Shown here: positions 1 to 64,000 of the stretch, in pieces
Layout: every line of letters starts with the position of its first letter
How positions within the stretch are numbered: position 1 is the first letter of the stretch
Assembly: GCA_001179505.1 (NCBI GenBank)
Contig: CDMY01000366.1
Location: 62,001-126,000 of the forward strand
Length of the DNA stretch: 64,000 nucleotides
Source of the DNA: Vitrella brassicaformis CCMP3155
Taxonomy: Eukaryota; Protista; Chromerida
Reading direction: 5' to 3'
The notes under the pieces: model-generated
What the model was told of the DNA's origin: nothing
Database searches by the model: none
Seen by the model: only the letters and a program-made list of their open reading frames with translations
Made by a program: the position numbers and the translations under genes

Positions 1-1457
1 AGACGGCCATCAACGTGAGCTCCACCTTCGCCTTGTCGTCGGCCGCATCCGTATATCTCTCCCTGGTGGTCCTCTACACAGCGAACAAGTCGCGCGGCGG
101 AATGCCATCGTCGCTTCGGTCGGCCCTGCTGAAGCTGCTGGCGATGCAGCTGCAGCTCATCCAGGCGTACAGCCTGCGACAGCTGGAGGCCATCGCCGCG
201 ACACACCACAGGAACCACATGGACTACTTCTCGGAGCCTGACCTGACCACACAGGGGCTCACCGCCGACAAGGCTATGGCCGAAGGCGAGCAGCAGGACG
301 CTGCCGTCTCCACTGGCCGCGTGAGGCTGCGTCTGAGTGAGGATGAGGGCATGGACGAGTCACTACCAGGCGAGATGATGGAAGGTGAGGAGCCCGAGGG
401 CCTGCCGCCCTTCCCGGAGGCCAACCCGGCCCCGTCTCTGCTCTTCAGCTCTCCAATGAGTGGTGTGGCTGAGGGAGAGGGTGCGCTTGTGGCCGTCGAG
501 GGCGGCGGCGAGGCCATGATTGACACGTCCACGGCTTTGGTGAGGAGTCGGGGTGAGGTGCTGCCGCGGGGCGGCGAGATGGTCGAGGAAGAGGACGAGG
601 GCGAGGAGGGGGAGGATGTGCTGCCGAGGGTGTCGATAGAGCGGCAGGTCAAGCTCAAGGACTCCTTCCACACAGAGGTCTACGCCAGCTACGACCCCAT
701 CATCGCACACAGGAGACACAGGATCCTCGCGGCACTCGGCATCGCACTCGACGCACTCGCAATCGAATGCAAACAACGGGTGGGCTGGCTGGCTGCGAGA
801 GGGGCCACTGAGGGAGGAGGGAGGAGCTCCAGGCCAACCAACATGTGTATGGATGGATGGCTGGTGTGTGTGGTGGCATCTATCGTATTGATCAGGTGGG
901 GGGCGATTCTGGGCCGGCGAGTGACTACTACGTGCACATGATGACAGGCCAACACACGGTACGTACGGTCACCTCACCAGCTGACTAATTGCACTCAGCC
1001 AGCCACCCAACATGTGTGTGTGTCTGATTGTGCGCCTGTGTGCGTGTGTGTGTATGTGTGTGCGTTCTGCAGATGAGTGAAGACGAGTTGGCCTTTCTGT
1101 CCCAGGCGATGGAGGTGCTGCGCGCCACAGGCTGCGTTGGGATGGCCCCGTCCTCCCTCGTCTCGGCCATGGAGCTCTTCGCCGTCTGGCGCCGCCATGT
1201 CGACGACACCCAGGGGTACGACGTCACCCCCATGGCACACGAGGCCGTGCGCAGGGCCATCACACTCAACGGAGACTTCAGGCGACTCGACAGGCTCAAC
1301 AAGGCTATGAATCTGGTGGGTGGGGGGAGGGAGGGAAGGTATTGTTCACGGCAACGCAGCGAGCGCAGCAGATGTTTGCTGCCCCCCTGGTGGGGTCGGT
1401 GTGTGGCATTGTGTTCAGGATGCCTACAGCGAGTATGCTCTGCAAAGGCCTCACTGA
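1..1457 (+). CDS. 3' part of an unknown spliced protein (gene begins before the window)
   Basis: Open frame from the window edge to a donor at ~679 (...KDSFHTE|gt). Exon 1073-1314 (MSEDELAFLSQ...KAMNL) and a last exon DAYSEYALQRPH-TGA (1455-1457), joined by GT-AG introns. No family recognised. Confidence 0.6.
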
Positions 1458-1731
1458 AGTGCTGGATGGGTGGCCTGACTGACTGGCTGTGCGGTGAAGG
1501 GCGACAAGGCAGGCATGGCTGCATGTATGGCCAAATGACCGGTGCGGACGTATTGTAAGTCAGATTCTCATCCATCCATCTATCTGCAGACAGAGAGGAT
1601 ATCATATGAGGGGTTACATACGTACATCCATGCATCCATGCATGGCATGCATGTCATTGAAGAATGAATGTATGCACACTGACACTGACACTGTCCCCAT
1701 CTCACCAACGCATGTGTGTATGTATGTATTG

Positions 1732-4700
1732 TCACCCTAAGCCATGCGATCGTTTGTGCTGCAAAATGGCAAGGGAGGTGGCGCCCCTCAGCTCCTCCCC
1801 GCACACTTCACACTGCCACACCTCACCCCTCCCCACCGCAGCACCAGCAGCAGATGCAGCAGATGCAGATGCACTCACGCCACCCACCATCTCCCCTTCT
1901 GCAGCAGAAGCGGCGGGGGCCGCCCCCTCCGCCTCTCCCTCTCCCTCTCCCTCTCCGTCTTGCGTGGTCGCTTTGCCGCACTCCTTTTTGTGCTCGGCGA
2001 TCTGTCTGCGGTTGAAGCGAAACGTTTTCCTGCAGGTGGGGCACTCCCAGCTGACGGCTATCTGATCGGAGGCCAGCGACTTCTCCACGCTGATGGTGCT
2101 GTAGATGGTGTTGAAGTGTAGCCAAGGGCACAGCTCCACCCCCTCCCAGCCCTCCTGCTGCTGCCCTGGCTTGTGATTGGTGTCGTCTCCCGGCTGTTTG
2201 CGGAACGCCTCATACTCCCGCTCAGTGAGGCTCTGCGGCGCATACTCGAGAGGCTGCTCGAAGAACTCTATGAGTGTGGCCTCCAGGTCGCTCTCACTCA
2301 TCGGCTGCGGCGGATCCGAGAACACCAGACGCAAATCCCGCGGCACGCTGCAGCCAGCCAGCCAGGCAGACCAACAATACATTTATTACACACACAAGCA
2401 AGGGAAGTAAGACGGGCACGGAGCACTGGACGACGCACCAATCCATGCGGCTGGGTGTGAGCCTGTCTGTGTAGTCTGTCTCACCTGTCGGGCAGGTCCT
2501 TGTTGCCCCAGTCGACATCGGTGCTCTCCCATAAGTCCTCGCTCTCCTCCTGTGCCTGACCCCCGTCACCCACCTGGCCGCTGAATATCCTCTGCACTGT
2601 GGCGTCCTGCCGCACCAGGAGGTTCCACCGGAGGGTATAGGTCAGACGCAGGAGTGGGGCCACCACCAGCATCGGCTGCGTGAGCATCACCTGGATCCAT
2701 CCGTCGAAGATGAGCAGCGAGAAGTCCTCGTTGGTGTCCACACGAGAGGCGGCCATCAGTAGCAGTGGAAGGAGCGGCACCGGAGTGACATGTGTCACGA
2801 ACGGCTTGTAGGTCTGCAGCAGGGAGCCGTAGACCAAGCACACCGAGGGGTCGCTCATGTCCCTGGCGTGGGGGAAGAGGCTGCTCTGCGGGTGCAGGTT
2901 GACGAAGGCCACGTATCGCGTTACAAACACGCAGTCCTGGGACGATGCCTTGGCCTGGTTGGAGGGGTGGGGCAGGGCCACATTGGGGTACAGCGACAGA
3001 CAGACGAGCACGCGGAGGAAGCTGAGCTCCTCCCTCGTCAGCACTCGCAGTGTCTGGCTGAGATCGGCTCGCGTGGCGTACTTGAGCTCGAATTCCAAGT
3101 GCCTCTCGAGGACCCGAGAGCTGACCCCCTCCATCCCCAGGTGACCTCTGTCACCATCCGGCCGCACGCGCACCTTCTTGTCGCGTTTCCTCTTCCGACT
3201 AGCACGGGGCTCCTCCCTCTCCTTGCCCTCCCCGCCGCTGCCCTGGTCGTTGTAGTCGTCCTCGGCCTGCTCCGAATAGCGTGTGGCGCCACCGCCAATG
3301 TCCTCATCCTCCACCAGAGCCCCTTCGCCGTCCTCGAGTGCGAGCTGCCTCTTCTCCCTCCGGCCCTCACTGGCCTTGAGCTGCCGCAACTCACGACGCA
3401 TCTCGTCACGCCGCTGCTGCTCCTCATCACCCTCCTGACGCGGGGCCGTGTCGTCTACGGCTCCGCCAATGGCCGTCTCGAGGGCATTCATGGCGTCGTG
3501 TCGCCGCTTCACGTTGCCGAGGCCTGGACGACGCCTCCGGGCCTGTGAGTCGGGACCCACTCCCTGCTTGATGACGTCACACAGCTGGGAGGAGAGCTTG
3601 GTGAGTTCGAACATCCTCTGCTCGTCCACACCGTGCTGGCGACACCACGAGTGCGCCTTGCGGCTTCCGCCGGCGAGCTCTCGACCCACATAGGGCTGGG
3701 CGTCCCGGGTGGTCCCGCTGTTGGTTGAGGTGCGCTGCTGCAGCCATGCCGTGTAGACATTGTGTGTGGTGAAGAGGTCGCCCAGCTTGGGGCCCTTCTT
3801 GGGGTTCATCCCAGACACGCTTGTGTCGTCGCCGTCTCTGGAGACACCCGAGAAGTGGTGGCCGCCTGGCTTGGGGACGAAGGGTGAGTGGAGGGACATA
3901 GCCGCCGCCAAAATCGACGCATGAGACAGCTTCTTGAACAGAAGCGCAATGATCAGCAGCTTGCCGACTACATTGCATACACCAACCAACAGGCAAAGAC
4001 AAAAATGGAACGAACAAGTGAGTTGGTGTCCACTTGGAGTGTGTGGGTGTGGCTGCACACCTGAGATGGCGACGGGCAGCCTGCTCAGCACCCGTCCGAG
4101 CGGCGTGAGGCGGAGTGTCTTGCCTCCCAGAAGCTTGCTCACGATCACACTCGTGGGCCAGGTGTTGTCCATGTCTGCTGCCGCGTCTGCCGCAGGCGTC
4201 TCATCAGCGATGGCCATCAAATCAGCGTCCGTCTTGAGCGCTGCCTTGGAGAGCACCAGTGTCTGGATGGCCGCCTGGATGTTCTTGACGGGCGGATTGT
4301 CGGGCAAATCGAACTCATGGACGCTATACCTGCAGTGGACGAATGCAGCCAGCAGTGCAGCAATCCATCAGGGGTGAGGTGAGCGGGCGGCATGGATGAG
4401 AGGGGCAAGTGTGCTGGCCGGGCCGGGTTGGTTGACTGGTGTGTGTGTGTGTGTGCGTGTGTGTGTGTGTGGACAGTCGTTAGTTACATGCATGCATACC
4501 CGAGTGCCAGGACCGACAGCAGAATGCCCTCAAGCGGCACACGGTGCATCTCGGGGAGGGCGAATGGTTCGAACAAATCGTAGAGACGCTGGACACAAGG
4601 AATGAATGCACACACACACACACACACACACACAGAGTCAATGAATGTCCCGCCTGCAGTCTGCGTGGCGTGACTGACCTTTGAGTAGAGTCTCCAGCAC

Positions 4701-6886
4701 TGTCCTGGTCCCGTCCTCCCCGCCCGCCCCTTTCGCTGCTCGGCGGCGGCCTTGGAGATCCAGCGCTCAGAGAGGTGCTTGACCGAGGAGGTCACCTCGA
4801 CATCCATCTCCTTGCTCTTGCCGCTGTCTATCACAAACCGAATCCCGTCTATTGTCACACTGGCACGCACACACCACACCAAAGCCAAGGCAGCAGCCGC
4901 GTCGATCATCAATCAACGCATCCATGGCTGGCTGGGTGTCTGCGTAGTGGTCCCTCCCCACCTGGTCTCGGCGATGTTTGTGGCCACGACGCACTTCCTG
5001 ACCCCAGCAGGCGGCAGGTCGAACACTTTGTCCTGCAGCTCAGACCCCATTTGGGAGTGCAAGGGCAGCACAATCCACCTACACACAAAAAATATATGCA
5101 CCAACATCAACCAACTCCTACGGTGCTGCCGCTGGTGACATATGTGATGGAGGTATGTGTATGTGTGTGTGCATGTAGGTACCTTCTTGTGTGTTGTGCG
5201 TATTCCCTCAGCGCAGTCACAAGTGTGTCGATTTCGTAGGCGCCCGAAAGGAAGACGAGGACGTCGCCTCTCTCGTCGCGCGGCACCCGCTCGTCGATCC
5301 GCCGGATGACGGCCAGGTACGGCTGCACATTGAGCTCTGTCCGCCGTATGCGCGTCAGAATGTCGGTACGGATGGTCTCGGGCTCATCTGCAGACACAAG
5401 GGCGGGGCGGGGCGGGGCAGGCAGCAGAGAGAGAGAGAGAAACTTCCATCCATCCATCCACCAAAATGAATGTCATGTTAGCTATTTGTCTTGACATGCC
5501 TTGTTGCGGGATGTTTTCCACACTGACAGGGAAGGTCCTGCCGGGAACGCGCAGAATCGCCTCGTCCGGGATGCCGAAGAAACTGAGAACAGAAACAGTC
5601 CCCATTGTGTGTGTGTATGGATGCGTGCGGTGTTGCTCGTTGACTTGTCCGTCCCTCACTTGGCGAACAGTCCGGTGTCTATGGTGGCGCTCATGAGCAC
5701 GACTCGAAGATCAGGGCGCTGCGCGAGTATTTGCTTGAGCACCCCCAGCATCAGATCCATGGTGATGTGCCGCTCGTGGACCTCGTCCACGATGACCACA
5801 TCGAAGTCATTCACGGTGCCGTCGCCCTCAAGCAGCCGCAACAAGAGCCCCTCAGTCACAAACAAGATCTGACATGCAGACCCCAACAACCATTGATTGA
5901 CTTGCCCGCCGTGTCTGTCTCTCTCTGTAGGTATCATCCATCCCGTGTTGGTTGATTCACCTTGGTGTGTTGTGTTCTGGTGCTGTCGAATCGGATTTGG
6001 TAGGCGATCCTGCTGCCCCATGTCTGGTGGGTCTCCTGCGCCACTCGCCTGCACCACATATGGGATGTGATGGCTGGAATAATGAGTGAATGCACGCGGC
6101 CATCTGTCTGCAGATCTGTGTGTGGGCTGTCTGTCATCTCATCCATGTGACTGGCCTGCATAAGCTGATAGCGGCGATTCGCCTCGGCTGGGTGCAGATC
6201 ATCGATTCGAAGTCCCTCGACCTCAGCAAGTACTGAGGGACCTGTGTCGACTTGCCACAGCCAGTTTCTCCTTGGATGAGAACAACGGGGAATCGCTTGA
6301 CGGCCGCGACAATCTCTCTCTCGTACGCAGCGATGGGCAATTTGGCCCTGTCCTCGTCCATCTTGCGACGCTTCTCGTCCTCGCTCTTCTTTCTGAAGGC
6401 CCTGTAGTGCTCTATCGCCCTCTGAAACTCCAGGAGGTCACCCTCCAGCTCCTGACTCACACTGTCGCTCAGTCCGCCGCCCCTCTCTCGGCCCCCCCGC
6501 TGAGCCAACGCAGCCACGCTTCGCCGTGCCCGATAGAGGACGTCATCAGACAGGCGCTTGCGACCACCGCCGCCGCCCTTCTGGCCCTGGTCGTCGTGTC
6601 GGCGCTGCAGCAGCACCATGTACTTGTCAAAGAATGTATCAAACTCAGGCTCACGGATCTCCCTCTCATCGGGGAAGATGTCACTGCACAGCGCACACAC
6701 CAACACACAGAGAGTGCCCGACTAACGAGATGGTTTGGTTATCTTTCACCAGAGGAGCTGCCGTGAATTCTGCCACAGGTCCTTCAGGCGTGAATGCAGC
6801 GGCGGCCGGGAGGGAGGGTCATCGAATCGCCGCGGGGATCTTGATCGCGAGCGATACCGCCGTCCTCGCGAGTAGTTAGGCTCCAT
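1732..6886 (-). CDS. DHX34: DEAH-box RNA helicase, DHX34-like (multi-exon)
   Basis: Motifs [60 protein letters not shown] and [14 protein letters not shown]2 and OB-like regions follow, then C-terminal zinc-finger-like CPTC..H..C and CEVC..H..H. The layout matches DHX34/SMGL-2. ATG 6886, stop 1732. Confidence 0.85.
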
Positions 6887-6973
6887 CTGGGCGGTTGGTT
6901 TGTTGGTTGGTTGGTTGGTTAGTGTGTAGCGAGACTCGTAACACCTCGAGGTCTCCAACTCTCCTTTTCACAG

Positions 6974-6990
6974 AAACCCTTCACCCTAGC
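6974..6990. promoter_or_regulatory. telo-box-like AAACCCT motifs upstream of DHX34
   Basis: gaaacccttcaccctagctgaaaaccct about 90-110 bp upstream of the DHX34 ATG; resembles the telomere-like motifs at 13584-13640. Confidence 0.3.
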
Positions 6991-7198
6991 TGAAAACCCT
7001 GGTCCTTGCCGCCGCCAACATGTGCGTGGCTGGCCTGGGTATGTGTTTCAAATTTGTGCTGAGATGCATGGGGCTCTGCTTTCAATGCTCAAACTTGGCC
7101 GTGTCTCTGTATTCGGTCGGTTGTGTGTCTGTATGTCTCACGCTCGAAAAGAAACACTCATGTTTTCCGCCTTCTTGGTCCTCTGGGATGAACGCTGA

Positions 7199-8312
7199 CT
7201 AGAACTGGTACACATCACCGGTCGCCACCCCGACAGCTGTGCTGGTCCTGCAAGGGACAAAGAGACACGAGAGGGATTCACGTGCAAACCGTTCACATCC
7301 ACCCCGATTCACTTGAACATGATTTTCGTGGGGTTCGCCTTGATGATGATCAAGGAAACGGAGCCCCCATCATTCGTCGGCACCAACACCTGCACAAACA
7401 CACACATTGTGTGATTGACAAGGCACGCATACATACATACATACACAGACATATGAATGAATGAATGAATGGGACCTCGGAGATGCTGAGGTCGTCCACC
7501 TTGATCGTCGACGGATCGGTCCAGACCAGGAAGCCGAACAACTGAGCCCCCATCTGGCTAGCCGAAAGCAGCGCCTTGTCCTCGTCAGTCATGTTCTCTT
7601 CGTCGAAGGTTTCCTTGATGAACGTGTCGGAGAATTCCTTGCACGACATACAGCTGGGAGGACTACGACACGTTTTGTAGCCTTCGCAGAACGGGGAGCC
7701 ACCATCCTGCATGAAAAAGGCATGTTCTGAGGGCGTATATCTACTATGGGTGCATGACCGCCAGTTCGATTCCGGTGAATTTCCTGGTCCACTGACAGAC
7801 AAAGTCGAAGGAGGAGAGGCATACGGTGTGCACAGCTGGATGAATCAGTCGGCCAGCCAGCCAGCCAGCCAGCCAGCAGTGACTTACGGCAATCTTGTTG
7901 CCAGAGGTGGCGTCGTAGATAGTGATGATGAGCTTGTCGTTGCCCTGTGGAGATACAAAGGTGGAGGACACTGCATGGTTTGTGCCTTCCCTCCCCCCAC
8001 GCACCATCACGCCATTCATCCAACGCATCCGAATTATGTATGTCTCTGTGCACTGCAGTAAGTACCTCGCCGAGAGGATGAGTGAAGCCAGGCTCCTCGG
8101 GCTTGGCCGGAAACTTCGCCTCTGGAGCTTCAAGTTTCCCCTCGGGCATGGTGAGGACACACTTCGCCCAGCCCTTCTGGGTCTCGAAGCCTGTTCAGTG
8201 GATAACAAAGGAGGATTATATCCTGAGATTGCTTTCAAATTCTCAGCCTACAAAGGACGCGGTTCAGCCTATGCTCGGTGTCGCTCTCAGGTTTGGGGTC
8301 GCCCTTCTGCAT
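7199..8312 (-). CDS. hypothetical protein (multi-exon; start uncertain, alternative ATG at 8149)
   Basis: Codon-like exons FETQKGWAKCVLTMPEGK..., GNDKLIITIYDATSGNKIA, SGPGNSPESNW...DDLSISE, VLVPTNDGGSVSLIIIKANPTKIMF and KTSTAVGVATGDVYQF-TAG, separated by microsatellite introns. Confidence 0.55.
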
Positions 8313-8420
8313 ACAGAATCATACATACTGCCGATCACCTTGCTACCAGCTTGCTGACCAGATTAACCGAAATCACAGCCGCTCGGTAGCGGGGCTTGGC
8401 CTTGGAGAGCGTCTTGATGT

Positions 8421-9690
8421 AATTCGCTTTCTTGGCAAAGGGACTTTTTCTCAGCGTGAAACGGACTTCGGTGTGGGCTGGATGAATGTCATCAGATGCC
8501 TCAGATGACTCAGCGGACCCTCCTGTGAGACACCAATGGGCCTTTGCTGCCTCGCGTGAGAGCGTGACTCAACCTCGGCAAGCAAACTCGCCTATTCGGT
8601 CGCAAATCGCCGTCGAGAATGGTTCATCTTCTGACAATCAAAATGCCTTTATTTCTCCATGGAGTCACTCTTTCATCGGTCCGCTCTTTCACAGAGGGGT
8701 GCTTCATGTGTCTTGCGGTCATTTCGAGCCATGAGTGGTCGGCCCGAATGGCTGATTTGAGTCTGTTTGTGAGTTGCTTGGCTTATGCGGTTCATTTTGC
8801 TTGTGATCAGAGTGATCACAGTCACCAATGGGCTGATTGCTTGACAGAAATGATTGCTTCATGTGGTGATTGCTTTGTCACATGAATGAGACACGCGATA
8901 AGCAACCGAGACACGATGAGAATGGGCGATGGTGGTGTGCTGTGCTCCTCTCTGATGCCGCTCTGTACTCCTCGATCACTCACTCATACATAAACATGCG
9001 TATGCAGGTGACTGCTTCACTCACTAACTGAGGGTCGACCCACCGCCCGGCAAGCAGGTGGGTCGACCCTCACTTAGTGAGTGAAGCAGCCACCTGCATA
9101 CGCATGTTTATGTATGAGTGAGTGATCGAGGAGTACAGAGCGGCATCAGAGAGGAGCACAGCACACCACCATCGCCCATTCTCATCGTGTCTCGGTTGCT
9201 TATCGCGTGTCTCATTCATGTGACAAAGCAATCACCACATAAAGCAATCATTTCTGTCAAGCAATCAGCCCATCCCGATCACTCTACTCACAAGCAAAAT
9301 GAACCGCATAAACCAATCAGTCACTCATCAGCCATCCAAAGCGACCATTTCATGGCTCAAAATGACCGCAAGACACATGAAGCACCCCTCTGTGAAAGAG
9401 CGGAAAAATGAAAGAGTGACTCCACGGAGAAACACAGACATTTTGATTGTCATCTTCTGAGATGAAGCATTCTCGATTTTGCGACAAAAAAGCGACCTGG
9501 CAGTGCGTGACCGAGCTTGAGCCACGATGACATGAACGGAAGAGCAGCGGCTTCGCGCTTGAAAGGCAGCAAAGGCCCATTGGTGACTCACAGGATGGTC
9601 AGCTGAGTCATCTGAGGCATCCGATGAGTTCACACAGCACAGAAGTCCGTTTCACGCTGAGAAAAAGTCCGTTTGCCAAGAAAGCGAATT
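8421..9690. repeat. long inverted repeat / foldback (arms 8421-9044 and 9057-9690, 12-nt spacer)
   Basis: The arms are reverse complements, e.g. aattcgctttcttggcaaagggactttttctcagcgtgaaacggact vs agtccgtttcacgctgagaaaaagtccgtttgccaagaaagcgaatt. ATGT lies directly on both flanks. Confidence 0.95.
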
Positions 9691-11007
9691 ATGTCCTCGA
9701 CGAAGCTGTGAGGGCACGTGGACTTATTGTTGGTGACATGGGCTTCGTGTCCCGCCGCCATCTCTTCCACATTTGAGGCTGCGCATTGCAGAACAAGATG
9801 GCCGCGAGGATGGCAATAGGCGCCATGGCAGGACTAGGCAGGACGTATTCGGGGAGCCACGCACGAGAAGGGGGCCGACAAATATGACACGGACGGAAGG
9901 CGGCAAGATGTGCATGCGAGTGGGGGCGTCTCGATCTACGCGACATATGTTATGTGCTGGATGATTCATGGTATGCTGGTCAGTGTCTAGATTTGCCCTT
10001 CCTCGGACATCTCCATCTTCTGTACGTTTGTAGATGCACCGCACCGAACGGGAGAATCCATCTGCGTGAGTTTTCAAACAGCCCGCACACAAGGTCACGA
10101 CCAGTCGTAAGACAAGAAACTCTCACCACTCTCGCTGACGGCCAGTCAAGTCAGTCAGTCAGTCAGTCAGACGCCCGCACTCTCACCTCACATCGCAACA
10201 CTCGCTGCCCGCTACGCTGCCACGCCGCGCAGGGCTCTCAAACAACTCTCACACGCAACACGCACGCACATGGTCATGTTGGCATCCCATCCCCCGATCT
10301 TTTTCTCTGTCTGTGAAAAAGCACCACCCTACCCCACCTTGTCGACCTACCCACGGGCTGATCTGATGCACACCACGCACCACACGAGTTGGCTGCCCGC
10401 AGGATGCCGCTCTGCGGCCCTGCTCGCTGCCTCGTGCTTGCATGAATGCATGGTGCAGGCCATGTTATGTTGTCTCGCCTCGCCAGCACTGTGAGTGACC
10501 AAGGCCCGCCCCGCCAAGCCCTCATCACCGGTGACCCAGGGCAAAATTGGTTCATCCATGCAATGCATACATACATCACACCAACGCACGCAGAGACACA
10601 CACATCCCGGCAAAGGAACCCTCAAGCAGACAGACGCGTACATCCACGGGCAGAGAGGCCGCTGTACCAATCAAACGGCCACCAGCCGTCTTGGCATGAT
10701 GGAACACATCACGCGCATATGTGTATTGTATGAAGGGAAAGCCAGTCAGGCGGGACGGGAAGAGCAAGTGGCCCATGCTGGCGCGGCACGTACCAATAAA
10801 ATCAATCAGGCAGAAAGAAACACAGAGAGAGAGAGGTGTGTGGAGAGCAGGGTGTGGTGTGAAAAGGGGTACAAACGTACATGCGCCAAGCATACATACA
10901 CACACAGCGAAACACAACAAGGGTCGGGAGGGAGGCTGCCAACAGGACAGGCTCGTCGTGTTGCAGTGTTCGCTCACTCATTCATTCATCTCATGAATCG
11001 AATCGAG

Positions 11008-13434
11008 TCACTTGGCGACCCCGTCGACGGGGTCGCCGACATACCCGTCCCTCTGCATGTCGCCATAGACGGGGTCCTCCGCCGTCTGCAAAAAGAGACA
11101 GAGGTGTCCACCCGGGGGGATGCACTCAGTCTGTCTCGCTGGCTGAGAATCTGTTTGTGCTTTTCTCAGCTCACCTCAGAGTACCATCCATTGCCGAGAT
11201 ACCCCGACCTGGGGATGCCTGCGGCGTCGAGCGACGGGTCAGCCGGCCGCAGTAGGATATCCTCGACGTCGCGCTGGATGGTGGCACACATGTCCGCCAG
11301 CGTCAGCTGCTTGTTGTAGTAGTCGAACGGCTCCTCAATGAAATGACCGATCTCCTGGTGGACACAAAAACAAAAGCAGAAAGGAGACAAGAAGGTAAGG
11401 CCGCACTCACTCACTCACAGCCGGAGGGACAGGGCCTCCACCTCGCTGCCCCACTCCTGTCTGTACCTCGATGGAGAAGAGTCCCCACTGGAGGACGAAC
11501 ATAGCCAGAGGCGTGAGCAGGCCCAGTTTGGTCACCAGCACGAAGGGCAGGGTGGTGCAGAAGACCGTCAGGAAGCGCGACGTGTGTCGGGAGTAGGACT
11601 TGGGGATGGGCGTCTTGGCGATACGCTCACACGCTCCCATCACGTCGCACAGAGTGCCCAGGCACTTCTCGATCTGCACACGGTAGGCTGACACACACAA
11701 GCAAGACATGGGCAGAGGTGTGAGGTGCAAGGTGCTGACTGCAGGTCTGTCTGTTCCGCCCATCCCCTTACATAGAGCCGTGGCTGCCTGGCTACATACA
11801 TACATGGGTTGGTGAAGAGTTCGGGTCGCACGCTGAGGGAGATGCTCTGCTGACCGCTCTGCTGACGGAACATCTCAACCACCGAGGACTCTGCACACAC
11901 ACAGGCAGCACAAAACACCACAGCACACCATCCGCTTCTGGCTGGCTGGCCGGCCCCACGCACCTGCCCTCCCTCCCTCCCTCCCTCCCCGTATCTGTCT
12001 GTCAGTCTGCCGGTCAGGTCGATCGGCCCCTCACCCACCGACTCACCCACCCTCCCACCTTTGTTGTTGACGCCCACAGCCTGCGGTGCGTTGACGTTGA
12101 TGCCCACCGGCGGGGGGCTCGTCTGCCCAACCGGCTCCAGGCTCCCCTGCAGCGCCAGACGCAGCTCCAGATTCAGCATACGCAGAATCGCCAACGGAGG
12201 GCTTCCCACTCTGCATAATGGAGGATGGATGGAATGAACCAAACCGACGAGGGAGACAACACAACACAACCACACACACACACACACGAACAGGTGGGTG
12301 AAGTGACAGGTACAGGTACGTGAGTGACTATGTGTGTCTCTCTCTTACTTCTTGAGGGCTTCGTACTCCGTCGGTGTGAAGTACTTCTCTATCTCTGAGA
12401 TGTCGTCGAGGCCCTGTAGATGCTGCTTCAGCGCCGCACAAAAGGCCGCCGTCAGGTTGCCGAACCCTACACGGGCCATGCCAACCACATCGACAGACAT
12501 GATGTGCACATGGGACGGACCGGAGCCCACGTGTGGACTGGCTGCTTATCTATCGCCTGCTCACTCACTCTTGTGGTGTCTGGGGTGGGTGTATGTCGCC
12601 GCACAGTAGGCGATCTCGCGCGACTTGTTGACCAGCGTACCCCAAAGCTTTCGAGCCTCCCAGAACCTGCCGTGCCGTACACAGACGTACAGGTGGGTGT
12701 CAGTCACCTGTCAGCTGGCCACCGTGGGAGCGAGCCATCTGTCTGTCCATTTACCGACCTGTCGTAGGATGCATTGGTCCTGAAGACGAGCAGCAGGGCG
12801 AGAGCGCTGGCCATGATGGAGTGTGGCAGCACGGGGAACTCAGGCAGCTCGGGATAATACTCCCACAATGCAGCAACGCCGGCAGCCCACAGCTGTGCAC
12901 ACACGCACACGCACACACCACAGGCAGAGCAGACAGATGAATGAATGAATGAGTGGATGGATTCATTCATTCATGAGTCAACCCCTCAGCGCGTGCAGAT
13001 GTGTGTGTGGGTGCAGACAGAGCCTGAGCTGCGGCCCCACCGTGTTCCAGAAGAGGTGCGATTGGATGCGCTCGAAGATCTTGGACCTGGGCAGGGATTG
13101 AATCGCATACAGCCAGTCCTGACACAGCAGTGGACACCCATACCACAAGAGCGTGCAAAATGAGTCTGCCCGTCGCTGGCTCTATCGCCTTCCGCCGGCC
13201 TGCCCTCACCTTGGACGAGTATCTGACGGGCTTCTTGAGTGCCAGAGACACTGTGGCTGGCACATCTGCCTCGCCGCCGGGGAATGGCCTCGTCACCTTC
13301 CTGGTGTGCGGCCGCAGGATGTTCGACGGCTGCAGAGGGCTGGGGGGGACGAATGCAGGCATGGCTGTGTCGGCATCTGTCGGTGCAAGCAGCACGGCAG
13401 CCGAGGCCGCCAGACCCGTCAGCGAGATCTTCAT
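11008..13434 (-). CDS. bestrophin-family anion channel (VCCN1/BST/YneE type) with bipartite plastid-targeting leader
   Basis: Spliced RYSSKDWLYAIQSLPRSKIFERIQSHLFWNT, LALLLVFRTNASYDRFWEARKLWG, ERIAKTPIPKSYSRHTSRFL and FSIEEIGHFIEEPF. N-terminus MKISLTGLAASAAVLLAPTDADTAMPAFVPP (signal plus AF motif). Confidence 0.92.
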
Positions 13435-13583
13435 CGGCTGAGGACAGCAGCGATGTGGTGGGTGGGAATGGGGCAGACGGGTGTATGGGACGGGCTGATA
13501 GAGGGGAGAGAAAGGTTTGAAGAGGCGTCCAGTGATCACTGGCAGTGTTTTGTGCGATTTGCTCTAGCCAAAATTGAGAAGTG

Positions 13584-13640
13584 TTTAGGGTTAGGGTTAG
13601 GGTTAGGGCTTAGGGTTTACCCCAAACCCTAAACCCTAAC
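13584..13640. repeat. interstitial telomere-type repeats in inverted head-to-head arrangement
   Basis: tttagggttagggttagggttagggcttagggttta followed by ccccaaaccctaaaccctaac, in the spacer between bestrophin and CA. Confidence 0.85.
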
Positions 13641-13738
13641 TCTCCGGTTCGCGAACGCCGCCATCGACAGATCTTGCTTACCAAGCAAGATCACAGGAGC
13701 AAGATCTTTGATTTTCCAATATACAGCGAACGAACCAG

Positions 13739-15146
13739 ATGCGGCTGAGGCATGCAGTATACTTACTCAGCGCTTCAATACTCGCATCAGCGCTCCGCGC
13801 GAAGCCTTTGATTCCGTGCGGATTGTCGACTGGAGCACGCCGCGCGGCGCACTCGCGTCTTTCGTTGACGGATGGCAGCATTGATGACGGCGTGACTTTC
13901 GACGAGGTGGGTGGATGCAGATCGACGCGCCATTGTGTGTGTGATACCTGCCTGTCTGCAGCTGGTGGACCGCCAGCTCAGTCACATCAAAAGGAACACG
14001 GCCGGGCCACCACGCAAGGCAGCCGCAGAGGAGCCGCTTGGTGTGCCGGAAGATGCTGCGGGGCAGCCATGCATCCTCACCAGAGACGTACGCACATCGA
14101 CTGACTGCGGCTGCCACGGCAGAGGTGTCATCTTCTCACTCACTGTTCTGTGTCATTCCATCAGACCCCAGGGCTTGACTATCGCTATCAGGGTGCAGAC
14201 TGGATCTGCGGCTCGTGCGCCTCCCGAGTGCGACAGAGCCCGATCAGCTTCCCTCCTACGGCACCCGCTTCCCCCTTCTCTTTCAAATACGGCTTTCGTG
14301 GCCCTGGGCCGGTCGTCTTGCGCAACACTGGATTCTCGATCGAGGTGCGGCGAAAGGAAACCAGAACCGACGCCATTCCGATATCATTCGAGGATCTACC
14401 TGGCGGTGCGCCAGTCGCCAAAGGCGCCAAGCGTGCTACGGATGACACGGAGGTGCCGCCACCCGCGCCCAGCTCCCGCCTGACGCCCTGTGCTCAAGTG
14501 GCGGCCGACCTGCAGGTGACAGAGAGAGACGAGAGGGATTCACTCGCAAGCCAAGCTGGGTGTGGTGTTTGTCGTGCTCGAACAGCTGATGGGCGGCAAG
14601 TTCGCGCTTGACAATATTCACTTTCACGGCCCTGCGGAGCATCTGTTCGAGGGCGAGCGCCACGCCCTCGAGATGCATGTGGTGTCCCAGCTGGTCCGCC
14701 CCGACCCGACAGCTGTCATCCAGCCCCACTACTGTGTCCTGGCCTTCACGTTCATTGTGGGCGAGTCCAATTCTTTCCTGGAGGAGATCATCAAGAGGGG
14801 CGTTCCCGGTGTCGGTGGCTCACTGACCTTCGTCCCCTCAGCCGATGGATTCGACATCGACCGGCTGGTTCGGGAGAAGGGCAGGGACGGGTTCTATTAC
14901 TATCCTGGATCGCTGACTGTGCCGCCCTGTTTGGAGGCAGTTGAGTGGCTTGTCGCGCGGAAGCCGATTGAGGCGTCGGCGAGTCAGCTGGCGGTGTTCC
15001 TGAGTGAGTTCACGACGAACGGCAGGGGGAACTATCGGGTAGTGCAGAACACCAAGAACTCCATGTTGAGTCAGCTGTGTGTGATGGAGGGCAAGCCCAC
15101 AAAGAGGAGGGGTGTGCTGCAGCGGCTGGGCATCAGAAGACCATGA
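13739..15146 (+). CDS. alpha-class carbonic anhydrase with N-terminal signal/transit-like leader
   Basis: RQSPI, NTGFSIEV, zinc-binding NIHFHGPAEH...LEMHVV (three His intact), YYYPGSLTVPPCLEAVEW and GNYRVVQ. Leader MRLRHAVYLLSASILASALRAKPLIPCGLSTGARR. Confidence 0.92.
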
Positions 15147-15769
15147 GATAGATGTCATCCATCCATCCATCCACTGCATGGGTGTGGTATTTTGCTTGGT
15201 ACACATGTATAGCTCATCTGCAGCGCATGGGTATGTATATTGTGGCAGTCTGTCTGTCTGTCTGTGTGTATGTATCTGTGAGTATGTATGTATCATCGCA
15301 GGGCTCGCTGTTGTCTCTTTGCACATACATCTTTCTGACCTGCCTAAGTGTGCCGTGGGTATATATATAGTGTCTGCGTGTCTGTCCGTCCGTCTGTTTC
15401 AGTGCATGTTTGGCCACTGACCCGCTGGTATGACCAATCAATGGACATTTGTTGCTTGAAGCGCTTGCAGCATCCGCCAATGCGAGCCAGCCATCTGTCC
15501 CACGTATGTAATGTGCGTGTTGAGATCGATAGCTCGGCAGGCAGGCAGACTTGCACACATGCATGTAGGAATCGTCCAATGGTCATATTGTACAATCCTA
15601 TGGCTACCCCACTCCCCACACCCAGCCACCCACTCACCCCTATCATCCTTCGCTCAATCAGTCAGTCAGTCACCATTCGTACGATCGGTGCACACGATGC
15701 ACACGCACACACGCATACAATGCACGAATGCATATGTCAGCCCTCAGCCTTTCCTCCACGATGTTATGT

Positions 15770-18700
15770 TTATGTGTCCACCGCCTTGGGCACGGCCTCC
15801 ATGACTCTGAAGACCAGCACATCGGCCGCCCTCCGTGGGGGCCACCCCCGCCCCTCCCCCTGCTTAGTCCCCTCGAACACGCTGTACGCCCGCATGTCCG
15901 CATCACGACCCTGTGTGAGCGAGCAACAAACACAGAGAAAGACACATGCATGAGCCGCTGAGCCATGGATGGATGGGCGTGTGCTAACCTACCTGCCCTG
16001 CCCTGAGTACGCCACGAATCTGCATGCACCAGCGGCCCTTGCCTGCGCCGGCGGCGGGGGCCATGATGAGTGCGTCGCCGACCACACGGCGGTCGGTGAG
16101 TGTGTTGCTCTCGGATATGTCGGCCAGGGCGAGCCGGGGCGGCTGCCCGGCCGACGGGCTCAGGAAGCGGATGGTGCCCTCGCCGGGCGGCTGGGGCTTG
16201 TTCTTCTTGTCGAGGGCGTTGGGCCACGTCTGGAAGAGGATGGCCACCTCCGGGGTGTCGGAGTGGGGGTTGGTGAAGACGATGAGGTTGTGGGCCTTGG
16301 GGTGCGGGACGAAGGACATGTTGGCGAGCATGTTGTCGTACGCGAAGCCGCACACCGAACCCCTGGCCGACACACATACATACAGACAGACAGACAGACA
16401 GACAGGAGCAGATGCAGTCTGTGCACGTGTGTGTGTTATGTTGTGTGCTGCAGCGTATGCGTGTACTTACTTGTATTCCTGTACGCAGCAAAAGTTCTTG
16501 GTCCTGAGTTTCCCCTCCACCCACGGCATGAGCATCTCAAACACCGAACCGCGCACCACCGGCAGCGGCTTCGGCACAATATCCTCCTGCATGAATGCAA
16601 TGCACCAACACACCACACCCATTTGCACATACACACACAGACACACACGCATGTGCCCATCGCCTCCCCTTGTCTGTGTCTGGCCGACCTGCGTGTTGCC
16701 TTTCTCCATGTGTGTCTGCTCCCCCCCGTCAGCTTGGCGCAGCGGCACCCACACAGTGTGCTGTTTCTTGGCCGAGGGTGAGTCGATAGCCTCCGCATGG
16801 AGTGCGAGCGGCTCGAGGTGCAGGTGAGGGGGGGCCTGGAGGGGGTCGCTCGCGTGGCTGCCCGTGCTGCCGCTGCCGCTGCTGTTGGTGTTGCTGCTGG
16901 TGCTGGTGTTCTCCTTGCTGTTGGCGGCTGTGCATGCCATCTGCTGCGGGTGTTTGATGATGTTGGGCGGGATGGCCAGGGGGAAGGGGTGCTGAAGCTG
17001 AAGGGCCAACACCTGTCAGTCAGACGGGGAAAGAGAGAGAGAGATGCACACACACACACACACACACACACATACCACGTCATGCACGAGAGCTTCTCAT
17101 GATTGCGCGGAAAGAAGGTAGGTGAGTGCAGCTGCGTGCCTGAGTGGATGGGGCGGGAGGGGGTGGTGGTGGGGGCGGCTGGCCGGCCATTGGCTGCTGC
17201 TGCTGAGTGAGAGTGTTGTTAGTGATAGCGGTCTGGGCAGGAGGGGGTGAGAAGGGCGGGGGCNNNNNNNNNNNNNNNNNNNNNNNNNNNNNNNNNNNNN
17301 NNNNNNNNNNNNNNNNNNNNNNNNNNNNNNNNNNNNNNNNNNNNNNNNNNNNNNNNNNNNNNNNNNNNNNNNNNNNNNNNNNNNNNNNNNNNNNNNNNNN
17401 NNNNNNNNNNNNNNNNNNNNNNNNNNNNNNNNNNNNNNNNNNNNNNNNNNNNNNNNNNNNNNNNNNNNNNNNNNNNNNNNNNNNNNNNNNNNNNNNNNNN
17501 NNNNNNNNNNNNNNNNNNNNNNNNNNNNNNNNNNNNNNNNNNNNNNNNNNNNNNNNNNNNNNNGGCAGGAGGGGGTGAGAAGGGCGGGGGCATCATGGGG
17601 TGGGTGGGGGGGTTGCATGCGTGCATCAGGGTGTGGACAGACGACTCCAGACTCATCAGCTTGGCGGTGTGGGCTTCCAGACGCTCTAACACCTCACCCT
17701 GCAATAAGCCGTCCATTCACGTAGACAGACAGACAGAGAGACAGACAGACAATGAATGGCGGCATGATGGATGCTGTCCGTGTGTGTGTGGTGTGTCTCT
17801 GTGTCTCACGTGCATACCGACCGGTATGTGTGTGTTGGTGTCATTGCTTCGTGTCTGCTCGAGCTGTGTGAGGCGGTAGTTGATCATCTGGAACGTCGAT
17901 CCCATCTGCGAACACTCCCGGCATCCATCGCACACAACACACACACACACAAGACACGTAGGTCGCAAACTCGTGAGTGAAAGCATGTCTGATGAAGGGC
18001 TGCTGCTGCTGGTGTGCTGTACCTGCCAGCTGATACTGTTGACGTCGTTCTGCAGTGCATCGAGTCTGGCGAGCGTCTCAGCCTTGAAGGCAGCAAACGA
18101 GTCCTCATACGACTTCAGGGAGGCCTGCACACAACACACACATCACACACATCACACACGTCACACACAACACACCACACAGTGCGTTGGTGTGTGGAGA
18201 GGGATGGATGTCTCGCGCTCCCATCCCATCAACCCCTCGAAAGGTATGTACCACACACCACACAGTGCGTTGGTGTGTGGAGAGGGATGGATGTCTCGCG
18301 CTCCCATCCCATCAACCCCTCGCAAGGTATGTACCTGTCTGTGTGCGGCCTCCTGTTGTTCCTTATTGGCCTTATCGACGGTCTGTGCGAGGCAGGCCGA
18401 CACGTTCTGGTTGAGGGTCGACAGCATCAACACATGCTGCACACACACACACACACACACATGACAAGACACAGACAGACGGACAGAGGGAGGGAGAATG
18501 GATGGATGCGCACAGAGAGAAAGACGACATGCATGAGATGAGTAGGGTGGGGCGGGTGCACAGGTAAGTGATGTCACCCACTTACCTTTTGCTGCAGGTC
18601 GTCGAGTTGCATCTGGAGTTGGACAATACGCTGGCGGAACTGCACACATAACACACACATTGGATCAAAGATGCCGTGTACGTACTAACTCCCTCCCTAG

Positions 18701-19850
18701 CTCCCTACCTGTGATGAGTTGGATTCTTCTTGGCCGCGGTAGTGGTCGATCTGCTTCTGTACGTCCTTCAACAACACATCAACCTGTGTGGGGTGCACCC
18801 ACCACACGACAGACGCAACAAAGACAGTGGGCACGGCAGTGGTGGGAGTATGTTGGTGTGTGCGGTGGATGGAGGGCTGCCTGACGCACTCACTTCGTCG
18901 AACACAGAGGGCCTTCGATCCAACGCAGCCACAGTACTCGACAAACCACGCAACATCTGATGGATGAATGAACAGCCGATGTCTGTGTGGTGGGCTGAGA
19001 AATGTCCCTCTCTCTCCTTCGTCCCTCCCTCCCTCCCTCCCTCCCTCCCTGGGTCTTACCGTGTCTTGCTGCTGCTGTCGTTTGAGTATGCCCTGCAGCT
19101 CTCGGCCGCTGGTGCCGCCACCCACGCCGCCGAAGCGCCGCATCTCCACTTGGGCACGGAGGTCACGGATGGCGTTCTCAACCTGAAAACGGGCGGCGTG
19201 AGCATAGCATGAGCAAGGCATCTACCTATCTTCGATGTACTGGATTGCATTGCACATCGCAATGCATTCATCGTGCGGCATGCATACCTACCTGTGTGAT
19301 GCGGGTGCGGTGAGAGTCGTAGCCCAGGTCGTTGGTCATGCCCAACTCACCATACAACTGCCTGATGTCGTCGTCAACCTTCGCAGCGAAGTCGGTCCAC
19401 TGCAACACACACACAACACAATGTCACAACACAATTCCCATTCCATCATCGCTGCCCATCCATCCATCCATCCATCCATCCATCCATCGTGCACCGTTCC
19501 CATCATGTGCACAGTCCTCACGTGTGTGTACTCGTGGCGCATGTCTCTGGTATCATCCATCCCATCGTCCGATGGGGACTTCGAGGTGCTGAACAGGTTG
19601 CTCATGGGGCTCTTCTTGCCGTCGCGCTGCTCGCTCACGAGCCCACGACGGTTGGACATGTCGCCGCCGCCACAGTTGAGGATGGGACTCCCCGGCGAGG
19701 CCTGCTGAAGTGACGAAAGAAACGATGAACGGATGGGATCACCTCGGGAGCCACATGCCTGGCCCATTGCATGGTCATTCAGACGCTTACCATGGTGAGC
19801 CTCTGGAGGAGCGAGTCGGTCTTGGATGCCGTGCTCTTGGAAGGCAGCAT
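15770..19850 (-). CDS. coiled-coil protein with divergent C-terminal TLDc-like domain (spans N gap)
   Basis: Many coiled-coil exons (QIENAIRDLRAQVE, AFKAETLARLDALQNDV). C-terminus WVEGKL...EYKGSVCGF...LIVFT...DVLVFRV resembles the TLDc pattern (YRGSRDGF ... EIEVF). Confidence 0.55.
17264..17563. other. assembly gap (300 N)
   Basis: Run of N; an identical 28-mer flanks both sides. Confidence 0.99.
18171..18335. repeat. 83-bp tandem duplication within an intron
   Basis: cacaccacacagtgcgttggtgtgtggagagggatggatgtctcgcgctcccatcccatcaacccctcg(a/c)aaggtatgtacc occurs twice, with one mismatch. Confidence 0.9.
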
Positions 19851-20170
19851 CTGAAAACCGCAGACAAAGATGATGGGGTAGGGCTCGAGTTTTGCGAGCT
19901 CAGGAGTAAATGGAATGAATCGGTTTGCCTGCACAGCCTAGCGAGTCGCGTAGCTCTCTCGAGGCCCTTTTCGCAACGTATTCCCTGAAGGCTAGATCAT
20001 CGCTCCCGCTTCCCTTCCGTCATCGTTTTCGGCGTGGTCCTGGCGCGGCGATGAGGGCATCACCCCCTCTACCACCCCTCCACACCAGCCGTGTGTGAGC
20101 AAGGATCGTCGCTAACCTTTCTTCCTTCCCCCTTCCCCTCCCATCGGCTTCGTGGGAGTCGGGAGGCATC

Positions 20171-22837
20171 ATGATGGACGCGTCGGACGGCAGTTCGGCA
20201 GGTGCGAGGCTCAGGCCATCCCCAGGGCCATCACCCTCCTCTCGGCGCGATGCTGCTGAGGAGTTTGTGCCACCACCCAACATACAGCTGTCGGCCACCG
20301 TGGGCGATGAGGATGACAACGACACACTCAAGACGGTGCGCCTGCTGCGGACCACCAGCCAGGCGTACCTGTCGCTGTCGTACCTCGCCGGGGCGTGCCT
20401 GAGTGAGGCGTATAAGGCCACTCGGCTCGACTGCGATGACGAGCTCACGCGGATCAACTGTATCAGGGAGAAGGGGTACATGTATGCCGACGACGCACCG
20501 CCGTTCCCTCTCAAGACCAGTGCCGGCAAGGAGAAGAAACTCGTCACCACCAAGGAGCTCAGAGGTGGCTGCACTCGTGACACAAACACAAAACAGCTCA
20601 CGCGATGAAATGAATGGCCACTCATCGAATCCGTGCAATCTCTCTCTTATCTGTTTGTATGTGCACCAATCAGGTTGGCCGTTGCGGGGCAGTGAGGGCG
20701 ACGCTGCACGGCTGGATGACCTGCAGAAGCGTCGCGACCAGGGCCTGCTCTTCCCGTTCGGCGGCACCTTCGAGTTCCGCGACCACCTCTTCACCGCACA
20801 CGCAGAGGCCTTCAGTGCCGAGCTGCCCTGGGACTGCCACAGCACCGAGGGACTCCACTGGGCGCCGTCGCCCTTTGTGTGGAACGGCACGGCGCACCGT
20901 GACGGGCGCAGGTGTCCGGTGGAGGTCAACCCCGACCCCAAGACGCAGCGGGAGATCAAGTGCATCAACGGCACCATCATCGAGTCCAAGCTCTGGTTCC
21001 CCGCCAACTCCAGCAACCACGGCACAAGCGACGACACCGCACCCCATTGGGTGCCCCGGGCCAACTGTGCCAAGGTGGTGGTGCCGCGCCAGTGCTGCAT
21101 GCCTTCAAAGGTCTGCAGCGCCATCGACGGCGACTACTGCCTCGCCATCACACCCATCACCGTCGTACCCCGCAACTCAGAGCTGCGCTACGACTACGGC
21201 CCACAGGCAGACCACGAGTATTTCGACAAGGTGCCTGGCCAGCCGTGGGCAGATGTGGCGCCATGGGAGGGCCTGCAAGACACGGCCGGCCTGCACGACG
21301 ACGCAGCGGCGCCGCTGCAGAGCGTGGTGACGCGTACGATGCTGAGCCGTGAGGGTGTGGGTATGGGGATAGGGATTGCCATGGGGGGGGAGAATAACAA
21401 TAACGGGGGGCGGGGCAAGAAGAAGGTGGAGTCCCGGCGGCTGCAGCTGGCCATAGACCGCACTTCGCCAGAGAACCTTAGGAGGAGGCGGGAGAACGCT
21501 AGACAGGGTGGGTGACGGACGCCACCACACGACACGACACGACACGGACGGAGCAACGGCCATTGAATGCATTGCCCACACATCCACTCCACGCTGCACT
21601 GCCTCTCTCTGTGTGTGTGGGTGGCTGGCTGGTTCGGTTCAGATGCGTTGTTGGGTGAGGACGAGAACACCCCCCTCCATCAGCTGTACAAGTTCAAGAA
21701 GAGGCGGGGGCCGGGGGCCCTTGCCATCGACCGTGTCAGGCGGAGCAGTGGGGGCCTGTCAATGCCTCTGCCGTCGGCTGCAGGTCAGCCAGTCAGTCAG
21801 CCAGTCAGTCAGTCAGTCAGATGAGTCCCTTCCTTCTCCATCCAAATAAATGGATGGACATTCATGTGACTGACCTTGATGTACTGCGTACGGTAATTGA
21901 TTGATGTTGGTCTCCTCCCTCAGGTGTTAGGTGGGAGGGTATGAAGGTGACGATGGAGGAGGATGCCGACACGCCATCGCAGCCCGTCGACGCGGCCGCA
22001 TACGGCAGCGTCTGGAACGCACTCCACCAGCTGCACTTGCAGACGAATAGCAACAGCAACCATGCAGGTAAATAGGTGGGTAGGTGGTGCATGTAGACAG
22101 ACAAGAGAGCCGACCGACGGACGGACATGAATACGATGCACTCACTCTGTCTATCTGCCTGCATCTGGGGCATGTAGGTGTTGCCGCAGGGGACGTGTCT
22201 GAGCCTGCGGTGTTGGTCGAGGAGGAACAGCCAGACGATAGCATAGCGCTCCCCAACGCAGCAGAGGGAGATGCCCCTCAGCTGGCGTCAGGTGACCAGG
22301 CATCCGCTGCTGCGGGCGACAAACAGCCGGCGATTCAGATCAAGAAGGGTGCGTACGATGGATTGACAGCAATGAGAAGAATGTCGACAAGCCAACATTC
22401 TGTCTGTGTGTGTATGTTTATGTGCAGAGAGCGGCACAACTGCGTATTTGCCGAGTCCTTCGCCATCTGACTCTGCCGCTGAGCCGCCCCCGGCTCACGT
22501 GGCCGAGGCAGACACCGAGCGTCACGTTTCATCCGCCCCTGTGGAGCCCTCGCGTGGCGGCGTCGACCCGAGCAACCTGCTGCTCGCGGCCGACCCTCCT
22601 GCAGACCAGGAGATGTCCGATGCCCACGACGGGGGGACCGAGAGCACCGACCTGCTGCAGTCGGGCCCTCGTGATGACGCAGAGGTAGGCGAGAAGCGCA
22701 AGCGGTGCGATGAGGGGATGGAGGAGGGCTGTGACCTGCCCCCTGCCAAGAGGACCGCTGATGAGTCCTCATCATCGGCTGCTGGCGCCGTGGATGAGGG
22801 AGGCGGGGAGGTCGCTGATGAGGGGGCGGATGGCTGA
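20171..22837 (+). CDS. SET-domain protein (putative lysine methyltransferase) with acidic low-complexity tail
   Basis: ANSSNHG...RANC (NHSCxPN-like, with insertion) and ITVVPRNSELRYDYG (ELxxDY). Downstream exons continue to TGA at 22837. Confidence 0.65.
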
Positions 22838-23186
22838 TTGATGGGCAGTGCATGGCGAAGCAGGTGTGCATGGATTGGTTGGTACACACACTAGGATTGG
22901 TGGACTGACTGGCTGGCTGACTGGCTGGCTTGATGCATTCATGAACCAACGAACGCATGGCCAGGTGTATCGCTTGTTGCTTGGATGGATGGATGGATTG
23001 GACGGCGGCGTACATACATGTATACGCGTATGCCTGTATGAGTGCCCCCTGTATGTCTGTATGTATCGATGTATGTCATTAGGTGTAGAGACAGACAGAC
23101 AGACCCTCTTACTCAAATGTAATGTGTACAGCGTACGAAAAAAGACCTATAATTTCGTCAACGTCTCTCCCCAGGCGAGCATTGCA

Positions 23187-26100
23187 ATGAGTGCGGATCA
23201 AGGTGCGGATGAAGACAACAACGCCGCACCAGCAGAAGGCCAAGAGAAGCCCACCCCCAAGGTGCCCGAGGACCTCTCCCTCAGTGTGTTTAAGGGCAAT
23301 GACAAGTTCTCTGACCTCACTCTCAAGGCCTTCGACGCCGAGCACAAGACACACAAGGTCGTCATCGCATCCGCGTCGGCCTACTTCTATGAGCAACTCG
23401 TTTTGAGCGATGGAGCAGAAGGAGAGCTGTCCATTCCAGAGACCCCCAGCAGGGTCACAGAGCGGCTGCAGGCGTCCCCTGCCTCAAAGAAGAAGTATCA
23501 GGCGGCCGTGGATCACTTCCTCACCTTTGCGTACAGCAACCAGTCGGCAGAGAGCCTCTCTGACCTCCTCGACGCCCAGGACACAGACCAGGAACTCATT
23601 CTCGCCCTCTCAGGCATCTCATCGCAGCTTGGGGCCGCCAAGCTGACCGCGCAGCTGTCGACCTACATCAATGAGCGGCTCCTATGTGCGGCCACCGGCA
23701 GCGTCTATGTGCTCAATCACGCTTGGCAGTACGGCAATGAGGCTCTGCAGACGAGGGCGCTTGACGCTCTCAAGAGCCAGTTTGGTGTGTTTGTGCACCA
23801 AGCCGGTTGGAGGGATTGGGATGCGCTTGCAGAGATGCCGGCGGAGGTGCTGACAGGTCTGCTCAAGGACACATCCCTCGCCGTCAAGGATGAAGGCGAC
23901 ATATTCAAGTCAGCGGAGGTCCACCGATAGAGCCCCTCATGTTGCTGGCCATCATGCCTTTGTTTGTCTGTTTGTGTGTGTATGCATTGTTGTGTCAGGG
24001 CCGTGTCGGCCATCCTCATGCGCCGCACGCCATACGATGATGAAGGGACAGCAGCCGCACCGTCTGCTGAGGGAGCTGAGGGCGATGCGGCGGCCAACCG
24101 GCCGAGTAGTGGGCTGGTCTTTCATGTCTCCATCAACAAGTCTGAGGGCCTCGAGAAGCCCACAGACGCCCCTCATGGCTCGCATGAGGCCTCCAAGGCC
24201 GCCGGCGGGCCAGCCATTGATGCGGCTGTGGAAGTCTACTTTATCAGTACGTGGATACTGCGAGTTTGTGACTGCCGCGCTGCAGTCACATCCTTGTCTG
24301 CCTGTCTTTGGTGTATGTATCTCGGTCAGAGTCTGGCCAGAGAGCCGCTGACGGAGCCCTCCCCGGCCCTCGAAGACGATACGGGCGGCATTATGGCCGT
24401 AGCAAGGCTGTGCGGGCACAGGGCGGGACTGCCGACTTTGCCGGCCAGTCTGGCATGAAATTGGTGGTACCTGAAGTGGTTCTTGAGGCATCAGGAGAGA
24501 AGGCGGATGAAGCAAAGGAGGAAGACCAGGGTAAGGAGAGCGAGGAGAACAACAAGGAGGGCGAGGCCGATGACAAGAAGGCTGACACCACAAAGGCTGC
24601 GACGGCAAGCTTGGCCAGCGCCATGGTGCTTCGCGTGCTGGATGAGGACGTCGTCTACCCTCTTTCTCAGCTCATCGGTGAGGGAGGGAGGGAGGGAGGG
24701 AGGAATGAATGCAATACATCGCGGGCCGCTCGCACCCCTCACCCCTCTCTCTCCCCCATTCAAATCAAGCTTCGTCTCTGTGTCCATGTGTGTGTCAGGT
24801 GAAGCCGTGATCCCCCCCTCAGAGCTGGCAGGCAAAGATGACAGCACCGCCCACCCGCTCACACTCGCCCTCAGCCTCAAGGGCCAGCCCATCACATCCA
24901 AAGTCACCCTGACTTTCACCCTGAGGAAAAAGGAAAGTAGTGCTGGCAAGGAACCGGCTGCAGCGGCAGGTGACACAGCAGAGGGGGGTGAGGAGAAGAA
25001 GGAGACACCTGCCGCCCAGGAGTCAGCGGAACAGGAGGAGGAGGAGGAGGAGGATGAGGAGCCACCTTCATTGCCGCCTCTCCCTGCTGACAAGCTGGCT
25101 GAGATCGCTGCGTGCGTCAGATACCCGCTGCTGGAACACAGCCAGCTACTCGAGGTGTGCTGTGCATGGAACAGACCCACCCCACCTACCTTTCCACATC
25201 TCCTGCACATCTGTGTGCTCCAATGGAATGCCTTCCATCAGGCCGCCGGCGATCCCCTGTTCGAGAGTGCCCGTCCTCTCATCATGGAGGGCCTCTCCAA
25301 CCGGCTCCACAAATACGAACCCTTCTCGAGGTCACCCAAACGGCCACTCTCACCCATGCCGTCAAGACAAGCGCGCAAGACCCCCCCTGCCATTGCCACG
25401 GGCCCCGGTGGTGCATATGCCGGCGGCAGGGCGCTGCGGGACGCCGCTGCGGGAGACACGGGGGTGCATGCGAGCGAGGCTGCGCCTGTTGTTTTTGCAT
25501 ACGAGAGCGAGTGGGATGAGAACGGAGTGCTGTATTACCTGGGGAGCCGTGGGAAGAAGGAGAGCTTCAGGAACCCCATGGGCCGCGGCGAGGTGGTGGT
25601 CAGCTCATCGGGTGTTGGGTTTGGCAGACTTGAAGACTTCGTCGGCAGGTACTTACTGTACCTACATACCGAGCTCGATGGGCGGGCGGAGACACCTAAG
25701 ATCCATTCATCCGTGTGTGGTGTTCTTCGGTCTGCAGGCAGTTTGTGAACCTCCGGACCCGCAATGAGCCCGATTCGTTCCTCGCCATCGACCTCAGAGA
25801 GGTAGGCAGGTGGGCCGGCAGGGCAGGGCAGCCTCCGTCTGTGTCATTCATGTAGACATACCTGTACGTACGTCTCGTCTCCCTCAGGACCGCTGTCTAA
25901 TCGTGACTGACTACGTGCTGCGAGGCCGCAACCTGCCCAGCCATGCCCTCTGCTCATGGGAACTACAAGTAAGGACGTACGTCAGGCCAGCCGCCAATCC
26001 GATCTGAGCAACTCAGACAACTCGGTGTCTGTCTCTTGTATTGTATCGCGTCTGCCGGTCGGCCATACATCAATCAATTACTCAGGGCTCAGTGGACGGC

Positions 26101-26325
26101 ATCGAGTGGCAGACCATTGACCGTGTGTATGAGTGCGACAGGCTGAGGCAGCCATCCGCCGCGGCCCACTTCACCGTCGACCCATCGCATGGCGGGGATG
26201 CCGTCAATGCTGCATTTAGGTGTGTTCGTCTCGTGCAGATCGGCAAGAACTCCAGCGGTTCGCACAACCTGGTGCTGTCGGGGATGGAGCTCTACGGCAA
26301 GGCGGTGGGGGGCAGGTGGCCATAG
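23187..26325 (+). CDS. BTB/POZ-BACK protein with C-terminal galactose-binding/discoidin (HECTD1 SUN-like) domain
   Basis: KFSDLTLKAFDAEHKTHKVVIASASAYF (BTB), AACVRYPLL (BACK end), FAYESEWDENGVLYYLGS and WELQGSVDGIEWQTI...FRCVRLVQIGKNSSGSHNLVLSGMELYG. Confidence 0.85.
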
Positions 26326-27002
26326 CCGGCCACTGCAGCCTGGCCAAGGGAGGGAGGGAGGGAGGGACGAGAGTGCGTGTGGTGGAGTGTGAGAGCGAAT
26401 CTCGTTGTTAATGAAGTGACTGACTGACGCTGGTGGCGCCTCGCTGCCTCATCCATTCATCCATTCTTTCATGTGGTGACTGACGGCTCGTGACAGTGGA
26501 CATACATATATGAATGAATTGATTGAATACCATAAAGGGCGGTCCTCTGACGGCCGCCTGCACCCGCTCCACGCATCACTCCAGCAACAGCACCACCCTT
26601 CTGCCCGCCTGGCGGTCGGTGGGTGCCGTTGCTGGAGCAGTGGTTAGAGCGGCGAGCCGTGGGGAGTCTACAAATAAATGCATGCACATCTCAGTCAGCA
26701 CACATGAGGTGAGCATATCTGTGTAGACACATACACACATACATACATCTACTCTAAATAGGACAATGGTCGTCGTCGGCTTTGATATTATCGATAAAAA
26801 AGAAAAATCCGAACGCGCGCTTAGCGCGCACTTTACCGATCTTGTAAATCCGTGTCTTCCCTCCCCTTTCCCGCCCACGCACATAAAGGCTCCTCGACGA
26901 CTCTTGAGAGCGGTTGACGCCTGTTTTGAGAGCCTGAAACCCACCACAAGGAGCTCCTGTCGACGCCCCCGCACATAAGGGACTGTCTTGAGAGCGCCGG
27001 CG

Positions 27003-30000
27003 ATGAGGGGAGTGTTTGCTTTGCTGATCGGCGCAGTTCTTATCCTCTGTGTCGTCCATCAGGCTTCGGCTAGCTCAAACCTGTCCAGTGAAGCACCAAC
27101 GTCGAGCAGACCAACTGAAGTTGCCAGGAAAGAGCCACTGGAAAAGGCAATCACAAGTGCGACAATGCTGTGTTTTTGTGTGTGTGTGTGGGCGGGTGTG
27201 TGTCTGTGTCTGTGTCTGTGTGGGTGTTGCTTTACAGGTGGTCGCCTCCCAGCGCAAGACGAGCGCACCACTCGCAGAAGAGCAAGGCATCATATGGGGC
27301 CCACCGAACGAAATGCAAGACGACGGGCCCGTCACAGAGTGGCTGCTGATCAGCGCAATGCAGCACGACGAACCAGCTATGCAGCCACCGCCCCGCAGCA
27401 AGCGGCACAGAGGACAGCAACACGACGAGCCAGGAATGCGGCCCAGAGGACAGCCACTTTGCGATCGTTCCGCATCTCTATTGACAACTTCGACGAGTCC
27501 TTGATCGAGCAGCACAATGCGGGGACAATGAGCAATCAGTGTGTCTACTGTGGCGCTCAGCTGTTCGATGACGAGTGTGAGCGCAAGGACGGTCACATCA
27601 TTAGCAGCTTCTGCTGTCGCAAAGGGAAGGTACAATTGCCTCCGCTGGAAGATGAAGACCTGCCAACCCCACTGCGTGAACTGTATCTCGGACAACATCA
27701 GCAAACCAACCATTTTATAGCGTTTTTGCGGATGTACAATTCCATGTTTCAGTTTGCCTCGACAGGCGCCAAGATCTACGACCCAACCTCAGATGTGCGG
27801 CAGCGGTACGGCAACAGCATCCCTCCCGCAATGCTCACAATCCATGGAGAGGTGTACCATGGAATTGGTGGATTGATGCCGACGGACCCCAACGATCCGC
27901 GGAAATTTGCGCAGCTGTACATCATCGACAACATACAAGAGCAGGCTGCGGAGCGAATTCGCGTGTTTCAAGAACACCGTGTTATTCGCCGGTCTCTGGT
28001 GGCTGAGATTCAAGCGTGTCTCCTCGAGTGCAACCCACTGGCGCGCGAGTTCCGAAGCAAACGAGAGCAGATCGAGGCAGACAGGGGCAACGAGTCGGGT
28101 GTGCCTGCAATTGGCTTTCGTCTGGTCGACAGCTCTCATACTGGCCAAGATCGACGGTCAGAGAAGCGATTCACACATGGTTTGGCCGTGCTTAGGTTGA
28201 ACGTGTCTCTGTTCTTTGCTGTCTCTGACTATCTTAATGCAGACTGTACAACGTGCCAACATGCAATGAGATCGCCGCGTTCATTCCTGATGGCAGTCAG
28301 GGCAACAATCGCGAGGTTCTCATCTTCAGCCGACAGCAGAGGCTTCAACGCATCAACGAGCTAAGTCCCCACTATGACGCTCTACACTTCGTGCTGCTGT
28401 TTCCTCGCGGCGAGCTGGGCTGGGAGAGAGACATCCCCTATCGAACCCCACAAATGCAGCAACGCCAACGGTGGGTAGACGAAGCCGTCTCGCCACTCAC
28501 AGTCCGACATCTGATGTGTCATGTCTTGATTCTGAGGCGCAGGCGTGTCGTTTCAGGCAGCCCTGGGGGAGCTGTCATTCGTGAGGAGGACGAGGAAGAG
28601 CTCCCGGCGGCAGACACCGAGCCTACAGGCCGTCCGACGAGACGCAGGTACATTGAAATATGAAAAGCAAGCGAATACGTGTTTCAGTGTATCAACATCT
28701 GTGTGTCTCTGTGTATTCAATGCATGTAGACGTGTTGCTCCATCGACCAATGGCGGTGCTGCTGCCGTCTCGGCTTCGGCTACGGCAGCCGCCTACATCG
28801 ATGATGGAGCTGGCATGGATGTGGAGGCAGACGGTGGTGCGGACGGTGGCGAGGATGCACACGAAGCCGACGGGACGGCAGAACATACCACGTCTGGCGC
28901 TCCTCGAGCTGGCAAGCCGAGGAAGACTGTCAGTCACCTGGATTGGACCGCATTTTATATTCAAGTGCGGCACGGCCAGTCTCGGCTCAGCCGCGCCAAC
29001 CGTCTTGCACACGAGTTTATCGTGGACCAAAATGCCAAAATTGAAGGACAACGACTCACCTTCATTCGCAACAACCAGAGGCAGCTGAGGCAAGACCTGT
29101 ATGCTGGTGTGCAGGTAAACAATCACGGGCATGGACTGTTTGCGGAGGGTGTTTCTCGATGTGTCTCCATTCGTCATCTTCCCTGTGGGTGTGTTCAGGA
29201 TGCCGTTTCGCAGGCTGACGAGGCCCCGACTGACAGCCGCCACATCGGTCGCGCCATCCTACCCTCGTCCTTCATTGGCGGGCCACGCCATATCCACTCT
29301 CTCTACCAAGATGCCATGGCGATCGTGCAGCATCACGGCAAGCCCAGCCTGTTCATCACTTTCACGTGCAATCCTGAGTGGGACGAGATTCAGCAAGCTC
29401 TGCTGCCGGAACAAGGGCATTTCCGCAAGCAACGCTGGGAGGACCGCCCTGACATCGTCACGAGAGTGTTTCGCATCAAGCTCAAAGCGCTGCTCAAGGA
29501 CATCACGGAGAAGGGCGTCCTCGGACGACATGTCGCGCACAGCTATGCCGTCGAGTATCAGAAGCGCGGCCTCCCTCATGCACACATCGTGGTCATCTTC
29601 TCTAATGAGGATTCTGTTGCCACGCCAGACGTCGTCGACTCCATCGTGTGTGCGGAGCTACCTGATAAGGAGACACAGCCGGAGCTGTATGCTATCGTCA
29701 CATCCAAGATGCTGCACGGGCCGGGTGGCGCCCACAATCCACGGCTGTCATGCATGCGCAAGACCGGCCAATGCGACCGGAAGTACCCGTGGGCATTCCG
29801 AGAACACACCACAATCGAGGAAGACGGCTATCCATTCTATCGACGCCGCAATGACGGCCGCCAGCACGACGTCAAGGGTGTTCTGCTTGATAATCGCTGG
29901 GTCGTGCCGTACAACCCGGCCCTGACCCTTCGATACAGAGCACACATCAATGTCGAGCGGTGTGGAAGCGTCAAGGCTATCAAGTACCTCCACAAGTACA

Positions 30001-32468
30001 TCTACAAGGGTGCCGACCGGGCCGTTGTCGAGACATCGCGCCAAGAAGACGAGATTCGCTGTTATGTGGAGGGCAGATATGTGTCGGTCTCTGAGGCCTG
30101 CTGGCGCATCTTCGGCTTCCCCACGCACGGCCACTACCCTGCAGTCGAGCGCCTGACCGTGCACCTCGAGAATCACCAAAGCGTCGTCTTTGCAGCGAAT
30201 CAGCCCCCCCCCACCGAAGCCCCAATGACCAAGCTGACTGCATGGATGGCGCTGAATGCCACGGACGAGTTCGCGCGCACCATTTCCTTTCCCAACTTCC
30301 CGCAACACTTCGTGTGGAACCAGAAGAACAAGCGATGGACTCGTCGTCGGCACGGCAGCACCATCGGCCGCGTCTACAACGTCAGCCCTGCAGCAGGCGA
30401 ACGGTTCTTCCTGCGCATTCTGCTGCATCACATACCGGGCGCCAAATCGTTCCAAGACCTGCGAACGGTGGACGGCGTCGTACACTCGGATTTCCGCAGC
30501 GCCTGCAATGCCCTCGGCCTATTCCGTGAGAACGCTGAGTCGATCGACTGCCTGCAGCAGGCGAAGGAATGGCAGATGCCCCACCAGATGCGGCACCTGT
30601 TCGTGGAGCTCCTCGATCAGCAGCTCGTGTCAAAGCCTGAACAACTCTGGGAGCAGTTCAAGGTCGACCTCGCTGCCGATTACATTCATCGCTGGCGCGT
30701 TGTCATCGGCAACGCGGCTGCTCCACCTCGACAGGAGGACATCGACCGCGCACTGATTGACATCGACGATATCCTGATGACCTTCAACAAGTCCATCGAG
30801 AAAGACTTCAATATGCTTCCACCCCGCCCAGCCACACCGACAGAGAGGAGAGCCGACCTGGAGTATGCCCGTGTGCGGGAGCGAGAGACATACAACACGG
30901 AGCAAGCTGCTGAGTTGGCATCTGAAAATGAGGTGACACACATGAGATGAGATGAGATGAGACACCAGCTGATTTCCTGTGTCAGGCGCAATTCAACTCG
31001 AGACAGCGAGAGGCCTTCGAGGCTATCGTGCCTCTCACTCTGGCAGCTGTCTCCGACGAGCAGCCACACCCAACATGCTTCTTTATCGACAGCCCTGGTG
31101 GCGGTGGCAAGACCTTCTTGCTCGACACAATTTTGGCCAGCGTCCGCAGCACAGGGCGAATTGCCGTCGCCTGCGCGTCCACCGGTGTCGCTGCTCTTTT
31201 GCTCCAGGGCGGAACGACAGCGCACTCTCGCTTTGGCATACCAGTGCCGTGCAGCCCCGACGAGTCTTCCAACATCGCCAAGCAGACGGCTCGCGCGAGA
31301 ATCCTGAAGGAGGCGGCAATCATTGTCATTGACGAGATCACGCAGCTGCACATGGATGCCCTGGATATCATCAATCGACTCCTGCAGGACATCATGGAGA
31401 ACTCGGTACAGCAATTGCAAAACAACCTAGGCAAGCTGTATCATACAGTGTCTCTACATGTCTCCGCGGTCGATGTGGTATGCACTGTTGTTCGATGCAG
31501 CGGCCGTTCGGTGGCAAGACTGTGGTGTTCACTGGAGACTTTCGACAGTGCGTTCCTGTAGTGCCCCATGCGTCCGACGCTCAAGCCTTTGCTGCCAGCG
31601 TCAAGGCCGCGCCAGTGTGGGCATCGGTGCGCCGCCTGCAGCTCGACATCAACATGCGCATTCAACGACTCATCACAGAAGGCGAGGATCCGTCGGAGTA
31701 CGAGGCGTGGGCTGCTTTCCTGCTCGACGTCGGCAACGGCACAATCGGCGACCGTGTCTCTCTTCCACCCGCAACACGCTCGCAAGCATCTGACATATCC
31801 GGTCTCGTACGAGAGGTCTATGGGACCTTCGACCCCAACGTCAACTTCGTCACGCGCGCTATCCTCGCTCCGCGTCACACAGACGTCAATGCGATCAACG
31901 CCATCGCCACTTCTCTTTCCCTGGCACCGAGAGGGTGTTTTTGAGTGCTGACGGCTTTGACAAGGACCACGCTGGTGGGCTGTGTACAACGGAAGTGCTG
32001 AACTCTATCGAGATGCCGAACTTCCCCCCTCACCGCCTAGTCCTCTAGGTGGGAATGCCCGTTATGCTGTTGCGCAACTTGAACCTTGGAGCTGGGCTGG
32101 CCAACGGAACCCGGCTGAGGATCAAGGCCATGAAATATCGGGTCATCCAAGCCGAGATCCTCACCGGACCGAAGGAAGGGGAGGACGTATTCATCCCTCG
32201 CATTACCCTCGACGCGGCTAAGCACGCCAACGCGCCATTTCCCTTTCAGCGCAAGCAATTCCCACTGCAGCCGGCTTTTGCGATGACGATCAACAAAGGG
32301 CAGGGTCAGACGCTGGAAATGGTCGGCTTGGATCTCACGCATGAAGTCTTCGGTCACGGACAGCTGTACGTGGCATTATCTCGCGTCGGCGACGCTACCA
32401 GGCTGTTCGCTTATGGTGGCGACTTGGATAATGTCCGCAATGTCGTCTATCGGGACGCTGTCCTCTAG
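27003..32468 (+). pseudogene. Helitron RepHel (HUH Rep plus Pif1 SF1B helicase), 8 exons, ~1,640 aa if repaired
   Basis: Zn motif CVYC..CC.KGKV; Rep motifs FITFTCNPEW, EYQKRGLPHAHI, KYLHKYIYKG; helicase SPGGGGKT, IIVIDEI, GDFRQ, FAMTINKGQGQT, HGQLYVALSRV. One-base frameshift near 31915 and in-frame TAG at 32046-32048. Confidence 0.9.
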
Positions 32469-32519
32469 CCGAATTCTTCTCACACATTTGCCTGTCTCCA
32501 GCGCGTGTCTCTTCTCTCT

Positions 32520-32930
32520 TCCACATGTCATGTCTCTGATTCTTGACCCCTCTCTTCGTCTTCAGGCGGTTTTCTCGCTGTCCTCTTTCTCCTCTTTCTG
32601 AGCCTTGCACATGTGAACACCGCTCTCCTCGCCTTCTGTCGTTTTTCTCACTGTCGTCCCTTTTCCCCTCTTTCTCAGCTCTTCTGCTGTCGCCCATTAG
32701 ATTGGCCTTTTAATTTCGCTCATGACATGCTGTGTTCTCGCTTATGATGTCCTGTGTCTCCCTTCCTCCCACATGTCTCCGAGTCTTGACCGCTCTCTCC
32801 GTCTTCTGTCGTTTGTCTTACTGTCCTCTTTCTCCTCTCTTTCTGGGCTCTTGTGCTGTCGCTCACTACACTGGCCTTTCACGTGTTCGCCGCTGGTTCT
32901 CGCTTATGATGTGCTGTGTCTCCCTGTTCT
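32520..32930. repeat. degenerate direct repeats in the Helitron 3' subterminal region
   Basis: Recurring blocks such as cacatgt...ccgctctc...cttctgtcgttt...ctgtc and gttctcgcttatgatgt(c/g)ctgtgtctccc. Confidence 0.6.
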
Positions 32931-33557
32931 CGTCGTTTTCCGCACTGTCCTCTTTTCCGGCTTTCCTTTGTTGCCACGTGCTACAGTGGTGTGTGTGTGC
33001 AGTCCTTTTCAGGTAGTATCTCTCAAAGCTTTCCTGCTCATTGTACAGTGTTACCGAATAGTGCCTTCTACTTGCCTCTCCATGGTGTGCCTGCAACGAT
33101 ATGAATGGCGTTGATCTTCTTAGAAGATGCGAGACGGAAAGTGGTTACTTCGTTCAATCGTCAGACGCGACACAAACGGTCTTTGACTCTTCCGACTCAA
33201 TCAATGTGATTCTTTACGTCGCTGTCTCCTGAGACCGTTCAACATACACACCTGCATCCACACTACCCGCGCGAAGCGCGGGCTCGCGCTAGTACATACA
33301 TATACGCTGTCCGTCTGTCTGACTGCAGTGCCTGACAAATGGATAAATATAGACACATACACACACACATCTGCCTATCTATCTATGTGTATGATGTGGA
33401 GGGGGCCGAAAAAGGAGAGGCAAGGTGGACGGATCGATGCCCTAGCTAGTCACCTGCATACACACATACACACATTCTGATTCCCACTCTCGCTCACCAC
33501 ACGCAACACCCCACACACACCACCCAGTCCGCGCCTCCCTCTCTCTCTCTCTCTGAC

Positions 33558-36500
33558 TCACTTCGGTCCCTTCATGTGCATCACTTGCTGGATAAAGTCC
33601 GCCCCCATTCCCCTCGGCACGTTGACCACACGATCTCTCATCATGATGGCATCCGACGCCTCCCGCAGCCGATTGATCATGTCCACCTTGGCCGTCAGAA
33701 ACAAGGCGATCGTGGTCTGCACGTCCAAGGCCAAGTTCAGTGTGGCCATGCAGGGTGGAAAGCGGTGCACCAGCTCCCCCGCCCCGGGCGTGACACCGAA
33801 GTAGCGCTCGAGGACGGGGTGCGGGAGGGGGTATCGGATACTGATGGCCACAGGCTGCTGTGTGTCCCCATGGCGGTCCAGGGACACGTAGCGGGCCTCT
33901 CCCGTGGCCACCAGCTGGTCGAAGCGAGACACCAACGCCTCCGCGGAGCCGTCACCTGAATGCACGCACACCCACACTCATGTGAAATAAATATTCATTC
34001 GTGGGCATGCTCACTGCAGTCACCGGTGGGCACGTCCGTCGCAGCTGTCACAGACTCGGATTGGAAGTGAGGCGCATGCCCTCTACACGGCACGGCATGG
34101 CAGGCACAGAGAGAGAATCGATGCGCTGGGTAGAGCTGGCTGCCTCGTGTTTGCTTGTGCTCACATACATGGCTGTCAGCTTGTCGACCATGGCACGGAG
34201 AGGGGCCAGAAGTACAGGGGTTTCTGAGCGACGAGCCATGCGGGAGAGCCATGCAGGCAGGGAGGCAACATAACTACGGATGCGATGCGGGCCGACCCTT
34301 CCACCCACCCACCCATGCACCCATGCACACACATGTCTGTATACGCACGCGTACCTACGTACCTACCGATGTCTGGGTTTCATGTAGATAGCGGAACACG
34401 AAAGCGCTCAGATCCTTGACCTCGTCGTTGAACCGATCCATGAACTCCTTGACCTTGTGTCTCGGCAGGCCGTCCTCCCTCTCCAAACGCTCCGCACACC
34501 GCCGACTGCACACACACACACACACACACGTATGAATGTCCACACACCATAGCTACCACCTGGGCCCTCATGTCATGTGCCAGGCCCCTCCCCCAGCCCC
34601 CATACTGACATGAAGATCTGATAGTCCTTTTTCTCTCGCTTGACGCGCCTGTTAGCACTCCTCCGCCCCTCGTTGGGCTTAGCGGCCTGGAGGGCAGTCG
34701 CCAGCTCATCGCCCATCTCATCCAACAAGTCCAGCATACAGACATGAAGCCAGTCGACTGCATACACATAATGCAACCATTCACCACAGCCGTTGGATAG
34801 ACGCGCCCACTCTGTGTCCTTGTCCACGCACCTGATATGCCCTGGACCATCTTGCGGTTCTGCAGGTTCTCGACGAAGCGGACCCAGCTGATCGTCGCTG
34901 ATTTGGTGTCGGCCAGACTCTTCAGCAGCATGTCCTTGGCAGCACTTGGGATCGGACGCCCGCACTCATCCAAAGGTAAGTCATCAAAAGTCAGCTGCAC
35001 CAGGGCAGCCTGGCATAGGAACATCCAACCACCGATCCTCATGTGAACGTTGTTCTGCATGGCCGTCTTTTCGCTCACCCGAATGCCGGTGGCAGTGCGG
35101 ATGGCGTACTCGACCCCGAATGCGATGGGCTGGACATCACGAGATGCCACAGTGCCACTCGGAGGGTCAGGCATCTTCACGATGACCGCCACTTGCAGAC
35201 AGTCCACACGCGGCCCTTCCTTGGATGCACGCAAGTACCGATTGTCGCTCTCGTCGAGCGTCACCGCACAAACGCTCTCGGGAGCAATGAGCTCGTCCGA
35301 CCATGACACGGGGAGACGGACACTCTTGACGGCACTCACTATGTCGCGGTGGAAGGCCATGCGGCCGCTGCCGCAGTCGAGCAGCTGCTGCACGGACCCG
35401 AGAAGGAATAGCTGCCCGCCGTGCATGAAGCCGATGTCGGCGGTGCGCAAAAAGATCGGCGGCGACTCGTCCCCTGACCGATCGATGAATGTCTGGCGTA
35501 AGGTGGTCTCGGTGCCGTCTTGGTCACGGTAGTAGGCCATGGCCAAACTGAACGGACAAGACACCAACAAACAACACAGATCGACACACACAGTGACTGA
35601 CCATGTAGCCGCCCCCTGCTGACTGCACTGGCTGGGCTGACCTTTTGGAGGCGACGAATATGATGCCGTGCTGTCCGCCTTGCACCTCTCGGTTGGTGGC
35701 GGGGTCGACGATGCGCACCTCAGTGCCCTCCAGGGGGTGCCCACACGAAACCAGCACGTGGTGCTGGTCATTCATGTCGCCGGGCGAGGGCTCAGAGGTC
35801 GTGCTGCTGCTGCCGGCCGCCGCAGCCGATGAGTGGTCGATCTGCTCCTTGCGCACCTGATGCGGCAATGAAGGCAATGAGGGGCTCTTTCTGGCGTCTT
35901 GGCGTCTGGCCTTTCCCACGTACCAGGTGAATGCGGCCCTTTGTCGCGAGTGTCCGCTTGTCGATGGTCACCACACGGAGAGGATTGCTGGCCGCCCCGC
36001 GCCTCTTGCCGGTGACGAAGCCGAAGCACTCTGGCACACCATACGACGGCACGAAAGAGCCACCCATCACCTGCATGAACTGAGAACACACCCACACGTC
36101 ACTCACACGTCAGTCGGGCGCAGGCCAGGCTCTAACTGACCTGTGTGTGTTCCTGCGTACCTTGACGAAGTTGCGCATGTCGGTCAGCCGCCCGTGGGTG
36201 AGGATCGTGGGGGGCCGTCCCCACAGGCCGAGACGGTCCGATGCGAACCGGGCAGCGGCCGCCTGCATGTCTGCGTCTTTCTCGAGCTCCTTGCATAAGG
36301 CGGATAAGGCGCGCATGTCCCTGAAAACAGCACTGCCGCACAATCCTCCAGCCACACCCGGCAGCGTTTTGAACAGGCACTGCACGTTCAACACAGACAA
36401 ACACACAATGAGGGAGGGAGGGAGGGAGGGAGGATGCCAGCATGTCTGTATTATGTGTGCCATATATCTTTCCTACTGGTAATGGGTGAGTGTCAAACTC

Positions 36501-37779
36501 TGCAGGCGACACGACATAGACCTGTCGGTTGACACACACACACACACACACACGTCTGTCTGTCTGTCTGTCTTTCTGTCTGTCTGTCTGGCTGTGTGTC
36601 TGCCCTGCCCCACTCACTGACTGACCTTGAAGCCGAGGTAGAGACTTGAGAGGAGGAAGAAGAGGCCCTCACCGAAGGTCGGCGGCAACGGGACGGACAC
36701 CTGGAAGCACCCAAATGGCTGGAGCACATGCCGTGCGGTGAAGAAGTCCACAGCCTCTTGTAGCGTCTCGCCCTCAAAGGACACCAGCTTCCTGATCATG
36801 GCTGAGCGATAGTTGACTTGCAGCCCTCTCTGGCCGCTCTCCTCTTCCAGCATCTTGAGCGTCGCACTCACCGCCTCACTCACCGCCTCCTTCTCAGCTG
36901 CCTGCATCGACTGCCGCTCCAGCACTTGGCTGCCCCAGTCTGACATGGCCGCGAAGCCCATGACCCCCTCGAAGAGCGCCCCATGAGTGAAGGTGATGGC
37001 CCGCTTGGCCCCCGTCACCTGCACGATGGCCGGGCTGTGCACATCAACAACGTCCACACACAGGGGGGCCTCGTGGGAGATGGGGGGGTCTGGGAATTCC
37101 CCAGAGTGCGGTGCACATCCATTTGACGTGGGGCGACAGTGCCGCCACGACACAGCTCCCGGCCTTCTTGAGCAGCTCCGCGTAGAAGCAGTCAGTGATG
37201 ACCAGTGTGGCCTTGCTGAACTTGATCTTCTCGGTCAGCTGCCGCAACTCACCCGCACATCTCGTGTCAGCGGGGTCGAGGATCACTGCAACCAAACCCC
37301 TCCCCTACACCACACACGCGCACACAGACATGGATGGATGGATGGAGCCGAACACAAGTCCGTCCATATATCTATCTACTCATCCCCACCAGGCAGGCAA
37401 TGAGAGTGGCGACGAACTCCGTTTGCGGCGCACCGGGCGAAAACACGAGCCCCACCCTTGCCCCAGGCTGCAGCTCCACCATGCTGAGGACCATCGCCAC
37501 CTTCTTGATGTGATGCGCCAGGACCCGATAAGACACCTCAGCCCCCTCCACAGCCTTGTTAGCGAAACCCTTCGTGTCGGTGATCCAACCTAGTGCAATG
37601 CGGTCGGGGTGCTGCCTCGCCCAGTGCTCGACGATCATGCGGTAGAAGCTGAGAGGGCGAGAGGTTACGGTGGGCGCGGCGGCGGGTGCGTGTGAGGGGT
37701 GGGATGAGTCGGCTGGTGTCGGTGTCGGGGCGGCGGTCGATGGCTCACTCGGGGTGTCCTTCTTCTTCGACTTGGGCAT
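33558..37779 (-). CDS. fatty acyl-AMP ligase (FAAL)-like adenylation-domain protein with degenerate motifs and an uncharacterised C-terminal extension
   Basis: WARQHPDRIALGW, LQPGARVGLVF, AIVQVTGAKRAITFTHG, FVPSYGVPE, LVSCGHPLEGTEVRIVDP, LAMAYY and FLRTADIGF. Confidence 0.75.
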
Positions 37780-38358
37780 CGTGATGGAGTGACTGATCTC
37801 GTGTCGTGTAGGCTGGCAAACAAGAGCCTCGCCGTGCCGTGCCGTGACGGTGCCAACCTGCGGAAACGGAAGCAGGCGTGGATAGAATGAGAGATCATCT
37901 GACCACAATTGCATCGGCGCAGCGAACGTACGGGACCCACCTGTGTTGCAGACACCTGCTGGTCGAAAAACACACAAAACCTGAAACCACAGCCTGGAGC
38001 TAAGGAATGGCGCCCAGATGAGCATCTCTAAGCTCGCAAATGGACAGCCGCCTGTTCCCGCCTGTTTTCGGCGCACGACCCGAGTGGTGAGACGCGAGCA
38101 CATGCATTGTCACCGTGCCACCGGTTTTCATCCATTGTTCGGCTCTTAAGAACAGTCGAGCCACCGGCGGGAGCAAGTAGCAGCAGACCGCAAATCAGCC
38201 CTTCGAGGAGCCAGATCTGCCGCCTGTCGACCGATAAAGCCTCCACTGTGAAAGCGGCGCCTTGGTCATGAATCGCACTCGGCCCAGTAGATGTCCTGCT
38301 ATGCTGATGGGATGGAGCGTTGCTGAGAGCTGGTGTTGGTGTTGGTGAGTGAGTGGTG

Positions 38359-40476
38359 ATGGGCAAGGACAAGGTGTCTGACAGCCTGGTCGCCCTCAAG
38401 CGCGCCCGGGCAGGCAACGAGAAGCGCACAGAACAGCAGACGGTAGGTACGACACACCTGTTTGTTGTCCATCCATCCATCCCACTGCTGTCCTGTCCCT
38501 GTGTGTGTGGTGATGCATCCATGCATCCACCATCCTTTGCTGGTCCATCCGTCCATTCAATTCAGGATGCTGACGACGTAGCGCCTCTGTATGAGGAGGT
38601 AGATGACGAGGAGTACCGTCGGCGGCGGGCGGTGGGCGACTTTGTGGAGTTCGAGGGCGGCGAGACCCACGGCTATGGGGATGACGACGACATCGAATAC
38701 GACGACTGGGAGGCAGAACGCAAACACGAGGAGCAGCTCGACGAACGGGAGAGGAGAAAGGCATCAAAGAGAGATCATGGTGAGTACTGCATCGAAACAG
38801 AGCTACGGCTGGGTGCACTCGCTTACTTTGCGTACGTACCTGTGGCTGTGGTACGTGTGTGGGTATGGGTATGGATGGGTATGTGTCCACAGGCCGTGTG
38901 GGTGTGGGTAACAAGGGCGGCCACCACCGTCGGAAGGACCCCGCTGCTGACGCCAAGGGCATGCAGAAGATCTCCACACACTTCGCCCGCATGGCGGCGT
39001 CTGCTCCCGCACACAAACCCGCCAACCTGCCCAAGACGGGTCGCTCCGCCGCCGCCGAACGAGAGGTGCAGGCGGAAATGGAGCGTCTTGAGAAGGACGC
39101 CGCACCGGACGCCCCGGCCCCTACCCACCCCCACTCCTCGTCGGGGATGCTGGACAGCGCGTCGCATCACTCTGCGGGCTTCCAGCAGCAGTTTGCGGCG
39201 GCCATGATGGGGATGGGGATGGGCGGCGGGATGGGCGGCCTCGGCATGGGGGTGCCGGGCATCGGCAGCATCGGAGGCCTCATGGGGCTCAGCACACTCA
39301 TGGGCATGGGCGCCATGCATGGCGGCGCGGGCGGACTCATGCCTGGCGGCAACCCATTGCAGATCAACATGGGCACCTCGGGGGTGCCGACGGCCGTCAA
39401 TCGCACACCCGGCTACCAGTCGCCCATGGCAGCTCCGGCGCCTGAGGAGGGTATCAAGGGCGACCAGCAGCAGCAGGACCGTGATGGTGATGGCGGTCGT
39501 TTCGACAATGATGTAGATATGGCTGATGCGGCGGGGGGGCAGGATGGAGGGCATGACGGCGGCGATGGCGGCTATGGCGCCCCGCCCGGCCCGCCTGATG
39601 TCGATATGGAGCCCCCGCAGCCACCTGCCGCACCGAGGGAGCCTGCACCGTGTACGCAGACAGAAGACGTAGAAAGACACCAATCACACACACGTCAGTC
39701 AACACATGTGTGTGGCTGTGCTGTATGTGTGCAGCGATGCCGATGTCTGGGCTTGAGGTGTTTGACGAGCCCGCTGTGCCACAGCCGTCGTCCAACGGCC
39801 GGCCGGCCAGTGGCAGTGGCGACGCGGCCGCCGGCGACCGAGATCCGCTGCCGGTGTGCGACGACGGCACGCTGCCCTTCTACATCCTCGATGCACACGA
39901 GGAGGACAGGACTGGCACCGTCTACCTGTTCGGAAAGGTCGGTGGGTCGGTGGGACCGACCCATCACACAAGCACCCGACCGCCGATCCATCCATCCATC
40001 CATCCTTTGATGTGTGTCTGTGTGTCTGTGTGTGTGTCTGTGTAGGTGTGGGAGAGGGCGGCGAAGGGGTCTAGTGCGAGGCAGCCGCTGGTTCCGCCTC
40101 GGTCGTGTTGTGTGGTGGTCCGTAAGATCAGCCGCAACCTGTTTGTGCGTGCGGGTGAGCAGCCTGACGAGGAGGGCGAGGTGCAGCAGGTCTGCGGCGA
40201 GGTCTACAGGGAGTTCAAGGAACTCAGGGAGCGGGCCGGCATCAAAAACTTCAAAGTCAGAACAGAAAAGACAGACGGAGGGAGGGAGGTGGAGAGAGGG
40301 GCATGGCTGCATGGCTGCCTCGTGTGTCAGTGCAAGCCGGTGCGTCGCAACTATGCGTTTGAGCGGGAGGGCATGACGCGCGGCGACCAACAACTCTTCC
40401 TCAAGGTAGGGTAGGTACCGACCGCAGGAGACGCACTCACGCAATGGGCCGGCAATACCATATGTATTTGTGGTTG

Positions 40477-40509
<33 letters not shown>

Positions 40510-43500
40510 CAGGTGCAATACTCAGCTGACCAGCCCATGTTGAAGGCCGACGCCACTGGCGAGCACTTCACGCACATATTCGGCACCACTACATCCCTTG
40601 TCGAGACACTTATTGTGCGTAAGACACACAGGGCAGGGCAGGGCAGGGCAGGGCACGCAGGAAAGACAGATTGACAGACAGACAGACAGACAGATTGGCA
40701 TGGCACCAAAGGAGGGAGGGAGGTGCTGTTGTGTGTGTGTGTGTGGTGGCTGCAATGCAGGTGAAGCGTCGGATCTACGGCCCGTGTTGGCTTAAGGTCT
40801 CCGACTTCACACAAGTCACCGAGGGCATGCAGTCATGGTCCGCACCCCTCCCCCCTCCCCCCCATGCCATGCACACCACGCCATCACCCCCCTGTCCATC
40901 TGTCTGTCTGTGTGTGCCTCTCCATTCCTTCATTGTAGGTGTGAGTATGAGGTGTCGATCGACGGCCACAAGGGCATCCGTCGGTGGCAGGAGCGCAACG
41001 CCGTCACCAAGACAGCAGCAGCCACCAACGGGGAGGATGATGATGGCAACGACAGCCCGTCGGCCAAGGAGCGGCGTGTGGACGAGGGCGACGGCCCGGA
41101 GCCGCCCCACCCGCCACTCACCGTCATGAGCCTCGCCATCAAGACCGCACAGAACAAACATAAACAAAATGAGGTGAGTGGGTGCTGCTGGGGGGGCTGG
41201 CTGATGGGATGGGATGGGGGAGAGCCGAGCCGAGCCGTGTCTGTTCTGTGGCTGCAGATTCTGATGATGACGTACCACTGTCGGTTTCACTGTGACATTG
41301 ACCGAGTGGATGGCTTCAACGGCCGCAACAGGCGCAACTGGGCGGCACTGAGGAAAGTCGACGTGGCCACTGTGAGAGAGACACACACTCACACAGACAG
41401 ATTCATTCATTCATTCGTGTCCATCCATCTGTGTCGTGTATGTGGGGGATGGGGTGTGTGACTGTGTATGCTATGCTATGCACTGCAGCCCTTGCCGGAT
41501 GGCAGCAGTGTGTTGTTTCAGCAGCGGGGCATCGGCACCACGCGAGACGAACACGGACTCCTCTCGCAGTTCATCGCCAAACTACACGTACGTCTGTACT
41601 GACTGACTGGACAGCCACCACCACACACACCAGACCCCAGACCCCAGACACACAGACAGATAGGGACAGAGGGACAAAAGGCACGCTCTTCCCCTCTGTC
41701 TCTCTCTCTGTGTGTTTTTTCCCCCCCCGCACACCCAGGCCGACGACCCCGACATCATCGTGGGCCACCGTCTGCTGGCCTATGCGTTGGGTGTGCTGCA
41801 CAACAGCCTGTCGGCCAGCAGCCTCGGCAAGTCGGCGGCATGGACCAAACTGTCAAGGCTGCGTGCGAGGCCCATGCGCGACCTCAAGTCGTTCCGGCGG
41901 TGGGGCGGGCCGGTCAATGTGGCGCGCAACCTCACCATCGGCCGCCTAATGGTCGACACCGAGAACTCTGCCAAGGAACACCTTCTCTCACGGGTGAGTC
42001 AGTGACTCAGTTAGTGAGTGGGCGGAGGTCTTTCTTTCGCACCCACCTTCCTTCGTGTGTGTCCTCGTCGTGTGTGTTGTGTTGTGTTGTGGTGCGTTCG
42101 TTAGGTGAACTATGAGCTGTCGACGCTAGTGAGCGAGCTGCTGCCGGGCAAGAGCTTCCAGGAGTACCCCAAAGAGAAGGTAGGTGCAGTGCACTGCATG
42201 ACACACGAGCCCTCGCCGAGCCGAACACATGCGTGTATGTGTATGTGTATGTGTGTGGCATTCATTGGTATGTCTGCTCTGTGTGAGTGCAGCTGTCAGT
42301 GTGTTACGACAGTGTCCATGGGCTGACCGATGCCGTCAACCACACACACACCGAGGCCACACTGGCCTTCGAAATCATGGTCAAGCTTGAGGTGAGTGCG
42401 CTGTACACACGAACGGACCGACATCGTCATTCATGTTTTGCCGATATGTATGATCTCCTGCCCTGTCCTGCTGTTTTGATGTGTGTGTGCAGCTGTTGCA
42501 GTTGAGTCGGCAGCTGACGACCCTCGCAGGCAACCTCTGGTGGAGAACTCTGCAGAGCCAACGGTAGGTACCTACACCCATCCATCCATCCATCCATCCC
42601 GCTTCATGTATGTATCAGTGCCGAGCGCGTGGAGTATCTGCTGCTGCACGAGTTCCACGAGAAGAAGTACGTCTGCCCCGACAAGAAGGACTTCAAAGCC
42701 AAAGACAAAAAGACCGCAGCTTCAGCCAAGAAGAAAGGCAAGGGCAAGAAGGGCAAGGGCAAACAGAACCAAAACCAACAGCAGCAGCAGCAGCAGCACG
42801 ACGGCGACGGCGACATGGCGATGTATGAGGACATGGTAGACGAGATGCTGGCTGGTGCGGACGAGGGGGCCGGGGGAGATGAAGACGAGCCGGGGGACGC
42901 AGGAGGTGGCGGGGGGGCCGGCGAACGCCCACACGCCTCCGCCAAAGGGCCGCAGGTCAGTGGGCTGTGGGCATTTAACGCACACTATATGTCCAGACGG
43001 GTGCACTGCCCACCCCACGTGTGTGTTTTGGTGGTTGTGTGTGTCTATCTTATCTTTTGTGTGTGTGTGTGTGTGTGTAGTATGCTGGTGGGTTGGTGTT
43101 GGAGCCCCAGGTGGGCATGTACGACAACTTCATCCTGGCACTCGACTTCAACTCCCTGTACCCCTCCATCATACAAGTACTTAGTACTTATTTACGTGTT
43201 GTCATGTCATGTCAGCCATACTCGGACGGATGAATGACCGATGTCTGCCTGTCTGTCTGGCTGTTGACTGTAGGAGTTCAACATCTGCTTCACCACCGTG
43301 GACCGGCCCGACGAGGCCCACCTCGACGCTGACTTCGAAGCTGACCCACCTATCGCCGCCGAGGCCGGCATTCTCCCAGAGATACTCAGACGGCTCGTGC
43401 AGGTCACTCACATCCACCCACCTCTACAAACCCACATACCCACACATCCTTCCGGTGGGTGCACATGGCGTGGCTGGTGTGTGTGTTGTGTGTGTGCAGA

Positions 43501-46500
43501 CGCGTCGAGCGGTGAAGCAAGCGATGGGTCGCGAGAAGGACAAGGCCAAGCGCGCGACGCTGGACGTGCGGCAGAAGGCCCTGAAGCTGACGGCCAATGC
43601 CATGTACGGCTGCCTGGGCTTCCGCAACGCCCGCTTCTTCTGCCAGCCCATCGCGGCACTCATCACCAAAAGGGGACGAGAGATCCTCCAGGTGACACAG
43701 AGAGAGGGGCAGGGGGGCATATCTATAGTGTGTGTATCTGGTTTGTGTGTGCAGAGCACCAAGATGTTGGCTGAGTCAAAGCTAAGGATGGACGTCATCT
43801 ACGGCGATACCGACTCCATCATGGTCAGTCAGCTCAGCAGCTGAGCCGACACGCAGCGCAGTATGGCACCATGGCCATCCATTGTTTGCTCCTCCCTCTT
43901 CCGTTGCCAGATCAACTCACAGGTGGCTGACGACGGCAGGCTGGAGAGCTTCGAGAAGGCACTCAAAGTCACAAACTACCCACACAAGAGGCACACATAT
44001 ATCATCTGTGTCGGTCGGTCAATTTGTGTGTGCGATGGACGGATGTTGTGGGGTGGGTGTGTGGCTTTGCTTCAGATGGGTCACGAGTTGCGTGCGGTGG
44101 TGAACCGGCAGTACTCAAAGCTCGAGATCGACATCGACGGCATCTTCACACGCATGCTCCTGCTCAGGAAAAAGAAATACGCTTGCATCAAGGTAAGTAG
44201 GTAGGTACCAAGACGACACACACGGATACACGCACCTACACACACACAGACGCACACACACACACACACACAGATAGAGAGAGAGAGAGAGCTTGGGTGT
44301 GTGCGTGTGTGTTGTATAGGTGAAGGACTATGCCAACCAGAAGTTCGAGCGTGAGATGAAGGGCATCGAGCTGGTCAGGCGGGACTGGTGCCCCCTCGTC
44401 AAGGTCATCATCCATCCATCCATCCATCCCCACACACAACGCACACACATCAATACCGACACAGGGGTGCGTGTGTGCGATTATGTGTGCCTGTCTCATT
44501 GACTGACTAACGTTCAGGACTTGGGTGAGAAAATCTTGGATCGCATCTTGAGCCGTGACCCCAAGGACGACGTCGTCGAGTGGATTCACGACTTCCTCAG
44601 AGAAGCCAGCAACAAAATGGATAACGACCAGTACGTCACGTCAGCCAGCCGACAATAACACACACACGCACCCAATCTCCTCTCTCCTTCCCCTCCCCTC
44701 CCAGGTACCCCCTGTCTGTCTACGTCATCACCAAGAACCTGGCCAAGAACGTCCGGGACTACGCCGCCGACGCCAAGGGCCAGCCACACGTCATCGTGGC
44801 GCGCCGCATGCAGGCGCGCGGCGAGAGCATCGGACAGCACTCCAGCATCCCATACGTCATATGCACCGCACCAGTGCCACAGCCGGTGGCTGATGAGGCC
44901 GACGGAGACGGACAGGCGGATGGCCAGCAGCGACAGCAGCAGGGCGACGGCAACGGCGGCGGTCAGCCTAGTGGTGGGGCTGTGAGTTGGTCTGAGAGGG
45001 CGGCACATCCGGCGGAGGTCAAGACACATGGACTTAAGGTCAGTAGGGGAGGGAGGAGGGAGGGCTGTGACGTTTGTTTAAGTTTCTGGGCCCATATCAT
45101 GTGTGTATGTGTCTGTCTTTGACTTGTGTGTGTCAGGTCGACATAGCGTACTACAAGAGTCAGCAGGTCCACGGGCCCATCTCGCGCATCTGCGCACCCG
45201 TGGAGGGCACCGATGCGGGCATGCTCGCCGAGTGCCTCGGTCAGTGAGGGAGGGATGGATACAGACGGACACAGCACATGACAGACACATCTGCTCCCTC
45301 CCAGGCGGATCCGTTGGATGGATGGATGTATGGATGTGTGTGTTGCTTGTATCCCTCCATCCATGCCATATGCAGGTTTGGACAAGTCCAAGTACAGCAT
45401 TCATGTCCGCGGCGATGGCGGGGACGGCGGGGATGAGGTCGACCCGCTGGCCTCACCTTTCGACGCACTCCAGAAGGAAGACGACAACTTTGACGGGGTA
45501 GGAGACGATCAGCGGCACACACACACACACACCAGGGGATATGTCTCTGCGAGTCCAGGTGGATCTTGGCAAGATTCGATGCCCCTTCACTGGCAAGGAC
45601 TGCCCGGCTGCCGATGTGCTCAAGGTGCTGGACGGATGGATGAACCAAATCGAATCGGACACATGGCCGACCGACTTGCTCTTCCTATCTCTCTGTGTGT
45701 GCGTGTGTGATGGATCAGAGTGCAGAGTTGCGCCACAGCGTGTCCGGCAAGGTGATGCCCGTGCAGTATCTGCTCAACTGGATCATGCTGGCCGTGCGGC
45801 ACTGGACCAAGCTGTACACATACCACGGACGAAAGTACGTCGGTCGCCACACACATGACATGCACACACACCAGCACGTCAAGCGCAACGGGGTGAGTGA
45901 ATGGGCGATCGGTGTCCATTGTGCGACCGATCAGGTGCGCCGAGTGCAAGGCCGACACTATTAGGGTGTGCCTCTCATCGGTCGGTGAGGCAGTGAGGGA
46001 GGGAGTCAGACGGACAGGCAGACCAGCAGCTGAGAATCGTATACACGCCTTGCCCTGTCCGTGTGTGTGTATATCAGGAGCGCAAGTGCCCCCAGTGGGG
46101 CTGCGGGAGGGTCGACGGCATGCACAGCGACTTCACCAACCAACACCTGCACGTACGGCGGCCACCAAACGAGCAACCGCTGGCCCATGCGCACTACATC
46201 ATGTGTGTGTGGTGTGCCTCGCGTGTGCAGAAGCGTCTGCTACACGTGGAATATCTGGTTCGTGAGGGCAAGAAGCACGCGGACCTCATCCTCCCACCCC
46301 CCCCACCCACCCCCACCGGCGACAAGAAGAAGGACAAGGACACGGAGGAGAAGCAGAAGAAGAGATGGCAGCACAGGCTCGCTCTCTACCGGGTTAGCCA
46401 GCCAGAAAGAAGGCCACGCGGTCATCAACTCCACTCCACTCACGTGTCTGCCCCCTGTGTGCCGTGCCGCCCGCCTTGCAGAAGGTGCAGCGTCTGCTTG

Positions 46501-46732
46501 GCCAGGATGCACTCGACGTCATTGAGAGGTACGCAGCGCCCACACACACCGACAAGCCAAGACTAAGTTGTGCCTGGCCCCCGTGTGTGTTGTATCTGTA
46601 TGTAGCATTGGGCGGGCGGCGTATGGATGCCACGCATCCATAGCGGACGATGCGCTGTTCCCCCCTGAGGAGGGGCCCAGCCTGTCCCCCGACCTCATGG
46701 AGGGCAGACTGGCGCCAGTCTTCAATCCGTAG
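38359..46732 (+). CDS. POLA1: DNA polymerase alpha catalytic subunit
   Basis: [11 protein letters not shown]-terminus, [88 protein letters not shown] and a Cys-rich CTD. Confidence 0.96.
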
Positions 46733-46942
46733 ACAGACACAGAGATGCACTGTCGCTAGTTGTACAGCCGGCTCGCTGGTAGGCAATGAGATGCCGTCCG
46801 TCCCGTCTGTCTGTGTAGAGGGGGCGGAGGGGGGGAGTGCCAGCAGCATCCATGTGCTGTCGATGATGATTTGCTGTGTAGCGGATGGGGGCCTTTGATG
46901 CGTGCAAGAAAAGGCAAGGCCAGGGGGGGGGGGGGGGGGGGG

Positions 46943-47241
46943 NNNNNNNNNNNNNNNNNNNNNNNNNNNNNNNNNNNNNNNNNNNNNNNNNNNNNNNNNN
47001 NNNNNNNNNNNNNNNNNNNNNNNNNNNNNNNNNNNNNNNNNNNNNNNNNNNNNNNNNNNNNNNNNNNNNNNNNNNNNNNNNNNNNNNNNNNNNNNNNNNN
47101 NNNNNNNNNNNNNNNNNNNNNNNNNNNNNNNNNNNNNNNNNNNNNNNNNNNNNNNNNNNNNNNNNNNNNNNNNNNNNNNNNNNNNNNNNNNNNNNNNNNN
47201 NNNNNNNNNNNNNNNNNNNNNNNNNNNNNNNNNNNNNNNNN
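46943..47241. other. assembly gap preceded by poly-G
   Basis: Run of about 300 N after 20 G. Confidence 0.99.
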
Positions 47242-47645
47242 NGGGGGCTGTCAGTTACTCAACTTACTCCCTAGGTGACTTGACCGGCACGGACAGACGG
47301 AGGGATGGATGGATGGATGGGTACGGTACACATTACACAATGGACAGACAGCCTAATTAACTAACTTGCATCCATGTCTGTATGTCTAAAATGTCCCACC
47401 CATCAGCCAGCCAAGCCAGAAACAAACACCGCGCATGGGCTACTGGAAGTGGCTGGTGCTCACGGCGTGTGGGTCGATCTGCCTGGCGGTGTGACCGTTG
47501 CTTTTGATTTTGATTTATTCGACCTACATTGACCGTCGAATAAATCATATTCCTACACAATCTGCCGTTTGCCTTATACGACCATCACAGCACCCATATC
47601 TATCCCGGCGTCCACCCACCCATCACTATCCATACGCATCCCTAG

Positions 47646-47810
47646 CTATCCCCGCATTTCTGCGTCCACTTCCGCATCGCCACCGTCCGCCTGCTGCGGC
47701 ATCTCTGTCGTCGAGACCGCAGCGAGGCCGTCATAGTGAAGACCATCATGTGGATATGCAATGAGACAGATATCTTTCGAACGATTATCGATATCTTTCG
47801 AACGATCTCT
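47646..47810 (-). pseudogene. possible degraded gene remnant (OTU-protease-like C-terminal motif)
   Basis: The minus strand reads DRSKDIDNRSKDICLIAYPHDGLHYDGL...; upstream frames are broken by stops. The region lacks microsatellites. Confidence 0.2.
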
Positions 47811-48042
47811 ATCCCCTTACATATCCTCATGATGTTCTTCACTGTGGATTCCTTCTTGACCACCGTCTGCGGTCTCGCTGATCCTTTAGCTACGCGCCAA
47901 AAGCCGCGCGAAGCCTTTCATCACCATGGAAAGCCCTTGTGCTGCTTTGCCAATAGCTCTAAGCCTCACAGTTCCGCTGAGGGTTATTCTGGTCTTTCCT
48001 CCCTGAGCATCGAACAGCCCACCCACCCATCTATCTATCTAT

Positions 48043-50184
48043 CTATCGGTCGATCAGCGGCACCATCCAGCCAAACTTGTCGGCCTCTTCACCATACTGT
48101 ATACCGCGCACACGCCTGCAGACACACGGAGAGAGAAGAGCGCACAACACACACGACAGACACACTGATCAGTGGAAGCACCCTAATCCGTCCGTCCGTC
48201 CCTCTGTTGGTACCTGTATAGCCTCTCGAACACAGGCCCAACTGGTCGGCCGTCGGGCCCCCTCACCACATACGTCCTGACATGAATGACAGGCACACGA
48301 ACTGCCATTTTTCTTGCTGGCTGTCTCGCCTCCGCACCCTTGGCTATGTGTGGGTGTAGTGTATGTGTGCTGTGTGGCTGGGCTCACTTCACTTACTTGT
48401 CCTTGTGCACGATTCGGTCGATTGGTGTGATGATGACGGCGGTCCCACATGCAGCCACCTCAGAAAACGACCCCACCTCCTCTTCACACACACATGTATA
48501 CATGGATCGATAGGGTCCATCGTACAAAGAAGTGACATACATACACCGTATGCATGCTCATTCCATTCGCCAGTGAGTGACACGGTACTGTTGCCTACCG
48601 ATTGGGACAGGTCTTCGTTGCGTGTCGAGGCCCTCATCTTTGGCCAATTCCATGAGGGAGAGGTTGGTGATAGAGGGAAGGATCGAAGGCGACTCGGGTG
48701 TCACATACCTATCAGTCAGCACACAGAGGGGAAAGTGACACATGAGACAGACATACGCGTGCTTGAGTAGGTCACGTGACACAGACTCGGTCAGTCCCTC
48801 CCTCCCTCACGTGTTGCCATCTTGTGTGACAGCGATGAAGTTGCTGGTGGAGAATTCATCAATGTATCGATTCTCCTTGGCGTCCAAATACAAGGCAATC
48901 GGAAATCTGACATGAGCACCGCACATGGAAGGCGGATTGACATGTGTGTGGGCCACCGACCCGCCGCCGGATTTCTGGTGCACTCAGCTCACCCTTTGCT
49001 CTTGCCGATGGAGTTGGGCAATAGGTCGGCGGCATAGTTGCCCGCCACCTTGTATGCGCCCACCCCCTGAGGCGCCGCCCTGTCGTAGCCCTCAACCACC
49101 CACGCAGACACCTACATAAACCACATCCGCATACAAACATACCGACACGACAGACACCGGTACGGACAGCACGTGCAGATGAGATGGATGATGCCCTGTA
49201 GTCGTTTGTTTCGTCAGGCATGCATCCATCCCGGTGAGTGCTGGATCGATGACTGACTGACCGGCTGCAGCCCTCCCTTGTAGTAGTCGCCCACGGGGAT
49301 GACCATGACAAAGAAGGTGTACTCCTCCGCAGGCTGGACGCCGATGCGAGGCGAGGAGCCGATGAGGACGGGCCGGAGGTACAGCGACCCTCCCGTTCCG
49401 TATGGAGGCACATAGGCAAGATTCGCCAAGACCGCTTGACGACACGCCTGCACATCATAAAAATATGGACAGGAGAGATGGGCGTGGCCTGTTTGTTGTG
49501 TGTGGCATCGCTACGATGCCTACATAGATGAAGATGTTCTCAGGGACGGGGGGCATCATCAGCCGTTCTGCGCTCCGCTGCAGACGCCTATGGATAGACC
49601 CAGTTCACGAGGATGGTCGATGAATGGGAAACTAGCTGCCCAGGACGAATATCTAGATTGCTCACCGGGCGTTGTCGAGCGGTCGAAACATCCTGACCTT
49701 CCCGTCCTTACAGTGGAAAGCCTTCAGCCCCTCAAACGCCTTGACGCGCCACCCACGGCAGACCACACACACACATGCACCGCACCCGCATCCCCACCAA
49801 TCGAGTGCTGCGTGTGTGTGTGCGTGGTCTCACCGCCTGGCCATAATGCAGTGCAGTTGCCCCGACATGCAGACTGATGTAGGGCTCCTGCTCCATTCTG
49901 CCATCGTCCCAGCCCTTCTCGGCTGTGTAGCGATAGACACAGTAACCGTCCGTCGGCAGATACTCGAACCTGAGCGCCTCCCAGTCAAGGTTGGCAGTGC
50001 CAACCAGGCTTTCCTCTGTCGCAACAGCACGGAATGGCGTCCGCCGGCGGTTGATCTCTTTGCTGAGGCGAGGCAGGGGCGAGAGGAAGGCTGGCTGGTG
50101 AGCCTTGATCGTTGATGCAGCTGCCAGATGGATGGCCGTCAGGATCAGTAGCAGATGCGGTGTTCTCCATTCGCCATGACCCAT
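48043..50184 (-). CDS. ilvE: branched-chain amino acid aminotransferase with bipartite plastid-type leader
   Basis: ALHYGQ..FEGLKAF..DGKVRMFRP, GSLYLRPVLIGS, GVGAYKVAGNYA (PLP Lys), SILPSITNLSL, EVAACGTAVIITPI and RGIQYGEEADKFGW. Confidence 0.93.
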
Positions 50185-50635
50185 CAACTGCATTGATCAG
50201 AGGACAGACAGTGATCTGTTCCCTCCTGAGTCGCGAGCTCAGGCTCGCAACGGTAGGAAAGGCTCCTTCTACTGTCCTTGAGCGCGTGTGTTGCTCTTCT
50301 CTTCCTTACAACCACCATTCTAGGCTGCCGAGAGTAGGTGTCAGCACAGCAGTAGCCCGTTCTTTTTTCACTTACCATCGCAAGAAGCGTCTGCAGGGCA
50401 GGAAGGAAGGAAGGAAGGACCTGTTGCCTGGGGCAGGCAGAGCCTTGAGCAAGTGCAGTGGACGTTTGTTTGTTTGTGTCAAGGACTTGCCCACCGCAGG
50501 AGCACTCCACTCACGGCGGTCAGCGACATGCATCACAACAGACCGAGAGGGAGACGATACGCCCCATGCACGTATGGCTGGATTCTTCCTTCTGTGGTTA
50601 ACTGCTTTCAGGTGTTGATGATGCCGCTCTAAGTC

Positions 50636-51040
50636 ATGCTCTATCGATTGCAGCAGCTTGTGAGCATCTTGAGCAAGGCTAACAGCATCCATGGCCGCCT
50701 CACCACCGTCGCCTACGCCCTCTACCTCGCGTATGGCGCGACGTCGTACGTGTACCGGCGATACGAGCGGTGCCAGCGCAAGATCCGACACAAGGACCGG
50801 CATCTCCAGCTGCGGTACATCAAGGAAGAACTGAAGGACGAGATGCAGGGCGTCTATGCACTTGCCCGCTCAAGAATGCGGACGCGCATCGAGTCGGCTC
50901 GGGTGTGCTACCAGACGTCCCGCCAGCTGTGGGCGAGCTGGCGGAGGAGCCGTAAGAAGCGACTGATGAGGGAGCAGCAGCTGGCACAGGCACGCGCCGA
51001 GAGGGGGTGGGAGGAGGGAGGAGAGTGGGTACTGCTATGA
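50636..51040 (+). CDS. small hypothetical protein with one predicted TM segment and a basic helical tail
   Basis: 134-aa ORF with codon-like composition; TVAYALYLAYGATSYVY; divergent from BCAT. Confidence 0.5.
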   Translation: MLYRLQQLVSILSKANSIHGRLTTVAYALYLAYGATSYVYRRYERCQRKIRHKDRHLQLRYIKEELKDEMQGVYALARSRMRTRIESARVCYQTSRQLWASWRRSRKKRLMREQQLAQARAERGWEEGGEWVLL

Positions 51041-52435
51041 GAGAGGGACGAATGGATGGATGGATGGATGGACAGACAGACAGACAGACAGACAGAGACG
51101 TGTACATGACACGATCGATGTGATTGAAGCATGTATGGTATGTATGGTATGCACACGTGGCTGAATGAATGAATCATGACTGTTTGAGAGGTACAATTTA
51201 TTTGTCTGTGCACAGCACACGTGTGTCAAAAGCAGGAAAGGCGGGCGGGCAGAGAAACCGGCCGTTTATGGCCGAGTCGAGTCGAGCCTGCCTTTGCAAT
51301 CGGTGCATTGACGCGTTCGTGTTGTGTCCCCTGCCTCCGTGCCTTGTCTTGTCTGTCTGTCTGTCTGTCGGTCACTCCTCTGACTGTGTACGAACGTACT
51401 TACCAGTGATATGCACTGACTGATACCCAACAAGCCTGCCTGCCTGCCTATCTCTGTCTGTTCATTCATCATTGTATAAATGTATGTCTGTATGCCATGG
51501 CCTTGGCGTGTCAAGTGAGTGGCTTTATGGCGGCTCGGCTTGTGTAGGATAGCTAGATGAACGACCGACTGATGGATTGCCGATGGTCGGTCGGTTTTTG
51601 CAGATGAACGACAGACACATATCTATCTATCTATCTGCGTGCGTGTGCTGCGTGCATGTCTTGATGAATTGCGTCGATCACACATGGACGACTGCAGTGC
51701 CAGCTAAAGGTTCTCATGTCGCCAAACACATCTACGGGCAACCCTGACCCTCACCACTGCGGCCACTTGAGCTGCTTGATCTCTCTCACCACCGGGCGCC
51801 TCTTAGCCCCCGCTGAGATGTATATGTCAGGTCGGTCAAGGTCTCTTCCACCATACACCCACCCCCCACCCACCCACCCACACACATGCATTCAGTACGT
51901 CCCACTCACTGGTAAAAGGATGCTGCACACGAATGAAGGCGCCAAGCAGAGAGAGCGTGCTTGTGTGCTGTGGTGTGCTGTGCTGTGCGATAGACACATA
52001 CACACGTATGTACATGGAACAATGGAGCGAAGAAAACGCGGTCAAACCACTTGTCCAATCACGGCTACACGGGTCGCATCAGTCAATCACGGCAGACAGG
52101 CAAACAGACAGGCACTTAGACAGACAGGACGTACTGCCAGGATCAGCCACGACACGCCAAGCCCTCTCTCGCTTTGTGCACTCCCTTATCCCTCACCATC
52201 GCACTTACAAAGAACGACCCCCTAGGTGCATATGTGCAGTCACTTGATGAAAACACACCAGCCACCCACTTGATGTCATCCACAGCTCCACACGTACGAT
52301 GCTCGTGCTTAAAGACGCACGAGCCCCCTTTACACAGCCATCAACAGAGATATGTACACGACACGCTATACTATGTGTGTGTCCACAAACACCCACACAC
52401 GCACTATCTATGTGACTTGGTGTGTCTAGTAGTAA

Positions 52436-52959
52436 CTACCACTTGTTCTTCTTCCCACGCTTCTTGTTCTTATACCACTTCTTGACCTTGTTCCACTTCT
52501 TCTTGAGCTTCTCATAGAGGCCCAGCCTCCGCTCCGTGGGGCTCGACGACTCCTCCACGGCCTCCACGCCACTGGCCTCATCTTCATCTTCATCTACACA
52601 CACACACACACACACACACATGTGGCCAACACAATCACGTGTGGTTGCGGCAGCGACGGCTGCACACCCACCTGTAGGTGCAGCCGTCGGCTCATCTGGC
52701 CCCGTCACAAGAGCATCAGCCCCTACAAGCAAACAAGCACACAGGAAAGGCGCGTACTTGTGCAGCATGTGGATGAGGTGCAAACACCCATCATGTGTGT
52801 ACCATCGGATGTCACTTCGGTGTCGTCACATTCCCCGCCTCTCAAACGCCGGGCCACTGCGGACGGCGCATCAGCATGAGCAGCCCGCTTCACATCATCA
52901 GCGGAGACCAGTGCGATGCCGAGCAGGCACACCAGCAACGAAAGGGAGAGGGCCTTCAT
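52436..52959 (-). CDS. 121-aa secreted prepropeptide with cationic amphipathic C-terminal peptide (3 exons)
   Basis: Exons 52959-52803, 52722-52672 and 52593-52436, with phase-1 GT-AG introns. Translation: MKALSLSLLVCLLGIALVSA-DDVKRAAHADAPSAVARRLRGGECDDTEVTSDGADALVTGPDEPTAAPTDEDEDEASGVEAVEESSSPTERRL-GLYEKLKKKWNKVKKWYKNKKRGKKNKW. Confidence 0.8.
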
Positions 52960-53525
52960 CGGTCGTGAAGCGGACGATGGGAGGAATTCGAAACGCAGAC
53001 GAGCAGCGGGAAGACGACCAACGACGAGAGCCTTGTTGAAGAGAATAAGTTGGGCAGCGAGAGATGAGAGGCAACCGATGAGAGTGGAGTCGAGGGATGC
53101 TGCAGATGGACAGAAAGGGGGGCGGCCGTTAAGACAGAGGGCAGAGAGACAGGCAGATAGCAGGAGGGCTGTCGTCGCATGGCGAGAGAGGAGAGCGCGA
53201 TCCGCGTGTGCGCAACGGCTGCGAAATATGTAAACGCTCTTGCCGCGACCGACCTGGCATTACACATCAAATGCCTGCAGACCGCAGGTGGGAGCGCTCT
53301 CGGCTGATCTGAACGATGTGGAGTTTGCTTTCTGAAGGGGGAAAGTCGGGCGATTGTCCTGTGGCTCGCTGCCCTTCTGGGAAGCTCCCTGAAACCGCAA
53401 CCGTTCGTGTCTGGGAAGCAGGGAAAAACGACGGACAAACATCGCCGAGGTCCAGCTAGAGCACGGGGGGGACAGCCAAACTCTGACTGAAATCTGACTG
53501 AGATCTGATGACCTGTTCATATGTG

Positions 53526-55617
53526 TGTGCGTTCTCTCTTCGTGTGATGCAGATCTGCTGTGAGGAAAAGGACTGCCTCCGATCCCCTTTGATGGATGTG
53601 TCCAACAACAAGGAGTACCAGAAAGATGAGTCAGACCCGCTGGTGGACGAAGACCGCCCCGTCGATGCAGATGGCCAGCCGCCCCTCATCACCCTTCCTC
53701 TGCCTGTCCCCGTCCCTCCTGAGTGTTTCTTTGGCTCATCGCGGCCGCGTGAGACGCTGCTGGCGCTCCCCTTGGCACAGCAGCACCACTGGCAGAGGCT
53801 ACTGACGTCGTTCCAGGCCTATGGGCGGCACAGTGAGGGCAACCGAGTGGACGTATTGGATGATGGAGATCAGGTGCTGCAGGCCATGCTCGAGGTCAGT
53901 GCAGGCATCCATAGAAAGACATAGATCACGCAATTGATGCATCCATCTCGTCTCTCTGCAATTAACGTTTGCTTGGCTCACTGATGATGCAGGCCATCTG
54001 TGCCGCCCGCACTCGTGTGTGGCTGGAGTCGTACATCTTCGATGGGTCCAAGCTGGCCGAACGGTTCGTGGATGCGCTGGTGGATGCAGCTCACCGGGGC
54101 TGCGACACCCTACTGCTCATCGACTATGTGGGAGCCTTCTCCATCAAGTCGCGGTGGATTGACCGCATGCGCAAGGCCGGTGTGGCTGTCATCGTCTTCA
54201 ATCCCGCACTGCCTGGTGGGGTGGGCCTATCGGTCACATGACGGACGGACGCATCCACCAGCTCCCCTTGTCCAATCAATCGGCTGCAAATCTCCTTCCT
54301 CTCTGTTTGCAGGTCTTGACGGCAGCAAGTCCATCGGCCCCCTGTCCTACCGGGACCACCGCAAGATCCTCATCGCAGACACGACGGCCTTCTGCGGCTC
54401 AATCAACATCTCCGACGATGCCGGCGGGCCCCTGCTGGGCAACTCGCGATTCTACGACGTCCACATGCGGCTGCGGGGCCCCTGCGTGGCCCACCTGGCT
54501 GACGTGCTGCGCGACTCGCTGGCCGAGGCCTTCAGGGATGTGTGGCGGCCGCCCATCGATGTGCCTGAGGAGTATGAGGACGGCGTGTATGTGCAGGTGC
54601 TTGAGTCCAACATCCGGCAGGGGAGGCGGCAAATCATGGACGCGCTCAGCAAGGCCACCAGACAGGTGGGTAGCTGGGTGCAGGGGAGACGATACGAGAC
54701 GAGACGAGGGTTTCTCTCTGATTGATCCTTCCTGTGTGTGTATGTTTTGTTGTCAGGCTCAGCAGTCGATAGAGCTGACGACGTCCTACTTTTATCCGCC
54801 GGGAGTGCTGCGTCGTGCGTTGGTATCGGCGTCGCGTCGTGGCATCCCGATTTCCATCCTGCTGTCGGGCAACTCGGACCTCCTTGGCGATGTCATGGGC
54901 TCAACACACCTGGTCAAGAAATTCTTGGTGAGTCGGGAGCAGCAAGACACACCAGAATCATTCCTTATGTGCGTCCGTCTGGTGTGCACGTGTGTGTGTG
55001 TCAGCGAGTGCCGGGGAACCAGACCCGTGTGCATTTCCTCATGCCGCAGCACATGCACGCCAAACACACTGTGGTCGACGGCGTCTGGAGCTGCGTGGGA
55101 TCCTTTAACTGGGACAGGTACGCACCCATCCCACTCGCCCCTCCATCCATCCATCCATCGGTCTATATAGATCTATCAATCCACCAGGTATTCGGCTCGT
55201 CGGAATTTGGAGGTTGCGGTGTCGATATTCGACGGACAGGTGGCGTCGCAGCTGAGCGCTCTGCACCACCGCAAGGCCCACAACGAAAAGGAGTGCTACG
55301 AGATGACCTGGGAGAGGTGGCAGCGCCAGAGCCCTCTCAAGAAACTCATCTGCTGGTTCGCATACTGCTGCGTCAGGCTCACAGGTAGGTCGGTCGCCAA
55401 AAGGTGCATGGAGGCAGGTAAGGTGCCTCACGGGAACTCTTTCTGTCTGTCTGTCTGTGTGTGTGTGTGTGTGTGTTGACTGACAGGCAAGAATGTGTCG
55501 GATGGCTTGAGCAACACTCGTCAGAAGGCGTTGGTTCGTCGTGCGTTGATCCACACGTACCTGGACGAGCGGGCGGCCAAGAACCTGGCCACGGGCATGA
55601 TGTGGGGCATTCAGTGA
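53526..55617 (+). CDS. cls: bacterial-type cardiolipin synthase / phospholipase D (two HKD motifs); start uncertain
   Basis: GNRVDVLDDGDQ, RVWLESYIF, RDHRKILIAD...GSINI, IELTTSYFYP and HMHAKHTVVD...VGSFNWD..S..RNLE. Confidence 0.88.
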
Positions 55618-55747
55618 GGGAGGGAGGAGGGAGGCAGATAGTGAGCCAGACATTGTCGTTCGTTTCATGTTCATGAGGGGATGCATAGTTGCGCGTGTCG
55701 GTGTGAATGGTGCGGTGTATGATAAACCTCACTTGTCAACACACACA

Positions 55748-55860
55748 GCCGATTCGGCGCCAGCGGTGGTCAATTCGCGGTGAAATTCAGATTCTCACCT
55801 TCGACTGGGTGAGAATCTTGAATTCCTCAGCAACCTGACCACCACTGGCGTCGAATCGGC
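55748..55860. ncRNA. 113-nt imperfect hairpin (pre-miRNA-like or MITE-like)
   Basis: Arms 55748-55799 and 55807-55860. The outer 25 bp match at 23/25 and the inner gattctcacc/ggtgagaatc is perfect. Confidence 0.4.
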
Positions 55861-56091
55861 TCATCAGCAAGGGTCATTCGAGTGTCCGTGACATGTCCCT
55901 GGGCCTGTCTGTCTGTCTGTATAGGTGCCGGATACTGTTCCACGTATTGCCTCGCCTGCTTGTATGGCATAGCTAGCATCTCCTCCCTTGTATGGTATAG
56001 CTAGCATGTATCTTCACAGAGGGTGGAGGGGAGGAAGGTGTGGGTCCAGCCAGCCAGCCAGCCAGCCAGCCACACATACATATCCATCCGG

Positions 56092-56632
56092 TCAGTCAGG
56101 CCACTTTCCCTTGCTGCTGCTGCTGCCGCCCTTGTCTGTGCCGCTGGGTGTTTTGGGCGGTGCCCCTTGATTCATCATGACGTCCGGCGGGGCAGCAGTC
56201 AGGCATGTCAGCAACTCTTCCAGCTGGGCTGGGAGAGAGCAACCGGCCACACAAATGCATGCATACATGACATCCATTGTCTGATTGACTGGGAGGGCGT
56301 GTGTGTGTCTGTCTGTCTGACCTTTCGCCTCTGATGCATTGTCTGTGCTGCACTCGGCGATAGCGCTCCTCAACAGACGCTGCCATACACACAGTGGGTG
56401 AATGGTTGGTCGGTTGCCTGCTGTTTGTTAATAGCATGTGCTCTTCCTCTTCCCACCTCACACACGCTGAGTTTGGTGTGGAAGAAGTCCCTCTCGTCCT
56501 GCAAGGGCAGCAGCTCCTCAGCCATCGAACGAAGCCGCACAGCCCTGAACAAAAAACCATCGAAAACGCAAACAAACGGATGAGAGGCCTTCCTTAGCGT
56601 CAGGGCTCTCACCTCTCGTGCGAATTATCCAT
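56092..56632 (-). CDS. 97-aa microprotein with EB1 C-terminal (EBH)-like motif
   Basis: Four exons splice to MDNSHERAVRLRSMAEELLPLQDERDFFHTKLSRLLRSAIAECSTDNASEAKAQLEELLTCLTAAPPDV...KWPD; compare EB1 ERDFYFGKL. Confidence 0.6.
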
Positions 56633-56855
56633 CGTGAAGCTGCAGAAAGTGCGAGCTTTGGTGGAGGAGAGGAAAGCGATGAGAAGCGATGAGAAGCCAT
56701 GAAGGAAGCCGTGTTTCTGGCTATCAGTCTCTCACTACTGGTGAGAGAGATGCGTACACAAACCACTTGCTTCTCGCGGACGTCGTGTGCGCATGGTTGG
56801 CTGCTTGTCCGCAGATCTGTGGCATCCTCTGCTACGTGTGGTTGGCCCATTTTCG

Positions 56856-57329
56856 ATGCCGAATGCGGCGAAAGGTGCGGTGGCACCCGTCGGAGTGTGC
56901 ATGAGATGCCGTTTCCATTTGGCGGTTTGGCTATTTGTGTGTGCGCCGACCGCAGCACCGTCGGCCGCGGCATTACTCCGATGACACCGACGTGGTGGAG
57001 CTTGAGCGGGACTTCACCTCCGCATACACACTCGACAGCCATCCTGTAGCACACACATGCACAACCACAGACGATACGGAGCGAACGAAACACATATGGT
57101 GGAACAAACTCATTTGTGTGCGTGTGTGTGTCTTGTTGGCTGTCAGGTTGGCCCATCCGGCGTCAAGCTGCCGTGGTTCATGCCTGTGTTCCTCTCCCAG
57201 TGGTTGGCAGATCATGGCGGCTACGCGTACGGCCCTGTGGCGACTTTGGATGAGTCAGATGGGAGTGAGAGTGACGACGGTCAAGGGGATGGCGGAGGGG
57301 CTGACGGGAGGACGTATGGCGCCTTGTGA
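56856..57329 (+). CDS. small hypothetical spliced protein with acidic tail (start uncertain)
   Basis: Exons HRRPRHYSDDTDVVELERDFTSAYTLDSHP and VGPSGVKLPWFMPVFLSQWLAD...GAL join in phase 0. Confidence 0.4.
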
Positions 57330-58936
57330 CGGCATATATAGCTAGATGTGGTGGGCTGGGTGTGTAGGTAGGGTAGTGGTCGGTGTGGTTCGATGCTCTG
57401 CTCGCTGCTGCGCTGTGATATGAGATGAAATCAGCAGGGAGGGAGGGAGGGGAGGTTTTATGTGTAGGTGTGTGCAGCCGAATGAATCATCTATCCATCC
57501 TCTTTCTTTCTCTACTACAGACAGCCTGGTGTACATACAGACAAACACACCGTCCCGTCCCGCTGGTGAGTACATGTAGCCGTCAATGCATTACAAGTGT
57601 CTTACATTTGTGGTGTGTCATGTGCTGCATGGTTGGAATGAGCGTGTGACTCCGCAGGGCCGACCGACCGCTCCACTCATTCGTTTCTCTCTCTCTCTGA
57701 ATGCATCCACCACGCACACACGCAGCACACAGGCAGGCCGAACAAAGAAAGCTGACTGACATGGGGGGAGGGGGGCAAAGCGCCGCGTGCCATATCGGAC
57801 GCCCACACGCATGGTGCCCTCCTCTTACAGCCCATCCCTGTCACACCGCACACACACACATGTATGCTGCCACAATCCCCACCCGACGGACGGAGGACCA
57901 TCAGCTCTAGCCTAATAAACCACATGAAGTCACATACACACATACATACATCCCTCCCTCCCTCCCTCACTTGCCTTGGCCTCTCTTGACACACTCTACA
58001 CAACACACAGCCATCGAGATAGATAAATACCCCTCCCTACATACCTACCGAATCGTCGGAGAAAGGGACCGACGGACCCCTGAATGAATGGATGGATGGA
58101 TGTGTGTGGATGTGTGTGTGTGTATGTTTGTGTGTGTGGGTGTAACCATCCATCATCTGTGCCTCTACGGTAGGTACGTGTTTAAGTCAAGTAGGTAGGC
58201 GAAGCGAAGAAGGAAGACAGGAAGTCGGTTGCTCTCTCTCTCTTGCATGGCACGCATCCATTGACAGACATCCATCGAATCGATTCATCTCATTCTCATC
58301 TACGCCACAAGGCAAGGCAAGGTCACTCACTAGCTGGCACACACTGCAGTGCCCTCACACCATATTGACACACCACACCACCACGCCATGCAAGCCACGC
58401 CACGCAAGCATACACACACAGAGGCAGGGCAGGGTAGCTGACGAGTCGAATCAACCAATGAATGTGCTGTGCGAGTGAGTGGGGAGGAGGGGAAAAAATG
58501 GCCAACCCTTTTCTCGGCGGTCGATCGACAGCAGGCATGGCATAGCATGGATGCGATGCAACTCACCTCGCCTCCACACAGGCATACACACACAGATAAA
58601 AACACCATTAGTGACCGACTACCTGGCTGGCTGACTACCTGGGGCGGGGTGGCTGGACGCACGCAAAATAGCTAGCTGCCAGCCACCGCATATAAGATAC
58701 GAGTGCAACATTCATTCGTTGTTAATAAAGAGATCACGAAAGGCACACAAAATACAGACAGACTGACAGACAGACAGACAGCTAGGGAAGGAAGCATAGG
58801 AAGACTACCGTCACACCACACCACATGAACCCATTGCAGCGCCATCCCTGCTGACGAAAAGCGTCCGCAGGGATGGCGCTGCATTGCACTGCACCCAGCC
58901 AGGCACCGACAGGCCTGCCTGCCGATTGAGGATCGG

Positions 58937-61900
58937 CTAAGCGATGCACGCCCCCCGCAGCAGAGTGCCGCCATGATTGCCTTGCGGACACAAGTTCGAC
59001 ATGAAGTTGAAGAGGAAAAATAAACTCAGCCACCCCACACAGACGCTCCAAAAGAACAGGTAGCATGTAAATCGACCCTCCCAAGCCGTAATCAGCCCCC
59101 CAGCCGTGTCGCGATGCTCCATGATGGGCGCCAGCCGGAAATTCTCGCCCGCCCTGGCGGTCGCCAGGCCCTTGTGCCCCTCAAACAGCAGGAAGGCACT
59201 CGACCCCGCCGCAGACCGCCGGTCGCTCGATGACGCTGCGGGGGCAGGGTGCGTACCAAGAGATGACGCACTAGGCCGCCTGCCCTCACGGCTGCTCATG
59301 CTCAGGGTGAGTGAGTCGGCGGGCGTTGGCCGACTCCCGCCCGTGGACTGGCTTGTGAAGGGGGTGTCTGCTGGCGGGAATGGAGGCGGGGAGGGTGAGA
59401 TGGGCGGCAGGGAAGAAGCGATGTCGCCGGGATGGTGAGTGGGGGAGCCTGGGTGTGCGGTCAGGATGGGCGGGGGGAGGGGTGGGGGTGAGGGGGGCTC
59501 GTCAGCCACGTCGTCAGGGGGCACCGGCGGCTGGCTATCGATGAAGAGCGACAGCTGACGCCTTGGCTTCTTCTTGGCCGGCTGTTGGGTGGCGCTGCTG
59601 CTGCCCAGGTCGCCTCTGAGAGTCTCAGGGGGGATGTCGGACGGACTGAGCGACTCCCACGCCTCGCTCTCCTCCTGGCTCATCTCCAGCGCCACATCAG
59701 CCTCTCCCTCTCCCTCTGCACCAACGCCAGCACCGGTGTCGGTGTGTGCCGCCTCTTTCTCTCTCTCCTCCTCCATCTCCATCTGCCACGTACTGCGGGG
59801 CAGAGCGAGGGGCCGCATCCTGTACCGCCGCTTCTTCTTGTGGTTGTTGTGTGCTCCGTTGCCCTCGCTGAATGAAGTGATCCATGAGGCCGGAATGCTG
59901 ACCTCAGACTCGCCCCGCTCGGATGCGGCGTCTTGGGGGAGAGGAGGAGAGCCGGGCGGCGACAGGGATGGCAGGGGCTGCTGCTGCTGCTGCTGCTGCT
60001 GGGCTGCTGGGGGGGAGGGCTGCATCCCACACACAAGCCGATCTGGAAGGAAGATGAAGATGAAGTCGCCGAGGAGCTCACCTGCACGTGCAAACATGTC
60101 CATCCATTCTTGCACTGCACTGCACTGTACTGCACGTGCACGTGGGTTGGGTGGAGGTGGTCTTACCGACAATTTGGATGGCTCCCTGGATCCACACCAT
60201 CGGCAGTGACCACTCATGTAAGGGGCCCTGAGCGTTGATGGAGTACAGCCATATGACGAGCGGCGCAAGCAAAGTGGCGTAGGTCTCGGAGAGGAAATGC
60301 ACCACCGGCACCGTGTCATAGAAGGCTCTCGACTCCTCGGCGAACAAGAGCTGCAGCAGAGCGATGGGTGGCCGCCTCGAGTCCTCCTTGTGGCCATCCC
60401 CCTCGCCCAGCTCGTCCTCTGCTTGCTGATCGGCCCCTCCTTGGTCCTGCTGCCGTTTCTTCTTTCGCTCTCCTTTCTCCTTTTGCAGTGCCGTCAACTG
60501 CTCTGCTAGGCTGCCTTGCTGCGGTGCTCTCGCAGACGCGTCACGCTGTGGCTGCTGGCCCGGCGTGGAGGTGGAGGGGGATGGCAGGGGTGCGGAGCGC
60601 CTCTTGTGGCACTTGTGGCAGCATGGCGGCATACGTGTGATGATGGCCGAGTAGACCCGGACCGCAGCCACGTCCGTCTCCTGGTCATCGATATGGATGG
60701 AGAGTGGACAACACAGCATCGCATCAGTCATGAATGCTCCTGTGTACCGCCCGCCATCACGCCCATATGGTACGGTACCCATGCAAATTTGTGACAACGG
60801 ATCTCGAAGACCAAGGCAAGCACTTCTGCCGCAAGACCCGTCCACACGTTCGTCAAGACGCCCTGCAGAAACCGACCTACCACACTGACACAGACACGGA
60901 CAGAATGGACACACTGAGAGCCGGTGGGTGCGGGTGGGTGCAGTGAACGCGTCGATGCGATGCGATGCGTACCGTACCTGAAGTAGCAGACGAGTGGGAG
61001 GTAGATGACATGCCGCCACAGCGGCTGGATGGTCGTCAACCGGAGGGCGAAGACGCGGCCGAAAAAGAAACACACCTCCGATATGAGCACCAGGCAGAGG
61101 CGCAGGATCAGCTTGCCGAGGTCGCTGAGGGTGAGGGCCTGGCCCGTGATGATGTTCTGCGATACGTAGATGAAGAGAGGCATCAGCAGCATGCCACCGA
61201 AGGCCCCCCATCTGCACGCATCGCATCGCATCGCATCGCATCGCATTGGTAGGGCAGGCCAGACCTCTGCTGTGTATCCTATCCTATCCATCCGGCTGGC
61301 TGTCGTGTTCTTCTCATGCTAACAGCTGTCTTGTCTTACTTACCTTGCGTCTGGTGGGCTCCAGCAGGGCGATATGCACCCAATGTAAGGAAGAAACCTG
61401 AGCGAACAACACCAAGCCAAGGAGACTGTTTGTATCATGCAGTCAGTATGCCTGTGTGAGTGAGGGAGTGCCTGTGTAGTGTACGCACGCACGCGAGATA
61501 CAGCGGCAGGCGCGCCACAGCGAAGCTGACATCATACGGCACAGTGAACCACCTCAAAAGGTACTCAAGCACCACCACCAGGAAACAACCCAATGTCAGC
61601 GCCACGCCCCACTGGTGTATCCTCCGCCGCCCCGGCAGCTTCGGGTGAATGACATGGTTGAGAGCCATCACCCAGGGGATAATAAGGCTGGACCGCACCG
61701 CATCGATAAGCATCCCAGCCAGGAAGAGCGACCAGGGGTACCAGTCACGAATGAGCGTCCCATCGGTGAGGGCGGGGTCGTACTTGGACCAGTAGGTGAG
61801 GGAGAGGCCGGTGCTGTGGAGCTCCCGCAACTCGGCGCCGAAGAAGATGGATACGGGCACCTGGATGAACATCTGCATGACGACGGCGAGCAGGGCGTAC

Positions 61901-62022
61901 AGCTGGATGTGGAACACGCACAGCAGCACCCGACGGCGGCTCTTGCTGCCGTTCTTGACAGAGCCCTCGCCGGTGGCGCGCTGCTCACGGACCGAGCCCT
62001 GCCGCTGCACTGGGAGGTCCAT
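58937..62022 (-). CDS. multi-pass membrane protein of unknown family with a large Pro/Ser-rich loop
   Basis: Many hydrophobic segments (IQLYALLAVVMQMFI, WGVALTLGCFLVVVLEY, GGMLLMPLFIYV, YATLLAPLVIWL, CYLFFWSVCVGWLSLFFLF) across GT-AG-joined exons. Confidence 0.7.
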
Positions 62023-62337
62023 GCGATGGGTGGTAGTGCGTCACGGTGGCATGGCCCGCTCATGAAGACCAGCGATCACGCCGCCATCGCTCTGAAAACA
62101 CAAAGCAGGCAGACAATGCATTGAAGCGGCCGTGCCCATCACCATCTTACCGGCCGAGGAGGAGCCCCTGCTGAGTCGTTGCTTGCGCCAGTCAGATCTG
62201 CTCATTGCATTTCTTCGCTGTTGAGCCCAGATGGCCTACGCAGCAGCCACGTATACCACGGCAGCGAATCTCGTCCCTGGCACCGATGCAAGCTCAGTTG
62301 CGATCTCGCCACTGAAACGGAGAAGGAAGGAGCGGAG

Positions 62338-64000
62338 ATGAGCAGCGCACAAACAAAGGTGTCGTTCGGCTTCACATCATGGCAGCAGGTGCGATCATCC
62401 ACCTGTAAAAACAATCACAAGACAATCACTCTATCGACTCTCCGCTTCCTGCCTCCTGTCCTTTGTGCCTGCCTTTAATTCTGTGCATGCAATGCAGGGT
62501 GCCCTGGTGGCGAGCAAGAAGTTCTACCCGCCGAATGCCAAGACGGGCGTCGACCAGCTGACCTTCTATGCGAATCAATACCCCTGTGTGGAAGTGGACT
62601 CATCGCACTATGCCATGCCCACAGGTCAGGCAGGCCGCACACAAGAGCTTAGCTGGATGAATGCCATCCATTCCGATGCGTGCATTCATTCACTCATGAA
62701 TGACTGGCTGCAGAGCGCCGCACCAAGGAGTGGGCGGCCGCTGTCCCCAAGGGCTTTCTATTCCACGTAAAAGTATTCGGCCTTTTTGCTAAGATGAAAG
62801 TGCCCGTCGGCGCCATACCCAGAGAGGTCTGTTGAGCGAGCCACTGGCCAGACAGACGTGACATCACTATTTCTCACTGTGTGTCAGTGCCGTGAGGGTC
62901 TGCCGGTGGCCGAAACGTCGGCCGCTGAGTCGAGCAAGGGCGAGGCGCAGCTCAGCTATGAAGATCTCGATGACGACACGCGCGACAAGCTGTGGAGCCG
63001 ATACGTCGAGGGAATGCGGCCGCTGGCCGACGCCAAGAAACTCGGATGCGTACTGTTCCAGTTCCAGCTGAATTTTGCGCCGACTGACGGCAATCGTGCT
63101 TACCTGGAGGAGTGTGTTGACCGACTGTCTGCCCTCAAGACCACCCTTGTGTGCGAGTGAGTGAGCAACACGATGACAGACAGACAGAGGAAAGGCGACA
63201 GAGAGAGAATTGTCCGTTACTTACTGTTGTGCCCATCAATCAGGTTTCGGCATAAGGCGTGGAGCGAACAGCAGGTGAGGAACAGACAAGGAAGGACGCA
63301 GACAGACATGCACAGACATTCCGAGTCACGATCGATCGTGTGTGTCGGGTGGGGGCAGAATTTGTCCTTCCTCTTGAAGAATGGCATCGGCCTGGTGCTC
63401 ACAGACGATGACTCGACATCCACGCAAAACGTAACTACCGTACGTCAATATGCTATGTACTGAGAGAATCAATCAATGTGTACATGATAATATGATTCCT
63501 GTCTGCCTGCCTGTACCTGTACCTGCCTGTGTCGATGGTGGGTGGGTGCTGCGGTGTCCGGCTCCATTAATGCCTGCAGGTGAACTTTCGGGATGTGCTA
63601 TCGACCACCAAGGACAGCTCCATCATTTACTTCAGGTGGGCTGCGCATCCCATCCATCTATACAAAAGCGACCACATCCGATCGGGCACTCTGTTCTGTC
63701 TGTTTTTCTGTCTGTCGATGCAGGTTGCACCGCCGGTATGGCGACTACCGTCTGCTGGACGACAGGGAGATCGGTGTGTGGCGCGACCTGCTCAAGGAGG
63801 CTTGCCAAAAGCCGACACGAAAAGTAGGTGATCGATCGGATCGATCCATCAATCATATATGCATACATACATACCGGCCTTTGGTTGGATGCTCCACGCC
63901 ACACCTGTGCCTGCTATGCGATGCCTGAAATGTATGCGATTTTATATATTAGGTTTTCGTCCTTGTCGGCACGTAAGCAACACGATGCACCGCACCTTGC
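62338..64000 (+). CDS. DUF72 (YecE/UPF0759) family protein, intron-rich, runs past the window end
   Basis: GFTSW, YANQYPCVEVDSSHYAMP, WAAAVPKGFLFHVK, KLGCVLFQF, CEFRHKAW and IYFRLH match the DUF72 pattern. Confidence 0.85.

What the first reader, a model, noticed from the sequence alone, without database searches (positions are those of the whole stretch)
11008..15146. Head-to-head plastid bestrophin plus alpha-carbonic anhydrase: candidate co-regulated CO2-concentrating module
The ATGs (13434 minus, 13739 plus) are only 304 bp apart, and both proteins have signal-plus-transit-like leaders. In Chlamydomonas, thylakoid bestrophins (BST1-3) supply bicarbonate to the lumenal alpha-CA CAH3, and diatom bestrophins are also CCM-linked (established). 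A physically linked divergent channel/CA pair in a chromerid-like alga would be a compact operon-like CCM unit. I do not know of one being described.
Basis: partly seen in the sequence, partly recalled or inferred. Interest (0 to 1): 0.72.

Follow-up and report, generated by a model that had tools for sequence, protein, structure and literature searches.

The report
Back-to-back bestrophin and carbonic-anhydrase genes
In the alga Vitrella brassicaformis, an expressed gene for a plastid-type anion channel (bestrophin) and an expressed gene for an alpha carbonic anhydrase sit back to back on a short shared promoter region, but that layout is the rule in this compact genome and nothing yet shows that the two work together.

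Summary
The window is Vitrella brassicaformis CCMP3155, scaffold C366. A 10-exon bestrophin gene lies on the minus strand (CDS 13434-11008, 456 aa, CEM06220.1). A 4-exon alpha-carbonic-anhydrase gene lies on the plus strand (CDS 13739-15146, 401 aa, CEM06234.1). Their ATGs are 304 bp apart. RNA-type contigs from three runs confirm the splicing and leave only 115 bp (13536-13650) between the transcript ends.

Both proteins start with a signal-peptide-like segment followed by a basic, Ser/Thr-rich stretch. The bestrophin and its chromerid relatives carry the plastid-type Phe after the predicted cleavage site.

The CO2-concentrating-module reading is unproven:
- The CA has no second hydrophobic (thylakoid-lumen) targeting domain.
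- Its only detected relative is a Vitrella paralog.
- None of six other algal bestrophin loci has a CA gene within 10 kb.
- The genome paper reports a median gene spacing of 92 bp, with head-to-head pairs over-represented.
- No CO2-series expression data were available, and Chromera synteny could not be tested.

In favour, Vitrella has a prominent pyrenoid and I found no beta-CA or LCIB genes.

Another scan note reports a second Vitrella alpha-CA head-to-head with a rhodopsin. In passing: the promoter core holds an inverted telomere-repeat palindrome that recurs at about 30 internal sites.

The parts
11008..13434 (-). Bestrophin (Bestrophin_2 family) coding region, 10 exons: 13434-13209, 13117-13041, 12892-12757, 12664-12568, 12465-12349, 12210-12059, 11890-11804, 11687-11466, 11353-11175, 11085-11008 (some boundaries can shift by 1-3 nt). 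It encodes 456 aa = CEM06220.1 / A0A0G4F397.
   Evidence: Pfam exon hits; spliced RNA contigs; translation identical to P0152; transcript loci L001 and L002 encode the same 456 aa; 103 bits to the Klebsiella bestrophin structures and 92 bits to 7ek1.
13209..13434 (-). Bestrophin exon 1, which encodes the presequence. It has a hydrophobic segment at residues 1-19, a candidate cleavage site ..MPA|FVPP.., and then a basic Pro/Ser/Thr-rich stretch up to the conserved RYSSKDW start of the channel domain (about residue 71).
   Evidence: Relatives show the same pattern: Cvel_453 ..SEG|FTP.., Cvel_9606 ..SHA|FVP.., Vitrella paralog ..ASA|FLL... A Phe after the cleavage site is reported for chromerid plastid proteins (PMC6668581).
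13435..13535 (-). Bestrophin 5' UTR (at least 101 nt, no upstream ATG).
   Evidence: RNA contigs end at 13535 (X1) and 13532 (X2). L001 has 101 nt before the ATG. Sequence read.
9976..11007 (-). Bestrophin 3' UTR of about 1 kb.
   Evidence: X1 record 1 carries 824 letters beyond position 10800. L001 has about 1050 nt after the stop codon.
13536..13650 (.). Untranscribed core between the two transcript ends (115 bp), the presumed shared divergent promoter.
   Evidence: No RNA-type contig of X1, X2 or X8 is laid here, while the DNA run X3 covers its flanks. Contig ends are only bounds on the true start sites.
13580..13643 (.). Inverted telomere-repeat palindrome: TTAGGG/TTTAGGG units facing CCCTAAA units. 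It is the only such cluster in the 64-kb window.
   Evidence: (TTTAGGG)n is the telomere at contig ends of this genome.
13651..13738 (+). CA 5' UTR (at least 88 nt, no upstream ATG), with a perfect 10-bp stem and 3-nt loop at 13670-13692 and a third copy of the arm at 13698-13707.
   Evidence: X8 record 12 starts at 13651; inverted repeats I8 and I9; RNA fold -25.4 kcal/mol, z = -3.5, 0 of 200 shuffles as stable.
13739..15146 (+). Alpha-carbonic-anhydrase coding region, 4 exons: 13739-13906, 13962-14087, 14165-14515, 14586-15146. It encodes 401 aa = CEM06234.1 / A0A0G4F2A0.
   Evidence: Pfam PF00194. RNA contigs give joints at 13904/14165 (with 128 unlaid letters, taken as exon 2) and at 14512/14583 (equivalent to 14515/14586). 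The transcript-derived protein P0001 spans the exon 3-4 joint. Translation identical to P0253.
13739..14087 (+). CA exons 1-2, which encode a roughly 100-residue leader. It has a hydrophobic segment at residues 5-21, a candidate cleavage site ..ASA|L.. or ..LRA|K.., a basic Ser/Thr-rich stretch, and then an acidic linker. There is no second hydrophobic segment.
   Evidence: The highest 13-residue Kyte-Doolittle mean over residues 25-100 is 0.32.
14619..14678 (+). Codons of the three zinc-ligand histidines (H227, H229, H246) and the glutamates E233 and E244. T326 and C330 lie further on in the ..SLTVPPC.. motif.
   Evidence: Alignments to solved alpha-CAs including 4xiw: HFH..EH..EMH and SLT.PPC are all conserved. 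The N-terminal Cys in ..GSC..RQSPI.. aligns with the Cys of 4xiw.

Best explanation
These are two ordinary, separately annotated nuclear genes of Vitrella brassicaformis. They are transcribed away from each other from a promoter core of about 115 bp. The minus-strand gene makes a red-lineage, plastid-type bestrophin. It enters the ER through a signal peptide, carries the Phe-type transit signal for import across the four plastid membranes, and most likely forms a pentameric anion (HCO3-/Cl-) channel in a plastid membrane, as its relatives do. The plus-strand gene makes a divergent, bacterial-type alpha-carbonic anhydrase with an intact zinc site and the conserved cysteine pair. It also enters the secretory route. 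It probably works in a lumen-like, oxidising compartment of the plastid complex or endomembrane system, not demonstrably the thylakoid lumen. The back-to-back position is best explained by the genome's general compaction and its excess of head-to-head pairs. At most it confers the modest co-expression typical of such pairs. A dedicated, co-regulated CO2-concentrating unit is possible but not shown. Shown here: the gene models, expression, spacing, family membership and catalytic residues. Inferred: targeting, channel substrate, and independence of function.
For: Gene models and expression rest, and identity with the public proteins. The bestrophin groups with Chromera Cvel_453 and Cvel_9606 (SH-aLRT 90) inside a clade of red-lineage algal homologs, and it matches solved bestrophins. 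The CA zinc ligands, T199 equivalent and Cys pair are conserved. The leaders are described, and the chromerid Phe motif in PMC6668581. On layout, PMC4501334 reports a median of 92 bp between genes, an excess of head-to-head pairs and usually modest co-expression. No CA lies within 10 kb of bestrophin homologs in Tribonema, Nannochloropsis, Rhodosorus, Galdieria, Ectocarpus or Prymnesium. None of the other six Vitrella bestrophin loci lies beside an alpha-CA hit; the nearest pair is 29 kb apart on C138. The only CA relative found is a paralog with 47% identity, 336 kb away. Other large ORFs near the pair showed no carbon-related Pfam family.
Against: Adjacency of these two particular families is rare under random placement (about 0.007 expected pairs). 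Bestrophin plus a lumenal CA is exactly the pair used in the Chlamydomonas CCM, and a bestrophin plus a lumenal CA of another class in the diatom CCM (PMC6708349, PMC11142338). Vitrella has a prominent pyrenoid (PMC6492006), and chromerids use an oxygen-sensitive form II Rubisco (PMC3468483, about Chromera), so a CCM is expected. I detected no beta-CA or LCIB-type CA, which leaves alpha-CAs as likely plastid CAs. Both transcripts occur in the same three RNA-type runs. The CA keeps the cysteine pair also present in lumenal CAH3.
Confidence: 0.55

Rival explanations
1. The pair is a true CO2-concentrating module. The bestrophin carries HCO3- across a plastid (thylakoid or pyrenoid-tubule) membrane. 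The neighbouring alpha-CA dehydrates it to CO2 on the far side. The shared promoter switches both genes on together at low CO2. It would be a Vitrella-specific, physically linked analogue of BST1-3 plus CAH3.
For: The family pairing matches the Chlamydomonas model (PMC6708349), and diatom bestrophins are low-CO2 inducible (PMC11142338). The spacing is 304 bp between ATGs and 115 bp between transcript ends. Both proteins have secretory/plastid-type leaders. Vitrella has a prominent pyrenoid. I found no beta-CA or LCIB hit in the genome. The CA has an intact active site and a Cys pair like CAH3. Chance adjacency of these families is about 0.007.
Against: There are no CO2-response or co-expression data. 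The CA leader lacks a thylakoid-transfer hydrophobic domain. The pairing is absent at six other algal loci. No CA ortholog was detected in Chromera or elsewhere. Head-to-head layout is the default in this genome. Another scan note reports a different Vitrella alpha-CA head-to-head with a rhodopsin (s1-212030), which shows how easily themed neighbours arise.
Confidence: 0.25
2. The two genes are functionally unrelated neighbours with non-CCM roles. The bestrophin would be a VCCN1-like thylakoid chloride channel that tunes the proton-motive force and photoprotection. The CA would be secreted, or would sit in the chloroplast-ER or periplastid space, for pH or inorganic-carbon equilibration at the cell or plastid surface.
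For: The bestrophin matches the plant-type 'Bestrophin-like protein' structure 7ek1 at 92 bits, nearly as well as the bacterial ones. The residue after either candidate cleavage site in the CA is not Phe. The Cys pair suits an oxidising secretory compartment (the link between this pair and secreted alpha-CAs is from my own knowledge). The PtBST1 knockout in a diatom also changes non-photochemical quenching (PMC11142338).
Against: Leu after an ASA site is accepted for plastid import in diatom predictors (from my own knowledge), and Phe is less conserved in Vitrella (PMC6668581). A plastid location for the CA is therefore not excluded. No electrophysiology exists for any chromerid bestrophin.
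Confidence: 0.18
3. The pair is an annotation or assembly artefact. The two genes would not really be adjacent, or one would be a pseudogene.
For: None found.
Against: DNA contigs of run X3 span the spacer flanks colinearly. Both reading frames are intact and spliced in RNA-type contigs. The public proteins are identical to the models, and their EukProt numbers are consecutive (P009602, P009603).
Confidence: 0.02

Closest known systems
Chlamydomonas reinhardtii BST1-3 (thylakoid bestrophins) with lumenal alpha-CA CAH3 (PMC6708349; CAH3 structure 4xiw)
   Same: The two protein families are the same. The CA aligns with 4xiw at 58 bits, with conserved zinc ligands, the SLT.PPC motif and the Cys pair. 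The alga also has a pyrenoid.
   Different: The Vitrella CA has no recognisable lumen-targeting domain. Low-CO2 induction and thylakoid location are untested here. No paper I read describes BST1-3 and CAH3 as neighbouring genes. The plastid has four membranes, so the targeting logic differs.
Diatom bestrophins PtBST1-4 and TpBST1-2 (PMC11142338)
   Same: They are red-lineage complex-plastid bestrophins with bipartite leaders. The Vitrella protein falls among red-lineage algal homologs.
   Different: The diatom proteins are shown to be low-CO2 inducible and thylakoid- or pyrenoid-located, and none of this is known for Vitrella. The lumenal CA in diatoms is of another class (theta, from my own knowledge). 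No gene adjacency is reported.
Plant thylakoid chloride channel of the bestrophin family (PDB 7ek1 'Bestrophin-like protein'; I recall this as VCCN1, from memory) and Klebsiella bestrophin KpBest (4wd8)
   Same: The fold family is the same (Bestrophin_2), with 92-103 bits to these structures over both halves of the channel domain.
   Different: The Vitrella protein has an insertion of about 80 residues (roughly 222-300) and an N-terminal bipartite leader. Its ion selectivity is unknown.
Generic head-to-head gene pairs of chromerid genomes (Woo et al. 2015, PMC4501334)
   Same: The orientation is divergent and the transcript gap is 115 bp, against a genome median of 92 bp. Both genes are expressed.
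   Different: The gene content happens to match a known functional pairing. The spacer lacks the GCGAGCT word that another scan note links to such spacers and carries a telomere-repeat palindrome instead.

Membership tests
Alpha-carbonic anhydrase (PF00194) | Profile match above the curated cut-off | tested here: met
   80.6 bits against a cut-off of 27 for exon 4 alone. The Atlas structural neighbours are CA families, TM 0.66/0.76.
Alpha-carbonic anhydrase (PF00194) | Three zinc-ligand histidines plus the Glu106, Glu117 and Thr199 equivalents | tested here: met
   H227, H229, H246, E233, E244 and T326 align with the conserved positions of 4x5s, 8w7x, 4c3t and 4xiw.
Bestrophin_2 (PF25539) anion channels | Profile match and alignment over both halves of the channel domain | tested here: met
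   Exon hits of 41.9, 78.4 and 21.6 bits. Match of 103 bits to KpBest structures in two stretches covering residues 89-222 and 305-404.
Complex-plastid bipartite targeting signal | N-terminal signal peptide followed by a transit-peptide-like region, with Phe (or another bulky residue) right after the cleavage site | tested here: inconclusive
   The bestrophin has a hydrophobic segment at 1-19 and then ..MPA|FVPP.., with the same pattern in Cvel_453, Cvel_9606 and CEM37137. The CA has a hydrophobic segment at 5-21 and then ASA|L or LRA|K, with no Phe. No SignalP or ASAFind run was possible, and Phe is less conserved in Vitrella (PMC6668581).
BST plus lumenal-CA type CCM module | CA located in the thylakoid lumen (needs a third, hydrophobic thylakoid-transfer domain in the leader) | tested here: not met
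   The CA leader has only one hydrophobic segment. The highest 13-residue hydropathy mean over residues 25-100 is 0.32. This is sequence-level only, and non-canonical routes are not excluded.
BST plus lumenal-CA type CCM module | Induction of both genes at low CO2 | not testable with these tools
   Only contigs of three RNA-type runs were available, with no CO2 series. No paper links Vitrella with bestrophin, and none treats a CCM in chromerids.
BST plus lumenal-CA type CCM module | Bestrophin located in the thylakoid membrane | not testable with these tools
   Only the import signal can be read from the sequence.
Conserved gene cluster | The same neighbours in related genomes | tested here: not met
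   0 of 6 algal bestrophin homolog loci have a CA-family gene within 10 kb. The decisive genome, Chromera velia, could not be reached. The seventh look-up (Amorphochlora) was withheld.
Bidirectional promoter pair | Divergent transcripts starting less than 1 kb apart, both expressed | tested here: met
   Transcript contig ends lie at 13535 and 13651. Both genes are covered in X1 and X8, and X2 covers only the 3' part of the CA.
Bidirectional promoter pair | Correlated expression across conditions | tested here: inconclusive
   Contig depths are 83.5 vs 9.0 (X1), 40.5 vs about 5 (X2) and 500 vs 30 (X8). The tool states that contig depth cannot rank genes.

The most novel reading that the evidence does not exclude
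Vitrella, the pyrenoid-bearing chromerid, has assembled a lineage-specific, physically linked carbon-supply unit. A plastid bestrophin and a dedicated alpha-CA would be driven together by low CO2 from one 115-bp promoter core, whose central element is a telomere-repeat palindrome. It would be the first operon-like CCM gene pair in an alveolate alga and an entry point to the unknown CCM that serves form II Rubisco.
Probability: 0.2. Interest if true: 0.65.

Novelty: new member of a known kind. Interest (0 to 1): 0.3.

Why it matters
Chromerids use an oxygen-sensitive form II Rubisco, and no paper I found treats their CO2-concentrating mechanism. If this pair were co-induced at low CO2 and co-located, it would name the first two candidate components of that mechanism. 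It would also show functional gene linkage in a eukaryotic alga. As it stands, the pair is a reasonable pair of candidate genes for a CO2-shift experiment, not a discovery. Both genes are already in public annotation. The layout is the genome's default, and the pairing is not seen in other algae.

Tried and rejected
- Spliced models. They were searched exon by exon by reference. No typed joined sequence was sent to any search tool. The joined translations were built only inside scripts from window.fa. They proved identical to the stored proteins P0152 and P0253, which were then used by id.
- CA relatives. Word-based protein searches for the CA found only itself and one Vitrella paralog, so no CA tree or Chromera ortholog could be obtained. 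The Atlas search added only 'alpha-CA family'.
- Genome context in Vitrella. The look-up of encoding contigs returned only transcript contigs for the Vitrella bestrophin, because the genome's own records are left out.
- Chromera synteny. It could not be tested. The Chromera proteins are held without contigs.
- Füssy et al. 2019. The supplements do not mention CA or bestrophin.
- Coding-strand model. A codon-usage model trained on the two genes was too weak, with about 860 codons of training. I replaced it with GC-by-codon-position screening plus Pfam.
- Bacterial bestrophin-CA linkage. A look in bacteria was dropped, because the search for related loci returned only four near-identical Planctomycetota loci.
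- GCGAGCT promoter word. This word from an earlier scan note is absent from this spacer.
- Artefact reading. Rejected: see the rival explanations.
Full report
**What is there**

The genome G000 has 72,700,666 bases in 1064 contigs, and the window is C366:62001-126000. Cluster look-ups name the organism as Vitrella brassicaformis CCMP3155, which agrees with the published assembly size and scaffold number (PMC4501334).

Pfam matches Bestrophin_2 on three minus-strand exon ORFs and Carb_anhydrase on the plus-strand ORF 14562-15146.

I laid the contigs of four public runs on 10800-15400. X1, X2 and X8 behave as RNA: they hold about half of the sampled words and skip introns. X3 behaves as colinear DNA. 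These contigs give the following models.

- The bestrophin has ten exons (CDS 13434-11008) with introns of 89-168 nt. Its 5' end lies at 13535 or 13532, and its 3' UTR is about 1 kb.
- The CA has four exons: 13739-13906, 13962-14087, 14165-14515 and 14586-15146. Its 5' end lies at or before 13651.
- Exon 2 of the CA rests on two things: 128 unlaid letters inside X8 record 12, and the public model.

I searched the models exon by exon by reference. The joined translations were made only inside a script. They equal the stored public proteins P0152 (CEM06220.1, 'Bestrophin homolog', 456 aa) and P0253 (CEM06234.1, 'carbonic anhydrase', 401 aa). Both genes are therefore already annotated, and their EukProt numbers are consecutive.

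**The spacer**

The ATGs are 304 bp apart, and each is the first ATG of its transcript. Only 115 bp (13536-13650) lie between the transcript contig ends.

That core holds an inverted telomere-repeat palindrome at 13580-13643. The CA 5' UTR has a perfect 10-bp hairpin.

**The proteins**

The bestrophin aligns with the Klebsiella bestrophin structures (103 bits) and with 7ek1 (92 bits) over both halves of the channel domain. It carries an insertion of about 80 residues.

Its closest relatives are Chromera Cvel_453 (44% identity) and Cvel_9606. The three form a clade with SH-aLRT support of 90 in a quick tree, because the careful search did not finish. Two other Vitrella paralogs form a separate clade. 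The next closest relatives are homologs from red algae, ochrophytes, haptophytes, cryptophytes and chlorarachniophytes.

The CA is divergent. Word-based searches found only itself and a paralog with 47% identity on the same scaffold at 412.6 kb. Against solved structures it is nearest to bacterial-type alpha-CAs, and Chlamydomonas CAH3 (4xiw) ranks fourth. The three zinc histidines, both glutamates, the threonine of SLT.PPC and the cysteine pair are all conserved.

**Targeting**

Each protein has one N-terminal hydrophobic segment followed by a basic, hydroxylated stretch.

- The bestrophin has Phe after a plausible cleavage site (MPA|FVPP). So do Cvel_453, Cvel_9606 and the paralog CEM37137. 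This fits the chromerid bipartite signal described by Füssy et al. (PMC6668581).
- The CA has ASA|L or LRA|K. This is compatible with plastid import but not diagnostic of it.
- The CA has no second hydrophobic domain in its roughly 100-residue leader. A canonical route to the thylakoid lumen, where CAH3 works, is therefore not supported.
- The cysteine pair suggests an oxidising compartment. That is my inference from general knowledge of alpha-CAs.

**Is the pairing meaningful?**

Points in favour:

- About 7 bestrophin and about 11 alpha-CA loci among 22,817 genes give about 0.007 adjacent pairs by chance.
- Vitrellaceae have a prominent pyrenoid (PMC6492006).
- I found no beta-CA or LCIB-type exon hits in the genome.
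- Bestrophin plus a lumenal CA is the established core of the Chlamydomonas CCM, and diatom bestrophins are low-CO2 inducible (PMC6708349, PMC11142338).

Points against:

- The genome paper reports a median of 92 bp between Vitrella genes, an excess of head-to-head pairs among close neighbours, and mostly modest co-expression of such pairs.
- None of the other Vitrella bestrophin loci lies beside an alpha-CA hit.
- No CA-family gene lies within 10 kb of bestrophin homologs in Tribonema, Nannochloropsis, Rhodosorus, Galdieria, Ectocarpus or Prymnesium.
- The chance estimate is post hoc. Another scan note (s1-212030) already reports a different Vitrella alpha-CA head-to-head with a proton-pump rhodopsin.
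- Contig depths (bestrophin about 8- to 17-fold above the CA in all three runs) cannot be used as expression measures.
- No paper in the library links Vitrella with bestrophin, or chromerids with a characterised CCM.

**Verdict**

The CCM-module interpretation is a reasonable but untested hypothesis, with a probability of about 0.2-0.25. The most likely reading is an ordinary head-to-head pair. The decisive tests are a CO2-shift expression experiment, Chromera synteny at Cvel_453 and Cvel_9606, and localisation of the CA.

**Side observation: telomere-repeat palindromes**

(TTTAGGG)n is the telomere at contig ends of this genome. The inverted arrangement TAGGGTTT, 0-15 nt, AAACCCTA occurs 36 times, at about 30 sites, in the genome. 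The reversed control pattern occurs 0 times, and about 0.3 matches are expected from length alone.

In every case where Pfam could orient a flanking gene, a gene's 5' end abuts the palindrome:

- the two genes in this window;
- DUF4291 (L008);
- an FAD/NAD-binding N-terminus (L009);
- an Aminotran_5 N-terminus (L024);
- TspO (L027).

In L009 the other flank is the 3' end of a peptidase gene, so the element marks promoters in general and not only divergent ones. This looks like a telo-box-type promoter element. I did not find it among the scan's earlier notes.

Noticed in passing
window 13580-13643: An inverted telomere-repeat palindrome (TTAGGG/TTTAGGG units facing CCCTAAA units) lies exactly in the 115-bp untranscribed core between the two genes. 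It is the only such cluster in the 64-kb window.
   Followed up: partly
G000 genome-wide, e.g. L007 1054-1151, L008 1087-1159, L009 1051-1101, L011 954-1009, L024 2500-2521, L027 2489-2517; also C366:60433-60468, 1.5 kb before the window: TAGGGTTT-N(0-15)-AAACCCTA palindromes occur 36 times (about 30 internal sites), against 0 for the control and about 0.3 expected. In all 5 Pfam-orientable cases a gene's 5' end abuts the element. This is a candidate telo-box-like promoter element of Vitrella. The true telomere is (TTTAGGG)n.
   Followed up: partly
window 13669-13707: The CA 5' UTR carries a perfect 10-bp stem with a 3-nt loop (GATCTTGCTT / AAGCAAGATC) plus a third copy of the arm. This allows two mutually exclusive hairpins. 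The RNA fold has z = -3.5, and 0 of 200 shuffles are as stable. It could be a translational or transcriptional control element, or a palindromic protein-binding site.
   Followed up: partly
G000:C366 at 76.6 kb (this gene), 131.0 kb (5 kb beyond the window end) and 412.6 kb: Three of the roughly 11 alpha-CA loci lie on this one scaffold. The one at 412.6 kb (CEM06500.1, single open frame of 387 aa) is the closest relative of the CA studied here, at 47% identity.
   Followed up: partly
G000 whole genome: The exon-level six-frame search found no hit for beta-CA (PF00484) or LCIB/theta-CA (PF18599). For PF18599 the control genomes did not ring either, so that blank is weak. One CaMKII_AD/iota-like locus lies on C454.
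   Followed up: no
window 15156-15270: Just after the CA stop codon there is a short low-complexity, dispersed repeat that begins with CATC-type units. In every run it attracts hundreds of partial contigs, very high summed depth and many false joints.
   Followed up: no
P0152 residues about 222-300; P0253 residues about 160-215: Both proteins carry lineage-specific low-complexity insertions relative to solved homologs. The bestrophin has about 80 residues between the two halves of the channel domain. The CA has a Pro/Ala-rich stretch before the HFH zinc motif.
   Followed up: no

Follow-up and report, generated by a model that had tools for sequence, protein, structure and literature searches.

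Candidate RRL-processed prepropeptides with hypervariable cationic tails form a gene family in the chromerid Vitrella brassicaformis

The window analyzed in this study, a stretch of 64,000 nucleotides from the genome of Vitrella brassicaformis CCMP3155, contains a small expressed gene on the minus strand (52959-52436) that belongs to a family of 12 genes detected so far only in Vitrella. According to the reading that we favor, the family encodes secreted prepropeptides that are cut at Arg-Arg-Leu (RRL) sites, with a likely role of a plasmepsin V/ASP5-type protease encoded on contig C688, and the tail of the precursors would most likely be a defence peptide; the probability of this reading is estimated at roughly 0.4. 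The signal peptide would direct the family protein into the endoplasmic reticulum, and an endopeptidase of the secretory pathway, for which the C688 aspartyl protease is the likeliest candidate, would cut both RRL sites and thereby take off a leader of 19 residues and a disordered acidic propiece that would neutralise the basic tail in transport. The freed Lys-rich peptide would then act extracellularly on polyanionic surfaces, most likely in defence as a membrane-active or antimicrobial agent. Expression and splicing of the gene are observed directly, and it is from the features of the family described below that we infer secretion, cleavage, the cutting enzyme and the activity of the product.

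The gene model with three exons and a product of 121 amino acids that the initial annotation had placed at 52436-52959 was confirmed. Translation of the reverse complement yielded a sequence that is letter-for-letter identical to the public protein P0009 of V. brassicaformis CCMP3155, an 'unnamed protein product' that was found by a word search starting from a paralogue. Both introns are of the GT..AG type and are located in phase 1. The transcription unit comprises the following features:

52960 to 53105, minus strand: 5' untranslated region, minimum extent; an RNA contig (X1 record 5) spans 52905-53105.
52803 to 52959, minus strand: exon 1, with the ATG at 52959; 52 codons and one nucleotide.
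End of exon 1, minus strand: intron boundary G/GTAC in phase 1, at a position common to all 12 paralogues.
52723 to 52802, minus strand: intron 1, 80 nt, GT..AG; joint 52721/52802 in the RNA runs.
52672 to 52722, minus strand: exon 2, 51 nt, which encodes a portion of the acidic propiece; the 50-letter side at the RNA joint.
52594 to 52671, minus strand: intron 2, 78 nt, GT..AG; removal deduced.
52596 to 52620: (GT)12 microsatellite inside intron 2.
52436 to 52593, minus strand: exon 3, including the TAG at 52438-52436.
51902 to 52435, minus strand: 3' untranslated region, about 530 nt; X1 records 3 and 4, X2 records 9 and 10.

Transcription and splicing were assessed by means of four public runs (X1, X2, X3 and X8) aligned to positions 50400-54400. 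The runs X1 and X2 are transcriptome-like, with GT..AG joints in neighboring genes and no depth in intergenic stretches; X3 and X8 are DNA-like and cover the whole region without joints. Both RNA runs, X1 and X2, show a joint between 52721 and 52802 that skips 80 nt, whereas the DNA runs have none. Moreover, a 508-letter contig of X1 aligned to 52269-52569 and to 52802-52934 with 74 letters in between (301 + 74 + 133 = 508), of which 50 are placed at the intron 1 joint and the other 24 correspond to the part of exon 3 above 52569. Since the length of this contig is accounted for in full, both introns are spliced as predicted. The junction of exons 2 and 3 is defined by this length arithmetic along with the public model P0009 and the paralogue transcript P0006. 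RNA contigs of the spliced form match the genome at 100% in the two runs X1 and X2. Onward splicing past the TAG at a gtagtt donor, which the initial annotation had named as an outcome that would speak against its reading, is ruled out, since the X1 contig passes through the TAG to 52269; an overlapping contig reaches about 51902. The RNA depth is zero at 51740-51873 and at 53214-53347. Loose ends in the RNA runs represent paralogue transcripts with a different tail. Taken together, the gene is expressed and spliced as modelled.

The proposal that further precursors with a signal peptide, an acidic part, an RRL site and a cationic tail might exist was pursued by searching all six frames of the complete assembly (72.7 Mb, 1064 contigs) with exon 1, with exon 3 and then with an exon 1 profile. 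These searches identified a family of 12 genes, and the scores of the exon 1 profile fall from 92 to 25 bits after the twelfth gene; weak profile matches on C305, C613 and C523 were rejected as family members. Eight genes with an exon 1 identity of 85-88% constitute subfamily 1, which includes the gene at 52959-52436, five genes on C748, one on C582 and one on C738. The remaining four genes constitute subfamily 2; they are organized as two tandem pairs on C342 and C338, and their exon 1 is 54-57% identical. A phase 1 intron after exon 1 is present in all 12 genes, and the encoded proteins have in common a signal peptide, the heptad ARRLRGG and, after a disordered acidic propiece, a second site of the form [E/D]RR(R)L that is followed by a hypervariable cationic tail. 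One of the paralogues on C748 (at about 31 kb) contains two modules of acidic spacer, RRL and peptide within one exon.

A search of 1.84 billion representative proteins with the exon 1 profile yielded four true relatives, apparently all of Vitrella, and one spurious repeat protein; the matching proteins P0001, P0003 and P0004 correspond to family loci found in the assembly. Likewise, a word search with P0001 returned entries of Vitrella and MMETSP only. No match above noise was obtained in Pfam (E up to 1), including the families of antimicrobial peptides (AMPs), and no match was found in the ESM Atlas with a subfamily 2 tail as query. So far as these searches reach, the family appears to be an orphan that is restricted to Vitrella. 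The UniRef name 'RxLR effector protein' that is attached to P0009, P0007 and P0008 is an automatic label and does not constitute evidence.

The features of the encoded protein that are relevant to its presumed maturation are the following:

52900 to 52959, minus strand: putative signal peptide (residues 1-20), for which a cut after V-S-A is predicted.
52834 to 52854, minus strand: site 1, ARRLRGG, residues 36-42, with the RRL at residues 37-39.
52523 to 52534, minus strand: site 2, ERRL, immediately followed by the basic tail, with the RRL at residues 91-93.
52439 to 52522, minus strand: Lys-rich C-terminal peptide of 28 residues, net charge +13.

The signal peptide was called from sequence features, namely the hydrophobic core and the V-S-A, and from a helix at residues 3-27 in the AF2 model. 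A plastid transit peptide was dropped as an interpretation on the basis of the sequence: the stretch after the signal peptide is acidic, and transit peptides are not expected to be acidic. Both the ARRLRG after the signal peptide and the ERRL directly before the 28-residue peptide were located as initially described and turned out to be conserved across the 12 paralogues.

The RRL of site 1 ends 19 residues past the predicted signal cut. The heptad ARRLRGG is invariant in all 12 genes and represents the longest invariant run of exon 1. Six of its seven codons have synonymous variants and none of the seven has a replacement, whereas the flanking codons freely change the amino acid; this pattern of change represents purifying selection on the heptad. 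As a genome-wide signal ARRLRGG was rejected, since the other 13 back-translated matches do not exceed those of the reversed-pattern control and are located in non-secreted frames. At site 2, 12 of the 13 modules have the sequence [E/D]RR(R)L and the remaining one reads RRGL; when the latter is included, RR and R-x-L are present in all 13 modules and Leu directly after RR in 12. At this site [E/D]-R-R-(R)-L is all that the two subfamilies have in common, and its surroundings differ between them. In a separate search, back-translated GGGGRRL showed no overall excess in the genome (65 matches versus 116 in the control); three GGGGRRL-coding matches are located 66-69 nt apart on C466.

The conservation of these sites may also be read without any cleavage. 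The products would then be small disordered proteins of the secretory pathway that serve in granule packing, as a condensate or as a surface coating, and the heptad would be a sorting or binding motif. Such a role could explain why ARRLRGG is conserved over seven residues, which is beyond the needs of RRL cleavage, and it is compatible with the net charge of -1 of the protein minus its signal peptide and with the AF2 model, which places site 2 within one continuous helix; cleavage at RRL, moreover, is a step that we infer. It does not account equally well for the two-module paralogue, which resembles a polyprotein, for the RRL as sole conserved feature at site 2 between the subfamilies or for the presence of a matching protease gene in the genome. 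An uncut protein is regarded as an unlikely explanation of the family.

With regard to the protease, a six-frame search of the genome for the pepsin family yielded about a dozen loci. One of these, L046 (G000:C688), matches the plasmepsin V structures 4zl4 and 8tyf with an E value of 4e-39, and the next family follows at 3e-7; for an ordinary pepsin-like locus the same comparison yielded the opposite ranking. The C688 frame contains the motifs DTG and DSG, a flap Tyr-Thr-Glu and the conserved Phe-x-x-Gln, and it aligns across the Cys-rich segment of plasmepsin V that separates the first catalytic motif from the flap. A downstream exon of the gene ends in a membrane helix. By these sequence comparisons, the Vitrella genome clearly encodes a protease of the plasmepsin V/ASP5 type. 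According to a modelling preprint, the flap Glu and the Gln form a salt bridge to the P3 Arg of the substrate, and ASP5-type enzymes have Ser before the flap Glu where the Plasmodium enzyme has Cys; the Thr at this position of the C688 frame is closer to the ASP5 state. ASP5 cuts after RRL, near either protein end and with D, L, S or A as the next residue, and the TEXEL substrate GRA44 contains two RRL motifs, the second of which is a candidate cut site.

The same sites might alternatively be recognized by a dibasic serine protease of the subtilase type that cuts after Arg-Arg, in which case the peptide would start with Leu and plasmepsin V/ASP5 would not be involved; this alternative concerns the enzyme only and is compatible with either functional reading of the peptide. 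RR is present in each of the 13 modules and the genome contains at least 25 subtilase loci, which are free of a P domain and could supply a dibasic-specific enzyme. Propeptides of animals and fungi are moreover usually cleaved at dibasic sites. However, the P domain of kexin and furin (PF01483) was not detected in a six-frame search of the genome at E up to 0.01, 12 of the 13 modules retain Leu and every one retains R-x-L, and the position of site 1 agrees with that of the RXL, PEXEL and RxLR leaders. Cutting by a subtilase is considered improbable. The assignment of the C688 enzyme as the putative cutting protease follows from the plasmepsin V match, the residues that bind the P3 Arg, the cutting of RRL by ASP5 and the missing match to the kexin P domain. 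The initially suggested plasmepsin V/ASP5-type pathway accordingly gained a candidate gene with the Glu and Gln predicted to bind the P3 Arg, but the agreement with PEXEL does not extend to its fifth position.

The stretch between the two sites has a net charge of -17. An offset between the charges of propiece and tail was observed in every member that was scored, with values of -17/+13, -18/+8, -22/+9, -9/+6 and -5/+4. AF2 models of P0009 and P0003 display the same layout in both subfamilies, that is a helix over the signal peptide, disorder in the middle and a helix at the C-terminus that spans site 2, at modest confidence (mean pLDDT of 58 and 51). In P0009 the latter helix extends over residues 88-118, with mean pLDDT values of 67 and 83 in the blocks that cover residues 91-110.

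The composition of the 28-residue tail was reported correctly in the initial annotation, with 13 Lys, one Arg, one Glu and a net charge of +13; its hydrophobic residues are located at positions 2, 3, 6, 10, 13, 16 and 17, to which position 28 has to be added. The helical hydrophobic moment of the peptide is 0.55 compared with 0.33 in shuffled sequences (p of about 0.03). In the same comparison the tail of P0001 reached a p value of 0.04 and the subfamily 2 tails values of 0.007-0.05, and the tails of P0007 and P0008, which represent the common type of subfamily 1, have no significant amphipathicity (p of about 0.5). Lys occupies each third residue from position 9 to position 27 of the 28-residue peptide (p = 0.012). 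This spacing is a K(X)2K chain and not a helical pattern, and the second half of the peptide has no clean amphipathic pattern. The subfamily 2 tails are longer and poorer in Lys; they are amphipathic and terminate in a C-x-x-x-C loop.

The tail is the most divergent part of the gene. Its nucleotide identity to the paralogues is 64-71% with large indels, compared with 77-96% outside the tail, i.e. in the 5' untranslated region, the exons up to the RRL, both introns and 200 nt past the stop codon. A coding segment that diverges faster than introns is characteristic of families of defence and toxin peptides, and repeat slippage may contribute to the divergence.

The gene in the window differs from most of its relatives in the structure of its 3' end. 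Seven of the eight subfamily 1 genes encode a Lys-rich stretch followed by terminal Gly/Tyr runs of the G-G-Y type; the copy at 52959-52436 is devoid of such runs, and its +1 frame still encodes the ancestral ending and the old stop codon, which indicates that a frame-shifting deletion created the present C-terminus. Additionally, its exon 2 lacks about 30-33 nt that are carried by the paralogues, and the gene is located alone on its contig, apart from the cluster of five genes on C748. These observations raise the question whether the copy is a decaying paralogue that lost the Gly/Tyr tail by the deletion and is transcribed without any longer performing the job of the family. Its open reading frame is intact, however, both RRL sites and the amphipathic start of the tail are kept, spliced RNA contigs match it perfectly, and another expressed member (P0001/P0006) has a very short Gly/Tyr tail as well. 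The copy may be a derived variant; that it is even a decaying one is considered quite unlikely.

The composition of the tails also bears on a role in the cell wall. According to this explanation, which is modelled on silaffins and cingulins, the products would be polycations of a wall, matrix or adhesive, and Lys/Tyr/Gly-rich peptides released by RXL-type processing would be built into the wall or organize it, either by assembling electrostatically with polyanions or through cross-links of tyrosine in the thick wall of the cell or sporangium, and would not act by killing microbes. The layout of the silaffin precursor Sil1p and the RXL domain of Sin1, which ends in RRL, are in line with such a role, as are the Gly/Tyr-rich ends in seven of the eight subfamily 1 genes and the common tails without significant amphipathicity. 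The Lys of cingulins are clustered as K(X)2K, the spacing that was also detected in the 28-residue tail. The clusters of silaffins and cingulins are spaced by Ser and Gly, whereas the 28-residue tail has no Ser, so that a phosphoserine chemistry is not possible in it. Furthermore, the subfamily 2 tails are poor in Lys and rather resemble an amphipathic helix with a disulfide loop, and the tail divergence in excess of that of introns is more typical of defence and toxin peptides, with a possible contribution of slippage. Vitrella is not known to silicify. A wall or matrix role is a serious rival, above all for the members with Lys/Gly/Tyr tails, and it is considered somewhat unlikely for the family as a whole.

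With respect to the favored reading of the family as RRL-processed precursors of defence peptides, the prepropeptide part follows from the expression, the 12-gene family, the invariant site 1 and the preservation of site 2 amid differing surroundings, along with the two-module paralogue, the charge offset and the AF2 layout in both subfamilies. The lean towards a defence role follows from the consideration that one function must cover both subfamilies, from the resemblance of subfamily 2 to classical amphipathic peptides and from the fast evolution of the tail. Counted against this reading are the RRGL member that breaks the RRL, the subtilase loci, the p values of the P0007 and P0008 tails, the truncation of the copy in the window, the missing matches in the Pfam AMP families and the ESM Atlas and the modest AF2 models. 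The precursor reading is thus supported at the level of the family by comparison of its deduced sequences. The initial annotation had described the gene as resembling an AMP precursor: the design turned out to be conserved in the family, but an antimicrobial function is only one option, the copy on which the description was based is truncated and the common tails of its subfamily are not significantly amphipathic.

Research on the PEXEL/TEXEL pathway treats it as a parasitic adaptation and a target for drugs. A free-living chromerid that holds an ASP5-type gene with the residues of the Arg pocket as well as expressed, multi-copy candidate substrates is of relevance to this view. As RRL is the sole conserved feature at the boundary of propiece and peptide, a role of RRL cutting that precedes parasitism becomes directly testable. 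We tentatively suggest, as a somewhat doubtful extension of the data, that RRL cutting by plasmepsin V/ASP5-type proteases is an ancestral maturation system, comparable to that of prohormone convertases, which was already used by the free-living ancestors of apicomplexans, that the Vitrella family is among its native substrates and releases rapidly evolving cationic defence peptides, and that parasites later reused the RRL cut for effectors targeted to the host. Some form of this system may also be common to the RXL motif of diatoms and the RxLR motif of oomycetes, and the family links these with the apicomplexan PEXEL/TEXEL, i.e. motif systems of stramenopiles and alveolates that are usually treated separately. 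Should these peptides prove active once released, they would represent the first of the host-defence type to be described from chromerids, as far as could be found.

The deduced organization of the family was compared with known systems of small secreted precursors. The prepropeptides of animal helical AMPs of the dermaseptin and cecropin type consist of a signal peptide, a charge-offsetting acidic propiece and a basic site before the cationic peptide, and they are encoded by multigene families with a conserved prepro part and a hypervariable mature part. The Vitrella family has the same layout, with a conserved prepro part and a hypervariable tail, but it has no homology to the AMP families of Pfam, and the common subfamily 1 tails are rich in Lys, Gly and Tyr and without significant amphipathicity. 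With +13 over 28 residues, the net charge is extreme and exceeds what is usual for helical AMPs. Gly/Tyr-rich antimicrobial peptides occur in nematodes and arthropods; the G-G-Y-type ends of the Vitrella paralogues resemble them in composition only, and the copy at 52959-52436 has no such tail. Fungal repeat proteins processed by Kex2 and candidalysin-type precursors are likewise small and secreted and contain dibasic sites that release one or more short peptides. They are comparable to the two-module paralogue of Vitrella, from which they differ by the kexin, whose P domain was not found in the Vitrella genome, and by the conserved Leu after RR in the latter.

The likeness to the TEXEL/ASP5 system of apicomplexan parasites comprises the predicted signal peptide, the RRL motif at residues 37-39 and 91-93, i.e. 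near both the N- and the C-terminus, and the gene for an ASP5-type protease in the same genome. In contrast to these parasites, Vitrella is free-living and has no host cell for export, and its putative products are tiny peptides instead of dense-granule proteins; moreover, the Vitrella sites read R-R-L-R-G and R-R-L-G-L and thus deviate from the E/Q/D at the fifth position of PEXEL. The initial proposal that site 1 fits the RxLR pattern of oomycetes holds for the motif and its position, since R-R-L-R is located at residues 37-40 (within about 60), at a distance of 17 residues from the predicted signal cut, and is followed by acidic residues. It does not hold beyond this point, as P0009 contains no EER and no effector or WY-type Pfam domain and has no homology to the oomycete proteins.

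The precursors of diatom silaffins and the related 'RXL domain' proteins of biosilica (Sin1, cingulins and silacidins), which the initial annotation did not mention, provide the closest architectural match. The silaffin precursor Sil1p consists of a signal peptide closely followed by an RXL, of an acidic domain at residues 20-107 and of strongly basic Lys-rich repeats that are bounded by RRIL or RRNL and are cut by an endopeptidase of unknown identity; the RXL domain of Sin1 comprises about 30 residues after the signal peptide. In a similar manner, the Vitrella proteins contain a signal peptide, a 19-residue leader ending in RRL, an acidic stretch and a Lys-rich basic peptide that is set off by RRL and displays K(X)2K spacing. 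The differences concern the lack of sequence homology, the residues at X of the Vitrella spacing (W, N, V, K, Y, R or G, none of them Ser), the position of the motif, which trails each repeat as RRxL in Sil1p and precedes the peptide as RRL in Vitrella, and the subfamily 2 tails, which are not polycationic. In its overall layout, the silaffin precursor fits the Vitrella family as well as the precursors of animal AMPs do.

The genes related to the precursor under study in the Vitrella brassicaformis assembly (G000) include a paralogue with a repeated module and the tandem pairs of subfamily 2, all of which are located on the minus strand of their respective contigs.

G000:C748:31264-31994, minus strand: paralogue with two tandem modules in the last exon (loci L013, L005, L008)
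G000:C342, ~49.9 and 52.4 kb, minus strand: tandem pair of subfamily 2 genes (loci L018-L021, jointly with the C338 pair)
G000:C338, ~108.8 and 111.3 kb, minus strand: tandem pair of subfamily 2 genes (loci L018-L021, jointly with the C342 pair)

Each module of the C748 paralogue consists of an acidic spacer, RRL and a Lys/Gly/Tyr peptide, and the layout of this gene is polyprotein-like. The subfamily 2 genes encode the same type of leader with ARRLRGG along with different tails, which are amphipathic, contain fewer Lys residues and have a C-x-x-x-C loop at their C-terminus. In one member, an extra domain of ~45 residues precedes site 2, the [E/D]RR(R)L motif in front of the tail. The C342 and C338 pairs may represent allelic or duplicated copies. 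On the minus strand of another contig (G000:C466:64891-65045), the back-translated GGGGRRL motif was matched three times with a spacing of 66-69 nt.

Parts of the surroundings of the precursor gene in the window are also transcribed.

Window 53450-55400, plus strand: divergently placed neighbour gene with joints in RNA, whose open frames contain an HKD-like motif of the phospholipase D type

The spliced joints of this neighbour were detected in RNA runs at 53447/53551, 53892/53991 and 54214/54312. Downstream of the precursor gene, RNA contigs cover further transcribed stretches at 50426-51037 and 51104-51726, with a GT..AG joint at 50517/50611. An assembly gap at ~46930-47260 appears as an N run, with X in all frames.

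In UniRef, the Vitrella proteins P0009 (the precursor), P0007 and P0008 are named 'RxLR effector protein'. This name looks like an automatic, motif-driven assignment carried over from oomycetes, and a literature search for Vitrella and RxLR yielded no paper linking the two. The assembly of this free-living alga furthermore contains a protease gene.

G000:C688, ~132600-133091, minus strand: plasmepsin V/ASP5-type aspartyl protease gene (L046:1468-2631:-, downstream exon in L046:241-861:-)

The deduced protein shows the DTG and DSG motifs, a Y-T-E flap and a C-terminal membrane helix, and its closest solved structures are those of plasmepsin V (4zl4 and 8tyf; E 4e-39).
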